A stretch of 62,951 nucleotides of DNA, filler included, from Reticulomyxa filosa (taxonomy: Eukaryota > Protista > Foraminifera): assembly GCA_000512085.1 (NCBI GenBank). It is 17 parts of 17 records of this genome, joined end to end, with 100 filler letters (N's around TTAATTAATTAA, not from the genome) between each part and the next. Parts side by side here need not be neighbours in the genome. Positions count along the whole stretch, not along the records: positions 4,733 to 8,724 come from ASPP01017542.1; 16 more parts are not named here. One strand, given 5' to 3'. This document shows, one piece after another, positions 1 to 62,951 of this stretch. Numbering within the stretch: the first letter of the stretch is position 1; the number at the start of each line of letters is the position of its first letter. The notes beneath the pieces were generated by a model that had not been told where the DNA came from, ran no database searches, and saw only the letters and a list, made by a program, of their open reading frames with translations. The position numbers were made by a program, and so were the translations under genes.

Positions 1-86
1 GAGGGGGGGGGGATCAATCGAATGCTAATCTTTTTTTTTTTTTTTTAATAATAATAGTAATAATAATAAAAATTCAGTATACGTAC

Positions 87-770
87 CTGGTTAGGCATGT
101 GAACAGCTTGATAGGCCAAGAAGATAAAAAATGGATTTTGTTGAGATTTGCGAGCATAAGAACGCAGCAAGCGTTTAGTGGCATTGCCATAGACAAAGGT
201 GGAGTACTGCTTTTTGAAGGATGTGACCGGTAGTGTACCATTTCGGAAGTCAATCCCTTTGTAATAGTGGTGACGTTCGTGAGTGTAGTAGTCTTGCATG
301 TCCATGTAAAAACCATAAAAACTATCAAAGTAACGGTAGGTCGGAGTGTAGCGGATGTCAAAATAACCCAAATGCCATTTGCCAATTAAGTGCGTTTCGT
401 ATGGAGTCGGTGCATCTTTCTTCAGATACTCCGTCAGTAGGTACTCCTTCAAATCCAAACCGTATGGAGCCCCTGGCAATATCACATGGTGCTGCAATCC
501 TTGTCGGATCGGATACTTCCCACTCAAAAATGCACTTCTTGTTGGGGTGCACACTGGCTGCACATAGTAGTTGTTTAGTGTCAATCCTGTCCTTGCCAAC
601 TCATCCAAATGCGGGGTTTCAATTACTGTCGAACGATGGAAACCTATATCACTCCAACCTATATCATCAGTTAAAATAAACAAGATGTTTAATTGTTCGG
701 GTGCGCCCAATGTCACAATTGATAGCAAATTATTTAATAATAACAACAATAATAATTCCCAGAGATTCAT
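87..770 (-). CDS. Arylsulfatase (ARSB/I/J-like), 5' exon; gene continues beyond window start
   Basis: Signal peptide; NILFILTDDIGWSD, CTPTR (formylglycine CxPxR motif), IGKWHLG, PFFIFLAYQAVH motifs; GT donor (CAG|GTACGT) at 86. Confidence 0.92.
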
Positions 771-1080
771 CTTCTCAATTCCCTTTGGAAAGAAAGTTTT
801 GTCACTTTTTGATGTTCACAAATTAAAAGCGCAATATTCACTGTAGCGTAAATAGTAAGTGAAGCATTTCGTTGAATTAAACCTTGCTAAATCAAATTAT
901 TTCCATAGAAACACACTATTTATGCTTGATTTACAATTAAAAGAAATACAAAATAACATTCAAAATAAATAAAAGATGGTGGATTATTATTCAAAAGTTT
1001 GTAAGATTACTGATTAAATATGCCGGCTTATTGTATTCACCTAAAAAGAAATCGTAGATTAATGACAAGATTTAATCAAA

Positions 1081-1430
1081 TATTTTTGACAAGCCCTTTT
1101 GTAAAAGAAAGAAGTTCTAAGTTTTTATCATCACATTATTTATTCATAAAGTTATCAAACAGTCATTTTCTGGATATCAAAGATAACTAATAATTTCAAA
1201 TATTTACTAAACACTCTGTGCGGATTAGTAACATTGGGTTTTCATCATTTAATGACCGTTGATAATGTGTTTTGCATCATACGATAAAACAGTTCGTATG
1301 TGATATTGAAACAATATAATAAATAGTACATTAATTGTGGTAAAAAGCATTGTTTTATTGTAATAATCAAATGTATCATGATAACATCAATTACTGTCAT
1401 TATCTTTTTGGAATCCAAAATTTTGTTGCT
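1081..1430 (+). pseudogene. Degenerate WD40 gene remnant, paralogous to the downstream WD40 gene
   Basis: Broken frames spell GFSSFN..., ASYDKTVR.(W)DIET; 1081-1151 resembles the upstream region 1651-1721 of the intact gene. Confidence 0.45.
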
Positions 1431-1729
1431 TAATTAAGCATTATTTTTTTAAATATCAATTTTTTCGTCTTTATCTGTTTTCTGGCTGCCCGAAACGGAT
1501 TTACACAAAGCTTTTGTCTTTGATCTAATTAGATATACCAAAAATATGAGAAAACTTATTGTCTTTATTTAATAGATCATCAATATTTTTGCATCGACGC
1601 TTTTGTCATATATTTTTTGTTAATAATCATTAGTGTTTTCATCTTCATTCTATTTTGACAAACCCCTTATGGAAAGTGGCAAAAAAGTTCCAAGTATTTA
1701 ATCTTACGTCATTAACAAAGTCAAAAAAA

Positions 1730-3099
1730 ATGGGAAATCCAATTAGCAAAAATGTACCAATGGTAAGCTTCATTTTAATACTATCCTTCAGAAAGCTAAT
1801 TTTTTTAAGATTTGATTGTACGTGTTTGAGATAAACCTGTCAAAAGAAGAAGAGATCGAAGTAATTATTAAATATTGGATTCGAAAATTAAACATTAAGT
1901 TGGGATGGATCCATGAATTTGACATATTTGTTATCAATTATGTTAGTTTTGGTTTGTTTTTGGCTTTCATTCCGTGACAACAAAACGTCCAAATATGTAT
2001 TTCTTTATTAATCATAATCACTATTATTAATACAGGCAACTACTGTCTTCATGCTTGATACATTTTGTTCGTCATCTAAATTAGTAAAGACATTTATTGG
2101 ACATAACGATTTTGTGTATAGTATCGATTACGCAACATTTGATAGCTATCAGTTCATTTGTTCTGGATCAGAAGATAAAACAGTTCGTGTATGGGATGTA
2201 GAGACTAGCAAACAAATCAAAATATTGTATGGACATTTATCTTTTGTGTCTTGTGTAAAATTTTCACCATATCATTATCATAATAATCGGCGTAATGTTA
2301 TTTGTTCTTCATCGGCTGATAAAACCATTCGTTTTTGGGATGTCAAGAATAATCAACAATTTCAAATATTCAATGGACACACATGTCATGTCTATGGCAT
2401 TGAGTTCTCTCCATTTAATAGTGGTCGGTATTTGTGTTCTGGATCATATGATAATACTATTCGTTTATGGGATGTTAAAACATCCAACTTATTGCATGTT
2501 TTCAATGGACATAAATATGCTGTCTGTTGTGTAGATTTTTCACCATTGCAAAGCAGTACCAACAATAATGGAAGTAATAGCATCGGTGTGATTGGTGGCA
2601 ATGGATATACTATTTGTTCTGGATCATATGATAATACCATTCGTATATGGGATATTGAAACAGCCAAACAATTGCTTGTTTTCAAAGGACATGAACATCT
2701 AGTGCGGAGTGTAAAATATGGACCAAATGAAGTAAGAGGTAATGGTGGTTCAAATACAATCCTATCTGGATCAAGGGATAAAAGTGTTCGTTTGTGGGAT
2801 ATTCAATCTGGTAAGCAAATTCAAGTATTCAATAGACATGCACATACTGTTACGTGTGTTGCATACTCACCATTTATAGTAAATAATATCAAATTTGGTT
2901 GTGATTCAACTGTCATATGTTCTGGATCAAGTGATAAAACAATTCGTTTTTGGGATATTCGATCAAATAAAAAGGAGCTGTACGTGATCAATGGAGATGA
3001 TAAAGACGGTAGAGTACTGTGTCTTAAATTCCTGCAAATAAAAAGAAAACCAATCTGTGTTATAGTTCGGCCAAGGGTCCTATTCGTATTTGGGGATAG
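1730..3099 (+). CDS. WD40 repeat protein of an expanded family (exons 1730-1762, 1831-1941, 2036-3099; 1-nt frameshift in A-run near 3040-3050)
   Basis: Repeated GH...CSGSxDxTIRxWD units; GT-AG introns join in phase 0; the alternative frame at the 3' end gives NLCYSSAKGPIRIWG* ending at 3099. Confidence 0.9.
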
Positions 3100-3846
3100 T
3101 ATTACTTTTTAACCATTTTAGCGGATTACACGAAGTAGATTTTTACTATTAAATATTTCATTTGCAAATGTAGACTTATTCAATTCATTTCCTTTCAAAT
3201 TGTCAAATATCAACATTTTCATCACCAATTATTGCAATAAGCAGATTGAAAGAAAAAAATATATCTGTTTGCTATGATTTTTTTCTTTTTATTAAAAAAA
3301 TGTGACAAAAAATTAAGTTACATATCTCAAGTCCTCATTAAATTTTGATTGCTTTGTCCTATTTTGTTTGATGCAAATTTTACAAAGATAATATTATGTT
3401 AGTTGATGCAAAAAAAAAAAAAAAAATATGATTGTTTTAAAATCTAGACTACAAATAATTTTTGTTTACTTTTATTTCAGTATTACATCATGAAAGCTTT
3501 GTCAATTGAAATTCGCTTGTTCTTTTTTCAAGAAATGACAGAAAATTTAAGAGCAAATTTTGAACTTTTGCTCTCCTTGTTTTTTCACAGAAGAGTTCAT
3601 GTCTTTGCGACTCCTCTAGTTCTTAAAAAAAATGTATAAAGGCCAATAAAAATACACTATATTCAATTCATTTTTATCTGTAATGTTGTCAAAATCCTTA
3701 CTATAATTGAAATTCAACAGAAAAACCAACAAATGAGTCAATAAAAACAAAAACAGTCGTTTCATAAAAAGGAGTCTGAGGTTGTCCCTTTTTTGATACA
3801 AATCTTTTTTGAGAAAAAGACTCTACATCATAATATAGAAGAGCCA

Positions 3847-4548
3847 ATGTTCTTGAATGAAGAAGAAGAAGAAGAAGAAAAAAAACTGGAAACGTTTTCC
3901 AGTTCAAGTTGTTATAACAAAGAGTGGGTTTCGTTGGTCAACAAACCACAGAAACTGAACACGCTACTATGCTGTCTTTGCAATGAAATTGCAAATAATG
4001 CAATGGAATTACAATGTGACGAGCATGAGGATGCAGAACAAACATATTTGGTTGGAGAAGAATGCTTACAAAATTACTTGAAACAAAACAATGAAAAATG
4101 TCCAATTAAACAGCATGACCATTGCAAATTTTCGAAAAATAGAGTAGTAAGACAACAGACTTCAGAATTATTAGTGATTTGTCCTCGACAATATAACGCG
4201 CAAAAAAGTCAGTCGAATGAAGAGATAACACCAGGAGAGAAAGAAGACTACGAAAGCGAGTTAAGGAATAAATGTAATTTCAAAGGAAAAATAAAAGAAG
4301 TTGAAAATCATTTGAAATCATGCCAATTAATGACAATTCAACAAATTATTTCCTCGTTCAAGGAGTTGCAATTGCAATTCGAAATTGAAAAAGTGCAAGC
4401 AGTTTTGTCATTTATGTTTATTATCAATAAATGAACAAAAGACAAAACAACACACAAATTTATAAAAAAAAAAAAAAAAAAGGGAGAAAAAAATCGAACA
4501 GCTCAAAGAAAATGATAACAAACAGACGAAACAAATTCAACAACTTAA
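3847..4548 (+). CDS. RING-like/TRAF-type zinc-binding N-terminal region plus coiled coil; 3' end truncated by gap
   Basis: CCLCNEIANNAMELQC..H...GEECL..YL....KCPI, then ICPR...CNFKGKIKEVENHLKSC, as in the TRAF RING + zinc-finger arrangement; short coiled-coil exon ~4482-4548. Confidence 0.7.
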
Positions 4549-4632
4549 TGTAAGATTTTATTGTTTTGAAGATATTTTTGTCAATATGTTGGAACCGAAA
4601 GGGTTTGAATTCCGGGTTTTTAAAAACCCGGA

Positions 4633-4732
4633 NNNNNNNNNNNNNNNNNNNNNNNNNNNNNNNNNNNNNNNNNNNNTTAATTAATTAANNNNNNNNNNNN
4701 NNNNNNNNNNNNNNNNNNNNNNNNNNNNNNNN
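4633..4732. other. Artificial contig spacer, first of 16 (others start at 8725, 11995, 13292, 20657, 23915, 27799, 32516, 33628, 35758, 38114, 40659, 45196, 46296, 59253, 61697; each 100 nt)
   Basis: Identical N44-TTAATTAATTAA-N44 blocks; the 12-mer puts stops in all six frames. Confidence 0.99.
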
Positions 4733-4734
4733 TA

Positions 4735-7700
4735 GTGACATGTCGAAGTCATGTGTTAAATGATGAAGATATTAAACATGTTTTAATTGATTCAAAAGAC
4801 ATGATAACAACATCAATGATATATTTATGGCCTTTTTCAAAGGAACAAATGAATGGATATATTGATAAATTTGTAAAAATGAATAAAAAAAATAAAATGA
4901 ATGACAGTTTGGATTGGACAATACAACAATATGGAGAAACATTGAAAAATTATCCAAATTTAAATAAAATGATAGAAGAACCATTTTTACTTCGAATGAT
5001 ATTAACTGTATTACCGTCATTGATGAAACAACATGCAATTGGGACTAAAATATCAAAAGCGCAAGTATTCGAAGCATTTAATGAACAATGGATTGATATT
5101 CATGTGAAAAATATTTCAGATAAATTATCAGAATTAAGAATTCAAACAAATCCCAAAAAAATCAAATTTGCATTTCAACAATATTGTCAAGATTTAGGGT
5201 TTGAAATGTTTATTCAAGGAAATCAAGTTGCAACTGAAAATGATTATAAAGAATATGAAAATAATGATCTTTGGATTAAATTAGATTCAAAAATGGAGAC
5301 AGAAATTAAAAGTGAGGAGGAGAAAACCGAACCAAAGACACAGAGTTTTTGGGACAGATATTTTGGTAGTGGCAATGCGACTAAAGATGTATCAAAAAGG
5401 ACAGATGATGACATAACAACAAAAATAAATGACACTAATACATCATTGGATATGTGGAAAAAATATTTCAATGGCGATAGTATTGCCAAATATGTATTGA
5501 GAAGAGTTGGTGATAATAAATACCAGTTTTTACATAAATCATGTCAAGAATATTATGCTTCACAAAAAATTATATTTGACATTCTTTCATGGAAGCCGAA
5601 TATTGTTACTGTCGATAATCAACAATTTCAACAACAATTTGAAACACATGTTCAAAAATTATCTATCAATCATAAATTATTGAATGAAGAATTGGAAATT
5701 ATTCAATTTATTGCAGAGAGGATTCATGACAATAATCCGATATTTGTAAATTTAAAATCAAGATTATTTCGAATTATTGAATCATCAAAGAATAATGGAA
5801 ATACTAGCATTGCAGCAGCAAATGCAATCACTATACTCAATTCGGCTAATATTGATATGGACTATCAAAATTGGAATAACATTAAAATTCCTTATGCAAT
5901 TTTGGATCGTGCATTTCTTGAAGGAACCAATTTTAGTAATGCAAATTTGGATCATGTAAGTTTTCATCAAACTTGTTTAACCAAGGTCAATTTCACAAAT
6001 GCATCAATGAATGATATTTACTTTGGAGAATATCCATATTTAGAAGGACATACAGATCTTATATGGCGTATTAAATTTTCACCTGATGAAACAAAAATAA
6101 TATCTTATTCAAGTGATAAAACAATTCGAATATGGGATATATTATTAAGAAAGCAACTTCATGTACTAGAAGGACATTTAGATATAATAATTGTAGCTGA
6201 ATTTTCACATGATGGTTCCAAAATTGTGTCATGCTCACGGGATAATACTGTTCGAATATGGGATGTATTATTAGGTACACAAATTAAACTATTGGAAGGA
6301 CATTCAGATTTTGTGAATGCAGTAGATATTTCATCAGATGATTCTAAAATTGTATCTTGTTCATCGGACAATACTATTCGAATATGGGATATGTCGTCTG
6401 GAAAACAACTTCATCTATTGGAAAAACATTCAGAAACTGTGAGCTCAGTAAAATTTTTACCAGATGATTCTAAAATTGTTTCATGTTCATATGATAGCAG
6501 CATTCGAATATGGGATGTATATTCTGGAACACAACTTCTATTATTAGAAGGACATAAACGTGGAGTATTTGGAATACAATTCATATCGAACGGATCAAAG
6601 GTTATATCATATTCGTGGGATAAAACTATTCGAATATGGGATGCATTAACAGGTCAACAACTTCAATTATTGGAAGGACATACCAATGACATATATGGAA
6701 TTCAATTATCATCAGACGATTCAAAAATTTTATCATATTCAACGGATAAAACAATTCGAATATGGGATTTGTTATCTGGAAAACAGCTACAAGTTCTCGA
6801 AAATCCAAGTATTGTAAATACGGCAAGATTTTCATTTGATGATTCCAGAATTGTATCTGGTTCAGATGATGGTACAATTCGATTATGGAATGTATCATCT
6901 GGAAAACAAATTCAAGTATTAGAAGGACATTCAAGATATGTATCCAATGTGGAATTCTTTCCAAAAGCGTTCAAAATTTTATCATGTTCAGATGATTATA
7001 CAATTCGAATATGGGATATATCTTTAGAAAGAAAAATTCAAGCAACAGAAGAATATTTGGATATTGTAACAACAGTAGCATTTTCTCCTGATGGTTCTAA
7101 AATTGTGTCAGGTTCTTTAGACAAAACAGTACGATTGTGGGATGTACAATCAGGAAGACAAATTTATGTATTTGAAGGCCATTCAGATCGTGTAAGTGAA
7201 GTATTATTTTCTCCAGATGGCTCTAAAATTGTATCTTATTCATGGGATAAAACCATTCGGATATGGGATGTATTATCAGGAAAACAACTTCAATTATTGG
7301 AAGGACACTCAAGTTGGGTGAACAAAGTACATTTTTCACCAGATGGCTCCAAACTTGTGTCATGTTCAAATGATGATACAATCCGAATATGGATTGTATC
7401 ATCAGGAAAACAAATTAAATTGGGTAGACATTTTTCTATTACAACTGAAGCACAATTTTTGCCAGATGGAAATAAAATTATATCTTGTTCATTTGATCGT
7501 ACAATTAGACTATGGGATGCATTATCTAGCACAGTAATTCAGACTTTTAAAGGACATACAGATTACATAAATGGGATACAGCTTTCGCCAGATAGTTCTA
7601 AATGTGTATCATATTCACGGGATGAAACAATTCGGGTATGGGATATATCATCTGGAAAACAACTTTTTCTATTTGAAGGAAATAAAGATGTAACTGATAT

Positions 7701-8187
7701 ACAATTTTCTCCAGATGGTACCACAATTGTGTCTTGTTCAAAAGATAGGACAATTCGATTGTGGAATATGTTAACTGGAAAACAAATTCAAGTATTAAAT
7801 GGACATTCTGATGCAATTCAAGGAATAAAGTTTTCATTAGATGGCTCTAAAATTATTTCATATTCAGAGGATGGGACTATTCGAATATGGGATATATCTT
7901 CAGGAAAACAAATTCAAGTAATAGAAGGACATAACGGAGCTATTAATTGCATACACTTATCACCCGATGGCTCAAAACTAGTATCATGTTCAATAGATAA
8001 AACAATTCGATTATGGGGTAGTAACAATGGTAAAATTGTTGATGTCACTGAGAATAGTGTAGTGCACTATATTTGGAAAGTAGGTAATCAAAGTGGTTTA
8101 TCAATGAAAGGTAGTATTTGGAAAAACACAAAGGGTTTGGAAGATGAACAAAAATTGCTTGTGAAACAACGTGGTGGAATATTTTGA
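4735..8187 (+). CDS. NACHT (C-terminal half) - pentapeptide repeat - 16x WD40 STAND/NLR-like protein; 5' truncated by gap
   Basis: TCR sensor-1, LWPFSKEQM, PFLLRMI, winged-helix FLHKSCQEY; AAANAITILN then pentapeptides (AILDRAFLEGTNFSNANLD); 16 WD40 units counted; C-cap GLEDEQKLLVKQRGG. Intronless. Confidence 0.9.
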   Translation: MTCRSHVLNDEDIKHVLIDSKDMITTSMIYLWPFSKEQMNGYIDKFVKMNKKNKMNDSLDWTIQQYGETLKNYPNLNKMIEEPFLLRMILTVLPSLMKQHAIGTKISKAQVFEAFNEQWIDIHVKNISDKLSELRIQTNPKKIKFAFQQYCQDLGFEMFIQGNQVATENDYKEYENNDLWIKLDSKMETEIKSEEEKTEPKTQSFWDRYFGSGNATKDVSKRTDDDITTKINDTNTSLDMWKKYFNGDSIAKYVLRRVGDNKYQFLHKSCQEYYASQKIIFDILSWKPNIVTVDNQQFQQQFETHVQKLSINHKLLNEELEIIQFIAERIHDNNPIFVNLKSRLFRIIESSKNNGNTSIAAANAITILNSANIDMDYQNWNNIKIPYAILDRAFLEGTNFSNANLDHVSFHQTCLTKVNFTNASMNDIYFGEYPYLEGHTDLIWRIKFSPDETKIISYSSDKTIRIWDILLRKQLHVLEGHLDIIIVAEFSHDGSKIVSCSRDNTVRIWDVLLGTQIKLLEGHSDFVNAVDISSDDSKIVSCSSDNTIRIWDMSSGKQLHLLEKHSETVSSVKFLPDDSKIVSCSYDSSIRIWDVYSGTQLLLLEGHKRGVFGIQFISNGSKVISYSWDKTIRIWDALTGQQLQLLEGHTNDIYGIQLSSDDSKILSYSTDKTIRIWDLLSGKQLQVLENPSIVNTARFSFDDSRIVSGSDDGTIRLWNVSSGKQIQVLEGHSRYVSNVEFFPKAFKILSCSDDYTIRIWDISLERKIQATEEYLDIVTTVAFSPDGSKIVSGSLDKTVRLWDVQSGRQIYVFEGHSDRVSEVLFSPDGSKIVSYSWDKTIRIWDVLSGKQLQLLEGHSSWVNKVHFSPDGSKLVSCSNDDTIRIWIVSSGKQIKLGRHFSITTEAQFLPDGNKIISCSFDRTIRLWDALSSTVIQTFKGHTDYINGIQLSPDSSKCVSYSRDETIRVWDISSGKQLFLFEGNKDVTDIQFSPDGTTIVSCSKDRTIRLWNMLTGKQIQVLNGHSDAIQGIKFSLDGSKIISYSEDGTIRIWDISSGKQIQVIEGHNGAINCIHLSPDGSKLVSCSIDKTIRLWGSNNGKIVDVTENSVVHYIWKVGNQSGLSMKGSIWKNTKGLEDEQKLLVKQRGGIF

Positions 8188-8824
8188 TGTTTTTTTTTGT
8201 TTGAATCAAATTCACTTCTAAATATTTTTGACAATTTTTGTAAAGCCCATCAATTAAAAAAGCTTTCACCCCATAAAAATCGTCACTTTTCAAGTATCTT
8301 TTTTTATCAACTCTTTTGGTAACTGAACTTGTTTTTGTTTAAAGTTATTGTCTTATTACCATTTCAGTAGATACCTTATTTAAATAATTAATATAACAAG
8401 ATAATTTGGAGAAAATGAATCTAAGTTTAAACTTGCTTGGATTTCATTTCAACATAGTCAGGATTTAAATGTAAAGTCGCTCCATGGCAAACAAAAGATA
8501 GGAAAAATCATTAAAAGTTACCAAATTTGATATTGTCAAATACTACAGTAGATTGTAAAAAAAACCGGCATACCTAAATGGCACTATATGAAGAGAATCG
8601 ATTTTCTCCATGAAAAATAAAGATTTAAACCTAATTTTTTTTTTAAATTATACTAATCTTGTAGTTTTTAAATATTAAAATTTTTTTTTTTCTAATTTTC
8701 TTTATTGTTGATATTTTTAATTGANNNNNNNNNNNNNNNNNNNNNNNNNNNNNNNNNNNNNNNNNNNNTTAATTAATTAANNNNNNNNNNNNNNNNNNNN
8801 NNNNNNNNNNNNNNNNNNNNNNNN

Positions 8825-9731
8825 TGAAGAAAAAATGTTTTAGAGATAAAACCAAAGTGTATTTGTTGCACTTTCGTGAATGAAAAATTTGTCTGACACA
8901 AAATGTTTTGTGACAAGGTACGTAACATCAAATAATTGTTTGTTTTTTTTTTGATGAAAAAGCCAACAACAGACTGAGATCGGTGATGGAGTGTTTGGTT
9001 AGTACTGAATTGACATTTTTTGTTGTAAAGTTTTTTGTTAGTATTTTATTTCTGAAATAGGTGTGTTTTTGTTTGATAAGATAGCAAAATTTGATAATGG
9101 TATTGCGAAAACGCGTTGCTTCTTTTTTTGTACAGTTGTATTGTTTGGGATTTTAAAGTGAATTTTTGTTTAATAAAACAATCGACACTGACGTCAAATT
9201 GTTTTTACTGTGAAGAAAAAATGTTTTAGAGATAAAACCAAAGTGTATTTGTTGTACTTTTGTGAATGAAAAAATTGGCTGACACAAAGTGTTTTGTGAG
9301 ATAGTTACGTAACACCAAATAATTGTTTGTTTTTTTTTTGATGAAAAAGCCACCCACAGACTGAGATCGGTGATGGAGTGTTTGGTTAGACTGAATTGAC
9401 ATTTTTTGTTGTAAAGTTTTTTGTTAGTATTTTATTTCTGAAATAAGTGTGTTTTTGTTTGATAGGATAGCAAAATTTGATAATGTATTTACTAGCAACG
9501 CGTTCATAAAAATTAGTGTAACGCGTTTTCGCAATACCAAAGGTTCAATTCTCGAATTTGAAGTTTTTAACATTATTGCTTCTTTTTTTGTAATTTGATT
9601 TTACGTGACTAAAATAAAGCATTCTCTTTAAGAAAGCTAGTTACAGTAAAAACAATTTGACGTCAATGTCGATTGTTTTATTGAACAAAAATTCCTTTAA
9701 AATCCCAAACAATACAACTGTACAAAAAAAG
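8825..9731. repeat. Composite repeat: direct duplication (8825-9099 / 9211-9486) with inverted repeats (9098-9117 / 9520-9539 and 9122-9211 / 9643-9731)
   Basis: Read directly: near-identical ~275-nt direct copies, a perfect 20-bp inverted pair and a ~90-bp near-perfect inverted pair. Confidence 0.9.
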
Positions 9732-11539
9732 GGTCTTAACTGTCAACAAGAAATATATATTCCTTTTATAGTATTGTGACAAACAACTAAACAACGTAAA
9801 ATGGGTTAAGTTTTTTTCTTGGTCTATACCTTTTTGTTTCCCCTTTTTTTTTGTAAAAATTCATGGAAACACCCCATTACATTTTGGATAACGCCAGGTT
9901 GAAAAACAAACTTATAACAAAAACTAATCAACAGTTTAGATGTTATAATGTTTGAAATTATTATTCACTAGAAACATTTGTGGTTTTCTTTTACATTAAA
10001 TTATTTTTATTCATTAGTTTCAAATATTTGCAATATCTGAATATATTTAATTACATTATATTGCTGTGCAGAAACACTTCCTTAGGAGATTTACAAACAA
10101 CAATTGCACAATTACACATGCTTTCTCAAAAGGAGATCTCACTAAAAAATGTATTTCTTGACAATTTTACACTTCAACACTTTGCAACTATTGTATCTAC
10201 AAAACCTTTTTGACTAAATTTCTTTTTTGCGTGAAAAATAATGTTTATTAATACATTCAATGATATCAAATGATATCAATTTTCATATCTTTTAAATATG
10301 CTGAATGTTTTTGAAAAACAAGTTAATGAGTTTATTACCAGAAGAATCAAATATTTTTTTAATATTTTGTTATCAATATTTCATTTATTAAAAATATTGT
10401 TGAAATTACCACAAAAGATAAGTTCTATTTGTGATAAAAGAAAGTTTGTTAAGTTTTTGGGAAAGTAGACGTTCAGTTCGAACAGCAATCATTTTAAGGG
10501 GAAAAAAAGTATTCTTCGCAGCTTTGGGGTTTTCTAAAAGTGTCTTTGTCACTGTATGCCCTTGACATGGAGTTCACACTACACACAGTACGTTGAAGAA
10601 TTGTTTTTTTCTTTAATTGAAAATTTTTTTCGCAATGTATATTAGTAGAAAAAAATCTACAAATGATTTTTTTTATAATGGAAAAAAACTTGGTCAGCAA
10701 GCAATTCAATTACTTTGCTTGATATTTGTATTTTTTTTTATTTTCAAGCTCATGAAGGATCAATAAAAAATTGAAATGAAATTTGTTTTATTTAATAAAT
10801 ATAAAACTTTGTAATTAGAAATAAGTGTTTCATTTTGTAAAATATTAAGACATAACAACAATAAGGCCCATTTTTTTTCAATATATTTTAATTTGAAAAA
10901 TACTTATAAATGTTTGACAGATGACTTGATTCACCATTTTACGTCGATATTAACATTTGTTTTCTAAGCCTTAATTAATTTATCAAAAATTAGCAAGGTT
11001 TTGTCAAAATATAGAAACATTTAACAGTTGACAAACCACAAATTTGAATATAAAAAAATTATTTGTGAAAATATTATTTGGTAATTAGTAATAAATTGTT
11101 GCTATAGAACATAGATTAATACAAACACATAATGGAATAACACTTTATTATATGAGTATTTGTCTCTTTGTTAGTGAATAGAAAAAAAAAGAAACGTGAA
11201 TCTTTGCAAGAAATCACAGATTGTGCTTATTTTATTTTTTGTATATGAACTACATATTCAATTGCTGATTGTATTCTTTAAAGATAATTTCAATGACAGT
11301 GCAAGTAATTCTTTTTGTGGACGTCTATTTGAAATATCTACTTTTATTTTAATTTTTTTTTCCTTCCTTGGATAAAGCCATGAAAGTCAATACTTTAAGA
11401 AATTACGTTATTTATATTCTCTTTTTTCAATTATGTGCAAACAAAAAATATTCATGTAAAATATCTTTTTTGTTGACTTTTGTTTTTGCAAAGGGTCCCC
11501 TTTTTAAAACTCTTTAAAAACTTCAGCAACATTATCAAT

Positions 11540-11650
11540 ATGGGTAATCGAACTGCAACACAAAAACATTCTGAAAAACAAACCAAGCAAAGCGAACATC
11601 TTATTACCTCATTTCAAACTTTGAAGAACTTGCACAATCGACTTGAACAC
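11540..11650 (+). pseudogene. Truncated 5' fragment of a Kelch-like family gene
   Basis: MGNRTATQ...ITSFQTLKNL matches the start of the Kelch paralogue at 62725 (MGNQNTAFFQILKNL), including the start context. Confidence 0.6.
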
Positions 11651-11994
11651 GCTTGCATCTCCACATATACCTTATGTTTTGGTACATATAATTTAATATT
11701 ATGAAACCGATGATGTGTTTTTGATTGTTTTTCGAAAAAGTCTTTATCTTCTGAAACAACCAAATTAAATTTGTCTGCGTTTTTTATTACACATAAAATA
11801 GTAAATCTCCTAATATCAAATACTCGATTAAAATCTTCATTGTAATCAGATTTAATTTTTTCAGATAATCGTTTCATATCTTTGACTTCCTGCGGTTTTG
11901 CTACTGTAATCGAACACCAAATCTAAAATCTCTTGACTTTTCATTGCATCTTTACTTCGAGCAATTAAATCTTCTAAACTTGTTGCGTGTTGAA
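11650..11994 (-). pseudogene. RelA/SpoT-like nucleotidyltransferase domain fragment (frameshifted, truncated)
   Basis: VKDMKRLSEKIKSDYNEDFNRVFDIRRFTI ... HHRFHNIKLYVPKHKVYVEMQA fits the K..R..EK..DY..D..R..DI.R and vEiQ motifs; upstream frame shifts near 11925. Confidence 0.6.
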
Positions 11995-12094
11995 NNNNNN
12001 NNNNNNNNNNNNNNNNNNNNNNNNNNNNNNNNNNNNNNTTAATTAATTAANNNNNNNNNNNNNNNNNNNNNNNNNNNNNNNNNNNNNNNNNNNN

Positions 12095-12133
<39 letters not shown>

Positions 12134-12189
12134 AATTATATATATGTATACGTGTATATGTATATAAAGTACAATTCCAGGTCTTTGAC

Positions 12190-13218
12190 TTAGTATTTAC
12201 ACAAGCAAAGCGAAGCAAAGACCTGGTTAGCAAATCCAAACGATAAGAGCATAGTGGAGCAATTGATGCAGAGATCAATGGCTGCCATCGACCAAACAGC
12301 TTCACTCCAACCGGGCACTGACACGACCGCGTATACAACAAGCGTAGAACACTCTGCAATCAAGAACAATCGTAACAACTTTTTCAAATACTCTTTCAAG
12401 TCTTTTTGCATTTGGTCGTTTGGTATTGACTTCAAATTTGTTATCTTTTTTTTTTTTTTGAATGTTGCAATATTATTTTTATATATGTATACATATACAT
12501 TTATAAAAAAAAAAAACAAAAACGGCTCATCAACTTTATAAACGTGATAAACCAAAAAAGTGAATAAAATGACATTCCAAAACATGTGAACAAAAATAGT
12601 GGCGACGACGAGTAAGGCTTCAGCAATGCTGGCTTCGTCACAGCTGTTGAGTTGCAAGCGAAGGTTGTGCGCGAATAACACGCTGCCAAAAGTGATCGTT
12701 GGGGCAATCCCGAAAAAATATTGCTTGCACTTGGAAATCTCAAAAACGCTTCCTTGCAAAAACACGGTCGTGCGTACCAAATAAAACGAATAAAACAGTC
12801 CTTCAATGAACACACGCAAATACACGACGTATAAGCCGTGCATGCATGCTTTGCCGGATGCGTCAACCAATGCATAGATCAGGGGCTCGCACACGTTTCC
12901 GACACATACCCAAAAACACCCAAGTACGTATAACGTTACAATCCATTTGATTCGGACATCAATTATTTTCACTCGGCTGGTGCTCCTTTCTGAAGTCGAT
13001 ATGCTCACGCTTGTCTCTGCCATGTCACTCTTTTGGATAGAAAGTTGCACTGCCCTACTTTGCTCGCTATTGACCCTTTCTCGAGTCACGTTCCACATGT
13101 TGCGTCGGGCCACGACGAACAGCCAAAGACAATAGACACTGCAGAGTGAGTTGATCGCAACTGTGAGAAATAATCCGTTTTCGGAATGGAAGCCCGCTTT
13201 TTGGGCATTCAAGGACAT
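12190..13218 (-). CDS. Orphan multi-pass (about 7 TM) membrane protein, GPCR-like topology; in-frame 90-nt intron 12445-12534
   Basis: About seven hydrophobic segments; the low-complexity in-frame stretch is bounded by GT...AG. Confidence 0.7.
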   Translation of the reverse strand: MSLNAQKAGFHSENGLFLTVAINSLCSVYCLWLFVVARRNMWNVTRERVNSEQSRAVQLSIQKSDMAETSVSISTSERSTSRVKIIDVRIKWIVTLYVLGCFWVCVGNVCEPLIYALVDASGKACMHGLYVVYLRVFIEGLFYSFYLVRTTVFLQGSVFEISKCKQYFFGIAPTITFGSVLFAHNLRLQLNSCDEASIAEALLVVATIFVHMFWNVILFTFLVYHVYKVDEPFLFFFFINVYVYIYKNNIATFKKKKKITNLKSIPNDQMQKDLKEYLKKLLRLFLIAECSTLVVYAVVSVPGWSEAVWSMAAIDLCINCSTMLLSFGFANQVFASLCLCKY

Positions 13219-13391
13219 GATTTACTTTGATTTGATTATTTATCAAAAAAAATTCCCATAAACCAATAGAGATTGATTTTTTTTTTTTTTTNNNNNNNNN
13301 NNNNNNNNNNNNNNNNNNNNNNNNNNNNNNNNNNNTTAATTAATTAANNNNNNNNNNNNNNNNNNNNNNNNNNNNNNNNNNNNNNNNNNNN

Positions 13392-13396
13392 AAAAT

Positions 13397-13435
<39 letters not shown>

Positions 13436-15873
13436 ACGAAACAAATTGACTAAGAATTTGTTATTCATCATATCCATGACACGCTTTTCACTAACAATGT
13501 GCTTTGCCAAGTCCAAGTCGACTACTTGAGATTTCTTGATCGCCTTCAAAGCGTACGATTTGTTGGTGCTGGGATCCACAACCAAAGTGACCAAGCCAAA
13601 GCCACCTTTTCCTAAAATGCCAATGTGCTTCAGCTCTTTCAAACCGCACACTGCTTTCTTCGCTTGTGTTCGCATCTCGGCGTTGGTTTTCTGCTGTTCG
13701 ACGAGAGTTTGTCGCTTCTGTTCCAACGCCTTGTCTTCGTCGATGATCTCTTTGCTCCTTTTGTACGAGCTGATTTTGTCGTCGATTATGTCGACCACTG
13801 GTCCTAACAGCGCAAAGAAATCCTTCGATTCCAGTTCCCATAACACGCATTTCTCACCTATTATGACATTTCCACACACTCTTTTAAAATGCCTGCACAA
13901 CAAATCAAATATGTAATATATACATATTATACATAAGTATGATATGTATATATGTATATGACGTTGAACTTGTCACAACGATAGTGGCAGCTCTTGGTTC
14001 ACTCGTTCGCAATGCCCTTTCTCCAAACATGCCGTACTCGGTCAATTCGCCACTTTCGCCATTTTTTTTGCTCCAGCGAAGAGTGCCCTTCACAACGATA
14101 ATTAAACATATATGTATATGTATACGTATATGTATATGCATATATGTTTGATATGTACATTGTGCATTATCTCTCTTCCTACCCTCCCTTTTGGCTCAAA
14201 ACAAAAACAAAACAGCTCGAATGACGTAAAATCTTTCGCCGACATCCCCTTCGCCGAAAATGATTGCGTCTTTCTCATATTGTTTCGGTTGAAATGCGTC
14301 TGAGATCCGTTCCAATTCGGATTGCAGCAAAGGTTGGAACAACGGTACTTTTTTCAGAAACTCCAAGTACTCTGCATGTTGGCGACGATGGTAGCGTTTT
14401 CTCACACGCAAAAACTCGCTTTGATGGATTTCCCAGGCTGAAGATTTCCCTGTCGCCTTTGTTGTTATAATATACATAATATATATATATATATATATAA
14501 TTTTAAGCCAAAAAAAGAATGAACCAAAAAAAAAAAAAAATCATTTTGAAATTAAGTTTAAGACAAAGCACAAAAGTCGTTCTCCTCCAACAACCAGTTT
14601 GCAAAATGAGGGATACAGTGATATTTTCATACTTGCATTATTTTCAAATTACATTTCAAAACAAAAAAAAAACAATGTAACATAATAAATAATAAACAAT
14701 AAATAATAATAATAATAATAATAAATATAATATATAATATATGTACATATATTATATATTATATTTATTTATTTATTATTATTAGATACCATCTACATAC
14801 CACAATGCTTGCTTGTCTGGGCTGGTTTTTGAGTAAAGCCAACTCGCCAAAGGTTCCTCCTTTGGTGTATTCCTTCACTTTGACGCCGTCCACGAGACAA
14901 TCAAAGTGGCCACTTTCGACGACGTAGAAGCAATAGTCAATGTCCCCTTGACGAATGCAATGCTGATCTTTGTCATACTCCTTTAATTCAAAGCGGCTAA
15001 TGATCTCTCGCTTCAATGCCAATTCGTACTCACTAAACAATGCATGGTTTGCAACTTGTTCTAACAACCATTGCATTTGTTCTACCGTCAAAGTTTTCTT
15101 TTCATCCTCCTAAAACTTTTTTTTTTTTTTTTTTGGGTCCCCCCTCCTTCTTTCACCTCCCCTCCCCCTTTTTTTTTTTTTAAGTAATAAAAATAAATCA
15201 ACAAAAATTAATTACATCTTTGGAATCAGTTGATTCTTTCAATGGCGTTAAAAAAGCGTGTCGATGGGCTTGTCGATTGGCAAAGCGGATTTGTGGATTG
15301 CCGTGCAACGATTTTTCAAACAGGTGCCGGCTGCAAACTAAACACTTCGTTGTTTCTATGGCTATCAGATTCGCATTGCGACGAGTGTTTTGCAATAATG
15401 CTTGTTCTCCTGCATAATCTCCTTGTCGCAATGTCGCCAATTTACCACCTTGCTCCGTGGATACTTCAACTGATCCCTTTTTTTTTTTTTATACGTTTCG
15501 CTTTTTTTTTTTTTTATGAAGGGAGAGTTATAAAAAGGGGCTCTCACCCAAAAGACCTTTTTTTTTAGAAAAAAAAATGTACTCTCTTTTCTACTTGATT
15601 TTTGTTGCAACAAAAAATTAACTGAAACAATAATGTAAAAGGAGTCACCCTCTTCTCCTTCTTTCATTATGTAATCCCCCTTCCGAAATTCTTGACTTTT
15701 CAATCCATCTGCTAACTTTTCTCGTTCCGATTTCCCTAAACCAGCTAGCAGAGGAACGATTCCAGGATTTTTTTCACGTCCAATTGGTCACCTGTGTTTG
15801 ACCAAGCAAGGCAAGTGGAATTATGTTGTTTTAAGGTTAAACAAAATTATTAAATAAGCTTACTTTTTGACAT
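13392..15873 (-). CDS. cGMP-dependent protein kinase (PKG-like), three cNMP-binding domains plus start of kinase; 3' end truncated by gap
   Basis: Phosphate-binding cassettes GEQALLQNTRRNA, FGELALLKNQPRQAS and FGERALRTSEPRAAT; kinase LGKGGFGLV...YALKAIKK...IVSEKRVM; start exon MSK at 15873; multi-exon. Confidence 0.9.
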
Positions 15874-16965
15874 TTTTTGCCTTTTGAAAATAATTGGTCA
15901 CTATGTGCCAACAAAAAATCAACGATTGTACCCCTTGTTGTACGGTTTGTTTTTGGAGACGCTGTACGTCACGGATTACTGCAAAAAAAAACACTAATCA
16001 TAAAGTTAGCTAATCAAAATTAAGCAATTTTTGAAACTTTCATTTGTAAATTACCAATAAAAACATTTATTTAAAAGAAGAATGAAAACAAAATTATATC
16101 AATTTTTCAAATAAAATCAAAAAAACAAAGTAATTTGTCTTATTATATTTTTAAATTTTGAATTCTAATTTCGATTATAATCACGGTAGGATAAAAGAGA
16201 AAGCTGATCCAACGAGATTATCAATTTCCTCACTGAAAAAACAACATTTAATCAAAAATCTTTTTTAAAGAATATACAAATTATATAGTAAATATCGTTT
16301 TGGTTTTTATTTTATCTTAGAATTTTTTTCAAAAATTTAAATCTTCTATTTGATTTTCTAAAATTTTTTTTTGGATGTCGCTTAAAAATGACAATTTTTT
16401 TATTTTTACTAATAAGTTATGTTTCATTTTTCTTTCATATCCTCTTTGGTATCAATACTTTCATTGCTTTTACTGATTGTGATAATAGTATAAAGTATTA
16501 CAATTTTTTAAAGAAAATAAAAGTCTTTAATATAATCTCAAATGTCAATTATTTTTTTTTGGAAAAATTATTTTTTTAAAACATCAGAAAAACAAAAATT
16601 GATAGTGCGACTATCAATAATGACCATCATAGCTCAGTTGCAATACGAAATCTAAAAAAAAAATGTTCTTCTTAAGAAAAGTTTTATTTATTTAGATTAA
16701 TTTTGGCATATCTAAGACAAAATTTACTTTTGTTTCCAAGAGAATACATGAAAAACTTTACCTTTACACATTTGAAAAAAGCAATAACTAGGTGATCAAT
16801 AAAATGCATTGAAATTAGCTAAAGACATAATTTTGTTTAAAATGAAGCATAATATTATTTTCTTTGATAATGTTTTTGAATGTTGTATTGTTATTTGGTC
16901 TTGTATTTGTTTCACAACGTTTTTGCTTGTGAGTTCAAAAAAAAATTGAACTGGAAAAAAAAGAC

Positions 16966-18768
16966 ATGAGACTACGAGATCTAAGTAAATTCAGAAACTT
17001 TTTACTTGCTATTTGCTGCTATTTACTTTTGGGTGTTGGTTTTATTGTCTTTTTATGGTCAATAAGCATGTTTTTACTTCTTGAAAGTAGTGAATCTGAA
17101 GTTCATCTAAACGAACAAACGCCATCTCCCCAGCCTCGATATGTGCAACCAGAAGTAGTGTATTTGAATAAGCAATGGACATTTGGACATGATCGATCAC
17201 CACACACATATTCATTGAGTATTCGAACAAATTTTACGTTTGGTAAATCTAACAAAAAAAAAAAGTAAAAATTTGGGACTAAAATAAAATTACATAAATT
17301 TATGTAAAAAAAAAAAAAAAAAAAAATGAATAGTAAATGTGAAGAACAACATATGGGTTGGAAATTTGCAAAATCACAATATATGAGAAAATCATTTGAT
17401 TTATGTGTACCCCCTCCACAAGAAGAAAGAAAAAATCTTAGCAATGGATCAAAATTGTCAAATTGGTATAATCGTTATGGTGTATTAAATGATGGATACT
17501 CAACATTAACCTGTTGGTTTGGCTCAAATAAAGAAGATTCAATAACAATGTGTCGTGTAAAAAATTTGTATGCTTATGTAAGTGAGAATGTATCAATTTG
17601 GTATCAATTGCGAGAACACAAAATATATGATACAGGTGATAAAGGAATTGGATTAAGATATATATTGAGATGTCGTCCTGTATATCCTTATTGGAATCAA
17701 CGTGCTAAATATATAGCTCAATGGAAAGGACAATCGGGAGCTTTTCATCCTTTTCAAGATGATTTAAAAATTGATTATAATTTGCCACAACAAGTTCCTT
17801 CACATTATTATTTCAATGAAACATGGCATATTAAAAGAGGTGAAATTGGAACAAATCCATGGCATGCTTTGGCAGATTTAACAACAGTGTGGATAATTGA
17901 AACGCTATTTAATGAAACCAGAGATAATTCAAAGTTAATCGAAGTTCTCGGTTTTGAGAGTTTATATTTAAATCATCCAATTCGTGTATTATTGTCAAGT
18001 TTATTTAAACATATTGAAATGGAGCCTCCAAATTTTAATTCATCAAATTATCCCTCTGTAGCAAATGAATTTTTAATTCAACATGCAATGTATGATCCAT
18101 CTCCATGGCTTTCTTTGCTATGGAAGAAAGGAGAAATATCTTGTCCGTTACCTTTTCAACGATCTCCATTACTTTTTCAATTTCGTGATTTTTTAAATAA
18201 TTTCTTAAGTTTATTATATCGTTATATATTTATATATAGATATATATACATATATATGTGCATATATATTTTAAACAGTGTCACAATCAGAAATAAGAGA
18301 TTATGATTGGATTACTGAAGTAATTGAAGGTAAAAAAAATTGGCGTGTATTAACAAATTTTAAATTTGGAAATTTTTATCGATTGAAAACAATGAATAAT
18401 GGAACATTAATAATTGATACTAATGAAACTTTAATTTTAAAACGTCCCACATTAAAACATTTTCAAAATGTAATTCAAACACATTCTCGACCAATTCTAT
18501 TTTATTCTTCTCGATATTGGGAAAATGGACGTGATATTCACCATTCTCAATCTTTATGTAAACATCGTTGTATTCACAATTATCGTTCTTTTATTCATCA
18601 TTTGTTAATTCATTTTCCTTATCATTATTTTATCATTGGTAATTTGGCACCATTTGTCTATGTCTGCACAATATCATTTACTTCGACATGTTGATGTTAT
18701 GTTTGGAATGCATGGTGCTGGTTTTGCTTTGGCTACCTTTCTTTATCCTCCTCAAATGCTTTATGAAG

Positions 18769-18814
<46 letters not shown>

Positions 18815-19092
18815 TATATATATGTATATATTTTATTGTTGCTGTTATTCATTCCTAATAGATAACAATCCCTAATTGGATCGATTCCTTGCGTCTCGCA
18901 AGGATGTACAATTTGGCATATGGACAATTTCTTTGTGAGCATTGCACTCATCATACGGAAGATAATGTCATTGATGTTGACACTTTCATTCCTCACTTCG
19001 ATTCTTTTTTAACTCAAAATGGGCTTGGCTCTGTGCACGTTCTTGCATCCCTTCAAAATGACTCTGTTTCCTCCCCACACCAAGATTCGTAG
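16966..19092 (+). CDS. Type II membrane glycosyltransferase family 61 (EOGT/xylosyltransferase-like), multi-exon
   Basis: N-terminal signal anchor; NPWHALAD and VDVMFGMHGAGFALATFL GT61 motifs; 1-nt shift near 18650. Confidence 0.75.
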
Positions 19093-19584
19093 CATGCCGC
19101 TACAAAATAATAACCTCTATTCTTATCTCGATTGTTTACTAATTCAAATTGTTTCCATCTTTGCCAATCAGACCTTTTTTTAAAAAAAAATATTTTCGTA
19201 ATTTCACTCTTTTTTGTGGTGCCAAATAATGAGAGATGCAAACCCAGTGCATGTATTGTATGCTCACTGGTATGGGTACGTGTGTACTTCTATTCTTAGT
19301 CAGTAGTCATTTGTTATTTTTTTTTAATATGTACTATGTCCTCGATTAGGATAAAGTGTACACATGTTCTCACTTTGCATCTTCAAAAAAAAAAAAAGAT
19401 TGTATTTGCTGAGTAAATAAATTATGCACGAACAGATTTGTTCAATGTTTTAGCAAAAAAAGTAACCCTTTTTCAATTGATCAAATTCTCTTAAGACTAT
19501 CAAAAAAAAAAGTTAGAAACAAAAACATAATTTTTTTCAACCAATCAAAAAAAAAAAAAAAAACCAAAAACCAAAAAATACAAA

Positions 19585-20656
19585 TTATCCCCATATTCGA
19601 ATGGTTCTATCATAAGAGCACGAAACAATCGCTTCACCGTCGGGGGAGAAGTGAACCCCAATGACATCGTCTGTATGCAAGTCCAGTATTTGCACTTGCT
19701 GACCGGAGGGTATATGCCACACGCGGATGGTTCGATCAGCGGAGCAAGACACGATATGCATTGCATCGAGTGAGAACCTGACACTAGAGACCCATTTGAC
19801 ATGTCCATGAAAGACGCGCAACGCTGCTCCAGACTCGACGCTCCACAGCCGAATGGTCGAATCCATCGCGCACGAAACAACGGTACGTCCGTCGGGAGAA
19901 AACACAGCGTCTCGCACAAAGGCGGTATGTCCCTCCATCTTTTGGAGCTCTTTTCCGGACGAGATCTCCCACACTCGAATGGTCTTGTCATCGGAACACG
20001 ACACAATGCGGTCGCCATTTGACGAAAAGTGAACCTTCCGAACTGATCGCAAGTGTCCTTCGATTACCTTGATTTGATTTGCCAAGGCCACATCCCACAA
20101 TCGAATGGTTTTATCTTTGGAGCAAGACGCAAGCATCGAGCCATTGGGCGAACATTGGAGTCCCTTGATGAGACGTTCGTGACCCTTTAACGTGGTTATA
20201 ACTTGGTTGGTCGAAACGTCCCAAATGAAAATCATTTCACCTGAAAACGAAAATAGAAATCGTCCATCCGGTGAAAAATGCACGCCCCTCATCCACGCCG
20301 AGTCTTTACTCCAAACTTTTAGCTCCTTTCCAGATGTCACCTCCCACAATCGAATCGTTTCGTCCGCCGAACAAGACGCAATCGTCAATCCGTCTGGTGA
20401 AAACTGCGCATCGTCCACTGCACGCGAATGGCCTCTCAATACGTTCATTTGTCGATAATATTTGGCCTTTTTTTTTTTTTTTTGTATACGTGTATGTCAT
20501 GATCCCTTTCTTCACTCTTGTCCTTACTTTCATGAAAATAAAAAATTGTTAGACGAAACATATTTTGTAATGAGTTTGTCAAAATCATGGATCCATCCCC
20601 AATTAATTGCTGCCGTTTGAATCCATGCACGAATAATTGTTTGTACATTTTTTCGA
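19585..20656 (-). CDS. WD40 repeat protein (exons 20656-20560, 20466-19585); 5' truncated by gap
   Basis: Seven GH...FSPDG...SCSxDxTIRxW units; upstream exon carries IIRAWIQTAAINWGWIHDFDKLITKY. Confidence 0.9.
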
Positions 20657-21477
20657 NNNNNNNNNNNNNNNNNNNNNNNNNNNNNNNNNNNNNNNNNNNN
20701 TTAATTAATTAANNNNNNNNNNNNNNNNNNNNNNNNNNNNNNNNNNNNNNNNNNNNCCATAGTTTTTTTTCCCCCTCCCCCCCCTTTCCACAAAAAATCT
20801 CCTCTCAAACTATAAACACCGAACAAAATTATAGGTGATGGGAGATTGGCCACCAGAAAAGAAAGCCATCAAATTCGAAATTATTTTTAAACACATGCGA
20901 CCATTATTTCCAAGAATACAAAAATTTCGTATCAATTCTTCGACGAATAAAAAATAAGGGAAAAAAAATGTAAACAAATGAAAAAAAAATAATGGAGCAA
21001 TACATCTGGGACTCACATTGACTATAACTATTTTTTTTTTTGTGAGTCACATGACTATTAATGAAAATGTAAAAAATAAAGGTTGTACAACAAATTTTTT
21101 TTTTTTTTTTTGTTAAGCGCCCGAGAATGGTGACTGTTTTTGGATTTTTCCTTGACGGAACAGCATTACTGTTTCATCATCTCGAAAGAGAGCAAAAAAA
21201 AAAAAATGAAGAGAATATGTTTGCAGTTTGGGGATGATTGTAGTCGTGATGTAGTTCGATTACTGAATTTTTAAAAGTTTCACAACATTGTGAAAAAATT
21301 TAAAAAAGCAAACTTTTAAACCCCCCCACCCAAAAAATAGACAACCTCTTTGTCCTTCAAAATGTGCACAGACAAACTTGCGACGCTAAAGATGCTCGAA
21401 TAAGGAAAAAAGTATATAGAATGTAATTGGAGTATTATTTAAAACATGCAGCAAAACAAAGACCCCTACAATAAGGA

Positions 21478-23914
21478 ATGAAACAAGCCGCAAATGAGGA
21501 ACATGTACCAGTCGAAGATGATTTGGTTATTCGACCAATGCATATCAGTATTAACGAATTTGACATGAGTGAAAATGTGTCAATACCCGACCTTCCAACG
21601 CAGCACAAGACCCGAACACGTTCTCAAAGTGATCCCCAAACAGCGTTTTACCAACAACCGTCGGTCGGCAATGAGCACTTCAGTAACGCTTTAGCACGTG
21701 GTGAGGCAATGGAGGAGTTGTTTGAGATGTTTAGTTGGACACCCATTCACAAATACATGTGACTTATAGCATACAAACTTGTGTAATGACCCTTTTGGAT
21801 CACAACAACAAAAACATAAACAAACCCGAACATGTGCGAAAAGCAGTGGAGAAGAGACTATCCGATTGGGAGCATACGACGAAACCCCTGGAAAGGGAGT
21901 GGATGGAGGGATGATGTTAGAAAGCGAAGACGAAGAAGCGGGGACAGAGAATAGCAAGAGCAAAGACAAGAAGATGACGAAAGCAGAACAAGAGAACATG
22001 GCATGGTTACATCACGAGCTCAATCATGCACACATACTGCAGACACTAATTCGTGACGTAATGGGCGGTATGGACAGTCACGTATTGGAAATCAGTGAAA
22101 TGGTGAGTCACAAGTTTGAAACGATCAATCGTACATTGCGACATCGCCATTTGTTGTTACAGCAGCAAATCACCGAATGGAAGCAAAAGCAGTTGTTACA
22201 ATTATCGCAAGCTCTGCAAGGCATTCTTTCTTATCAAAAGCTAATTCAACAAGTTTTTAATGATATCAATATATGTATATACATATATTTATATACATAT
22301 TTATGTACATATGTATATATGTATATATGTATATATGTATATATGTATATATGTATATATGTATATATGTATATATGTATATAAATTTGTTACAATTGTA
22401 TTCTTTTTAATGTTGTGACAATGACAATATGCAATAACAGAAGCAAAGTGAGATCGAAACGGAACTGACCCAAAATCCCTGTTTGGACAATGACAAAGAA
22501 CAGGTGAAAAGACAAGAGAAAATCCAAGTGCTGGTGAATGACGTCTTGCAATTGAAAGACAAATATCGAACCGACAAAAGTGCGAGTGCGAAGGACCGAT
22601 CCTTGGATAAAGTAAACGGGCCGGTGATTGGACCTGGACTACCTCTGGCCAAACTCGAGTCGATCCACACGACGTCGATGATGATGATGATGTTGGACGA
22701 AGGGGTCATCGAACACATGGGTGAAAAGGACGAGCCAATTGGAGACGAGTTTTGGTGGCTCGGTATGCTGCATAGCACGGCCGAGTGTAAGCAGACCTTG
22801 CGCCCCTTGTTGTCAGGACTCAAGGCACGCTTCGACGATGAGCTGGACGACCAACCTCAAATCCGCTCTTCTTTTGTTACTGCCAATGAGGGCGAGCGAC
22901 GACTCACGTCACCACCTTTGGCTCCGATATTATTGCATCAAGCACCAGGAGCAAATCAAGACCAAAATCAAAATCAAAATCAAAATCAAAATCAAAACCA
23001 AAATCAAAGTCAATTAAACGTACCTATATTCAAAATACCTACATCTCTGCCACAAGTTTTGTTCATTGCATGTATGTTATGTATGTATGTATGCATGTGT
23101 ATGTGTGTGACTCATTTGGATAATAAATAAATGGAATGCGCTTGTTAGTACATATCGGAATATGGAAGTTTGACGAGTGAGCCATTGCACGAGTATGAGG
23201 AACAGATGGAAGACTTGTTGTCTACGATATTTGCGAAGCAGAGCGATGCGTCCAAACAAGACATGAAGAGAGACAAAGATAGTGACGACGATGATGATGA
23301 TGAGGGGGAGTCAAAGCAGGAGCCGAAATTTAACAAGTTGCATGAGTTGTTGGACATCATCAACAACAACAACAATAATAATGACGATGATGAAAATGAC
23401 AGTAAAGACAATACACACAATGTGTTATTCCATCAGCGTCAACAGCAGCAAAAGCATCAACTCCAAGAAAGCTATTCCTTTCGAGAGCGCTCACTGCCTA
23501 TGTTTGTGTCTCTTGCACTGTTGTCCAATGATCTTGTACATTCATCTCAACTGTTGTCTTCGTCGCAGCCACAACCACAACCACAACAACATGTTCTCTT
23601 GGCTATTGGTATCTTTTTTTTGTTTGTTTGTTTGTATGTAATGTGTATGTAAATGTATAAGCATTGAAGTTACACAATAAAATAAAATAGGAGACAACAG
23701 CTGGGGACAACTCGGATTGAACACAATGGTCATTGCAAACAAACTCTCAGCATTTGTAACTCCACATCAGCTCCAACAGCGCGAACGTCTGCAAATGAAT
23801 AGTCTTCGTCGTCCGATTCACAATCCAACAGCCACTCCATTTCGCTACTCGGCTCCACGAGCCCCAGTTGGAGCCTCTTCTTCTTCTTCTTCTTCTTCTT
23901 CTTCTTCTTCTTCT
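21478..23914 (+). CDS. Multi-exon low-complexity protein with TRIM/BBC-like coiled coil; 3' truncated
   Basis: GC-richer ORF segments separated by TATATG-rich introns; 21974-22252 aligns ungapped with 48925-49203; QN, D/N and S repeats. Confidence 0.6.
22270..22382. repeat. Intronic (TATATG/TATGTA)n microsatellite
   Basis: Visible tandem repeat; similar tracts at ~14110-14150, 18770-18830 and 35265-35312. Confidence 0.9.
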
Positions 23915-24014
23915 NNNNNNNNNNNNNNNNNNNNNNNNNNNNNNNNNNNNNNNNNNNNTTAATTAATTAANNNNNNNNNNNNNNNNNNNNNNNNNNNNNN
24001 NNNNNNNNNNNNNN

Positions 24015-25964
24015 CCTAAATGACCACGAAATTGACATACTTTTAGATTTGTTTCCAAGTCCCATACAGCAATTGTTTCATCATCAGAAGCGGAAACGAT
24101 TCTTTCACCATTTTGTAAAAATTGCACATCATTTACCTCAGAAAAATGTCTTCCTAGCTCTTTTTTCTCTTCTCCAGTGTGTACATCCCATATCCGGATG
24201 GATGTATCCAATGAGGCAGACACAATAATGAGACCGTTTGGAGAAAATTGTGCTCTCTCTACGCTTCGCGAATGTCCTTTTAGAGTTTTTATTTCTTGTC
24301 CTAATTCCAAATCCCATAATCGAATAGTTGTATCAACCGAACATGATACAATCATTTTACCATCTGGTGAAAATTGTGCATCATTAACAGAATCTGAATG
24401 TCCTTTCAACGTTTGAATTACTTTTTGTAATTTGACATCCCATATTCGAATTGTCTTTCCACAAGCTGCAGCAACGTTGGTTCGATCAGGTGAAAATTTC
24501 ACACTTTTTAAACCTAAACGCTCGCGTAATTCTTTGAATGGCTTAAAATACTTCATCTATTTTTGAATGTAATTTTGATAATCATTACTTAAATTTTTTA
24601 AAAAAAAACCAAAGCATACCAAAATATATCGTGAAATAATTATGCTGAGATCGTCAATCCATCCTTTCTTAATAGACAATGAACGAACCCAGTGCTCAAG
24701 TACTGTTGCAATTTGTCTTTGTTTCTATTTTGTTTTAATACAATAATCACAACCAAATACTTAAAAAAAAAAAAAAAAAGGAGTAACTCAACTTTCAACT
24801 TTCTTATTTGAAATCCAGGATGCAGTCCTTTCAAATTTTTTTTACTCTTTTTATGTCTTCAACCTCTCTTTCTCCTTCCTCTATCCTCTTTTCCTCTGCA
24901 ATCCATTGTTTTTCTATTACTGTTTCCTCTTTCATAAACTCACTCACATTAATTCTCATGTGGCATGAGATAGCATCTTTTGCGTCATTTCCTCCTCCAA
25001 TTATATGCACATGTGTCTTATCCATACTCAATACTCCGACACAACGGCCCAATCGAGTGGGTAAATCATGTTGAATGCGTATCCATTTATTTTCTTTGAT
25101 TGAATACTTATGTATTGCTTTAGAATAACCAGTGTCAGTGCCACCATGTCCACCAAAAAATAGAATAACGTCATTGACACACAAATATGCGTATTGATTC
25201 AATGACCGGATTGTTGAACAAACTCTTATGTTTTGAAATCGAAATTTGTTGTTGTTTTCATTATATTCAATGCTTAATCCAGCATCTTTACAAAATAACA
25301 ACATTTCATTCTTATTTTTATTTTTCGGCATTATTTCCAGGTCATTGTCCGTTTTGGACACAAAGCAATGATGCCATATCCATTCATCAATTGGCAATGT
25401 ATTTTGTGTTACATATCGATATGTCTTTAAATTGAATACATCAATTTTCTTTGGAGGATAAGTAATAAACAATAAATGATTCTTACTTCCACCAACTATT
25501 GCACGGACACCATTGTAATCGCTTTCATCTTTACCAATGCAAACTGGTTTATTATACATATCAGTAAGGGGAATCCATTGGTTAAATAGAGTTTTTTCTT
25601 CAGGTGATTTTGGATTATACCAAACACTAATATATTTCATTACCATTGTATGTTTTTTCTGAGTTTGATATTGTCCACCAAGAGACAATAAAGTGATAAT
25701 ATCTGCAGAACTCTCGTTCACTAATTTAACCAAGGAATGCCCAACTAATTCGACATTATTTGGAAAAGAACAGATATACTTGTACTGATTTTTGGTTATA
25801 TGATAAGAATAACAGTTTCTTGTATGTGCACCTCCACAAATGAGAATTTCATCTTTGTTGGCCACACATTGACCAAGATAAAGCGGAACAGGCAAAGAGG
25901 CCAAAGCCTTAAAAGGGATTGCATTTGCTCTCATTTCTTGTTCAAATATGTCAATGGTAGTCAT
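24015..25964 (-). CDS. Kelch-like propeller - coiled coil - linker - WD40 fusion (exons 25964-24793 with a 1-nt shift at ~24835, 24724-24620, 24556-<24015)
   Basis: Kelch GG motifs (ILICGG, AIVGG, ILFFGG, HIIGG); phase-0 GT-AG introns 24792-24725 and 24619-24557 lead into the WD40 ORF. Confidence 0.8.
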
Positions 25965-26750
25965 TTAATTGATAAATACAATTAATTGTATCTGAGCACT
26001 CAAAAACAAGGATTACAATTATTTAGACTCTCTGAAAGTGCTTTTTACGTTAGCTTGAAAAAAACTAGACGTTTAAAACGTAACTTTTCAAAAGTACAAG
26101 TTGTTACGTTTGTTTACGGTACAATACATAATTCTTTTTCGTAAACAATAAAATCTATCAAAACCACAAAATATAGCTTCATAACTACAATAATGTGAGA
26201 ACAGAATATTTCAAAATTATTGTTAAAACAAACAAAGAGCACATTAAAATTTTGAAAATGAAAAAAAATTAGTGCAATATTTTTTTTCCTGGAGAAAATT
26301 TGTCATATTTGTTTATTGCAAGTTAGTTTTTTTACTTACTATATCATTGATGCAAGAACGTAGCAGCCATTTTTTATCTTTTTTTAAACAAAACTAAAAT
26401 GAAACCAGTGTAGAAAGTCTAAAGATCGGAAGAGTCATAAAGCAGATTATTACTTAAATAATAAGAAGTAATAAGTTATGCTGTGCAGCTTTAGAGCCTA
26501 TTATGACTCGAGAGGGTATATAATCTAATTTCTTTCTTTTTTAAAAAAAAAACAGTAAAATTATTAGCCTAATTGAAAAGAAAATGTATATAATTTAGTT
26601 TGAAAGAACGAATGCATTTGTGGTTATATGATATCATTTTTTTTTTTAAAGGATAAATAACATATAACAATCTTGCTGTTGGTTGAGCTTTTTTTAACTG
26701 AAAGGTTGAAACTTTGATACATAATTTAGATTAAAGAAAGCGTTACAAAA

Positions 26751-27727
26751 ATGGGTGTAAATGGTTCAAAATCCGAAGCAAATGAAAATGCGGCAAATGG
26801 AACTGAAGCTAAAAGATCGCGTCGCTTTCGAAACAAACAAAAACACCCCCGAAGCGGGACCGTGAGCTCATATACTTTTAAAGAGAAGAAGAAGGCCATC
26901 GATAAAACTGGTTGAGCAAAAGACACAAGCGCGTGACAAAAGAAGTCCATCCTTTAGTTTTGAAGGGGAAAAAAGATATATGTATTGATGCTAGAGAGAA
27001 TGGTTGAAACAAAGAAAGGAATGATGTGATTTGTATAGCAACGGACGATTTGGAGACACGCGAAGCGACGACGCCAGTGACAGCGGTGGTATTGCAATCG
27101 CCAAGTGACATGACAAAATCATCCAGCATCGCATCATCCTCAACCAGTTTGGCAGGGGGTTGGATTGGAATGTCTCGTGCGGTAAGCGACGGCGCGGTGC
27201 GTGATGATATGGCATTACGTGGAAATATGAGCGAAGATGAAAAAGTGATCACAACAACAACGGTCATGGATAGCATTAGTCATCATCACTCTCATTACCA
27301 TCACCATAATCATCATCATCATCATCATCATCATTATCGAGGAATGACAGAAGAAGCTCATTCTTATTATTATCCGCCTTTTCACGAGTTCACCGAACAA
27401 TTGAAAATGCCAGACAATGTGCTACTGCACATGCTGTCGTTCACTCGACCCTTGGATCAGTTGTACTTGTGTCAAGTGTGTAAACAATTGAGACATGTCA
27501 TTTATCACAAGAAGCTCATTCCTGGATTGAAGACTCTGAAATCCGTTGAATACTATTACGACAAATACAGCTGCTTTTACGACAAACGAATGAAAACTTT
27601 CAAATTCAGTTTGTGTGACAGCTTGGACATTGACGCAAAAAAAAGATTGAAGCGCATGCTTGATAAAAAGAGATTGGTTTTATTCCTTATTTTTCAAACT
27701 CAAATGAGAAAATGTCATTTCAGTTAA
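26751..27727 (+). CDS. F-box protein with N-myristoylation-like start and poly-His tract; 3' end probably lost in gap
   Basis: MGVNGS start at 26751; LKMPDNVLLHMLSFTRPLDQLYLCQVCKQLRHVI is an F-box; (CAT)n His run at ~27280-27335. Confidence 0.75.
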
Positions 27728-29057
27728 CTCTTTTTTTTTTTAAAAAAAATAAAATAAATAAATTTTTGCAAATCTTTTTTTTGTTTATACGTGTATTTNN
27801 NNNNNNNNNNNNNNNNNNNNNNNNNNNNNNNNNNNNNNNNNNTTAATTAATTAANNNNNNNNNNNNNNNNNNNNNNNNNNNNNNNNNNNNNNNNNNNNTG
27901 TTTCATTGACAGGGACAATACATTGATATCTAGAAGCAATTCGTGTACATTTGTCCACCAAATGCAACATAATTCACTGTACTAATAAAATCAAAGTGAT
28001 TAAGACACAATATTTTTACAATGTCAAAATCTACTACTATAAATAAAATTTATATAGTATTATAAAAGATTTTCAAGTAGTAAAAAAGTTTCGCCGTTAG
28101 TCTTGTCTTTGTTCATATGCTGTCTTTAATTTTGCAAAATTTCTTGACTATACTAGTTTCGAAATCTCTAATCTCGATGTTCCAAAATACTTTCAAAAAA
28201 ACTAAGATATCGAAATATATTGCAACTTCAAACGTTTTTGCCTTCAAAATAAAACTCTTTTGACAAAAGTTACATTAAATGAAATGTGATCTTCGTCTTA
28301 TTATATGTTGATTGCAGCAGCACCTTCGATGCGATCAAACTGTTTCTACTATAAGCGTATTGTGTCTTGCTTGTTAAAAGTTATTTTGCGATCATAGTAC
28401 AAATGATACTACTCAACTGTCGATTTCGGTGAAAATACGCTGAAGCATCTATATATCAGTGACAGAATTTGTAACTCCATATACTTGTCTGAAGATTGTA
28501 TTGTGATCTTGTACATTATCGTGTTGACTGCGCTTACGATATTGTTTTGCATAAATAACTATGTGGTTAACGAACATTATATATTTAGTACAGTTGTCTG
28601 TTGTCATGTGTTCTTTTATATTTTTTCGTAATATTTTTCCGATTTTGCCACTTCTAAATCAATTTCAGAACTTGCATACAAAAAAATCATAACCTACTAG
28701 AGTGTTTATGAATGATTAATTTTTTGAGTCGATAACATCATGGCACAATGAATTTGTGGGTGGTTAAACATTAAATTAATGTAATTCGAAGATATAATAA
28801 ATATATCATGGTAAAACAAAGTGAAATTGTTTTCTCTCAACTTTCACAGGAAATTGAAATAAAAATTGCCTAATATTGTTTTTCCTTGGTGTTACAATTT
28901 GTCAAATACAAATTTTTAGCATATTATACAAACACTCCTAGTGATATTGGGAATTTATTAAACTGCAAATAAATGAGAAAGAAAAAACATTTTAAAATCT
29001 TTTAAAGTATGAAAAAGCTTATTTTCACAAAAAAGTATTCAATAAACAAAGAAAATT

Positions 29058-32000
29058 TCACATATTGACTTCCCCATCTCCATATACGAATCCACGGAGC
29101 TATTCCATGAAAAAAAGAAACAAGGCAATACATAGAATGAAGAGTAGAAACAAAAGACAGACGAACCTCTCCAACAAATTTTCCGTGTAGTAGTATTGGA
29201 ACGACAAAGTGCTTTGGGGCATTGACATGATGAATATCTTGCTGAGAAACCGGCTTGGTTTTCGAGTGGTTCGTTCCACCGTTATTGCTATTGTTATGTT
29301 TGTTCTCGTTTGAGTCTTGCTTATCTTCTTTTTTTTCATTGATTTGATCGCTTTCCAAGACAGACTCATGATTTTCTTTTTGTTGGGGTGTGGCATTGCT
29401 TATCGCCGCACTTGTTATTTGCTGTGATAAATCAGCCTGTATTTTGTTGTCAAATCGTTGTTTCGAATTTTCAATATTGGTCAACAGTTTGATAGGGAAG
29501 GCACGAGCCAAGGAAATTGTGGCATAGCCAATGACATAAGAGGATTTCGAAATGTTTACGAATTCCACAAATACATGAGTATGTGACAAAAACTCTGGAT
29601 CCGATATATATGGTCGCAAGACATACTGTACTTCCAGTTCGATTCCTGGCCAACTAAATGCGTTTACTCGAGATTCAAATGATCCACCAGCTATTTTTAA
29701 CTGAGCAACGTATTGTTGAGTGTGTAAGAGATGTATTCCTAGTGGTGAATTGGGTTGACAAAGACACAAAACCACAAAACAGGTTTTTCAATAAAAGGAT
29801 GATATAAAGTAGCGTGCAGTTCATCCTTTAGTAATTCTGGAACACCAATAAAAGTTGCTTTCAGATCCACTAATTCAATTGCAACATTTTCAACAATAGC
29901 GTTTTGTGATATTGAATTGAGTTGGCTGGGATCATATTGTTGGCCAAGGATTTGAAAATGAAAGGGATTGGTGAAATAGGGCAACCTTGGAGTGAACATG
30001 AACACACTCCAAACAGGACGATGATCACTTCCAAATGCATTTGCTGTGCTCGTATACTTTAATTGTTTTAAGTCGTGTGTATCACTCAACGAAGAGTATA
30101 AAATGCGATCACAATAACTGGGCGCCTGTTCACGTTTGTTACTGATAATGTTGTCGTATCGTTCCCATCGATAGGTTGGTGCAAAGTTTATGGTGCCTAT
30201 TGTGTTGTATGCAAATAAAATAGAGCAAGATGAAGAACAAAGGAGAGTTTATTCGTGAACAAACCTTCTTTGAATCCATAAAAAACTTGTTGTCTTTGCA
30301 TTTGATAGATCAATTGGTCAAATTGAACAATGTCAGTCCATTTTTTTTTTTTAATTAAATCGCAAACTTTGTCAAAGTCCTTTTCCACACGGTAGTTCAT
30401 ATCTCCAAAAAAAAAAACATGATGGAATTGATGCAGCACATCCAGGCCGGGTCTCCCAATCGACAGCATTTTGATAATGCGATAAACGTCTTTGGCTCTT
30501 TTTTCGTATTTTTCTGCGCGAGCAGATAAATGGCAGCAAATAAAGCAAAGCGCCGTTTCCTGAAATTGAAAGGATATGACTGCTGCGCCCTTGTTTCCAA
30601 TGACATTTCCTTTGCCTGATTAACAACACAAAGTAGATCAACATTTAAAAACAAGACAATGCGAACGACAGAGTGTGTTGTCTTATCTGACCTGTGGCAA
30701 CTTCTTGGCTTTCCAAATGCGATATCTTTGCTATGTGAGCTCGATGAATGATGACAATACAGCCGATCTGTAAAATCCATGACTGATGGAATAGCACGTA
30801 TTGCTGATTTTGCCCAGATATATGTTTCAACAGCGCACTTTCCCATTGCTTGCGCAAATTGGTGGAGCATTCTTGAAGTCCAATTACGTATACGTCGTGG
30901 GATTCAACATCAGCCGAAGGGAACCACGTGCCCAAAGCGGATAAATCGGGCTCGCTTTCGGCGACATTCCATGATCCGATCCACAATGACAAAGGAGAGC
31001 TATTTATTTGTGTGGACTTGTGTTTCCAATTCGATATGAGTTGACTGTAATCCTGCGAAAAGCCTTTCAGTGATCGAGGAGAACTCAGCTCCTCTTTCTT
31101 TTCCTCCGTGTTAAAAGACGTGACAGCGTCGCGTATTATTGGAGACGGTATCTGTGGAATCAATTCATCGTCGTCGCCGTTGTGATCATCGTTGTTATTG
31201 CTTGTGCTTACCAATGGAGCGAGGAATGGCGCGCTAACGAGACGTCCAACAAACTCTTCTCGCGCCCGTGGAGATATAAATTCGTACCAATAGTCACGTA
31301 CTTGTGTATCTTCAGAGCCGTGAAATGTTAACGCCATGTGAAGTTGATTGTGATTGGAATACGACTTTTCCAACTATCTTTATTTGTAAAAAGAGACATT
31401 GATTTTTTTTTGAAAGAAAGGGGATCATACAAAAAGACAATCTTGTCATACCAAAGTAATATCCTGAAAATGATACTCTTTCAAATGTTCACCGACAGTT
31501 TTCATGCGAATGGCATGACGCTTCATATCCAAATAGATAACTCTTCTGTGCTGTTTCCATGTGATTTGCTTGTCGGCACTGATGCCCCTGGACGGGATGG
31601 TCCGAATGAGTCTTAGCACAGGATATCGGAACAAATGCGAGTAGGTATTCAATTCGTGGATCACGCTGTTCGGAATCGAGGGATTGCGATATTTGAGAGC
31701 GACCTCTGTCGTTGGATAGGTATCGATCGCATCGTCGCCGTGATCCTTGACAGGATTGTCGTCTCCGTGATCCGCATCCAATAGACTGACAGTGGTCAGA
31801 TTTGTATTTGCGTCGTGTATGTGCAATAACACATTTGCGTTTAAAAAGCGAAGCTGCTCGACGAAATACCACAAATCATTATTGGATTGAAAGACCATTT
31901 TCATCGGCTTAATCTTTTGCGTGAACACTAATTCCAAAGTGACAGTATTCATCACTTCGATGGTAGCGATCATTTGAATCGCAAATTCGTCGGTGCATTT

Positions 32001-32430
32001 GCGTCTGTCTCCAAACAAACGCACTACTTTTTCGACGGCGTGAAGGATCATTTTGCGTGTTTTCAATTGACCCCAGTGGGTATATTGAATCCAATACTCC
32101 GACACCTGAGTGCTGGAAACGCCAGTGTATTCACTACCGTCCATCATCACATTCGACATATCCGAGGTGAAACTCACACTGGCTATGCGTGACAGGCCTT
32201 GTGGCTCGTCCATGGTCGTCCCCAGACTGACTCTATTTTGAAACACCGTTTCGCGGGTGCTCATTGCAAATGGATGTTGCAACTGACTCGCACTTACGCT
32301 CCTGTTTCGTATCTGTTCTTTATTCCAACTTTCCAGTTTCTGCTGAAACTTTATTACACGTGCCAATAGGTCTTTGAATTGTTGTCGTTCTTGTGGACTT
32401 GCAAATGTCAAATGATAATCGCGATTATCT
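29058..32430 (-). CDS. Inositol polyphosphate 5-phosphatase (SHIP-like: PH-like domains, 5-phosphatase, C2-like tail); 5' truncated
   Basis: WIGSWNV, HDVYVIGLQE, GNKGA, FFFGDMNYRV, FDQL, FAPTYRW, PSYCDRILY, SDHRPV motifs spread over several exons. Confidence 0.92.
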
Positions 32431-34384
32431 GCAAACTTTATCTTTTTTTTATTTCAATAAAATGTCTTATCGATTAAAATTGAACTCTCTCTTTTTTAAA
32501 AAAATACACACACACNNNNNNNNNNNNNNNNNNNNNNNNNNNNNNNNNNNNNNNNNNNNTTAATTAATTAANNNNNNNNNNNNNNNNNNNNNNNNNNNNN
32601 NNNNNNNNNNNNNNNTTTGAACGTGTTCCGTACATTGGTGCAGGTGTCTCTTCGCATTCGCAGTCGCGTCCAAATGACGAGTGTAATGGACTGAATCAAA
32701 AAGAAAAAAAAACCCATGATCAGCAACAGCAACAATAGGAGAAAGACGACATTCATTTGTTTTCGTTTATCAAAAGCAAATGCAAAAGCAAGTTGGGAAA
32801 CATTATTTAATTGAACAATTGGACGAATGCAGTCGCTATTGGAAGAAAAGACAATTCACCAAAAAAAGTAGAGTTGATGAAGCCAAAAGAAGCGAAGGTT
32901 AAGTTGAAAAAAGTAGAATAAGAATAAGAATAAGAATGAAAAGAAAAAGTAAAAGATCAGTGAATGTGTTGAATGATTGTTGTGTATTTGATTAATTTTG
33001 TACCAAAGTGATGACAGATACAACAATGTCGAAGATGTCAATAACTTTTGACATTAGCAGAATCGAATGGTATTATCAAAGTGTTGCATATCTCTTCCAC
33101 ATGTGATTGATAAATCCTCTGGAGTTGTGGCAATGCTTCCAACAGAATCGCAGATTAGGATGTTCAGCAAATAGTCATGTACCACCAACTTATGATTCGA
33201 AGATAGATCTCGCGAATATTACAATCGTAGGAACCAAGATCAAGATCAAAACAAAAATTGAAAACAAGACCGAAGTCGCAGATGATGGAGATATAACAAT
33301 AACAACGCAATGAGAAATGATATTGTTAATAAAAACAAGAACAAGAAGAAGGTGCAAATAAAAACAAGTCTTATTATCCGATATTTTTCAATCAAAGAAA
33401 CATGTACCGAACAGCGAACATTGACAATTGGAAAGCGGATAGAAGCGCCAACATCTTAATTGGGACGAGCAAATCCACTCGAGGTTACAATCGAAATCCA
33501 CGTGATGGCCATGCAAGCTACTTCTACGATGACGACAATAGCAAAAGCAAAATGATTTGCGGGACAATGGAAGAAGATAGCACAACTTCGGAATTACGAT
33601 TATCAATGTGTTCATCAACACGATGATNNNNNNNNNNNNNNNNNNNNNNNNNNNNNNNNNNNNNNNNNNNNTTAATTAATTAANNNNNNNNNNNNNNNNN
33701 NNNNNNNNNNNNNNNNNNNNNNNNNNNTTCAAATTATTATATCATAATTTTACTTTGGAATTGTCAGTGTTTGTTGATTTCTTGTCTATACATTTAATAA
33801 TTATCAATGAACTGTTCAAAATACTTTGGCAGAACTCATGCAACACGATATTAAAGAATTATTACTGCTAAATGAAATTTGTGTTATCAATTGCTGCAGT
33901 GTATTAATGTAACAAAGTAAAAATGGATACAAGAAACCTCGAATCAAACAAAGGAAAAACTGAAAAGAGAATTTTTAACATAATTAATTCAATGGGTGGC
34001 AGTTTTTTTTTCCAACTTACTGTAGCTTTGTTTTCAGAATATCAAATCAAAGCAATCGAAAGCATAAAATCAAATCAATCGAAAGCATAAAATCAATTCG
34101 AAGTTAGTATTTCTTCATAAAGACATTGACGTTTGACATTAAATTGTCTGACTTAAATTTCTAAATTTTTTTTTCTAGTTCTGGCTAAGCATTAACCACC
34201 CAAGTTTTAAAAAAAATTTCTGTTCGTGCTTATGTTATCGTGATGAAAAACAGCACAATACAGACCGCAAACAATACATCACAAAAAGAAGTTTGGGTTT
34301 CAAATTTGATTTGTTCTTGAGATTCGGATTGCTTTTTTTTCTTTTAACAGTTTACGGAGACCTTCCCACAAGACGAGCGAAAAA

Positions 34385-35702
34385 ATGAAAGCAACATTGG
34401 TTGCAACTTGTTTATTGAGCGCAGTTTTTGGAGCCAAGACAAGATCAGGCTTAAATGATGATCTTCCTCCAATGTTTGGAGGACGTATCAAACATGTGAT
34501 TGCGATCATGTTTGAAAACCGAAGCTTTGGTTAACTTTTAAAAAAAAAAAGAAAAAAACAAGCTCTCAACGAGACACAAGGAAGGAAAAAAAAAAAAAAG
34601 AATCATATGTTGGGCTATCTTCGCGCGAATCGAAGTGACATCGATGGATGCCTGCCATCGATGGGAGTGAATTGTTCAAACCCTTTGAATCCACAATATC
34701 CAAACCAAGACCTTATCTTTGTCGGAAGCAACGCAGTCTACATTCAGCCCGGAGACCCAGATCATAGCATTCCAGGAACAACTGCTCAGTTGTTTGGTGC
34801 CGGTCCTGTGGATATCTGGCCTCCGCCAATGGTATGAACATATTCAAACATTATTTATATACACATATATTTATATATATATGTTTATATATGCATATGT
34901 GTAATTTACGTGCGCATGTAATGTATATATGTGTATGTGGGGAAAAAAATGTACGGTAAGAACGGGTTTGTGTACGATTATGCGTCGAGAGATACAAAAG
35001 CCAATGACAATGGGACAATAATAATGCAATGCTTCGACTCATCGGCAGTGCCAATAATTACGACATTGGCAAATGAGTTTGCAGTATTCGATCGCTGGTT
35101 TGCAGACGTCCCTGGACCGACAGACCCCAATCGCTTGTACTCATGGATGGCCACATCCTCTGGCATGGGAATCAATTCCGATTTCCGAGACGTTGCTGGC
35201 TTTGTAGGGCCCAATATTTTTCAAGTTGTGAAAAGCACTTATTACTTTATTTCAATATAAATACATATATATATGTATATATGTATATGTATATGTATGT
35301 GTGTATGTATATCTAAATACCATTTTTTTTTTTTTCCCCCCCCTCTCCTTTTCTTTTTAAGCTAAAAAAGATAAAATGAGTGTATGTACTTTATGAATGT
35401 TGTCCAGATGTTAGATGAGACGATCACATTCACCAATGCAACATGGCACGTATACTATCAGCAGATACCAAGCACTGTTTTTGTCGAATACACAAGAGAA
35501 CATCCAAGAAAATACAAACAATTGGAGAACTTTTTCCAAGACTTGAATACAGGAGATTTACCAATATTCAGGTCTTCACATATATACGTATATACATAGC
35601 TAAATCACATCGGATGTCATTCGCACAAAAAATTGTTGGTTTAACAATAGTTGGATAGATCCTGGATACGTAAACATTCCTGGCTTTCCTGCCACTGACG
35701 AA
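34385..35702 (+). CDS. Secreted phosphoesterase, non-specific phospholipase C / AcpA-PlcH family; 3' truncated
   Basis: Signal peptide; IKHVIAIMFENRSF|DHMLG, DPDHS, LANEFAVFDRWFADVPGPTDPNRLY, WHVYY motifs. Confidence 0.9.
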
Positions 35703-38700
35703 GTTTGTTGTTGAAAAAAAAAAAAAAAAAGGGGGTTAAAAAAAAAAAAAAAAAAAANNNNNNNNNNNNNNNNNNNNNNNNNNNNNNNNNNNNNNNNNNN
35801 NTTAATTAATTAANNNNNNNNNNNNNNNNNNNNNNNNNNNNNNNNNNNNNNNNNNNNAGAAGGGGGGGAAGAAAAAAAAGATTATAATAAAAAAGAAAAA
35901 GAAAATGGAAAAAAAGAAAAATAAATAGAAAAATAAATAGAAAAAAGAAAGAAAAAAAAAGAAAATAGAAAATTGTAAAAAAAAAAAGAAATGAAAAAAG
36001 TAAAAAAAAGAAAGGAAAAAAAGAAATAAGGTTTTAATTTTATTTTTTAAATTTTTTTTGGTTGGAGAATTGTTGTCTCGTGAGGACAACACAATAGTTA
36101 AGTTTTTTGTTTGTTTTTGTTTATTTAAAAAATATGATAACATACTTATAATATTATAGAATTGGCATTTGGATCATTCAAATGCAAGCTGAAAGAATGT
36201 GGTTAAGATATAAAGTGGGTGCTTATAAATGAGCAAGCATTGCATTCGACCCGGCTGCACAATACAACCAACATCGGACATTTTTATTGTTATGTTCCAC
36301 TTAGCTGCATCATTCTTCCACTTTCTTTGCTGGCAGCAACGCATTGAATATATTAGTGTATATGATAAATATTGTTTCGTCGTTTGGATGATGTTTCTAT
36401 GGATATATATAAATATCATCTGTCCGCATTTCAGATTACCAATAATGCGTTTCCAACATTATCCAGAACTAGCTACTCAACATACAAGCTATTCCTGAAA
36501 GTGATATCTACTAAAAAAAACACAAACACATCTACCAGTGGCAATAGTCGTACCGTCCAGCTCCATTGATAAAAATGTAACAGAATCGTCGTTGTTGAAC
36601 AAAGATGGCACTGTGAACTCGAAGAAGCGCTCAACATAATCGATATTCGCGTGCTCGAGAATTGAACGTTGTTTTCAAGATACCACATCGAAACACGCAG
36701 CCACAAACCCTACGTTTTCAATATCGTTATCAAAAGGAACATGGCGTAATGGAAAGACAAACAAGTTGAAGTGGATTATGATCAAATAGTTACCTTGTCT
36801 TTTTTTTTTCCAATAATCTCCAATTAATCTGTGATTTCTGTACACGTATAGATTTGACGAAAAAATGTACCCCAGTGAAGGGCGTTAGAGCTATTAATAA
36901 TTTGATCATATAATAGTCGGCACATCGTACGTATCCATTGCTGATCATGTTTGGCCGAATTGGAAGCACTGAACAACTTTCCTCGGTGGCAGATGACGGT
37001 GGCAGATGATATTGGCATAGCTTATTATCCACATGACTCCATCCGATAATAATGTGTGTCCCATTGCATTCTCTTCAAATCGCATTTGAGGATCAATCAA
37101 ATACCGAGCATGACCAGTCAATTTGTGAACACGACTTCCAATTTATTAATATCGCCGTTGTCAAGTTGGCGCATCATTCCTCTGGAAATCGGTACGAGCA
37201 CATGCGCACTTGGTAACGTCCAGAAAAAAAAAAAGAACATCTGGGATCTCGCTCAACAATCTTGGAATGGCTTCGCAAATTTATCTATTTGCATATCCAC
37301 AATTGCACTGCCGATCTTAAAGTATACCCATACCACGAAGCGACCACCAGGAGATGACAAAGACACCTTGCTCTATTTCAAGGTATATGTTGTTTGAATC
37401 ATATTTTCAATTTGTTGTAATAATGTCTTAATCAACACAATGTTAGCATGTACCTTTTCTCTGTAGAGTGATGTACTTCAAGGTTTGTAGTGAAAGCAAG
37501 AAAAAAAGATGGAAAGTGATAATAATAATAAGAAGAAAAAGATTAACTTACTGAAAGAAGAAAAGAAAAAAACGAGCCGCAAAAATATCGACGAATATTA
37601 TTGTATGACATATGAAGTGTGTCGATGAATATGATATAAGTAGTAATATTTGTATATAATATATTGATGAAATAAAGTGGATGATGTAGACGAAGATGTC
37701 GACACAATATGCAATCCATAAATGACGTCGACATGGCATATTCACCAAAGATTATGCATAGTATCATGGAGATGTTATGAAACGAAGCTCGAATGTCAAT
37801 AGTATGTTATCTGCTTTCAATTTCACGACGATTGTTATGCAATGCTTCCATTCGACGCGCTCCAACTCATCATTGCATAGAACTTGGTCACATATCGATC
37901 ATCGCACTGTACATGTATTTGTGATTACGTTCTTTGGTAGTCCCACCCGCCCCCCTTTTTGATATCGACAGATCAAAGATATTGAAACATTTCCAAGATA
38001 CTTTTTGTATATGTCTTCGGGTTGGTTTGGTGGAATTGGAGTATGCTGTTCGTTAAGTAAGAGGGCTTCATTGATGCGACTGCCTTTTGAGAAAATTGAA
38101 GTTAAAAAAAAAANNNNNNNNNNNNNNNNNNNNNNNNNNNNNNNNNNNNNNNNNNNNTTAATTAATTAANNNNNNNNNNNNNNNNNNNNNNNNNNNNNNN
38201 NNNNNNNNNNNNNTTTCACATACATTTGCAATTATGTTATACGTGGCTATCAATGTCGACACGCCAAATATACATGGAGATATTTCCAATATACAATTGG
38301 TATGACCTTCGTGTCGATCTGGTGGAAGATAATAAACTTGTGATATATTGCAATTTAATTTGCAAAAGAACCATGGCTATTATCATCAAATAATATTGGC
38401 AGGAAATGATTAAATAGATTACTTCATTCTATGATTAGGATGCCTTTGGAAGAGGATTGAGGTTAAAAAAGACATTGATTATTTTTTATCTTTCTTTCAA
38501 AGCAGTTTGCATTAATTTGTTGTTTGTTGTTTTTTTACAACAGCTATAGAATACACTAAATCAACTGGTGACGAAATCTCAAATAAAGAAAAAGAGGATG
38601 TACAGAATGCAGAAGCAAACACTGCTATCTTCATGAGAACGAAGATATTAGAAAACTTGAAAAAAAAAAAAAAAAAATTAACATATAACGATATGCAAAA

Positions 38701-39639
38701 AAGTAATAATATGGTGACCCTTCTCACAATACACAAACGCTCAATGCAATATTCCCGTTTCGCAAATACATGAACAGTCCTGCCATCGTAAATACTAGTA
38801 CGACTCATCACTCCGTGTTGAAACAATGTCGGCTCCCTTGCCTAGAGAGAAAGCAGCGACTCAACACATTAAACAATGATCAAGTCATTGTATTAAATGT
38901 GAATAAAAATAAGGTCACAAATACTGCCTCCCCAATCGATTGCCATTTCTATTGGCTCCATTTTATCGCCATTGTCGTCATTGGGCACTTGAGACGACGA
39001 CGTCGATACAATGATATCTAATCTTGGGACCACAGTTGTATCAACTTACCTTCTCTATCTTCTTCTTCGCTAATTGCATTGACTGCTGCCAAAGACGTCT
39101 TCGATTGAAATACCACATCGTTGTCATCGCACGTCAATTTTTATTGCAAAGCGTGTCACTGCTGCACCAGCAGAAGAAAGCACGTACGCTTATCACGATC
39201 TCGGAGCCAATACAAAAAAAAACGGAAATGAAAACCAACATTGCCACAATATATATGTATATTGGCAATATTGTCCGTTCGGTCCCTTCGTGGTATAACA
39301 GGCATATGTTCTTGTTGGAGTGAAGTTGTAATCGAGTATGTTTGATGTATGCTGTTCTTATTGCGATGAGGTGCTCTACGTGATTTCGAAGATCTACTGA
39401 GTCTGTGCCTTGACAAAGATGATGAAGGGCATCTGTCCAGAAATTTCTCGATTGTATCACTTTGGTCTACGTATACTTGCCGATTGGGGTCGGAAGAAAG
39501 CCTCGTGGAAACCCAAGCAACTTGTTTGTGTTCGAGCACCATGTGTTGATATCGCAAGGATAGCTCAGTGTGTTGTTGTGGAACACTACGCGATATATAT
39601 AAGTGTGGCCGTGTTCGTAATCCATTCAGTTCGTTATCT

Positions 39640-39797
39640 GCTAACAACCCCTCGTCCGTGTGTCCACGTTGCTGTGCGTACTTTAAAATGTCATTTGCTA
39701 CAAAAAAAAAATTTATTCTCTGATCTGTTCCGCTATGTTTGTTTAATTCACTAACACAATCATTAAATCCAAAAAAATCGTGTTTTTGTAATTTCAT
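39640..39797 (-). pseudogene. Possible CTD-interacting domain (CID)-like fragment in degraded sequence
   Basis: DQRINFFFVANDILKYAQQRG resembles the CID L..LYLANDILQ helix; flanks have no coherent gene structure. Confidence 0.3.
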
Positions 39798-40618
39798 AAA
39801 AAAAAAGTTTTACATTTGCCTACGTACAAACACAAAACGTGTGATTTGTTTGTGTTGAATTTTGTTCGAAAAACAATTGCTGTGAACACATCTATTCTTT
39901 TTTTTGTGGAGAAAAAGAAAACATTTATTTCTGTGATGGCTTTTTATTTAAAATGGAAAGCAGGTGACTTCATGTGCTTTGATTGTGAAAAAAAAGGGGA
40001 CAAAAAAAATTGGGTTATTTGAAAACTTGCTACACCATTGGATAAGTACACATAAAATGGACAAACTAAAAACAACTGCCAAAAAAAACAAACACTTGAT
40101 AGCACTTTTTTTTTTTTCTGTCTTTTGTTTGTAAGTTTGTGTATTGCTGATGCTATTATTGTTGTCACCATGAAGATGGTCATTGGCCTTAAATTGTATC
40201 TTTTACAATTTGACCTGTTTTTGAGCGTGTTGAATTTTCTTTTGTTTCCTCACACGTTTTTTCGGCCGCGGACTAGTTGTCGCTATCTGATTTTGTCCCA
40301 CAGCACTTGCTTCATCTTTTTCGTCCATGCAAACGTCCACATACATATCATTCTCATTATCTTTTATCGTCAAATCCAAGCATCCCAAGTCGACACATTT
40401 CAACAACTCTTCCAGCCATTTTCCTACTCAAAATAAGTATTTGTAATTCGATCCTTGCACATGTGTTGGGTTGTTTGTATACGTAACATTACGTGTGATA
40501 AACGCCATATTTATCGAATTTCCGATTTCTTTTTCTGCACTTTGGACATACCATCCGTCCAGTATTGCTCACACGTTTCTTTCTTATCGGCTGTAATACA
40601 ATATTGCTGGCTCCATAC

Positions 40619-40658
<40 letters not shown>

Positions 40659-41524
40659 NNNNNNNNNNNNNNNNNNNNNNNNNNNNNNNNNNNNNNNNNN
40701 NNTTAATTAATTAANNNNNNNNNNNNNNNNNNNNNNNNNNNNNNNNNNNNNNNNNNNNGTCAGATAAAATTTCTTTATATATATCAGTATTTACTCAACC
40801 TTTCAACTTGCAAGCGTAACCTATTCATAATGCTCCAAAACATGACAATACTAAAATGCTTCCACCAACAAATTTTGTTGTTCTTGTTATGGAATTTTCA
40901 TCTACTGGTTGTCAATCAATATTCGGCAACAAAATAATCAAAATGTCACAAATCAATATCGAACACCTAAAAAAAAAAGTAAATATTAAAAATTGTTTAA
41001 AAAAAGATTGCTAAATTTAATGACTACGATAAAAACACGATTGTCAACTTTTTTAAAGAAATTTTACCAAATCAAATGAAAGAATAAAATTTTTGGAAAA
41101 AATTGTAAATACTTAATAAAAAACCAAAATTATATTTAAAAACTACACGATTTGTAGATATTTTTTAAAAAATTTTTGATTAAATGTTGTTTTTTCATGG
41201 AAAAACACAATAATCTCTATAATGTGGCATTTTATGTATTTTGTCTCTTGACAAATAACGTTTTGCAAGTTTAAAGCACTTATTCTTCTGTCGTCTTGAT
41301 AAAATAGTATGAAGTATTTGAAAAAGACGTGATAAAGTAATAATTCTATCTGCAAAAATTTTTTTTTGTTGGATAAAAAAAGTTTATATTAATGAATAAA
41401 GAAGCAAAGTGACACCAAAAAAAATTCTTGGAATTGAAACAAATTTTTTCATCAGTTTCTCAAAGTTTAAAAGGAAAAAGGAAGATAGTGAAAAAAAAAA
41501 GCACTCACTTTAGAATATTGAAAC

Positions 41525-42344
41525 ATGGGGGTTCAGTGTAGTTGTCTAACAGAATCCCATCCAAGTGCCTCAAGCAAAAGAAACTCAAAAAACAGTAGTA
41601 GTTCTTCTTTGAAAAAAAAGAAGAAAAAAAAAGATAAGCGAAAGAAGAAGAGAGAGCAGCCGTTGCTGAATGAGCGTACAAGCCAAGGGATTTCTTCGTT
41701 GAAAACGTTGGATGGATTACCGAGAAGAGACTATGTAATAGGAGGAGAAGCAGTTGCGACAGAGTCAAGAGGAGCATCGGAGCTCACGAATGAAAGTGAT
41801 CAAAGAGCGTGGGTTGTATCTAATGATCACTTTCCAACATCAATACCAAAAGAGATGGCAATGGATACAGAAATGGAGATGAAGACTAATGCAACCGTGT
41901 ACGATTACGGTTACAATAATAACAATGACTATTACCATCATCTGCCCCAGTATCACGATTCCTCCACTCAGTATGGACAGCAGCAAGAGTGGCATAGCCA
42001 CATGAATGGTGATGACGAGTATTACGATCATGGACGTGGACAAGAGGTCAAAGGTCTTATTTACGAACACGGACTTGAACATGAAACCAATCACGCAATT
42101 GTGATGGCCAGAACCACTACCGTGCCGATTACGACAGTCAATCCACATCAAGACATTGCAAATGACATTCCCATGTACGTACCCCCAGATACGACCCACC
42201 ACTACAGCGATGTCCCTTGGCTTCATGGACGCAAACACGACAACGACGATGACGACGGCACAGTCGCAGCTGAGATAATAACAACCACAATAATGCACCC
42301 TACCAATTGTATTGATAATACTGACATTATTTATCAAGACCATG

Positions 42345-42377
<33 letters not shown>

Positions 42378-43636
42378 GTAACTTTAATAGTAATAATAAC
42401 AATATTAATATTACTATTAATAATAATAATAATAATAATAACGGTAATATCCCAGTGGATGAACCCAATCTACACAATCGCACTTGCACCTCTTTGCTGG
42501 AGGAAGCCATGCTTTGTGACATTCATTCGCCCAATTCGGACATCCAAGCTCCAACCCCATCGGTCAGTTGCATTCTACACACAAACTTTTTTTTTTTTTT
42601 AACACATTTAAATGATGAATAAACAAACAATGGGACAAATGAATTGGACAATGTCTTGAAACAAAGGTTGGAAGAGGACATACTCGAACGCTGACCATCA
42701 CACGGATTTACTCTGGCAACGAGCATAACGTCGCTGCGGTCCAGCCGAATGTCTACACTCCTAATCTCGATACCAATCTCAATCTTAATTCCGATTCCAA
42801 TCTCAACCTCAATCTTAATCTCAATCTCAACCCCGATTCCAATCTCAATCCCAATCCCGAATCACCACACAAGCGCAGCCACAGCCAGAGTCAGAGTCAG
42901 AGTCAAAGTCAAAGTCAAAGTCAAAGTCAAAGTCAAAGTCATAGTCCGAATCACAACCGCAGCCATAGCTATGGCTATACCCACGCTCAGGAGGGGGGAG
43001 GGGGACCATCGTTTCATGAGGCCGAGTGGAAGGCCGGTCACAAGCAGTACTTGGCTCCTCCACCGTCACACCATTCCAACGCGAGGGCCAATTCGCATCA
43101 TTTCGCAAATGTCCATCGATACAGCAGCAAGGAAGATTTATCCAAAATTGTTCACGACAGAGCTGATTCATTTGCAATACCTGGTTTCGTACATACATAT
43201 ATGTATATACTATATACGTCATTTGCTTTAGAAGTAAGATTGAACCAATTTATTATTATTATTATTATTATTGTTGTTGTTGTTGTTATTATTATTATTA
43301 TTATAAAATGCCAATGTAGAAGGCCAAGACTATCACTATCACCAAACGCTGATGGAATCGAGAAATGGATTCAGCCCTATGAATGGCAGCACAATGACTG
43401 GTAGCGATTATTATGGTCAGAAAGGAACATTCGATCACACTCCGGAAATGCTCATGACGTCGAGAAATGCTGCGGATCATGACTTGCATCGCGACTCTTA
43501 TGCACAGCGAAGACACTCTTTCTCCGAGTTCACCATGGACACGCTCGGCTCTCCCGAGCCCTATACCGGACACGCCTTCGGGCAGGCTCAGGTGGCCCCT
43601 ACCAATCACAACAACCTCGCTCAAACTGCTTGCTAA
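41525..43636 (+). CDS. Multi-exon intrinsically disordered hypothetical protein (MGVQCSC start, polybasic stretch, poly-N, NL and SQ repeats)
   Basis: Three GC-richer ORF blocks separated by GT-AG introns; (AAT)n ~42345-42440 and (AGTCAA)n ~42888-42940 coding repeats. Confidence 0.65.
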
Positions 43637-44519
43637 GCTCGCTAACTCTGCCCTTTTATCTTTTGTCCTCTTTTTTTTTTTCTTCTATTTTTGAGTCTTC
43701 CAAGCAAAGAAAGAGATAGGGGAGGTAAAGAGAAGGGAAGAAGGGGAGACAATAAAAAAAAGGACGATTAAAGACAAACTATATTTATAGCTTACTCGTT
43801 TTATTCTTTTTTAAAAAACTTTTTTTTCAAGTATACATTCAATTCTACTTTTTTTTACAAAAAAAAAATCTCAAAATAATATAATATTCCCATATATGTA
43901 CGTATGTGTGTTTTTGTTTTCCTTCGTTTTTCTTTTTTTTTTACTCTTTGATAGGGATTTGAAAAGTGACATTTTGTTAGCTTTTTTTTCTTTGCTTTCA
44001 TTGATTTCAATGCTATGTTCATTGTAAGCAAAGTTAACTTTTTCAGACGAAATTTTTTTCTTTCTCTCCCCTTCCCAAATCTCGATGACAAATATTTCCG
44101 TTTTGGTGTTCAAATATTATGTTGTCTTTGCTAAGAGTGTTTTTTAATTCATGTGATATCATCTAATTACACACTCGCTTTTTGTTTTAATAACACTGAA
44201 GATGAGCGGTTATTATAAAGTTTTTTTAAAAAAAAAGCTTCAGGGAGGAGAGGACAAGGAAAGGGGGGGGGGGGGGGGGGAAGAGAGGCAAGTTGTTGGA
44301 ATCCAAAAAAAAAAATTGGAAGGTATAATCAAATGTTGGTTCAATAGGGGTAAAATGAATTCTCACAATCTATAATCAATGTTTTATTCCCTTTTGCGTG
44401 TTGAAGGACTGAGTGGACTTGGTTTTTCGTTCAGCAAAAAGTGTTTCCCTCTACAAACAGTGTTACTATAAAAAAACAATAGAAGGAAAATGACATTCGG
44501 TCGTCGTTTGTTGGGGGGG

Positions 44520-45100
44520 TAATAGCAAAGATGAAGGTGCAACAGTGTCAATAAATATAATAACATCGTTGATTGCTCTGGTGACATTTGTGTTGATCAC
44601 TTGTTTATTGTCCCGTCATTGCCAAAGAGTGAATGGGACAGAGGAAAGGAAGGACCGTCATGGGGGTAGCAAAGCAAGAGCAAGTTCGTAAAGCCAAGTC
44701 CAAAGTGGAAGCGCAAATGCAAAAGCATTTAGAAAAGCAAATGGAAAAAGGAATACAAAACGAAAAGGAGGAAGAAAAAGAAGAGGAGGAAAAGGGTAAA
44801 GAAAATCAGAGGTCGAAGAATCGGACGAGTTTAAGGACGAATTCGAAGGCGACGAAGACAATGAAGACGAAAAGGAAGTAAACCCAACTGTGCTTCATTG
44901 GATATGGGCGAGTATGTGCATATTTGCTGTTGTTGCTCTCATCAATTGGTGGCTACCTGTCTCCAACATGATTTTTGTTCATGCTACGTACTCTTCCAAT
45001 CCAATGTCTAATGCCATGTTTCTATGGCTGGGAATCGACCCTTTTCTTCATTTGTCCACCAAACTGTTTGTCAATTGCTTTTACGTATACCGATTGAAAG
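44520..45100 (+). CDS. Partial multi-TM protein related to 12190-13218 (frameshifted, truncated by gap)
   Basis: TM segments ATVSINIITSLIALVTFVLITCLL and LHWIWASMCIFAVVALINWW; LFVNCFYVYRL matches LFYSFYLVR of the other gene. Confidence 0.5.
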
Positions 45101-46395
45101 TTTTGCAAAAAAAAAAAAAAATTCATTTTTTTAAACCTTACCTTTTTGTATGGTCACTTATTTTGGGGAGAGGGAAAAAAAAAGGTTCATTTTTTNNNNN
45201 NNNNNNNNNNNNNNNNNNNNNNNNNNNNNNNNNNNNNNNTTAATTAATTAANNNNNNNNNNNNNNNNNNNNNNNNNNNNNNNNNNNNNNNNNNNNAAAAA
45301 AAAAAAAATTAAATAAATAGAATGCCCTTGACTTGGGCAGCAATTGGTGATATTTTCACCAAATAAAATCAATTTTTATTTTTAATTATACCCCCGGATT
45401 GCATCACATTCATCACACTTTTTATAATATTATTTTTTTGAAGAATATAAACACTTAGAATTAAAAAATATATTTTAAGTCTTATCAGTTGCAGTTTCAT
45501 GAAAAAGTTTCGAGTTTGGTTCGAAATACAAATACGAATATAATGTTTACGACATGAAAAATTTGCATTTTCAAAACTAAAACTATTTGTATTGGCACAT
45601 TTTGTTTATAATGGCAATGTCAAAAGAACACTAATTTTAACAAATAATCGTGCATGAACTTCATTGCGCTTTTGTTAAGGAAGAAAACGTATAAAAAAGT
45701 AAATCGTAAAGGCGATTGGTGTGTATTGAACTATTTGCCTGTTACTATAGTCATGCAATAGCAAATTATATATCACTTCTATCAAAACGTATATGACGAT
45801 CTCTGAAAAAACCTGCGACCTCTTTGAGCAGTCAACACATTGCTCCAGGCACAAGGTTTTTCTCTTTGTTTCATTTGATGCATTTGTCTTGCAAGAAAAT
45901 GTAGGATAAATGAAAGTTATATTTGTTGTTGGTATTTCCAAACAACCTACATTAAAAGTAATGGTTCCTGATTTCTTGAATAACTAGCGCAAATCTGCCA
46001 AGATCTATGAATGTCATGCAAGCAATAGTTGATATAATTTGACACCTATCTGCAAGTGATATTACACTCGATATCTTTTCTCCAAAATCATGCAATGAAA
46101 GCACTATGACAAGTCTGCAAACAACTTTTGACAATATTTTTTTTCAATGTACAATTAGAAAATTATTTTACACGCTCTTGGAGATAATAAAATCTGTTCA
46201 AAAAAACGCGGCTGTTCTCTTCAAAAAAAAAATTAAAGGGGAAAACTTTTGATAATTTGGAAGCATCAATATAAGAACAATAAATGAGCTCAGAGNNNNN
46301 NNNNNNNNNNNNNNNNNNNNNNNNNNNNNNNNNNNNNNNTTAATTAATTAANNNNNNNNNNNNNNNNNNNNNNNNNNNNNNNNNNNNNNNNNNNN

Positions 46396-46426
<31 letters not shown>

Positions 46427-46529
46427 AAAAAAAAAAAAAAAAAAAAAAGGTTACAAATTGGGTGTTTCATCTGTTTCTGCCCCCTTGTCCCCCTATGGGA
46501 CTATTTTTTTTTTTAAAAAAAAAAAAAAG

Positions 46530-48012
46530 GTTTCATTCTTACGAGATTAGACGTAGCACAAATGGTTAGATTGCAGATCCTTCGTAATGGAAGTGTGACG
46601 GAAACAATAAATTTAATGGACGGCCACGAAGTCCGCCATGTGCACTGCAACTCTACCATTTCGAGGAGCAAAACGCAATGGACACTATTCGATGGTTGTG
46701 TGCGAGCCACGTTTGGACAAAACTCGCACGAGCTTATTGAATATTACCAATCGCAATTGATCCCCCCAGAGGACGCGGCCATGGAAGAGCAAATCCAGGG
46801 CTCAAGCGAATACTATCCCTTGGACTCGATCATCTTGGAGCTGTCTGCCACACAATTTTCGAGACATTTGCAAAACAATAATACTGAAAATGAAATCAAC
46901 TACTTGCGAGCAAAAGGAGCACCTTATCATTTCTATTGGGGTTTTTTTTTTTTTTAATTATATGTGCATACATATATGCATATATATATACTTATTATTA
47001 ATGCTTTTAATAATTAATGAGACGACTCATCCGTTTGTTTCAAGTATACGTTTTATATGAGTTTACTCACTTATTTATTTGTGTATTTATTTATTTATTT
47101 ATTTTTGATTGTATGGATGTATATGCAATACAGCATTGCAATCCTATGAAAGTGCCTCCAAGCCAAACGTCTCTCTTGCGGGCAATATCGAGTCCTTGCC
47201 TTGGGGTACTGTTCAACAAAAGCGGTATTTTTTCAGTGTTGCCAGAGATAAAATTCGGAATGTGGTTTCTACTTATTACACTGACAGACGCACAGTTATA
47301 TAATCTTCTCTCTGTTACGCAAGAAACATAGATCAAACTCAACATTAAACAAAATGTGCATGTGCACGTGCATGTGCGCAAACCATTTTGTATCAAACAT
47401 GGAAACTTATCCTCAACGCAAAACACATTCAATAATCTTTCTTTTTTTTGGGGGGGGGGGAATTGATGGGTGAAAATGACAAATGACAAATGATCAATGT
47501 TGCAGTCGAGCGGATTTTATGATACTTCACTGATCAAAGAAGATAAATCCACAGGGATAACGTCGATGCAATACACGACCATGCTGCAAATGTTCCCCGA
47601 CTGGAATTCAATCCAAACGGATTACCAAATTGCAAATCGATACACGTGGAGCACAATAATGTCTGGAATGGGTGGCTTTTTCACGATTCTCAATGTCGTG
47701 TTGACATTATTATTACTTTTTTTGGCAAGTGGCTACGACTGTAAAGACGAATGTTATGCGACTTGTTGTCGCTGTTTTGACAAAGATAATACATTTGTCC
47801 AATGGCTCTGCCATTCCTTTCAGTGTTGTGTTAAGTATCCGGGCGTTGCTGGGTATGCCGGTATTACCAAACGTACCTTGCGAAAGCAAACTGAAAACTG
47901 GGCCAAAGAAAGAGAATTAACGGGAAAGTCCACCAACAGAGCCTTGATTGACACTTATGTGCAACAGACATCACGCAAAATCCAAAAGTTGGAAACGTTG
48001 CTAGGGTTTTAG
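46530..48012 (+). CDS. Partial membrane protein with large luminal loop and C-terminal TM (ENaC/DEG- or ERGIC-like TM2 motif)
   Basis: Multi-exon; RYTWSTIMSGMGGFFTILNVVLTLLLLFL followed by a Cys-rich tail and coiled end. Confidence 0.5.
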
Positions 48013-48403
48013 TGACACATTTTAAAAATTTAATATTTTTATTTTTATTTTATGTTATTTTTTTCCCCTCTCCCTTTTTCATTCTTAATGTTCTTGCAAT
48101 AGTAATAGTTCTTTCAAGTCACTTTGACAAATAAATGACCCAAACAATGTAATATCAAAAAAAAATCTCGCCTTCGAGTTTGTATCGTTTTTTTTTTCAT
48201 TCATTCTTGATCCCGTCTAAACAAGAGCGAAGCTCTGTTATAAGAAAGCTTGAATGGTCCATTTTGTAAAGGCAAACCAATGAAAAGGAGTTGAATATTG
48301 TGGAAATACTGTGTGCATCCAAACAGTTTTTGGATTTGACAGTTGGGCTGGTCACATTGAAAAAAAAAAAGCATAAGCCCAGCAGTTGCCAAGATAAACA
48401 ATT

Positions 48404-49203
48404 ATGTATAATACATCAAGGCCCGGAGGAGAAGGTAGTGGTGTAGATGTGAAAAAATGGTTGGCGGACAATAAGTTAACCGAAATCGAAAAGGTATTTC
48501 TCGAACGAGAAGTACAAATCGAAGAACTTGCCGACTTTGAAGCAGCCGAGTTGACCGACTTTGCAAAGGACTTAGGTAAGCCTTTTTTTGATTGGTTGTG
48601 ACAAGCTTTGAAAGCCAAAGCAAGGGAATAAACCAAAAAAATAAAATAAAATAAAAAATGAAAGGTTTGGATACGTTGCAACGTCGTCGGTTTGTGAAGG
48701 CGATCCAAGATATGCGTAAGCCAAAGGGAATGTCGTATGGTGAATCGGGCGGCGTGACAGGAATGTCGACGACGGGATCGTTTGGAGTGACGACAAGTTC
48801 GTATGGAACGACAAGTTTGTCATCCACATTTGGTACTACAGGCCTGTCGTCGACCTTTGGTTCGACGAGCTACGGAGGCGAACCGTCGGGCACGACTTCG
48901 CGAAGTGGCAATGTGCATGTCATGGTATCGCCACAAGAACACAAGGCGATGAACAGGTTGCACCAGGTTCTGGACAAGTGCAACTACTTGTTGCAGCAAC
49001 TGGAACAGTCTCCGGCAGCCTTGAAGGCCAGCTGTGCCGATTGTGACGCGGAAATTAATGAAAAGTTTGATCGCATTGCCGCCACGGTCGAGGACAAGAG
49101 AAAGCAACTGCTCCGTGGTGTCGATTCGTTAAAGCAAGAGAAGGAATCTAAATTGAATGAGCAATTGTCGTCGTTGGTTGGATATCAACAAATGATTGTT
49201 TCT
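48404..49203 (+). CDS. SAM-domain plus TRIM/BBC-like coiled-coil protein (exons 48404-48575, 48665-49203); true 3' part missing
   Basis: DVKKWLADNKL...IEELADF..ELTDFAKDL|GLDTLQRRRFVKAIQ is a SAM fold; G/T/S-rich linker; heptad coiled coil. Confidence 0.75.
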
Positions 49204-49316
49204 GTTTAGTTGTTTTTTTTTTTTTTTTTTTTATTAAAAAAAAAAAATTTGTACTTTGTAATCATTTCTTTAATAAAAGCCACTTTTTTTTTTTTTATTT
49301 TGTTTGTTGGAAATAG

Positions 49317-49920
49317 ACTGACGGTGTGCAATTCCAGTAGTGTGACTGTGAAAGAACGCAATGATGCAGAGCTGTTCTATCTCAAATGGGCTGCTGCACA
49401 ATGGTCCAAAGCTAAGGCAGAAACCGAGCAGCAAAACAACAACAACAACAACATCTCCTCTGACGATAGTGCTGCGCAAGAGACCACGCCGACAGAAGCC
49501 GCTAAAAAAGAAAATGGCGATGGCGATGGCGGTGATGTCGATTGTGAAGATGATGCGATTCAGCGCATGTTCCCACGTTATAAGGAATTGAAACTAAAAT
49601 GGGGGGACCAAAAAATCAAAAAAACTTTTACTCAAAATATTGATACTGTCGCTGTCACTATTCAATCAATGGACCCCAAATCAATCACTTCGCAACTCGT
49701 TGAGAAAAATCTACCCTTGAGTTTGACTGTTGGACAGTTGAAAATGCTCTGCAAACGTCTATTCCAGTTATCGCCAAAGTACCAACGGATCATGGTTCGA
49801 AATTCTGGGGACATGTTCCCAGATGACATGCCCGATGATATGCAGACATTAACGTATTATGGGGTCAAAGACAGAGCGTTTATTTTAATGCAATCCACTG
49901 ATTTCACCACTACTGATTAA
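49317..49920 (+). CDS. TBCE: Tubulin-folding cofactor E (or E-like) C-terminal exon: LRR cap plus ubiquitin-like domain
   Basis: LTVCNSSSVTVKERNDAELFYLK, FPRYKELKLKWG, KNLPLSLTVGQLKMLCKRLF, DDMQTLTYYGVKD match the TBCE C-terminus. Confidence 0.75.
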
Positions 49921-51130
49921 ACTTCTTTTTTATTCTTTTGATTTCTTTTTTTTTCGCATGTTCTTTGGATTTGCTTATTTAATTCATGGATAATGGGATG
50001 GGTTTTGTTGCAAAAGAAAAAATATATAATCGTAAAATGATCGATCACAATCCGGCAATAAAGCTTTTTCGCTTAGTTTTGATAGTCACAACAGAAGCGT
50101 GGGACGAAAGCATTTTTCTGATTAAGCAAATTTCAACGTAAACAACACAATTTAATATAAACAAAACCAAATAAACGTTCTTTATAAAACATTCAATTAA
50201 TTATTTGATAAAATCTTGACAGTAATCCAATTAAATAGTGTAAACACCTGGATTAGACGTTGTTTGTCGATCAGTCTCATCGAAACTGTTGTTTTGATTA
50301 TCTTAGTAAATCGTACTAACTCAATCAACACGCAATTTTACTGACACTGATTGGTTTTGTAATGTTTTGAAGTAACAGAGACAAACAATTGTGTCATACG
50401 ACTTGATGTTCGTTGCATGTTTCTTGTACTGGCCTATTTGCAACTGACAAATAATTTTACTTTTCATAACTAATTTTTATTTGTCATATGTAACAAATCA
50501 GTATATCTAACAAATTGGCATCCGAAAATTGGTTTTTTACGTATTTAGTCTATATAATAAATATTATAAAGATATTTTACACAATACGTGCCATGTGTAT
50601 CATAATATTAGTATTTATAAGACAACAAATGATACATTGCTTTCGTTGTTATGTATGTAGTAGTATACTACTATTAATTAAATGAAAAATATTACAGCTA
50701 ATACAACAGTTCAATCTGTAAATGTAAAAGCTGATCAAAAAACATATTATTTACGTAGCATTAAGAATTGAGCACTTTTGTGATTGGAAAGTGTGTCTCA
50801 TGGCTAAAAACTATGTCGAAAAAAAGCTATTTGCTTCATAAATATCTTTGCGTAATACAAAACGTGCTTTTTTCGGGTAGGTTTCAACAAAACAAAAACA
50901 ATTAAAATAAATAACTATTTTTGTTGTGTCATCAAATATATTTATTTTATTCCAAATAAACAACGTCATTTATGTAGTGGTGGCTGAATGAGAATCTTAG
51001 TAACATTGATTTTAAAAAACTGCTAAAACAGCTAACTGGTTAACGACTGAACTTACTGACGTTAAATGCTACCTAGTTTTTAGTATTATCTTATTTGTAT
51101 TTATTGATTAAAATCAAGATAATTTTCATT

Positions 51131-52146
51131 ATGTACAACCGACTTAAGATAAATGTTCGGCGAAATATACAACCTTTGCAGTTCGTCACTGTCCGTTGAC
51201 AATAACCTTTGCCGAAAAAGGAACAGCTTACACACCTGCTCGCCTTACTTTAAATTTTTTTTTGAATAGATTATTTCCATCTTGGGTATTTTCATCACAA
51301 TCATTTTATGCCTACCATTTCACCATGAAATGTATTCCTCATCAAGTTATTTTTTTCTTGTCTTTTGAATTTAATAAATCTTCTTATCGTACTGTGTCAC
51401 AGATTCGAATGGATTTCCTCGTCGATCCGTGCCCATGCAATTAATTTGCATTTCAGGTCAATACATTGTCAAATATATTTTTTTTCCTCTAATTTATTGT
51501 TGCTTTTTAAAAAGACACGCACAATGGACATGAACATTTGACCAATACATTGAAACAATTGTACGATCCCAATAAAACTAATGTCTTGATTCATGCTGGT
51601 GATATGACGAATTCTGGAAAAGCTCACGAATTGGAAAAGTTCAATCAATGGTTGTCTCACTTACCATTTGAACACAAATTGATTATTTCCGGAAACATGG
51701 ATGGAATTGGATTAGATCGAAAAAGTTTCACTGGACATCAGTTGTTCACATCTGCCCTCTACTTAGAAAACGAAAGTGTAAACATCGATGGGATCAATTT
51801 TTTTGGTACTCCATATTCTCCTAAATTTGTTGGAGGGTTTCAATTGTTGAACACTGAGCAAACAATTGACACATGGAAGAAAATACCAGCAAACACAAAC
51901 GTATTAATTGTTCATGGACCACCTTTTGGGATTTTGGATAAAACAAGCAGTGGTACTAGTGTGGGTTGTCCAGTACTATATGATATTGTCGTGAATAACA
52001 TAAAACCCAAAGTTGTTATCTTTGGTCACGTTCACTACTCTTTTGGTCAAATGATACACAAAGGAATTCGTTTTTTCAATGTTGCGCAATTTGATGGAAT
52101 TCATGGAATAAATCCATTTGTGAAACCCGTTGTTATAGAGCTATAG
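51131..52146 (+). CDS. Calcineurin-like metallophosphoesterase (MPPED1/2-like) with probable N-terminal signal anchor; 5' exon uncertain
   Basis: ICIS|DTH split by intron 51457-51514; IHAGD, GNMD, HGPP and FGHVH motifs. Confidence 0.85.
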
Positions 52147-52562
52147 TTTAAACTTTAGCTTTGTACTTCATTCCTGAAAATAAAGTATTTGTTTCAATAA
52201 GCCATTGAAAATGAGTTGATAATATTTTTGATGCTCATTGAAACAAGAATCAATAAATTTCAATGCAAGAAACGAACAAAAAAGCATAGGCCAGCTCTTT
52301 CATCAAAAAATTGCTTTTGATAATTCAAAGAGGACAGTCAATATGTTTGACCATTTGAGATTAGATCATGCATAGACGCTACTAAATGTAGACTGATCTG
52401 GATTGTCTTTTTAAAATTTGAAAATTATCAATGCAATTACTAAAGAAAAATTTCAATGTATTATGTCAAACTGTCCAACACTCTCAATAACAAAAAGTAC
52501 AAGACAACGCTTCATTATCTTGAATTAGCTGTGTTCGGCTAAACAAAAGTGATTTCAAAAGA

Positions 52563-55500
52563 TTAAAATTCAGCGAACATGTCAAATTCTTCTTGGGCTG
52601 GCAGTCTGTTGACAGTACATTACATATGTAAAAAAAAATGAAATTAAAACATCAAAACTTACTTAGTTACTTCCACGTTCTCGCTGCTTAAGCGTTTTGG
52701 ATTCAACTTTTGACGTTTTGAATATGCTTTTCCGTCACTCAAGTCATTGCTTGCTTGTGTTTCTTTTAAACTCCTTTTTTTGGCTTTCTGTTCAACAAAA
52801 ATATTCAAAATGAAGGAAATATGAACATTTATATGCTTGTAACTTTAGAGCTGCTACTTTTTTTTTTGGAGTTTTTTGTAGTATTGGCTTGAGTCGCGAA
52901 ATGGAAAAAGTCATCTATGGTTTCTAATCTTGAACTTTCAACTATTAAGCACAAATTTTATCTTTAGCTAACATCCACAATTAAATATCTGTTGTCACAC
53001 CTGATGGCGATACTTCCTCGCTATTTTTGATCTTTTGCCGGTCTATCGTTTATTGAAGATAATAAAGCTATTTTAATAATATGCAACAAACAGAAAAATT
53101 CTACTACCTTGGATGCCGTCAAGGTTTTGGTGGACGACATTTCCTCCTTGTCTTTTTTAATATCATTTTGACTGAATTTCAAGGCCTATTCAACACAAAT
53201 ACATTCGATTGTAAAAAATAAAATAATTGATATAGATACCGAAGTGGTTTTGTTTGCAGTTTGAGTCTGTGTTGTATTGAGAGCAGGAGTTCGATCGGGT
53301 AAATTTATGGTGTATGACATTTTTTGACTCCTTTTATCCTGGCTCTGCTTGTGTTGTCGCGGTGATGCCAAACTCCTTTGACGCTTTGAGCTCTTCTCCT
53401 TGGTAGGAACGTATTCACTGTCACTGTCTTCTTGTCTCTTTGCTTTTGTTTTTTTTTTGGAAACTGGTGTCACTGGATTTGTTCCACTTTTTATATATGG
53501 CATTTTTTCATATTCTTCTTTCAATTGTTCTACTTTGTGTTCCAGGACTTTCTCTTTCAACTCCAGTTTTTCTGCTTTGGAGGCTCGCTCTTTCTCCATT
53601 TCCTCTGTTGTGGGCATAGATTGCAAAGTAGACATTACTTATTTCAAAAAGTGAAATCATACCAATATCTCTGTCAATAACAGACTGTATCTCTGCTATA
53701 AATTCTGGACCGCAGCTGGTATCTGGTTTTTCTACTCCCAACTTATTTTTCTTTGCTTCTTTTATTTTGTGACTATTGGAGTGTTAGTCGAACTTGTAGT
53801 GTGAATTATTTCAAGGTATACGTAAAAAAAAATACTCTGCCTCCATTTGCCTCTTCTCCAACACTTTTTGTTTTTGTCCTTCATTTCGCATCAATTCACT
53901 GTTTTTGGCGTTGATTTCCATTCCCAATTGATAGTTGAGTTCATTTTGCTATCCCAAAATACAAAATGTTTTGGTATATTTTTGCAGGTTTACAACTCAA
54001 TGTATTTCTTACCTGTTGATGAATTTGTTGGGATTGGGAGATTTGCATTTTGGCCTGGAATGTCTTTTTCTCGGTTTCTTCCACTTGGTTTAGAATTTTG
54101 TCAATATCATCACCGATGACGACCGCGTCACTTTCCAAAGTTTTTAGGTTGGTTATTGTGTCTTCATGCTTTTTTTTTATTTCTTGTTTTTGTTCTTTTA
54201 AATTTTCCAATCGCCTTTGATTTTCTTGGCTATACATTGTGATATCATGAAGGTACATTATATGTTGAAAAGGTTAATTTAAAACAGTAAGTTGTGTTCG
54301 AAACTGTTTCTCTCCCCATTTCGCCAAGCAACTGGTCATTTCGGCTGTGAGATCTGTTTCAAATTCTTCCATTTCCAAATCGATCGTTTGCTCTCTATGC
54401 ACAACAAGTCGATCATTTCCTTTACAGTCAACAAGAAATAGAACAAAAAAAACCGTGCACTCAACAAATTTGCGCATTCGCTTTGTTGTTTGTCCACTTC
54501 ATTCAGAATTTTATACAATTTTTCAATTAGTTTTTGTGTCTTTTGCAGCGCCTCTTCTTTTTCTGATCATTCACAGAACACAGCTATAACTCTTTGTTAC
54601 ATTCTCGATTTAACCTCATACCTTGGCAAAGTGCTGCCGTTTGATTGCTTTCATTTGCTTCGGAATGTGCTATGGCATTAGTTTGCCACAGTTCGTTTGT
54701 CAACTGTTGAATCGCGTTCTCTTTGTTGTTCATTTCTCGTCTCACATTTTCAATTTTTCCATCTAATTCTCTATAATTAAAAAATATCTTTTGCAATATC
54801 AAGAGAAAAGAAAGACGGCCAAACAAACGTATAAATTACAGTGTTTTCGTCCGGACATCGTCTGTTTGCATCTGCAATTTTTCTGCGATACCAGTAGTTT
54901 GATTCATTTGTGACACAAGTTGAGAGACATAAGCATTTTTTTCGGCACATTGTTTTTGCATAACCTCGACTTCTTCTTCTTTTGTCTTGATTCGCGCCAG
55001 CATTTCTTCGCAGATATGTTCCTGTGAGTATTTGGTCCAGAGTGTCAACCAAAGACACTAACATAGCACAAGCTCCAAAGACTGTTTTCGCCCTTAACCA
55101 TCTCTATCTCTTTGCCACGCAAAACGATCATAGAATCTGTAACAAAGGCAGTCAATCCAAACCTTGCTAGGAGATAGATAAGAGTCAATATGAATACAAA
55201 ACTGTTGAGTTGTGTTTGCAATTGTTGCAATTCGTCATTTGTCTGATTGTAGTCATCTCGTAAACCCTCATATGCTTCAATTTTTTGCTTTTTCACTTGT
55301 ACCAGTTCACCAAAGCCTTTGGTAAGTCTTTCGTCTTCTGTTCGTACTTTTTGATTTGCCTCCATTTCTTCCTTGAGAATCTGCTTTAATCTTTCAATTT
55401 CGCCTGTCTCTTTTTTGATTTGTGCTTCGTCGTTCGCTGACTCTTCTTGGCACACCGCAATTCCTCTTCAACTTTTGCGCAAACACAAAACAAAATCTTG

Positions 55501-56811
55501 AACCAAAAGGAAAAAAAAAAAGATAAAAAAAAAGGCTAAAACATTTGGTCTTTGAATCAGTTTCTTCAGCAGTTTTCTTATCAATTTCGTTCAGCGCGTT
55601 CGTCCACTGGGTGCTGCAAGTAGTACACAGCTCATCTTTTCCATGAGTAAAAAAGGGAGCATTTTCGTCGCTTAACTCAAGGGTTTTATCTTCCGTCATT
55701 TTGTGCAAGCTAGCAAATGAGTCCTGCGACACACATTTTTGTACAAATCATAAAACACATCGAAGTAGACAAGCCAAAAGAGAAACAAAAAAAAAAAGCA
55801 AAAACAAACCTGAAATTTGTCAAACAACTGACGGCCATAACTTTGGTCAGCAGCACTGTGTGAATTTTGCAACCAATCAAAAACAATACATACTTTCGTT
55901 TTACACTTAGTACCACCAATCAACACATGTTCACACATAACTCAATGCTCGTTTTTTCATCAATAAGCTGCACAATTGTGCTCAATTCACTCAATCTCTC
56001 GCCTTTGTGCCGATTTTGTGCTGTCAATTAACCAAGCAAACTATTTGCAAATGGTCACAAAGACAAGAGCAGCAGTTTAACACGCACGTCAAACAGCATT
56101 ACCTTGGGATCGACTTAAGGCAGTGGCGACACCTTGATCAGGCCATGCAATTCAGAATTTTCGACTATCTTTACTTGCTTGATTTCTTCCGAACGCTTCA
56201 AATATTGCTGTATTTTTCTACGAAGGTGCCATCAACCCATTCACAAGTATTAGACGAGAGCTTTGTGACCCAATCAAGAATAGCAACAACAAAGGAAGAA
56301 ATAATTGTAATACAAAAAAACAAAAACTGTCTTTGGTGTTCATAAGCAGCAATGGCATCGTGAATGCTTGCAAACCAATCATCAGTTGACTCCTCTTGTC
56401 CCACCAAGTTTTCGTTGTTATCTCCATTGCAACCATTTTTGTTCAAGGCATTCATTGATTTTCTCAATGGCTTCAACACGCTTATTGGTGCGCTATCTCT
56501 CGGGTGTTTTTTCCAAGTCTTGGAGGTCCTTGGATCCGTTACCCTACGAGTTTTCTTCAATTGGCTCTGCAACGTATTTCAACAACAAAATAACACAATT
56601 TACATTTCAAATGTGAACCGACATGTATCTCACAAACCTGATCAATTGCATTAAAACTCCCCACAAAGCTGAAGGAGTCCGATTTTCCATGCTTGCCACT
56701 GTGCCTCATCGTTCCAATTGTGAAAGGTGACACTTTTGACTTCTCGTCAGACATTGAGTCTGCCAATTTAAGTGGCTCATTGTCGTCGAAATCAAAATTA
56801 GCAATATCCAT
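52563..56811 (-). CDS. Large multi-exon coiled-coil protein with basic S/T-P-rich disordered tail
   Basis: Many short E/K/Q-rich heptad exons on the minus strand from MDIANFDF (56811) to EEFDMFAEF* (52563). Confidence 0.7.
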
Positions 56812-57261
56812 GTTTCTCTTTGCTTTTTTTTCAACACAACAAAAGTAACGTTAGAACGGAACTCTAGCACTTCGAAAATGTTCCCTCGTTCAAAGGAAAG
56901 TATTATATCAACTTATTTACCAGCAGGTTTTTATTTATCCACAATGCTAAATTTCAAAAGCAAATGCCCAATGGCTAATGTGAGACAAGACATTATACAC
57001 TTTGAAAGTGTAGACTCTTCAGAGCAACCGACTTCAACTTGTAGTATTTCTCTTATGAAAAGTTGAGACAAATTGCATCAAAAATACTATTGAAAAAGCG
57101 TTTGCCAAGTGTACAATTTCACTGAAATTAAACAATTCATAATACATATTCATATAAAGTCTAAGTTGTTTTGGATTAAAAGACATGTCAGCCAATTTAC
57201 TGATTACTCCATGTATTACACCTTTGCTCGAGGAGAGAGCCTTGCCTATTTAAAAAGACAA

Positions 57262-58258
57262 TCATAAATCTTTTTTCAACAGTTGACAAGCAGCTTGCGC
57301 AACGTTAATCGAGCGTACATTTTCGTCGACGAATATCCACGTGTTATGTGTGCGATCGAAATAGAACAGCTGCTGATAATAGTTGATGGCATAGATGGCT
57401 CCATCTTCCCAAAAATCACAAGCGATCTGGACAAAGTCGTTGGTACTTTCATCCAACATTTCGAGTTTTCCCTCTTCCCATTTCATTATCAATCCACTAT
57501 CAGCCTTTATCAAGTACAGCTCATTGTCGTCTTCGCTTGCGCTTATCCATTGAAAGCTTTCCTCGAATGGCAGTTTGAGCCATTCTTGACTGTTGGGCAA
57601 AAACTTCCACACGTGCCCAACCTCATCTCTGCCAAACAATGTTTTTTTGCTTGAAGTTAGTTGAACTACTTTGCCTAAGACATTTAAAAAAAAAAAAGAC
57701 TGGAACACGTAAGTGCAAGAGGGGGGGGATATACTTTTTTAAACCAAAAAAAAAAAAAAAAAAAGGGGTCACTAGTGAACCTTCTGTTTTTGATTTGATA
57801 TGAAGAATTTGACTTTCAACAGTCACAAGCTTTTTTGGAGGGGACACCATTTTAGTCCATTTCGATGCTTGTGATGGCTCTTTTTGACATTGCTCGTCAC
57901 ACTTATATATTTGACCATTTTGGTCGACTGCGTAGACAGCTTCATTTACATTGGTTGTTATTGACACAAACAATTGGAATGTGTTTTTCCATTTGTCTCC
58001 ACAATGGGCTAAATCCAAACCGTTTCGAAAATACAGTTTGTTTTGCTGGTCAAGAATCCACATTTGGTTGCTTGTCCAGTGCATCGTTACCGGATTTAGA
58101 CTTGGCTTTGGGGTTGGGCACAAAGTGTACATTTTGAGCCGCTCTAAGTCCACACAACCAAGACTCCCGTCTGCTGTAACAACAAGGGTACCAGCTTGGC
58201 ACACATTTCCAAAGTACAAAAGACTCAACAGGGACAAATAAAATACAATTGATAGCAT
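57262..58258 (-). CDS. Secreted tectonin-like beta-propeller (lectin-like)
   Basis: Signal peptide MLSIVFYLSLL; repeats such as MWILDQQNKLYFRNGL...KW, VYAVDQNGQIY, IYAINYYQQLFY...W; 3' end uncertain. Confidence 0.65.
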
Positions 58259-58643
58259 GATGATATTTGTGGCGTTCCCAGAACCAGGAAAATTTTTTTT
58301 TTTACACTTCTTGCGTTTTAATTTTACACAATAAAAAAAATTAATGAATGGTAAATCAAAAAGTGCAAAATAATTTCGCAGTTGCTCATGAAGCAAAATA
58401 TTATTGCACTGTTTGAAGTAGTAAAAGAATAAGTTTTCCCCAAACCTTTTTTTTGCAGCGGGGTGTAATATTTCTTATTGCTCTAGTTTAATAATTGCTT
58501 TGCTTCTCGAACGTGCAAAGAAAGCAACAATCAAGTCAACTAATCCTAATTAACCCCTCCATTAATCAAACGACCCAATCAATCAAGTAAACAAATAAAC
58601 CAACTCAACCAACTCAACCAATCAGCAAACAAACCAACAAAAA

Positions 58644-59130
58644 ATGAGTCGAGGTTTGGACAACATGCAAGATTTGGACGTAGCATTAAGCAAGTCTTTG
58701 GACGACATGATACGACAAGGTGTATATTTCTTATTGAAAGACATAACACAACTGGCGCAAACAACAATGAGAAGAGCTTTTATTTTTTTCCTTCAGCGTC
58801 CACAGATTTTGATTTCAAATAAAACTGGATCAAAACACGAGAGAGGAAGGAACAAGTAGCTTATGGTCTCCTTTTGTTCCCACCTCTCCTTCTCTTTGAA
58901 ACATTGCAAACTGAATGAACTGTTTGAAAAAACACCAACGAAAGATAAAGCGAATTCGCGTGGACGAGGACGAGGTCGTGGTCGAGGGCGCGGACGAGGC
59001 CGAGGCCGAGGCCAAGGTCGAGGGCAAGGGCAAGAGCGAAGGCAGAGCGCTAGTCGTGATCAAAAAATGACTGACGCCAATAATCGTGGACGTTTTATTC
59101 AGCGAAATCGCTACAGCGCACAACAGCATA
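58644..59130 (+). CDS. ALY/REF (THOC4/Yra1)-like mRNA export adaptor N-terminus; truncated by gap
   Basis: LDVALSKSLDDMIRQ fits the UAP56-binding motif; followed by an RG/RGQ repeat region. Confidence 0.65.
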
Positions 59131-59446
59131 GGTGTGTTTATTTTTTATTACCCCTTTTTTTTTTTTTTTTTTTTAATCAAATAAGTGAATAAATAAAAAA
59201 GGGGACTTTATGAAATAATAATGTATAAAAAATGATTTGAGGGAACATTAAANNNNNNNNNNNNNNNNNNNNNNNNNNNNNNNNNNNNNNNNNNNNTTAA
59301 TTAATTAANNNNNNNNNNNNNNNNNNNNNNNNNNNNNNNNNNNNNNNNNNNNAAAAAAAAAAAAAAAAAAAAAAAAAAAAGACTTTTTTTTTTGTCTCAT
59401 TACACCCTTTTTTTTTTTTTTAAAAAAAAAAGGGGCACAACTCAAC

Positions 59447-59772
59447 GAATCGTGGATTGAACTGCAGAGTTTTATCCAAGTATATTCGCTTGCGAGCAAT
59501 TGACACATCCAAATCCCTTTCCAGTTTGCGCAGTTTGGAATAACATTCACCCTCAGCTGTATTTTCCTCCAAATACGGCGAAATCTCCAAACTCAATGTG
59601 TCTTTGTATGTCCTTTTCCGCTCACCCGTAAACGGATTTTTGGTTGTGTTTTGTGATATTATTGTTGGGATTTCTGGAAAAGGAATGACTCTTCAATTCT
59701 TCGAGAAATTTTTTGATACAAGTCACCGCGGTTTGCATTCCCGGCAAGTGACTTGAGATTGGATTTAGACAT
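59447..59772 (-). CDS. SWI/SNF subunit SMARCD/BAF60/Snf12-like first exon (absent from ORF track; shift or 38-nt intron near 59690); truncated by gap
   Basis: EGECYSKLRKLERDLDVSIARKRIYLDKTL resembles BAF60 [30 protein letters not shown]. Confidence 0.65.
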
Positions 59773-59919
59773 GACAAAAAAGAAGAGGGGAAATTCTGCT
59801 TAAAAACTCCATTTTTCTTTCGAGACACTTGAACAGTACATTTTTTGTTTGTTAGAAATAGACTTGTGTCACTTCTTCTTCAAATAGGACTATGTTATTT
59901 GTTTAGCAAACGCTACAAT

Positions 59920-61560
59920 TCAACATTGTTTCGAATTTATTACATGTTTACGTTGATAGTCATTTGTGTTAAAGATATGCCTTACAATTATATCTGTTAT
60001 TATATTTGAAAATGTGGAATTTGAATTTTTGAGAATGGCTTTTGTTGTTTCCATCAATTCATTGTGATACATTAAAGGAATGGAATGAATAATTATTCGG
60101 TTCATTTTAGCAGCATCCAAAGACCAATTCGAAATACCAACAAATGAAATTTTGGGATGGTGTAATATTTTCAAAGGGTTGTATGGTGATTGCTCTGCCA
60201 AACCAATTTCATCAAATATCAATAATGTGGTAATGATTTTGTCATTGGAATATCTTTCAATCTGATTCCATAATTCTTTGATAGCACTTGGTTTGCAATT
60301 TCTTGTACCTTGGAATAAAATACATTGAAATGAAATTGATTGTCTTTCAACTTTTGATTGAGCTGTTTGATATTGTGATGAGACAATGTATCAAGCAGAA
60401 TCTGCAAAGATAAAGTTTTGAAAGTTCCAGGCTTGCCAACCACTATCACTGATGTGGATGTGACCACACAGAAAAACAATATAAATAAATTTTTTAAAAA
60501 AGTATTATGTAATACCATGTGGGAATGGTATTTCAAATGAATTCGATAAATTCTTTATTTCAGCATCCAATAACTCTGAAAAAAGGATGATTGTTTCTTC
60601 CATGCATTAGATTATTGTAACACAACCCCAATGCAATATTTAGCGCTATTTCTGTCCATAGTAATGTTTTGTCCTTTTTCAGTATTGTTTCATATTGCTG
60701 CATTAACCGATGAAAAAAAAATTGAGACATCTGCTCACATCACACAATGAGACAATGAATTCATTGGCCAAGTGTTTACGCAAAAAAAGCATTGAGACGC
60801 GGCAATATCACTTGCAATTTTAAATTTCCATTTTTGAATTTTTTCGTAAACAACAGTGTTTTTATCAAATTTGCATTTGATTTGTTTGGCCAAACATACT
60901 CTTCCATGGTGTCACATAAAGGAACAACACGATACATCCATTTGCTTAATGGTTCGTTCTTATTCATTATGTCACTGGTATTGTACTTTTCGTGGTCGAT
61001 AAGGATTACATGCTGCAATAATCTTGATTTGATTACTGATTTTCACAACATCCAATCTACGATCACAAATGAGCTCTTTGAACCGTCCAATATCAGGAGA
61101 TGTATTTACTTCATCTAAAAATACTCATATCTCTGTTTCATTGTCTTTGGATAATCGTCCATTGCAATCCTCCATTACTTGGCGTATTTCTTGTCTTCCA
61201 AACCCTGCATGAACATCCACTGCAATCAACTGCACATTGACAACATGTCCCAAAAATTTAATTAAAGATACTTTTCCACATCCAGTTTCACCCATCAAAA
61301 TCACAGGAGTATTCGTTACATTTTCATACAAATGGCAATCATTTTCAGAATGTTGTCAAATGTTAACACATAATTCGACCATTCCTTATCATTACACAAT
61401 TTGTTTACAATTTGGTCATGAAGATTTTCTCTTGTTTCCACTTTTTTCTCTTCACACTCTTTCATTATTCTCTGACTTGGAATCCCCAAAATGTGCAACA
61501 ATAATTTCAATCGCTCTTCTTTTTCAGTTTGCTGTCTTCAATTCCATTATTTATTTGTTA
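59920..61560 (-). pseudogene. RNF213/mysterin-like AAA+ ATPase fragment with many frameshifts and deletions
   Basis: YVLTFDNILKM, PVILMGETGCGK, VDVHAG, FLDEVNT, YRVVPL, VVGKPGTFKTLSL, FDEIGLAEQSPYNPLKILH, FVGISNWSLDAAKMNR. Confidence 0.85.
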
Positions 61561-61796
61561 TTTTTTTTGTGATGTACCAATTTACTTGTTTGTATTAGTT
61601 CTATAGACTTTTTATCTCAAGGTTAAACGTGGTCAAAAAATCTTCGATTATCATCAATATCCATTTGTTGGGATCTCAAAAAATAAATCTTCTTTTNNNN
61701 NNNNNNNNNNNNNNNNNNNNNNNNNNNNNNNNNNNNNNNNTTAATTAATTAANNNNNNNNNNNNNNNNNNNNNNNNNNNNNNNNNNNNNNNNNNNN

Positions 61797-62725
61797 AGTT
61801 TTTCATGTGTATTGACATGCTTTGTTTGGCATTAAATCCTCCAATAATATGTACATACGTGTTGTCTTCACTCAATAATACAATGGACTAGGTAATGCGT
61901 TTTGAAATGTCATCCATTTGTTTTCATCGAATTGAATACTTGCCGCACTATCACTCCATCCACCAAAGGACAAGATGACATCCATTGATGCACACATACA
62001 TGCATATTTATGTAATGGTGCAATATCATCACAAAACAGCTAATTTTATGAAATTGAAAAGTGTTTTTTATCTTCATCATATTCAATTGATAATCCTGTC
62101 TTTTCACAAAACAACAACATTTGATAATGTTGTTTATTTTCTTTTTCATTTGTTTTTCCATCAATTTTTTGTCCTTGTCCATTTTCTGAAGTTGATACAA
62201 AGCAATGAAAATTGAATATCATTACTGTCATGTTTAACAAATTGAAATTTATTTAAATCAAACACAAATATAATTTGGATAAGTGATAAATAATAAATTA
62301 TTGTTTCTTCCACCAATCATTGCACGTACTCCTTCATAATAATGATATTGATCTGCGAAAGGAATCCATTCATTGAAATTCTTTAAGTCATTTGATTTGT
62401 TTGATATATTATCCCAAACACTTCCATATTTCATCGCCAATGTATGTTTAGGATATCCATCAAAAGACAAAAACATGATTTAATTGTTGTCTTTGCTGTC
62501 GTTATCTACTACTTTCACTACACAGTGCTCATTTAATTCAACATCGCTTAGATACTTACAGATAAACTTGTATTCGTTTTTGAGTGTATGATAAGAATAA
62601 CAAGTTCTTTTATTTGCACCTCCATAAAGGGGGAGTTCGTGTTTGTGTAGCACACATTGAGATTCAGAAAGTGAAGTGGGTAAATTCTTCAGTATTTGAA
62701 AAAAAGCTGTATTTTGATTACCCAT
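61797..62725 (-). pseudogene. Kelch-like family pseudogene (paralogue of 24831-25964)
   Basis: Same motifs (QCVLHKHEL..GG, CYSYHTLKNEYKFIC, VRAMIGG.NNNLLFITY, MLLFCEKTGLSIEY) broken across four or more frames. Confidence 0.85.
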
Positions 62726-62951
62726 GTTGTTAATGTTTCTGAATAAAACAACCAATCGATCACATCTCTTTGAAACATGAATAATGACAGAATATTCAAT
62801 TATTGTATTGAGATTATTTTACAAACTATTCAATGTAGCTGTTGCAACTATTCAAAACATAAACGCATTATTTGCAATTTGATTGCAAAGATAGAAAAAT
62901 AATGCGTTTAGTTTTTGCTGTTTGTTAATGAACAAAATCCAAGTCTTTTGG

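Follow-up and report, generated by a model that had tools for sequence, protein, structure and literature searches.

Introduction

A three-part plan with an effector of alarmone-synthetase fold, identical to that of the receptor family reported here, is known from fungal RelA_SpoT-NACHT-WD40 NLRs, as described for Gaeumannomyces graminis by Dyrka et al. 2014 (PMC4986451); these NLRs are a minor class among fungi, and a later survey yields no cluster of them (10.1101/2022.03.16.484565). In Podospora, the HET-E/HET-D/NWD proteins combine NACHT with a WD40 sensor, and the portions of the sources at hand report HET-E-type repeats that are ~85% alike (PMC4986451), with positive selection at repeat positions 7, 9, 25 and 27 and conservation at positions 8 and 26 (PMC1805685). 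Proteins of Mortierellomycota and Mycoavidus cysteinexigens have NACHT, an AANAITIL-like helix, pentapeptide repeats, WD40 repeats and a cap in common with the family (10.1101/2021.12.02.471044). On the enzyme side, Tas1/Apk1, Apk2, SaEAS and toxSAS share with it the SYNTH fold (Z 12.0-12.1) and the DxxR/K/N/ExQ layout, and CapRel, like the family, is a sensor-fused synthetase, as far as the sections available describe these enzymes (PMC10083569, PMC12691689, PMC11782079).

The locus compared here lies in the window, a stretch of 62,951 nucleotides from the foraminiferan Reticulomyxa filosa, and judged from sequence it belongs to a sensor-coupled enzyme NLR, known in kind, in a variant expanded in Rhizaria. 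To our knowledge, protist immune receptors are little described, and the family is a concrete candidate from Rhizaria, with a diversifying sensor and a small, separately expressible enzyme domain. Apaf-1, an NB-ARC protein with CARD encoded by a single conserved gene, resembles the fragment in that WD40 propellers in tandem follow a STAND ATPase (Foldseek E 7e-39, ~900 columns), and is among the top Foldseek matches with the longest alignments, whereas the R. filosa proteins have NACHT, an enzyme effector and a large diversifying family. Next to the fungal RelA_SpoT NLRs, taken by their partial description, the family has one effector type (51/51) plus a Cys-rich domain, a pentapeptide helix and a cap, and, unlike the Podospora HET-E family, it is without a visible HET domain. 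The NACHT region of the Mortierellomycota/Mycoavidus proteins is 23-33% identical to that of R. filosa and falls in a separate clade. A description of the R. filosa NACHT/alarmone family was not found in the literature searched, though subscription papers and bioRxiv supplements (10.1101/2022.07.19.500537) may list its proteins; "Reticulomyxa" is absent from six supplements of PMC12691689.

The Open Frame and the Contig Edge

An uninterrupted plus-strand frame of 1,150 codons (4735-8187) covers the 3' two-thirds of a gene that belongs to an NLR family expanded in the foraminiferan. A sequence-only reading had taken it for a whole, intronless receptor gene, and its account lacked the N-terminal alarmone-synthetase effector of the family. 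The gene is in fact cut at an assembly gap: the frame opens in mid-codon, two bases past a 100-base contig spacer (4633-4732; contig edge at 4733), at the NACHT sensor-1 strand, which lies ~680-770 residues into the full-length protein in the 10 complete paralogues measured. Because the frame begins there, the window has no P-loop, and neither Walker A nor Walker B lies in it. Since the frame is collinear with residues 719-1847 of the full-length paralogue P0007 (71% over 1,161 columns), 4735-8187 holds no intron, and the intronless character claimed for the gene stands for this 3' part only; other WD40 genes in the window likewise have open stretches, of 303-364 codons. The features are as follows.

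4633..4732, no strand: spacer between contigs, made of a 12-base linker with stops in all frames and 44 N on either side of it; the gene's 5' ~680-770 codons lie outside the window
4735..8187, plus strand: open frame, 1,150 codons, 5'-truncated member of the Cys-rich/synthetase/NACHT/pentapeptide/WD40 family
4735..5160, plus strand: last part of the NACHT nucleotide-binding domain, including its sensor-1 strand (TCR), followed by helical domain 1, which holds the PF motif
5161..5847, plus strand: winged-helix domain, then helical domain 2 with AAANAITIL at its end (both named by inference from the order customary in NACHT proteins)
~5245-5448, plus strand: disordered insert in the winged-helix domain (pLDDT <50 at residues 171-238)
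5521-5556, plus strand: FLHKS..EY motif of the winged-helix domain
5812-5838, plus strand: AAANAITIL, end of helical domain 2
5848..6030, plus strand: pentapeptide-repeat beta-helix, ~11 five-residue units (PF00805; five-residue periodic bridges in the model)
6040..8022, plus strand: 16 WD40 repeats, which are predicted to fold into tandem beta-propellers; hypervariable in each repeat at positions 7, 9, 25 and 27
8068..8187, plus strand: C-terminal cap (last strand, ~three pentapeptide-like units, helix with GL...LLxQRG)
8134-8178, plus strand: GL...LLxQRG motif of the cap
11635..11992, minus strand: decayed paralogue synthetase fragment (tblastn 63-77% identity to paralogues)

The NACHT helical and winged-helix motifs, the AANAITIL helix, the pentapeptide repeats and the GL...LLxQRG cap named in the sequence-only reading are all present. 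Pfam NACHT gives no match to the fragment; residues 1-142 match an HMM built in this analysis at 240 bits and, together with the alignment, define 4735..5160, and all long paralogues, like the bacterial relatives, align with the fragment at the PF, FLHKS..EY and AANA motifs. In the model the fragment is helical after the NTPase part, with pLDDT 66-95 from residue 31 outside the insert. The pentapeptide region matches Pfam PF00805 (E 1.4e-7), and as periodic bridges of pentapeptide type recur at residues 1118-1135 in the modelled cap, the cap is predicted to close the pentapeptide beta-helix behind the propellers. To the left of the spacer lies a Cys-rich ORF (3745-4434), which was weighed as a candidate for the lacking 5' part and ruled out: it has no match to the other 76 proteins compared (all NACHT paralogues included), and it continues into its own exon and intron.

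A Paralogue Family with a Domain of Alarmone-Synthetase Fold

The fragment has 75 homologues, of which 68 are R. filosa paralogues, copy number being counted among database proteins, in keeping with the NLR-like receptor first proposed and with a multicopy gene. The window copy falls within the R. filosa clade (support 100/99), nearest to P0007 and P0003. The P-loop expected upstream, missing from the window, is found in the family, with a strict Walker A in 61/68 paralogues and four of the other seven beginning downstream of it; Pfam NACHT is above cut-off in 8/10 paralogue proteins scanned. A Cys-rich domain, for which no fold name was found, and a RelA/SpoT-fold alarmone synthetase occur in 51/51 of the paralogues that extend 330 residues or more upstream of Walker A, a count that is a presence test only because the HMMs were derived from the same paralogues. 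The window copy very probably has the same 5' part as the complete paralogues. Mean pairwise identity falls from 78% in the synthetase through 63% in the NACHT core and 52% in the WD40 repeats to 37% in the disordered insert.

The SYNTH fold lies at residues 130-320 of paralogue P0074 (model pLDDT 85.8), with rmsd 2.9-3.8 over 131-170 residues and Atlas TM 0.58-0.74; matches of the model to Rel, SAS1/2, Tas1 and CapRel have Z scores of 12.0-13.9, those to NLRP3/NOD2 of 13.8-14.4. By sequence, Pfam RelA_SpoT is below its 27-bit cut-off in 6/10 proteins scanned and without a match in the other four, while P0081 clears it at 30.2 bits. The PDB yields two matches, of which Tas1 is the best and weak (E 0.17), and a phage synthetase, encoded next to genes for a portal protein and an HD hydrolase, can be aligned over 136 columns at 33% (E 9e-5, probability 59.5). 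Donor-site and catalytic residues are conserved in P0074 numbering as K169 (52/52), R173 (50/51), K177 (51/51), D191 (52/52), R194 (52/52), K226 (50/52), N241 (49/51), E254 (51/52) and Q256 (51/52). The D-R-K-N-E spacing is 3/32/15/13 against 3/30/15/13 in SaEAS, mapped by spacing, and the available part of PMC12691689 pairs the active-site residues of SaEAS with those of Apk1/Tas1; the DxxR, K, N, ExQ layout also maps onto the phage synthetase by alignment. In contrast to Tas1, Apk and toxSAS, the R. filosa synthetase is eukaryotic and STAND-fused, and the acceptor-stacking Tyr position holds His in 44, Tyr in 7 and Thr in 1 of 52 paralogues; a Y-to-F change at the acceptor site impairs FaRel2, according to the section of PMC11782079 available.

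Relatives of the synthetase were found neither among viral contigs, which also held none of the fragment, nor among metagenome contigs; plasmids gave no relative, and PADLOC nothing notable. The synthetase query matched in 0/5 bacterial genomes bearing this NACHT (genomes incomplete), and an alignment search that found none says little, because it was limited to proteins of 2,049-5,000 residues.

Diversification of the WD40 Repeats

The 16 WD40 repeats coincide with 16 Pfam PF00400 stretches, spaced 42 aa in 12/15 intervals and 41 aa in 3/15, and a motif of the repeat core is found 15 times, while none of 1,000 codon shuffles contains it. The number and period read from the sequence at first hold, but homogeneity was overstated: the cores have a mean identity of 55% at the amino-acid and 70% at the nucleotide level (maximum 77% and 79%). 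Nor do they follow the HET-E-type behaviour, since repeats of one gene have an identity of 0.55, against 0.62 for repeats that share an index in different genes; of 394 repeats, 17 have their closest counterpart in their own gene and 223 at the matching index of a different one. Judging by these comparisons, the repeats are without the homogenisation of the Podospora HET-E family, and the paralogues, which are mosaics, appear to swap blocks.

Variable top-face residues are common in WD40 proteins, and the surface positions at which diversification had been suggested do show it. Omega at positions 7, 9, 25 and 27 is 2.0-3.2 in 8/8 settings of a home-made codon model applied to the 16 repeats of one gene (p 3e-7 to 0.005), as against 0.15-0.40 elsewhere in the repeats and 0.86 in an exposed control class; the test presumes a tree, which conversion between repeats would break, and the tested class was taken from the available part of PMC1805685 after protein variability had been seen. 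Singly, positions 7 and 25 reach significance and 9 and 27 do not. Across 28 paralogues, positions 7 and 25 show an identity of 7-9%, and of 12% even against the closest paralogue, whose identity over the remainder of the repeats is 81%. That the same four positions are selected in fungi and in a separate foraminiferan lineage points to a convergent design of the recognition surface.

Relatives in Bacteria and Fungi

The NACHT-pentapeptide-WD40-cap design is also found in Mycoavidus, in Mortierellaceae and in other bacteria that are likely host-associated, with an AANAITIL-like helix in 35/77 bacterial ORFs and the GL..LL.QR cap in 45/77. The likeness to Mortierellaceae and their endosymbionts named at the outset holds for architecture and cap, but the Mortierellaceae/Mycoavidus clade is not the sister group of the protist one: uniting the two is rejected (AU p 0.000153; LG+G4, 31 of 57 rows, representatives of each clade kept), and starred branches separate them in the 57-row mixture-model tree. 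The NACHT tree supports, in addition, repeated exchange of the module between eukaryotes and bacteria likely living inside them. Cyanobacterial counterparts, also named at the outset, are not among the 79 loci kept (best 80 of 330 confirmed), an absence that is not an exclusion because the search was pattern-limited.

Proposed Mechanism and Alternatives

In STAND proteins such as Apaf-1, ligand binds the propellers, and the nucleotide-binding domain swaps ADP for ATP and oligomerises. We favour, with some reserve, the reading that the fragment is part of a non-self sensor NLR whose WD40 surface switches on the N-terminal RelA/SpoT-fold enzyme. By analogy, a foreign molecule would be bound by the variable WD40 surface, and NACHT would then exchange ADP for ATP and oligomerise; the enzyme, once switched on, would transfer pyrophosphate to a nucleotide, the likeliest outcome being (pp)pApp and a drain on ATP, and the affected part of the cell would be arrested or killed where the foreign molecule is sensed. 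Possible sources of the ligands are intracellular bacteria, viruses and partners in non-self fusion. The paralogue synthetase is probably active, and if it is, a product of (pp)pApp, as opposed to (p)ppGpp or pyrophosphorylated tRNA, has an even chance. A fuller account can be put forward tentatively, in which >60 foraminiferan immune or allorecognition receptors, with parts shared with intracellular bacteria, would all act through one Tas1-like (p)ppApp synthetase in nucleotide-alarmone suicide signalling, the recognition surfaces being diversified at the four WD40 positions that also vary in fungi, but by whole-gene duplication and block recombination. If (pp)pApp were made or tRNA modified, toxin chemistry of bacterial conflict would serve as the output of a eukaryotic NLR, which for the fungal RelA_SpoT NLRs is conjecture only in the available part of PMC4986451.

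The same receptor might instead make (p)ppGpp or another non-toxic signal to resident bacteria or a host pathway, with no killing. Rel and SAS1/2 equal or exceed Tas1 in fold score, which is not in Tas1's favour (Rel 13.9, SAS2 13.8, Tas1 12.1), the acceptor loop is altered, and the available text of PMC4986451 suggests such a product for the fungal RelA_SpoT NLRs; yet the DxxR, K, N, ExQ layout and DYxGD motif are as in Tas1, SaEAS and the phage synthetase, and a toxic output would fit close coupling to the STAND switch, so that we hold this alternative to be unlikely.

The window copy may be dead or differently capped, because its 5' end is unseen, the paralogues are mosaics and a decayed fragment lies on the next contig, across a spacer from the receptor frame. 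This fragment (11635-11992) has a frameshift, an internal deletion and stops after the ExQ motif, and some predicted paralogues carry deletions in conserved blocks, as a birth-and-death family with pseudogenes or 5'-truncated, effector-less sensors would. Against the window copy being one of these, which we rate as rather improbable, its 1,150 codons are free of stops and frameshifts in DNA of 30% GC, the two bases at the mid-codon contig start are those expected of an Ile present in 45/50 paralogues, and its terminal branch is short (0.06).

In another reading, the synthetase would act as a pseudo-enzyme or as an adaptor that binds nucleotide, and the Cys-rich or the N-terminal helical domain would pass the signal on, for instance to the ubiquitin machinery. 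This would accommodate the Tyr-to-His change in the acceptor loop and the look-alikes of the Cys-rich domain that rotifers and Mucoromycota have in fusion with ubiquitin-like, RING and ADP-ribosyltransferase domains; it is made doubtful in the extreme by the conservation of all nine donor-site and catalytic positions (96-100%, 51-52 paralogues) in what is the protein's most conserved domain. Origin of the contig in a bacterial endosymbiont within the assembly, which 3.4 kb without an intron, nearest outside relatives that are bacterial or bacterium-like and a window chained from contigs by artificial spacers might suggest, can practically be set aside, given 68 paralogues named as R. filosa proteins, eukaryotic Cys-rich look-alikes, synthetase and Cys-rich domains in 0/79 bacterial loci, R. 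filosa P0082, in which both domains are fused to a membrane protein, and a frame with GC3 of 17% beside an AT-rich non-coding flank.

Extent of the window copy and its family

The frame at 4735-8187 opens two bases inside its contig, runs for 1,150 codons and ends at a stop; its first residues form the NACHT sensor-1 strand, and the two bases before it match a codon for Ile, which is expected from 45 of 50 paralogues. The motifs named in the sequence-only reading, the pentapeptide repeats and the 16 WD40 repeats (41-42 residues each) are all present in this frame, and the receptor gene that it described is real, but only the 3' two-thirds lie in the window, since the frame starts at the sensor-1 strand and about 680-770 residues are missing by comparison with the paralogues. 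An ORF to the left of the spacer (the 17 contigs have a 100-base spacer at each join) was considered as part of the window copy and rejected, being another gene.

A search with residues 1-435 matched 75 proteins (68 R. filosa, 2 Mortierellaceae, 5 others), which bears out multiple copies, although each of the 68 stands for a cluster formed at 90% identity and some may therefore be alleles or split pieces. The R. filosa paralogues are 49-80% identical to the window copy over long matches; an exact match to its protein was absent from the collection searched. Complete members have about 1,700-1,900 residues, in the order short helical N-terminus, Cys-rich domain, RelA/SpoT-like domain, helical linker, NACHT with Walker A and B, and then the part seen in the window copy; the Cys-rich and RelA/SpoT-like domains occur together in 51 of 51 paralogues with at least 330 residues upstream of Walker A. 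The family would act like an NLR with a putative enzyme as effector. A remnant of this region also lies in the window:

11635-11992, minus strand: decayed piece of the paralogue synthetase region, with a frameshift and an internal deletion

In the model of the window copy (pLDDT 84.4), helical domains are followed by a disordered insert, a solenoid with a period of five residues, and propellers, and the five-residue pattern recurs at residues 1118-1135; the cap may thus close the beta-helix, with the propellers as a presumed insertion within it. Foldseek matched the fragment to a repetitive double propeller and to Apaf-1.

Two further R. filosa proteins carry related modules. P0081 scores about double a single synthetase match, clears the Pfam RelA_SpoT cut-off, and may contain a duplicated effector module. 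P0082 has the same Cys-rich and synthetase module at residues 599-885 without NACHT; it is predicted to span the membrane once, with an ectodomain of repeats and the module at its cytoplasmic end, and is possibly a surface receptor sharing the effector of the NACHT family.

The putative synthetase effector

Conservation among the paralogues peaks in the RelA/SpoT-like region (78% mean identity), where nine donor-site and catalytic positions are 96-100% conserved. In the AlphaFold model of the paralogue P0074, residues 130-320 match Rel, small alarmone synthetases, Tas1 and CapRel (Z 12.0-13.9), a modelled fold from which the product cannot be read, and residues 400-641 match NLRP3/NOD2. The sequence layout leans towards the Tas1/Apk branch, an assignment weakened by the replacement of the acceptor-loop Tyr by His in 44 of 52 paralogues. 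Tas1 is the top PDB match, though weak, and the residue spacing fits that of SaEAS/Apk1 in the available text of PMC12691689. A phage synthetase adjoining an HD hydrolase gene matches the paralogue synthetase at 33% over 136 columns, in an arrangement resembling the Apk2-Aph1 loci, as far as these are described in the accessible part of PMC10083569; no MuF domain was detected at the phage locus. At this locus (L080, 1586-3851), the Tas1-like synthetase is encoded by a gene annotated as hypothetical that follows the portal gene, with a small ORF and then the HD hydrolase downstream.

Variability and selection in the WD40 sensor

Among 28 proteins with a near-complete propeller region plus cap (the window copy and 27 of the 64 paralogues P0003-P0066), identity is lowest at repeat positions 7 (0.07), 25 (0.09), 9 (0.15), 6 (0.17), 10 (0.28) and 27 (0.32), and is 0.33-0.91 at all others. 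In HET-E-type repeats, codons 7, 9, 25 and 27, on the top face of the propeller, are reported as positively selected (PMC1805685, portion available). In the 16 repeats of the window copy, omega is 2.24 at 7/9/25/27 and 0.28 elsewhere (p 0.0003), from a codon model of our own implementation that covers one gene and ignores conversion between repeats; this agrees with the proposed variation at surface positions. The value stays at 2.0-3.2 under four frequency models, with star trees and when those columns are left out of tree building, and an exposed control class gives 0.86.

Among 394 repeats, 17 have their nearest neighbour within their own gene, 223 have it at the same index of another gene and 154 at another index; the repeats are not homogenised. 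Exchange between paralogues seems to act on larger blocks, as P0022 and P0025 share 62% identity with the window copy over residues 1-165, yet trees of either propeller half cluster them with it (FastTree support 0.99 and 1.0).

A possible mechanism

In the STAND scheme, whose steps are well established, a closed, ADP-bound NACHT would probably restrain the enzyme until a foreign molecule, the presumed ligand, bound the propellers at their variable faces. Nucleotide exchange and oligomerisation would then be likely to release the synthetase, which would use ATP to pyrophosphorylate a nucleotide or a tRNA 3' end, and the affected cytoplasm would probably be halted. Reticulomyxa is a multinucleate, network-forming amoeba, in which a local shut-off would be of use.

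Origin and relatives

RelA_SpoT-NACHT-WD40 proteins are already reported in fungi (PMC4986451, in part), and NACHT-pentapeptide-WD40 proteins in Mortierellomycota and Mycoavidus (10.1101/2021.12.02.471044; 10.1101/2022.03.16.484565; text available from each); no published description of a rhizarian Cys-rich/synthetase/NACHT/WD40 family was found within the literature covered. The family lies outside both the HET-E family and the Mycoavidus/Mortierellaceae clade. With E values of up to 0.001 accepted, a profile search gave 3,028 representatives. The best 79 loci (species genomes), from the best 80 of 330 confirmed relatives, comprise 67 Mycoavidus, 3 Myxococcota, 2 Francisellaceae, 1 Legionellaceae, 5 other Pseudomonadota and 1 Bryobacteraceae, and the synthetase was found in none of these 79.

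A tree of the region from NACHT to the pentapeptide repeats has 57 rows, with 9 each kept for the paralogues and for Mycoavidus. It unites the R. filosa rows in a single clade (100/99), loosely placed beside a Bacteroidota MAG protein and metagenome proteins (90/80) and apart from the Mycoavidus/Mortierellaceae clade. The grouping with Mortierellaceae and endosymbiont proteins suggested earlier does not hold, as a forced union of the two clades was rejected (p 0.00015); the union came from that suggestion and was tested with the tree already known. The NACHT module was likely exchanged with bacteria, judging from these sequences, in a direction that the unrooted tree does not give. Intracellular bacteria have been proposed as repeated NACHT donors, and bacterial NACHT effectors include alarmone synthetases (both in the consulted part of 10.1101/2022.07.19.500537). 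The tree neighbour P0103 combines a hydrophobic leader, ankyrins, a related synthetase and the same NACHT type in one protein. The proteins P0101 and P0152 and the locus L089 also have the synthetase or linker (35-50% identity or by motif), which suggests that the lineage is present in other organisms too.

P0103, P0113 and P0124, the nearest NACHT relatives outside R. filosa, have a hydrophobic leader at the start and differ in their further domains (ankyrin, synthetase, caspase), a make-up to be expected for exported proteins of host-associated bacteria.

Other features of the window

3745-4550, plus strand: Cys/His-rich ORF, then a coiled-coil-like exon; no Pfam match, presumably TRAF/RING-like
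61797-62951, minus strand: related, apparently broken copy of the Cys/His-rich gene, at the window end
8825-9485 and 9122-9731: direct duplication of about 386 bases in non-coding-looking DNA, blocks 94-98% identical
Within 8825-9485 and 9122-9731: inverted repeat of 45-67 bases, arms 431-520 bases apart
45-815, 13340-13972, 24831-25964 and 27008-27727: sulfatase, protein kinase, Kelch and F-box, ordinary eukaryotic genes
49210-49920, 51511-52146 and 57623-58474: ubiquitin-like, metallophosphoesterase and tectonin-like, ordinary eukaryotic genes
2018-3112 (plus), 19585-20496 (minus) and 24015-24550 (minus): three WD40 genes of other subfamilies

Open stretches of more than 300 codons occur in two of these three further WD40 genes.

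What the first reader, a model, noticed from the sequence alone, without database searches (positions are those of the whole stretch)
11650..11994. RelA/SpoT-like nucleotidyltransferase domain in a protist, near an NLR-like gene: candidate nucleotide-signalling immune effector
Seen: K..R..EK..DY..D..R..DI.R.T and H...H...VEMQ motifs in a damaged ORF. Established: these motifs typify the RelA/SpoT synthetase (Pol-beta NTase) fold; RelA_SpoT domains are N-terminal effectors on some fungal NACHT NLRs, and toxic small alarmone synthetases act in bacterial defence. Inference: intact paralogues may be fused to NACHT-WD40 proteins such as 4735-8187 (perhaps in its missing middle), giving a RING/TRAF - alarmone synthetase - NACHT - WD40 system. 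This copy is a pseudogene and one spacer separates it from the NACHT gene.
Basis: partly seen in the sequence, partly recalled or inferred. Interest (0 to 1): 0.78.

Follow-up and report, generated by a model that had tools for sequence, protein, structure and literature searches.

The report
Protist immune receptors with alarmone-toxin domain
The flagged stretch is a broken piece of a large gene family in an amoeboid protist in which a domain shaped like a bacterial alarmone-making toxin is joined to the switch and repeat domains of an immune-type receptor, so the intact copies likely act as sensors that would shut the cell down by spending ATP once triggered.

Summary
The motifs are real. 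The copy at 11650-11992 (minus strand) is a fragment at a contig end: one frameshifting deletion, one 11-codon deletion, and homology ends after EMQA. It belongs to a family of 108 proteins found, 106 labelled Reticulomyxa filosa. Of the 108, 78 carry a NACHT module and 39 show the full order Cys-rich domain - synthetase - helical domain - NACHT - pentapeptide - WD40. The synthetase core is their best-conserved part (80% mean identity; NACHT 63%, WD40 52%), and 73 of 75 scorable copies keep six core active-site residues. Sequence profile, Foldseek and VIA-align all rank the (p)ppApp toxin Tas1/Apk1 first. The essential G-loop tyrosine is histidine in 64 of 75 copies, so the acceptor is uncertain. 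The window's NACHT-WD40 ORF is a family member, but it lies on another contig and is not this gene; the RING/TRAF part is unsupported. RelA_SpoT-NACHT-WD40 is already listed for fungi, where it is rare; I found no test of it in the passages read. New here: the lineage, the size of the expansion, the Tas1 type, and a signal-peptide-bearing metagenomic relative with the same fusion. No activity, expression or immune role is shown.

The parts
11915..11992 (-). First piece of the synthetase domain (N-terminal helices), cut by the contig end
   Evidence: tblastn 73% to P0011 252-277; coordinates
11650..11913 (-). Second piece of the synthetase domain, in another frame: syn1 (K...R...K), DY..D, syn2 (D..RFT), G-loop (HHRFHN), syn4 (EMQ). 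11 codons are missing between 11791 and 11790; the C-terminal H..YE..R helix is absent
   Evidence: tblastn 70% to P0011 285-382; alignment; coordinates
11995..12094 (.). Artificial contig joint; the gene's 5' part (Cys-rich domain in paralogues) is not in the window
8725..8824 (.). Artificial contig joint between the NACHT-WD40 contig (4733-8724) and the contig of the finding (8825-11994)
4735..8187 (+). Another member of the same family, cut at its 5' end inside the NACHT domain: rest of the NACHT module, pentapeptide repeats, about 16 WD40 repeats. Its own N-terminal domains are not in the window
   Evidence: 76% identity to P0035 over 447 columns; Pfam WD40 16 stretches
3847..4434 (+).
   Evidence: no hit among 108 family proteins, best E 0.11; no Pfam family; separate contig

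Best explanation
The flagged stretch is a broken fragment of an expanded protist family in which a Tas1/Apk-like synthetase domain is fused to a NACHT-pentapeptide-WD40 module, and the intact members likely work as NLR-type receptors whose triggered enzyme would move pyrophosphate from ATP onto an adenosine 3'-OH, most likely making (p)ppApp and draining ATP. Shown: the broken copy, the family, the domain order, the fold, the kept catalytic and NACHT switch residues, and the pattern of a conserved enzyme with a variable WD40 region. Inferred from the STAND/NLR scheme: WD40 binds a foreign or damage cue, the NACHT exchanges ADP for ATP and oligomerises, and the N-terminal enzyme is released or clustered. 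Inferred from the nearest characterised relatives (Tas1/Apk1, Apk2): the product is (p)ppApp and the outcome is local arrest or death of cytoplasm.
For: Architecture: 78 of 108 proteins carry NACHT, 46 NACHT+WD40, 39 the full order. Fold: the AlphaFold model of P0006 (mean pLDDT 76.9) gives Tas1 first by Foldseek (E 8.3e-7, next 1.2e-4) and by VIA-align (Z 11.2, rmsd 3.8, 167 aligned). The domain profile hits only Tas1 among 177,635 PDB sequences (E 8e-5). Catalysis: 73 of 75 copies that cover all motif columns keep K294, K302, D316, R319, E379, Q381 (P0011 numbering); the same positions hold in 97-105 of 105 distant rows. Selection pattern: mean pairwise identity among 39 full-length copies is 0.80 for the synthetase core, 0.61-0.65 for the other N-terminal and NACHT parts, 0.52 for WD40. 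Switch motifs: a Walker A-type motif in 73, Walker B DG[FL]DE in 70 and the winged-helix His in 49 of the 108 (many models are partial). Acceptor: the family reads RFT / FHN / AT at syn2/3/4. It lacks all three (p)ppGpp signatures AVR / SxH / IR and is nearer the Apk signatures RYT / GxN / YH at syn2 and syn3 (PMC12226406, passages). Distant hits include a MuF-fused protein (the Apk2 architecture) and four eCIS-core-fused proteins. The same NACHT type carries other N-terminal domains elsewhere: caspase in P0243, ARM in Mortierellaceae.
Against: No activity, expression or phenotype is shown. The G-loop reads HHRF instead of GYRD: His in 64 and Tyr in 11 of 75 copies, while Tyr stands in 84 of 105 distant rows. 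That Tyr is needed in FaRel2 (Y128A) and CapRel (Y155A) (passages). The Apk syn4 'YH' and the Gly of GxN are missing, and swapping these motifs did not switch specificity in Apk2, so signatures predict the product poorly. In VIA-align Tas1 (11.2) is tied with B. subtilis SAS2, a (p)ppGpp enzyme (10.4). tRNA-modifying toxSAS have no clear sequence signature, so they cannot be excluded. Only 6 of 46 proteins have a WD40 repeat pair at 80% identity or more, unlike HET-E-type sensors.
Confidence: 0.5

Rival explanations
1. [quoted passage not shown]
For: CapRel scores Z 9.3 and its match runs further into the helical domain (model 125-388). The acceptor is adenosine here too, and no sequence signature separates tRNA users. 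CapRel is a fused sensor-toxin used in anti-phage defence. The altered G-loop could reflect a different acceptor.
Against: CapRel ranks 42nd by Foldseek (E 0.013) and is not found by the sequence profile. The K...R...K..DY.GD signature aligns to Tas1.
Confidence: 0.17
2. The enzyme makes (p)ppGpp or another ppNpp as a signal, either a second messenger inside the protist or a way to manipulate engulfed or symbiotic bacteria, as proposed for fungal RelA_SpoT NLRs.
For: SAS1/SAS2/RelP follow closely in the fold search (Z 9.6-10.4). Dyrka et al. propose this use for fungal NLRs (PMC4986451, passages). One paralogue, P0072, looks like a membrane receptor by eye (signal peptide, outer repeats, a hydrophobic segment, then the enzyme), which suits signalling.
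Against: The guanine-type signatures AVR, SxH and IR are all absent. No receptor for such a messenger was looked for or is known to me in this lineage.
Confidence: 0.13
3. The domain keeps the ATP-donor site but has changed its acceptor site, and modifies something else (another RNA end, a cofactor, a protein) or is only a nucleotide-binding module.
For: GYRD has become HHRF, with two extra near-invariant His (H361, H365), across the family including the unnamed relatives P0070, P0099 and P0109. The change is kept, not decayed.
Against: The position is always aromatic (His or Tyr in 75 of 75), and the catalytic Asp and Glu-x-Gln are kept.
Confidence: 0.1
4. The family is not an immune system but a repeat-driven expansion in a genome full of broken copies, and the few working members serve stress or developmental signalling.
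For: Many models are partial or damaged, including this copy and P0112, where the enzyme is cut and joined directly to WD40. The contig carries direct and inverted repeats.
Against: 39 full-length members in separate 90% clusters, an intact core in 73 of 75, and conservation highest in the enzyme and lowest in the WD40 region. Birth and death of copies is usual for NLR families (own knowledge).
Confidence: 0.1

Closest known systems
Fungal NLRs with an N-terminal RelA_SpoT domain (Dyrka et al. 2014, PMC4986451; Sordariales survey PMC12258605)
   Same: Domain order RelA_SpoT - NACHT - WD40 is listed for Gaeumannomyces graminis (passages); proposed as a direct enzymatic effector.
   Different: Rare in fungi: 14 NLRs are 82% of the class, so about 17 (my arithmetic) of 4613 NLRs in 82 taxa, against 78 NACHT-bearing models under one species name here. 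The protist proteins add a Cys-rich domain, a helical domain and pentapeptide repeats, and their enzyme is Tas1-like. Whether the fungal enzyme domain is of the same subtype was not tested.
Tas1/Apk1 (PDB 6ox6) and Apk2, bacterial (p)ppApp synthetase toxins (PMC10083569, PMC12226406)
   Same: Best structural and only sequence match in the PDB; shared K...R...K..DY.GD..D..R.T and H..YE..R motifs.
   Different: About 20% identity. Fused to a NACHT receptor instead of PAAR or MuF delivery domains; no export signal seen in the NACHT-fused protist copies read; G-loop HHRF; syn4 AT instead of YH; activity untested.
CapRel fused toxin-antitoxin (PMC9712102) and tRNA-targeting toxSAS (10.1101/2021.04.30.441581)
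   Same: One polypeptide couples a variable sensor to an autoinhibited RSH-type toxin; same fold (Z 9.3).
   Different: CapRel has no STAND ATPase; its sensor is a small pseudo-zinc finger; its G-loop Tyr is essential and is mostly His here.
NACHT-pentapeptide-WD40 NLRs of Mortierellomycota and Mycoavidus endosymbionts (PMC11291939)
   Same: Same NACHT type and C-terminal architecture: a search with the NACHT-bearing part of P0137 returns family members P0057, P0246 and P0002 and Linnemannia/Mortierella proteins. The paper reports transfer from an endosymbiont (passages).
   Different: The two fungal proteins scanned carry ARM repeats at the N-terminus, and none of the 25 new hits has the synthetase domain.

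Membership tests
RelA/SpoT synthetase (SYNTH, PF04607) | Pol-beta-type RSH synthetase fold | tested here: met
   Top 9 VIA-align rows and top 10 Foldseek rows are all RSH enzymes, model of intact paralogue P0006
RelA/SpoT synthetase (SYNTH, PF04607) | Pfam score at or above 27 bits | tested here: met
   Met by 3 of 9 relatives scanned; five more score 18-22.5 bits and P0072 is not listed; none of 7 more; the window copy scores 11.3
RelA/SpoT synthetase (SYNTH, PF04607) | ATP-binding Lys/Arg, catalytic Asp (syn2), Glu-x-Gln (syn4) | tested here: met
   73 of 75 scorable copies, of 107 aligned
RelA/SpoT synthetase (SYNTH, PF04607) | G-loop tyrosine that stacks the acceptor base | tested here: not met
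   His in 64, Tyr in 11 of 75
Housekeeping (p)ppGpp synthetases | Signatures AVR (syn2), SxH (syn3), IR (syn4) | tested here: not met
   Family reads RFT, FHN, AT against the signatures in PMC12226406
Apk1/Apk2 (p)ppApp synthetases | Signatures RYT (syn2), GxN (syn3), YH (syn4) | tested here: inconclusive
   RFT close to RYT; Asn kept but Gly is Phe; YH absent
Apk1/Apk2 (p)ppApp synthetases | N-terminal PAAR or MuF delivery domain | tested here: not met
   No such Pfam match in the 16 family proteins scanned whole; definition from PMC10083569
Apk1/Apk2 (p)ppApp synthetases | Synthesis of (p)ppApp from ATP | not testable with these tools
   needs biochemistry
tRNA-pyrophosphorylating toxSAS (CapRel, FaRel2, PhRel) | Modification of tRNA 3' CCA; translation-specific arrest | not testable with these tools
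   No clear sequence signature exists; fold match Z 9.3
NLR-like STAND receptors | Effector - NACHT - repeat order in one reading frame | tested here: met
   46 of 108 gene models with NACHT+WD40, 39 complete; gene models, not transcripts
NLR-like STAND receptors | Intact Walker A, Walker B, winged-helix His | tested here: met
   73, 70 and 49 pattern matches among the 108
NLR-like STAND receptors | Ligand-triggered oligomerisation and defence output | not testable with these tools
   needs experiment
HET-E/HNWD-type NLRs | High internal conservation of WD40 repeats | tested here: not met
   6 of 46 proteins have any repeat pair at 80% or more; threshold chosen by me
Fungal RelA_SpoT NLRs | Enzyme domain of the same subtype and common origin of the fusion | not tested
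   No fungal sequence was compared; none of the 20 proteins looked up by name was labelled fungal

The most novel reading that the evidence does not exclude
A rhizarian protist runs a large part of its NLR repertoire through one bacterial toxin chemistry: dozens of NACHT-WD40 sensors with diversified repeats all fire a Tas1-type 3'-pyrophosphokinase, and the whole enzyme-NACHT module was taken over from the secreted effectors of an intracellular bacterium. This would be a eukaryotic immune receptor that kills or signals through (p)ppApp or pyrophosphorylated tRNA, with a remodelled His-rich acceptor loop.
Probability: 0.3. Interest if true: 0.85.

Novelty: new variant of a known kind. Interest (0 to 1): 0.64.

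Why it matters
RelA_SpoT-NLR fusions were noted in fungi in 2014 as a rarity with a guessed ppGpp output; I saw no test of one in the passages read. Here dozens of intact copies exist under one protist name, with the enzyme as the most conserved part. That makes two questions directly testable with a 190-residue domain in E. coli or yeast: can a eukaryotic immune receptor use alarmone chemistry, and which product does it make? A positive result would add (p)ppApp synthesis or tRNA pyrophosphorylation to the bacterial defence chemistries reused by eukaryotes, and would open immunity in Rhizaria. The flagged copy itself is debris; its value is as a pointer to the family.

Tried and rejected
No whole genome is held for the window, so copies were counted from protein databases and no paralogue DNA or dN/dS was available. 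No sequencing run was listed (no RNA holder listed), so the lesions could not be checked against reads. DNA scans found no relative in viral, metagenome or prokaryote genome contigs for the family profile, nor for P0132/P0137; phage and plasmid tblastn gave nothing significant. PADLOC, NCBIfam and PHROGs gave only weak scattered matches. The ESM Atlas gave hits under 0.9, leads only. The Cys-rich domain before the enzyme (pLDDT about 90) had no significant family in whole-protein Pfam scans and no row in the fold searches of the 477-residue model; it was not folded or searched alone and stays unidentified. A CUE/UBA-like look of the optional N-terminal helices (recalled) got no Pfam support. 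The idea that the plus-strand ATG at 11540 starts a kelch-family gene (recalled) got no support. The RING/TRAF link was rejected. The first WD40 repeat count failed on a wrong pattern and was redone. The careful tree did not finish; only the quick tree is reported. No fold search against viral structures was obtained. The original Tas1 paper was not held. Paper searches that found no description of this family: 0 papers each; listings only, none on it by title or abstract start.

Full report
1. The sequence. The window is 17 contigs joined by an artificial N44-TTAATTAATTAA-N44 spacer. The finding lies at the end of contig 8825-11994 (3170 bases, GC 0.27), on the minus strand. The public gene model P0001 matches the ORF at 99% and comes from a contig of the same length; its source labels it Reticulomyxa filosa. 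No whole genome is held.

2. The observation. The motifs are there (coordinates). Against intact paralogues the copy has three lesions: a frame change between 11915 and 11913 with about 17 bases missing, an in-frame loss of 11 codons between 11791 and 11790, and an end of homology at 11650, right after EMQA, so the H..YE..R helix and everything after it are absent. The Gly of DxGRFT (74 of 76 rows) reads Arg. Multi-base deletions of this kind are unlikely to be homopolymer errors (inference), but no reads could be laid on it. No other part of the contig matches the family.

3. The family. A search with the copy gave 81 hits among 134 candidates; a profile of eight intact domains gave 100 among 7993 scored. 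Together they are 108 proteins in separate 90% clusters: 106 labelled R. filosa, including the copy's own model, and two unnamed (P0070, P0099). By local domain searches 91 of 108 have a Cys-rich domain before the enzyme, 78 a NACHT module after it, 46 NACHT plus WD40, and 39 the whole order Cys-rich - synthetase - helical - NACHT - pentapeptide - WD40. These are gene models; many are partial, and pieces of one gene may be counted twice, so 39 is the safe figure. P0002 and P0061 repeat the Cys-rich/enzyme/helical block in tandem. P0072 has no NACHT and looks by eye like a single-pass receptor.

4. The neighbours. The ORF at 4735-8187 starts inside a NACHT domain at its contig's edge and is 76% identical to P0035 over 447 columns, so it is a family member whose N-terminus is missing. 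It is not the rest of the flagged copy: other contig, other strand, and three of its four closest paralogues rank 43-58 for the fragment (P0003 ranks 4). The ORF at 3847-4434 has no relative among the 108 (best E 0.11). The RING/TRAF part of the proposal is dropped.

5. What the domain is. Three of nine relatives reach the Pfam RelA_SpoT cut-off. An AlphaFold model of P0006 from a 21-row alignment (mean pLDDT 76.9, pTM 0.54) matches RSH synthetases: Foldseek ranks Tas1 first (E 8.3e-7), then staphylococcal and Bacillus small alarmone synthetases. Sequence profiles hit only Tas1 in the PDB (E 0.014, 0.0018, 8e-5). The two fold searches share one model and are not independent of each other.

6. 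Is it an enzyme? Of 107 proteins aligned, 75 cover all motif columns; 73 of these keep K294, K302, D316, R319, E379 and Q381 (P0011 numbering). The roles of these positions (ATP binding, Mg-binding Asp, catalytic Glu) are from my knowledge of RSH enzymes. Among 39 full-length copies the enzyme core is the most conserved region (0.80 mean identity; Cys-rich 0.61, helical 0.61, NACHT 0.63, pentapeptide 0.65, WD40 0.52; the WD40 figure is softened by unequal repeat numbers). One feature departs from the rule: the acceptor loop reads HHRF where 78-86 of 105 distant rows read G-Y-R-D (the 105 include four near-duplicates). The key position is His in 64 and Tyr in 11 of 75. That Tyr is essential in FaRel2 and CapRel (10.1101/2021.04.30.441581 and PMC9712102, passages). 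By the signatures given in PMC12226406 (passages) the family lacks all three (p)ppGpp marks and partly fits the Apk marks; the same paper shows that these marks alone do not set specificity.

7. The receptor part. Walker A, Walker B and the winged-helix His are intact in 73, 70 and 49 of the 108. In 418 WD40 repeats from 47 proteins the most variable positions are 4, 5, 7, 8 and 23 (3.2-4.05 bits). These are, by my recall, top-face binding positions, but they vary in most WD40 proteins, so this is only consistent with a sensor role. Only 6 of 46 proteins have a repeat pair at 80% identity or more, so the HET-E type of repeat homogenisation is not the rule here.

8. Relatives and origin. A profile search of 1.84 billion representatives gave 157 hits at E<=0.001, 150 listed. 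Beyond the family come proteins with eCIS-core, MuF, TPR, ankyrin or LRR domains (110 of the 128 new hits scanned), some labelled Triparma or Guillardia. In a quick tree (72 rows, 141 columns, SH-aLRT only, midpoint root; first 60 distant rows of suitable length; P0111 and four duplicates left out; Tas1 not included) the 12 family rows group (92) and join P0132, P0133, P0137 and the long branch P0151 (95). P0137 is an unnamed metagenomic protein with a signal-peptide-like start, ankyrin repeats, the enzyme with a Tyr loop, and a NACHT of the family's own type (E 2e-59). It is the only one of the 108 distant hits with such a NACHT. Its NACHT's nearest relatives are other unnamed proteins, four of five with signal-peptide-like starts by eye and one with a caspase domain, then R. 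filosa, then Mortierellaceae. For Mortierellomycota, transfer of NACHT-pentapeptide-WD40 genes from the endosymbiont Mycoavidus is reported (PMC11291939, passages), and Kibby et al. argue for endosymbiont sources of eukaryotic NACHTs (10.1101/2022.07.19.500537, passages; its supplementary tables of architectures could not be seen and may list RelA/SpoT effectors). That P0137 is bacterial is my inference from its features; no named genome confirmed it, and the direction of transfer is not shown.

9. Mechanism. Most likely the WD40 propellers bind a cue, the NACHT switches and oligomerises, and the N-terminal enzyme is freed to transfer pyrophosphate from ATP to an adenosine 3'-OH. I put (p)ppApp with ATP drain at 0.5, tRNA-CCA modification at 0.17, (p)ppGpp or messenger use at 0.13, an altered acceptor or binding-only role at 0.1, and a non-immune expansion at 0.1. 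Only the anatomy is shown.

10. What is known. Dyrka et al. list RELA_SPOT-NACHT-WD40 in Gaeumannomyces and propose ppGpp-based manipulation of bacteria (PMC4986451, passages). A later fungal survey found no cluster matching that profile with enough coverage (10.1101/2022.03.16.484565, passages). Sordariales have about 17 such NLRs among 4613 (PMC12258605, abstract and passages). Divergent eukaryotic synthetases are noted in PMC3153485 (passages). Apk1/Apk2 are defined in PMC10083569 (passages). PMC12691689 and PMC11559606 were seen as passages only and add nothing decisive. Searches for Reticulomyxa with NACHT or alarmone, and for small alarmone synthetase with eukaryote and NACHT, returned no paper; the library omits most subscription journals, and I did not read the organism's genome paper. 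Earlier notes of this scan mention a foraminiferal Tas1-like domain fused to 14-3-3 and a bacterial NACHT with a separate RelA/SpoT partner; I did not check them.

11. Verdict. Observation confirmed; interpretation right on fold and fusion, wrong on RING/TRAF and on local linkage. A new variant of a known but apparently untested kind: interest 0.64.

Noticed in passing
P0072 (1017 aa): A paralogue without NACHT that looks like a single-pass receptor: signal-peptide-like start, repeat-rich outer part, hydrophobic segment near 430-452, coiled coil, then the Cys-rich, synthetase and helical domains with intact motifs. Could be a real receptor-enzyme or a fused gene model.
   Followed up: partly
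P0002 and P0061: Tandem duplication of the Cys-rich/synthetase/helical block; in P0002 the first copy has lost the DY and H..YE..R motifs, giving a degenerate plus an intact domain.
   Followed up: no
P0137, P0132, P0133, P0241-P0245: Unnamed metagenomic proteins, most with signal-peptide-like starts, with a Tas1-like synthetase, ankyrin/TPR repeats, or a NACHT of this type behind other domains (caspase in P0243). They look like secreted effectors of intracellular bacteria.
   Followed up: partly
P0112: A second broken family member: the enzyme stops a few residues after EMQ-equivalent and runs directly into WD40 repeats, with the NACHT deleted.
   Followed up: no
window 8825-9731: A direct repeat pair with 386-387 base spacing (94-98% identical blocks) and an inverted repeat (9122-9211 against 9643-9731) at the other end of the same contig.
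   Followed up: no
window 11540-11650 (+): An ATG-led frame on the plus strand runs head-on into the point where synthetase homology ends; it may be the start of another broken gene at a rearrangement joint. No match found.
   Followed up: partly
window 3847-4434 (+) and the minus strand at the window's right end: Two related Cys/His-rich ORFs (phmmer E 5e-8) with no Pfam match: a separate repeated family.
   Followed up: no
window 19585-20496 (-) and 23963-24556 (-): Further WD40-repeat ORFs without NACHT in the window; not compared with the family.
   Followed up: no
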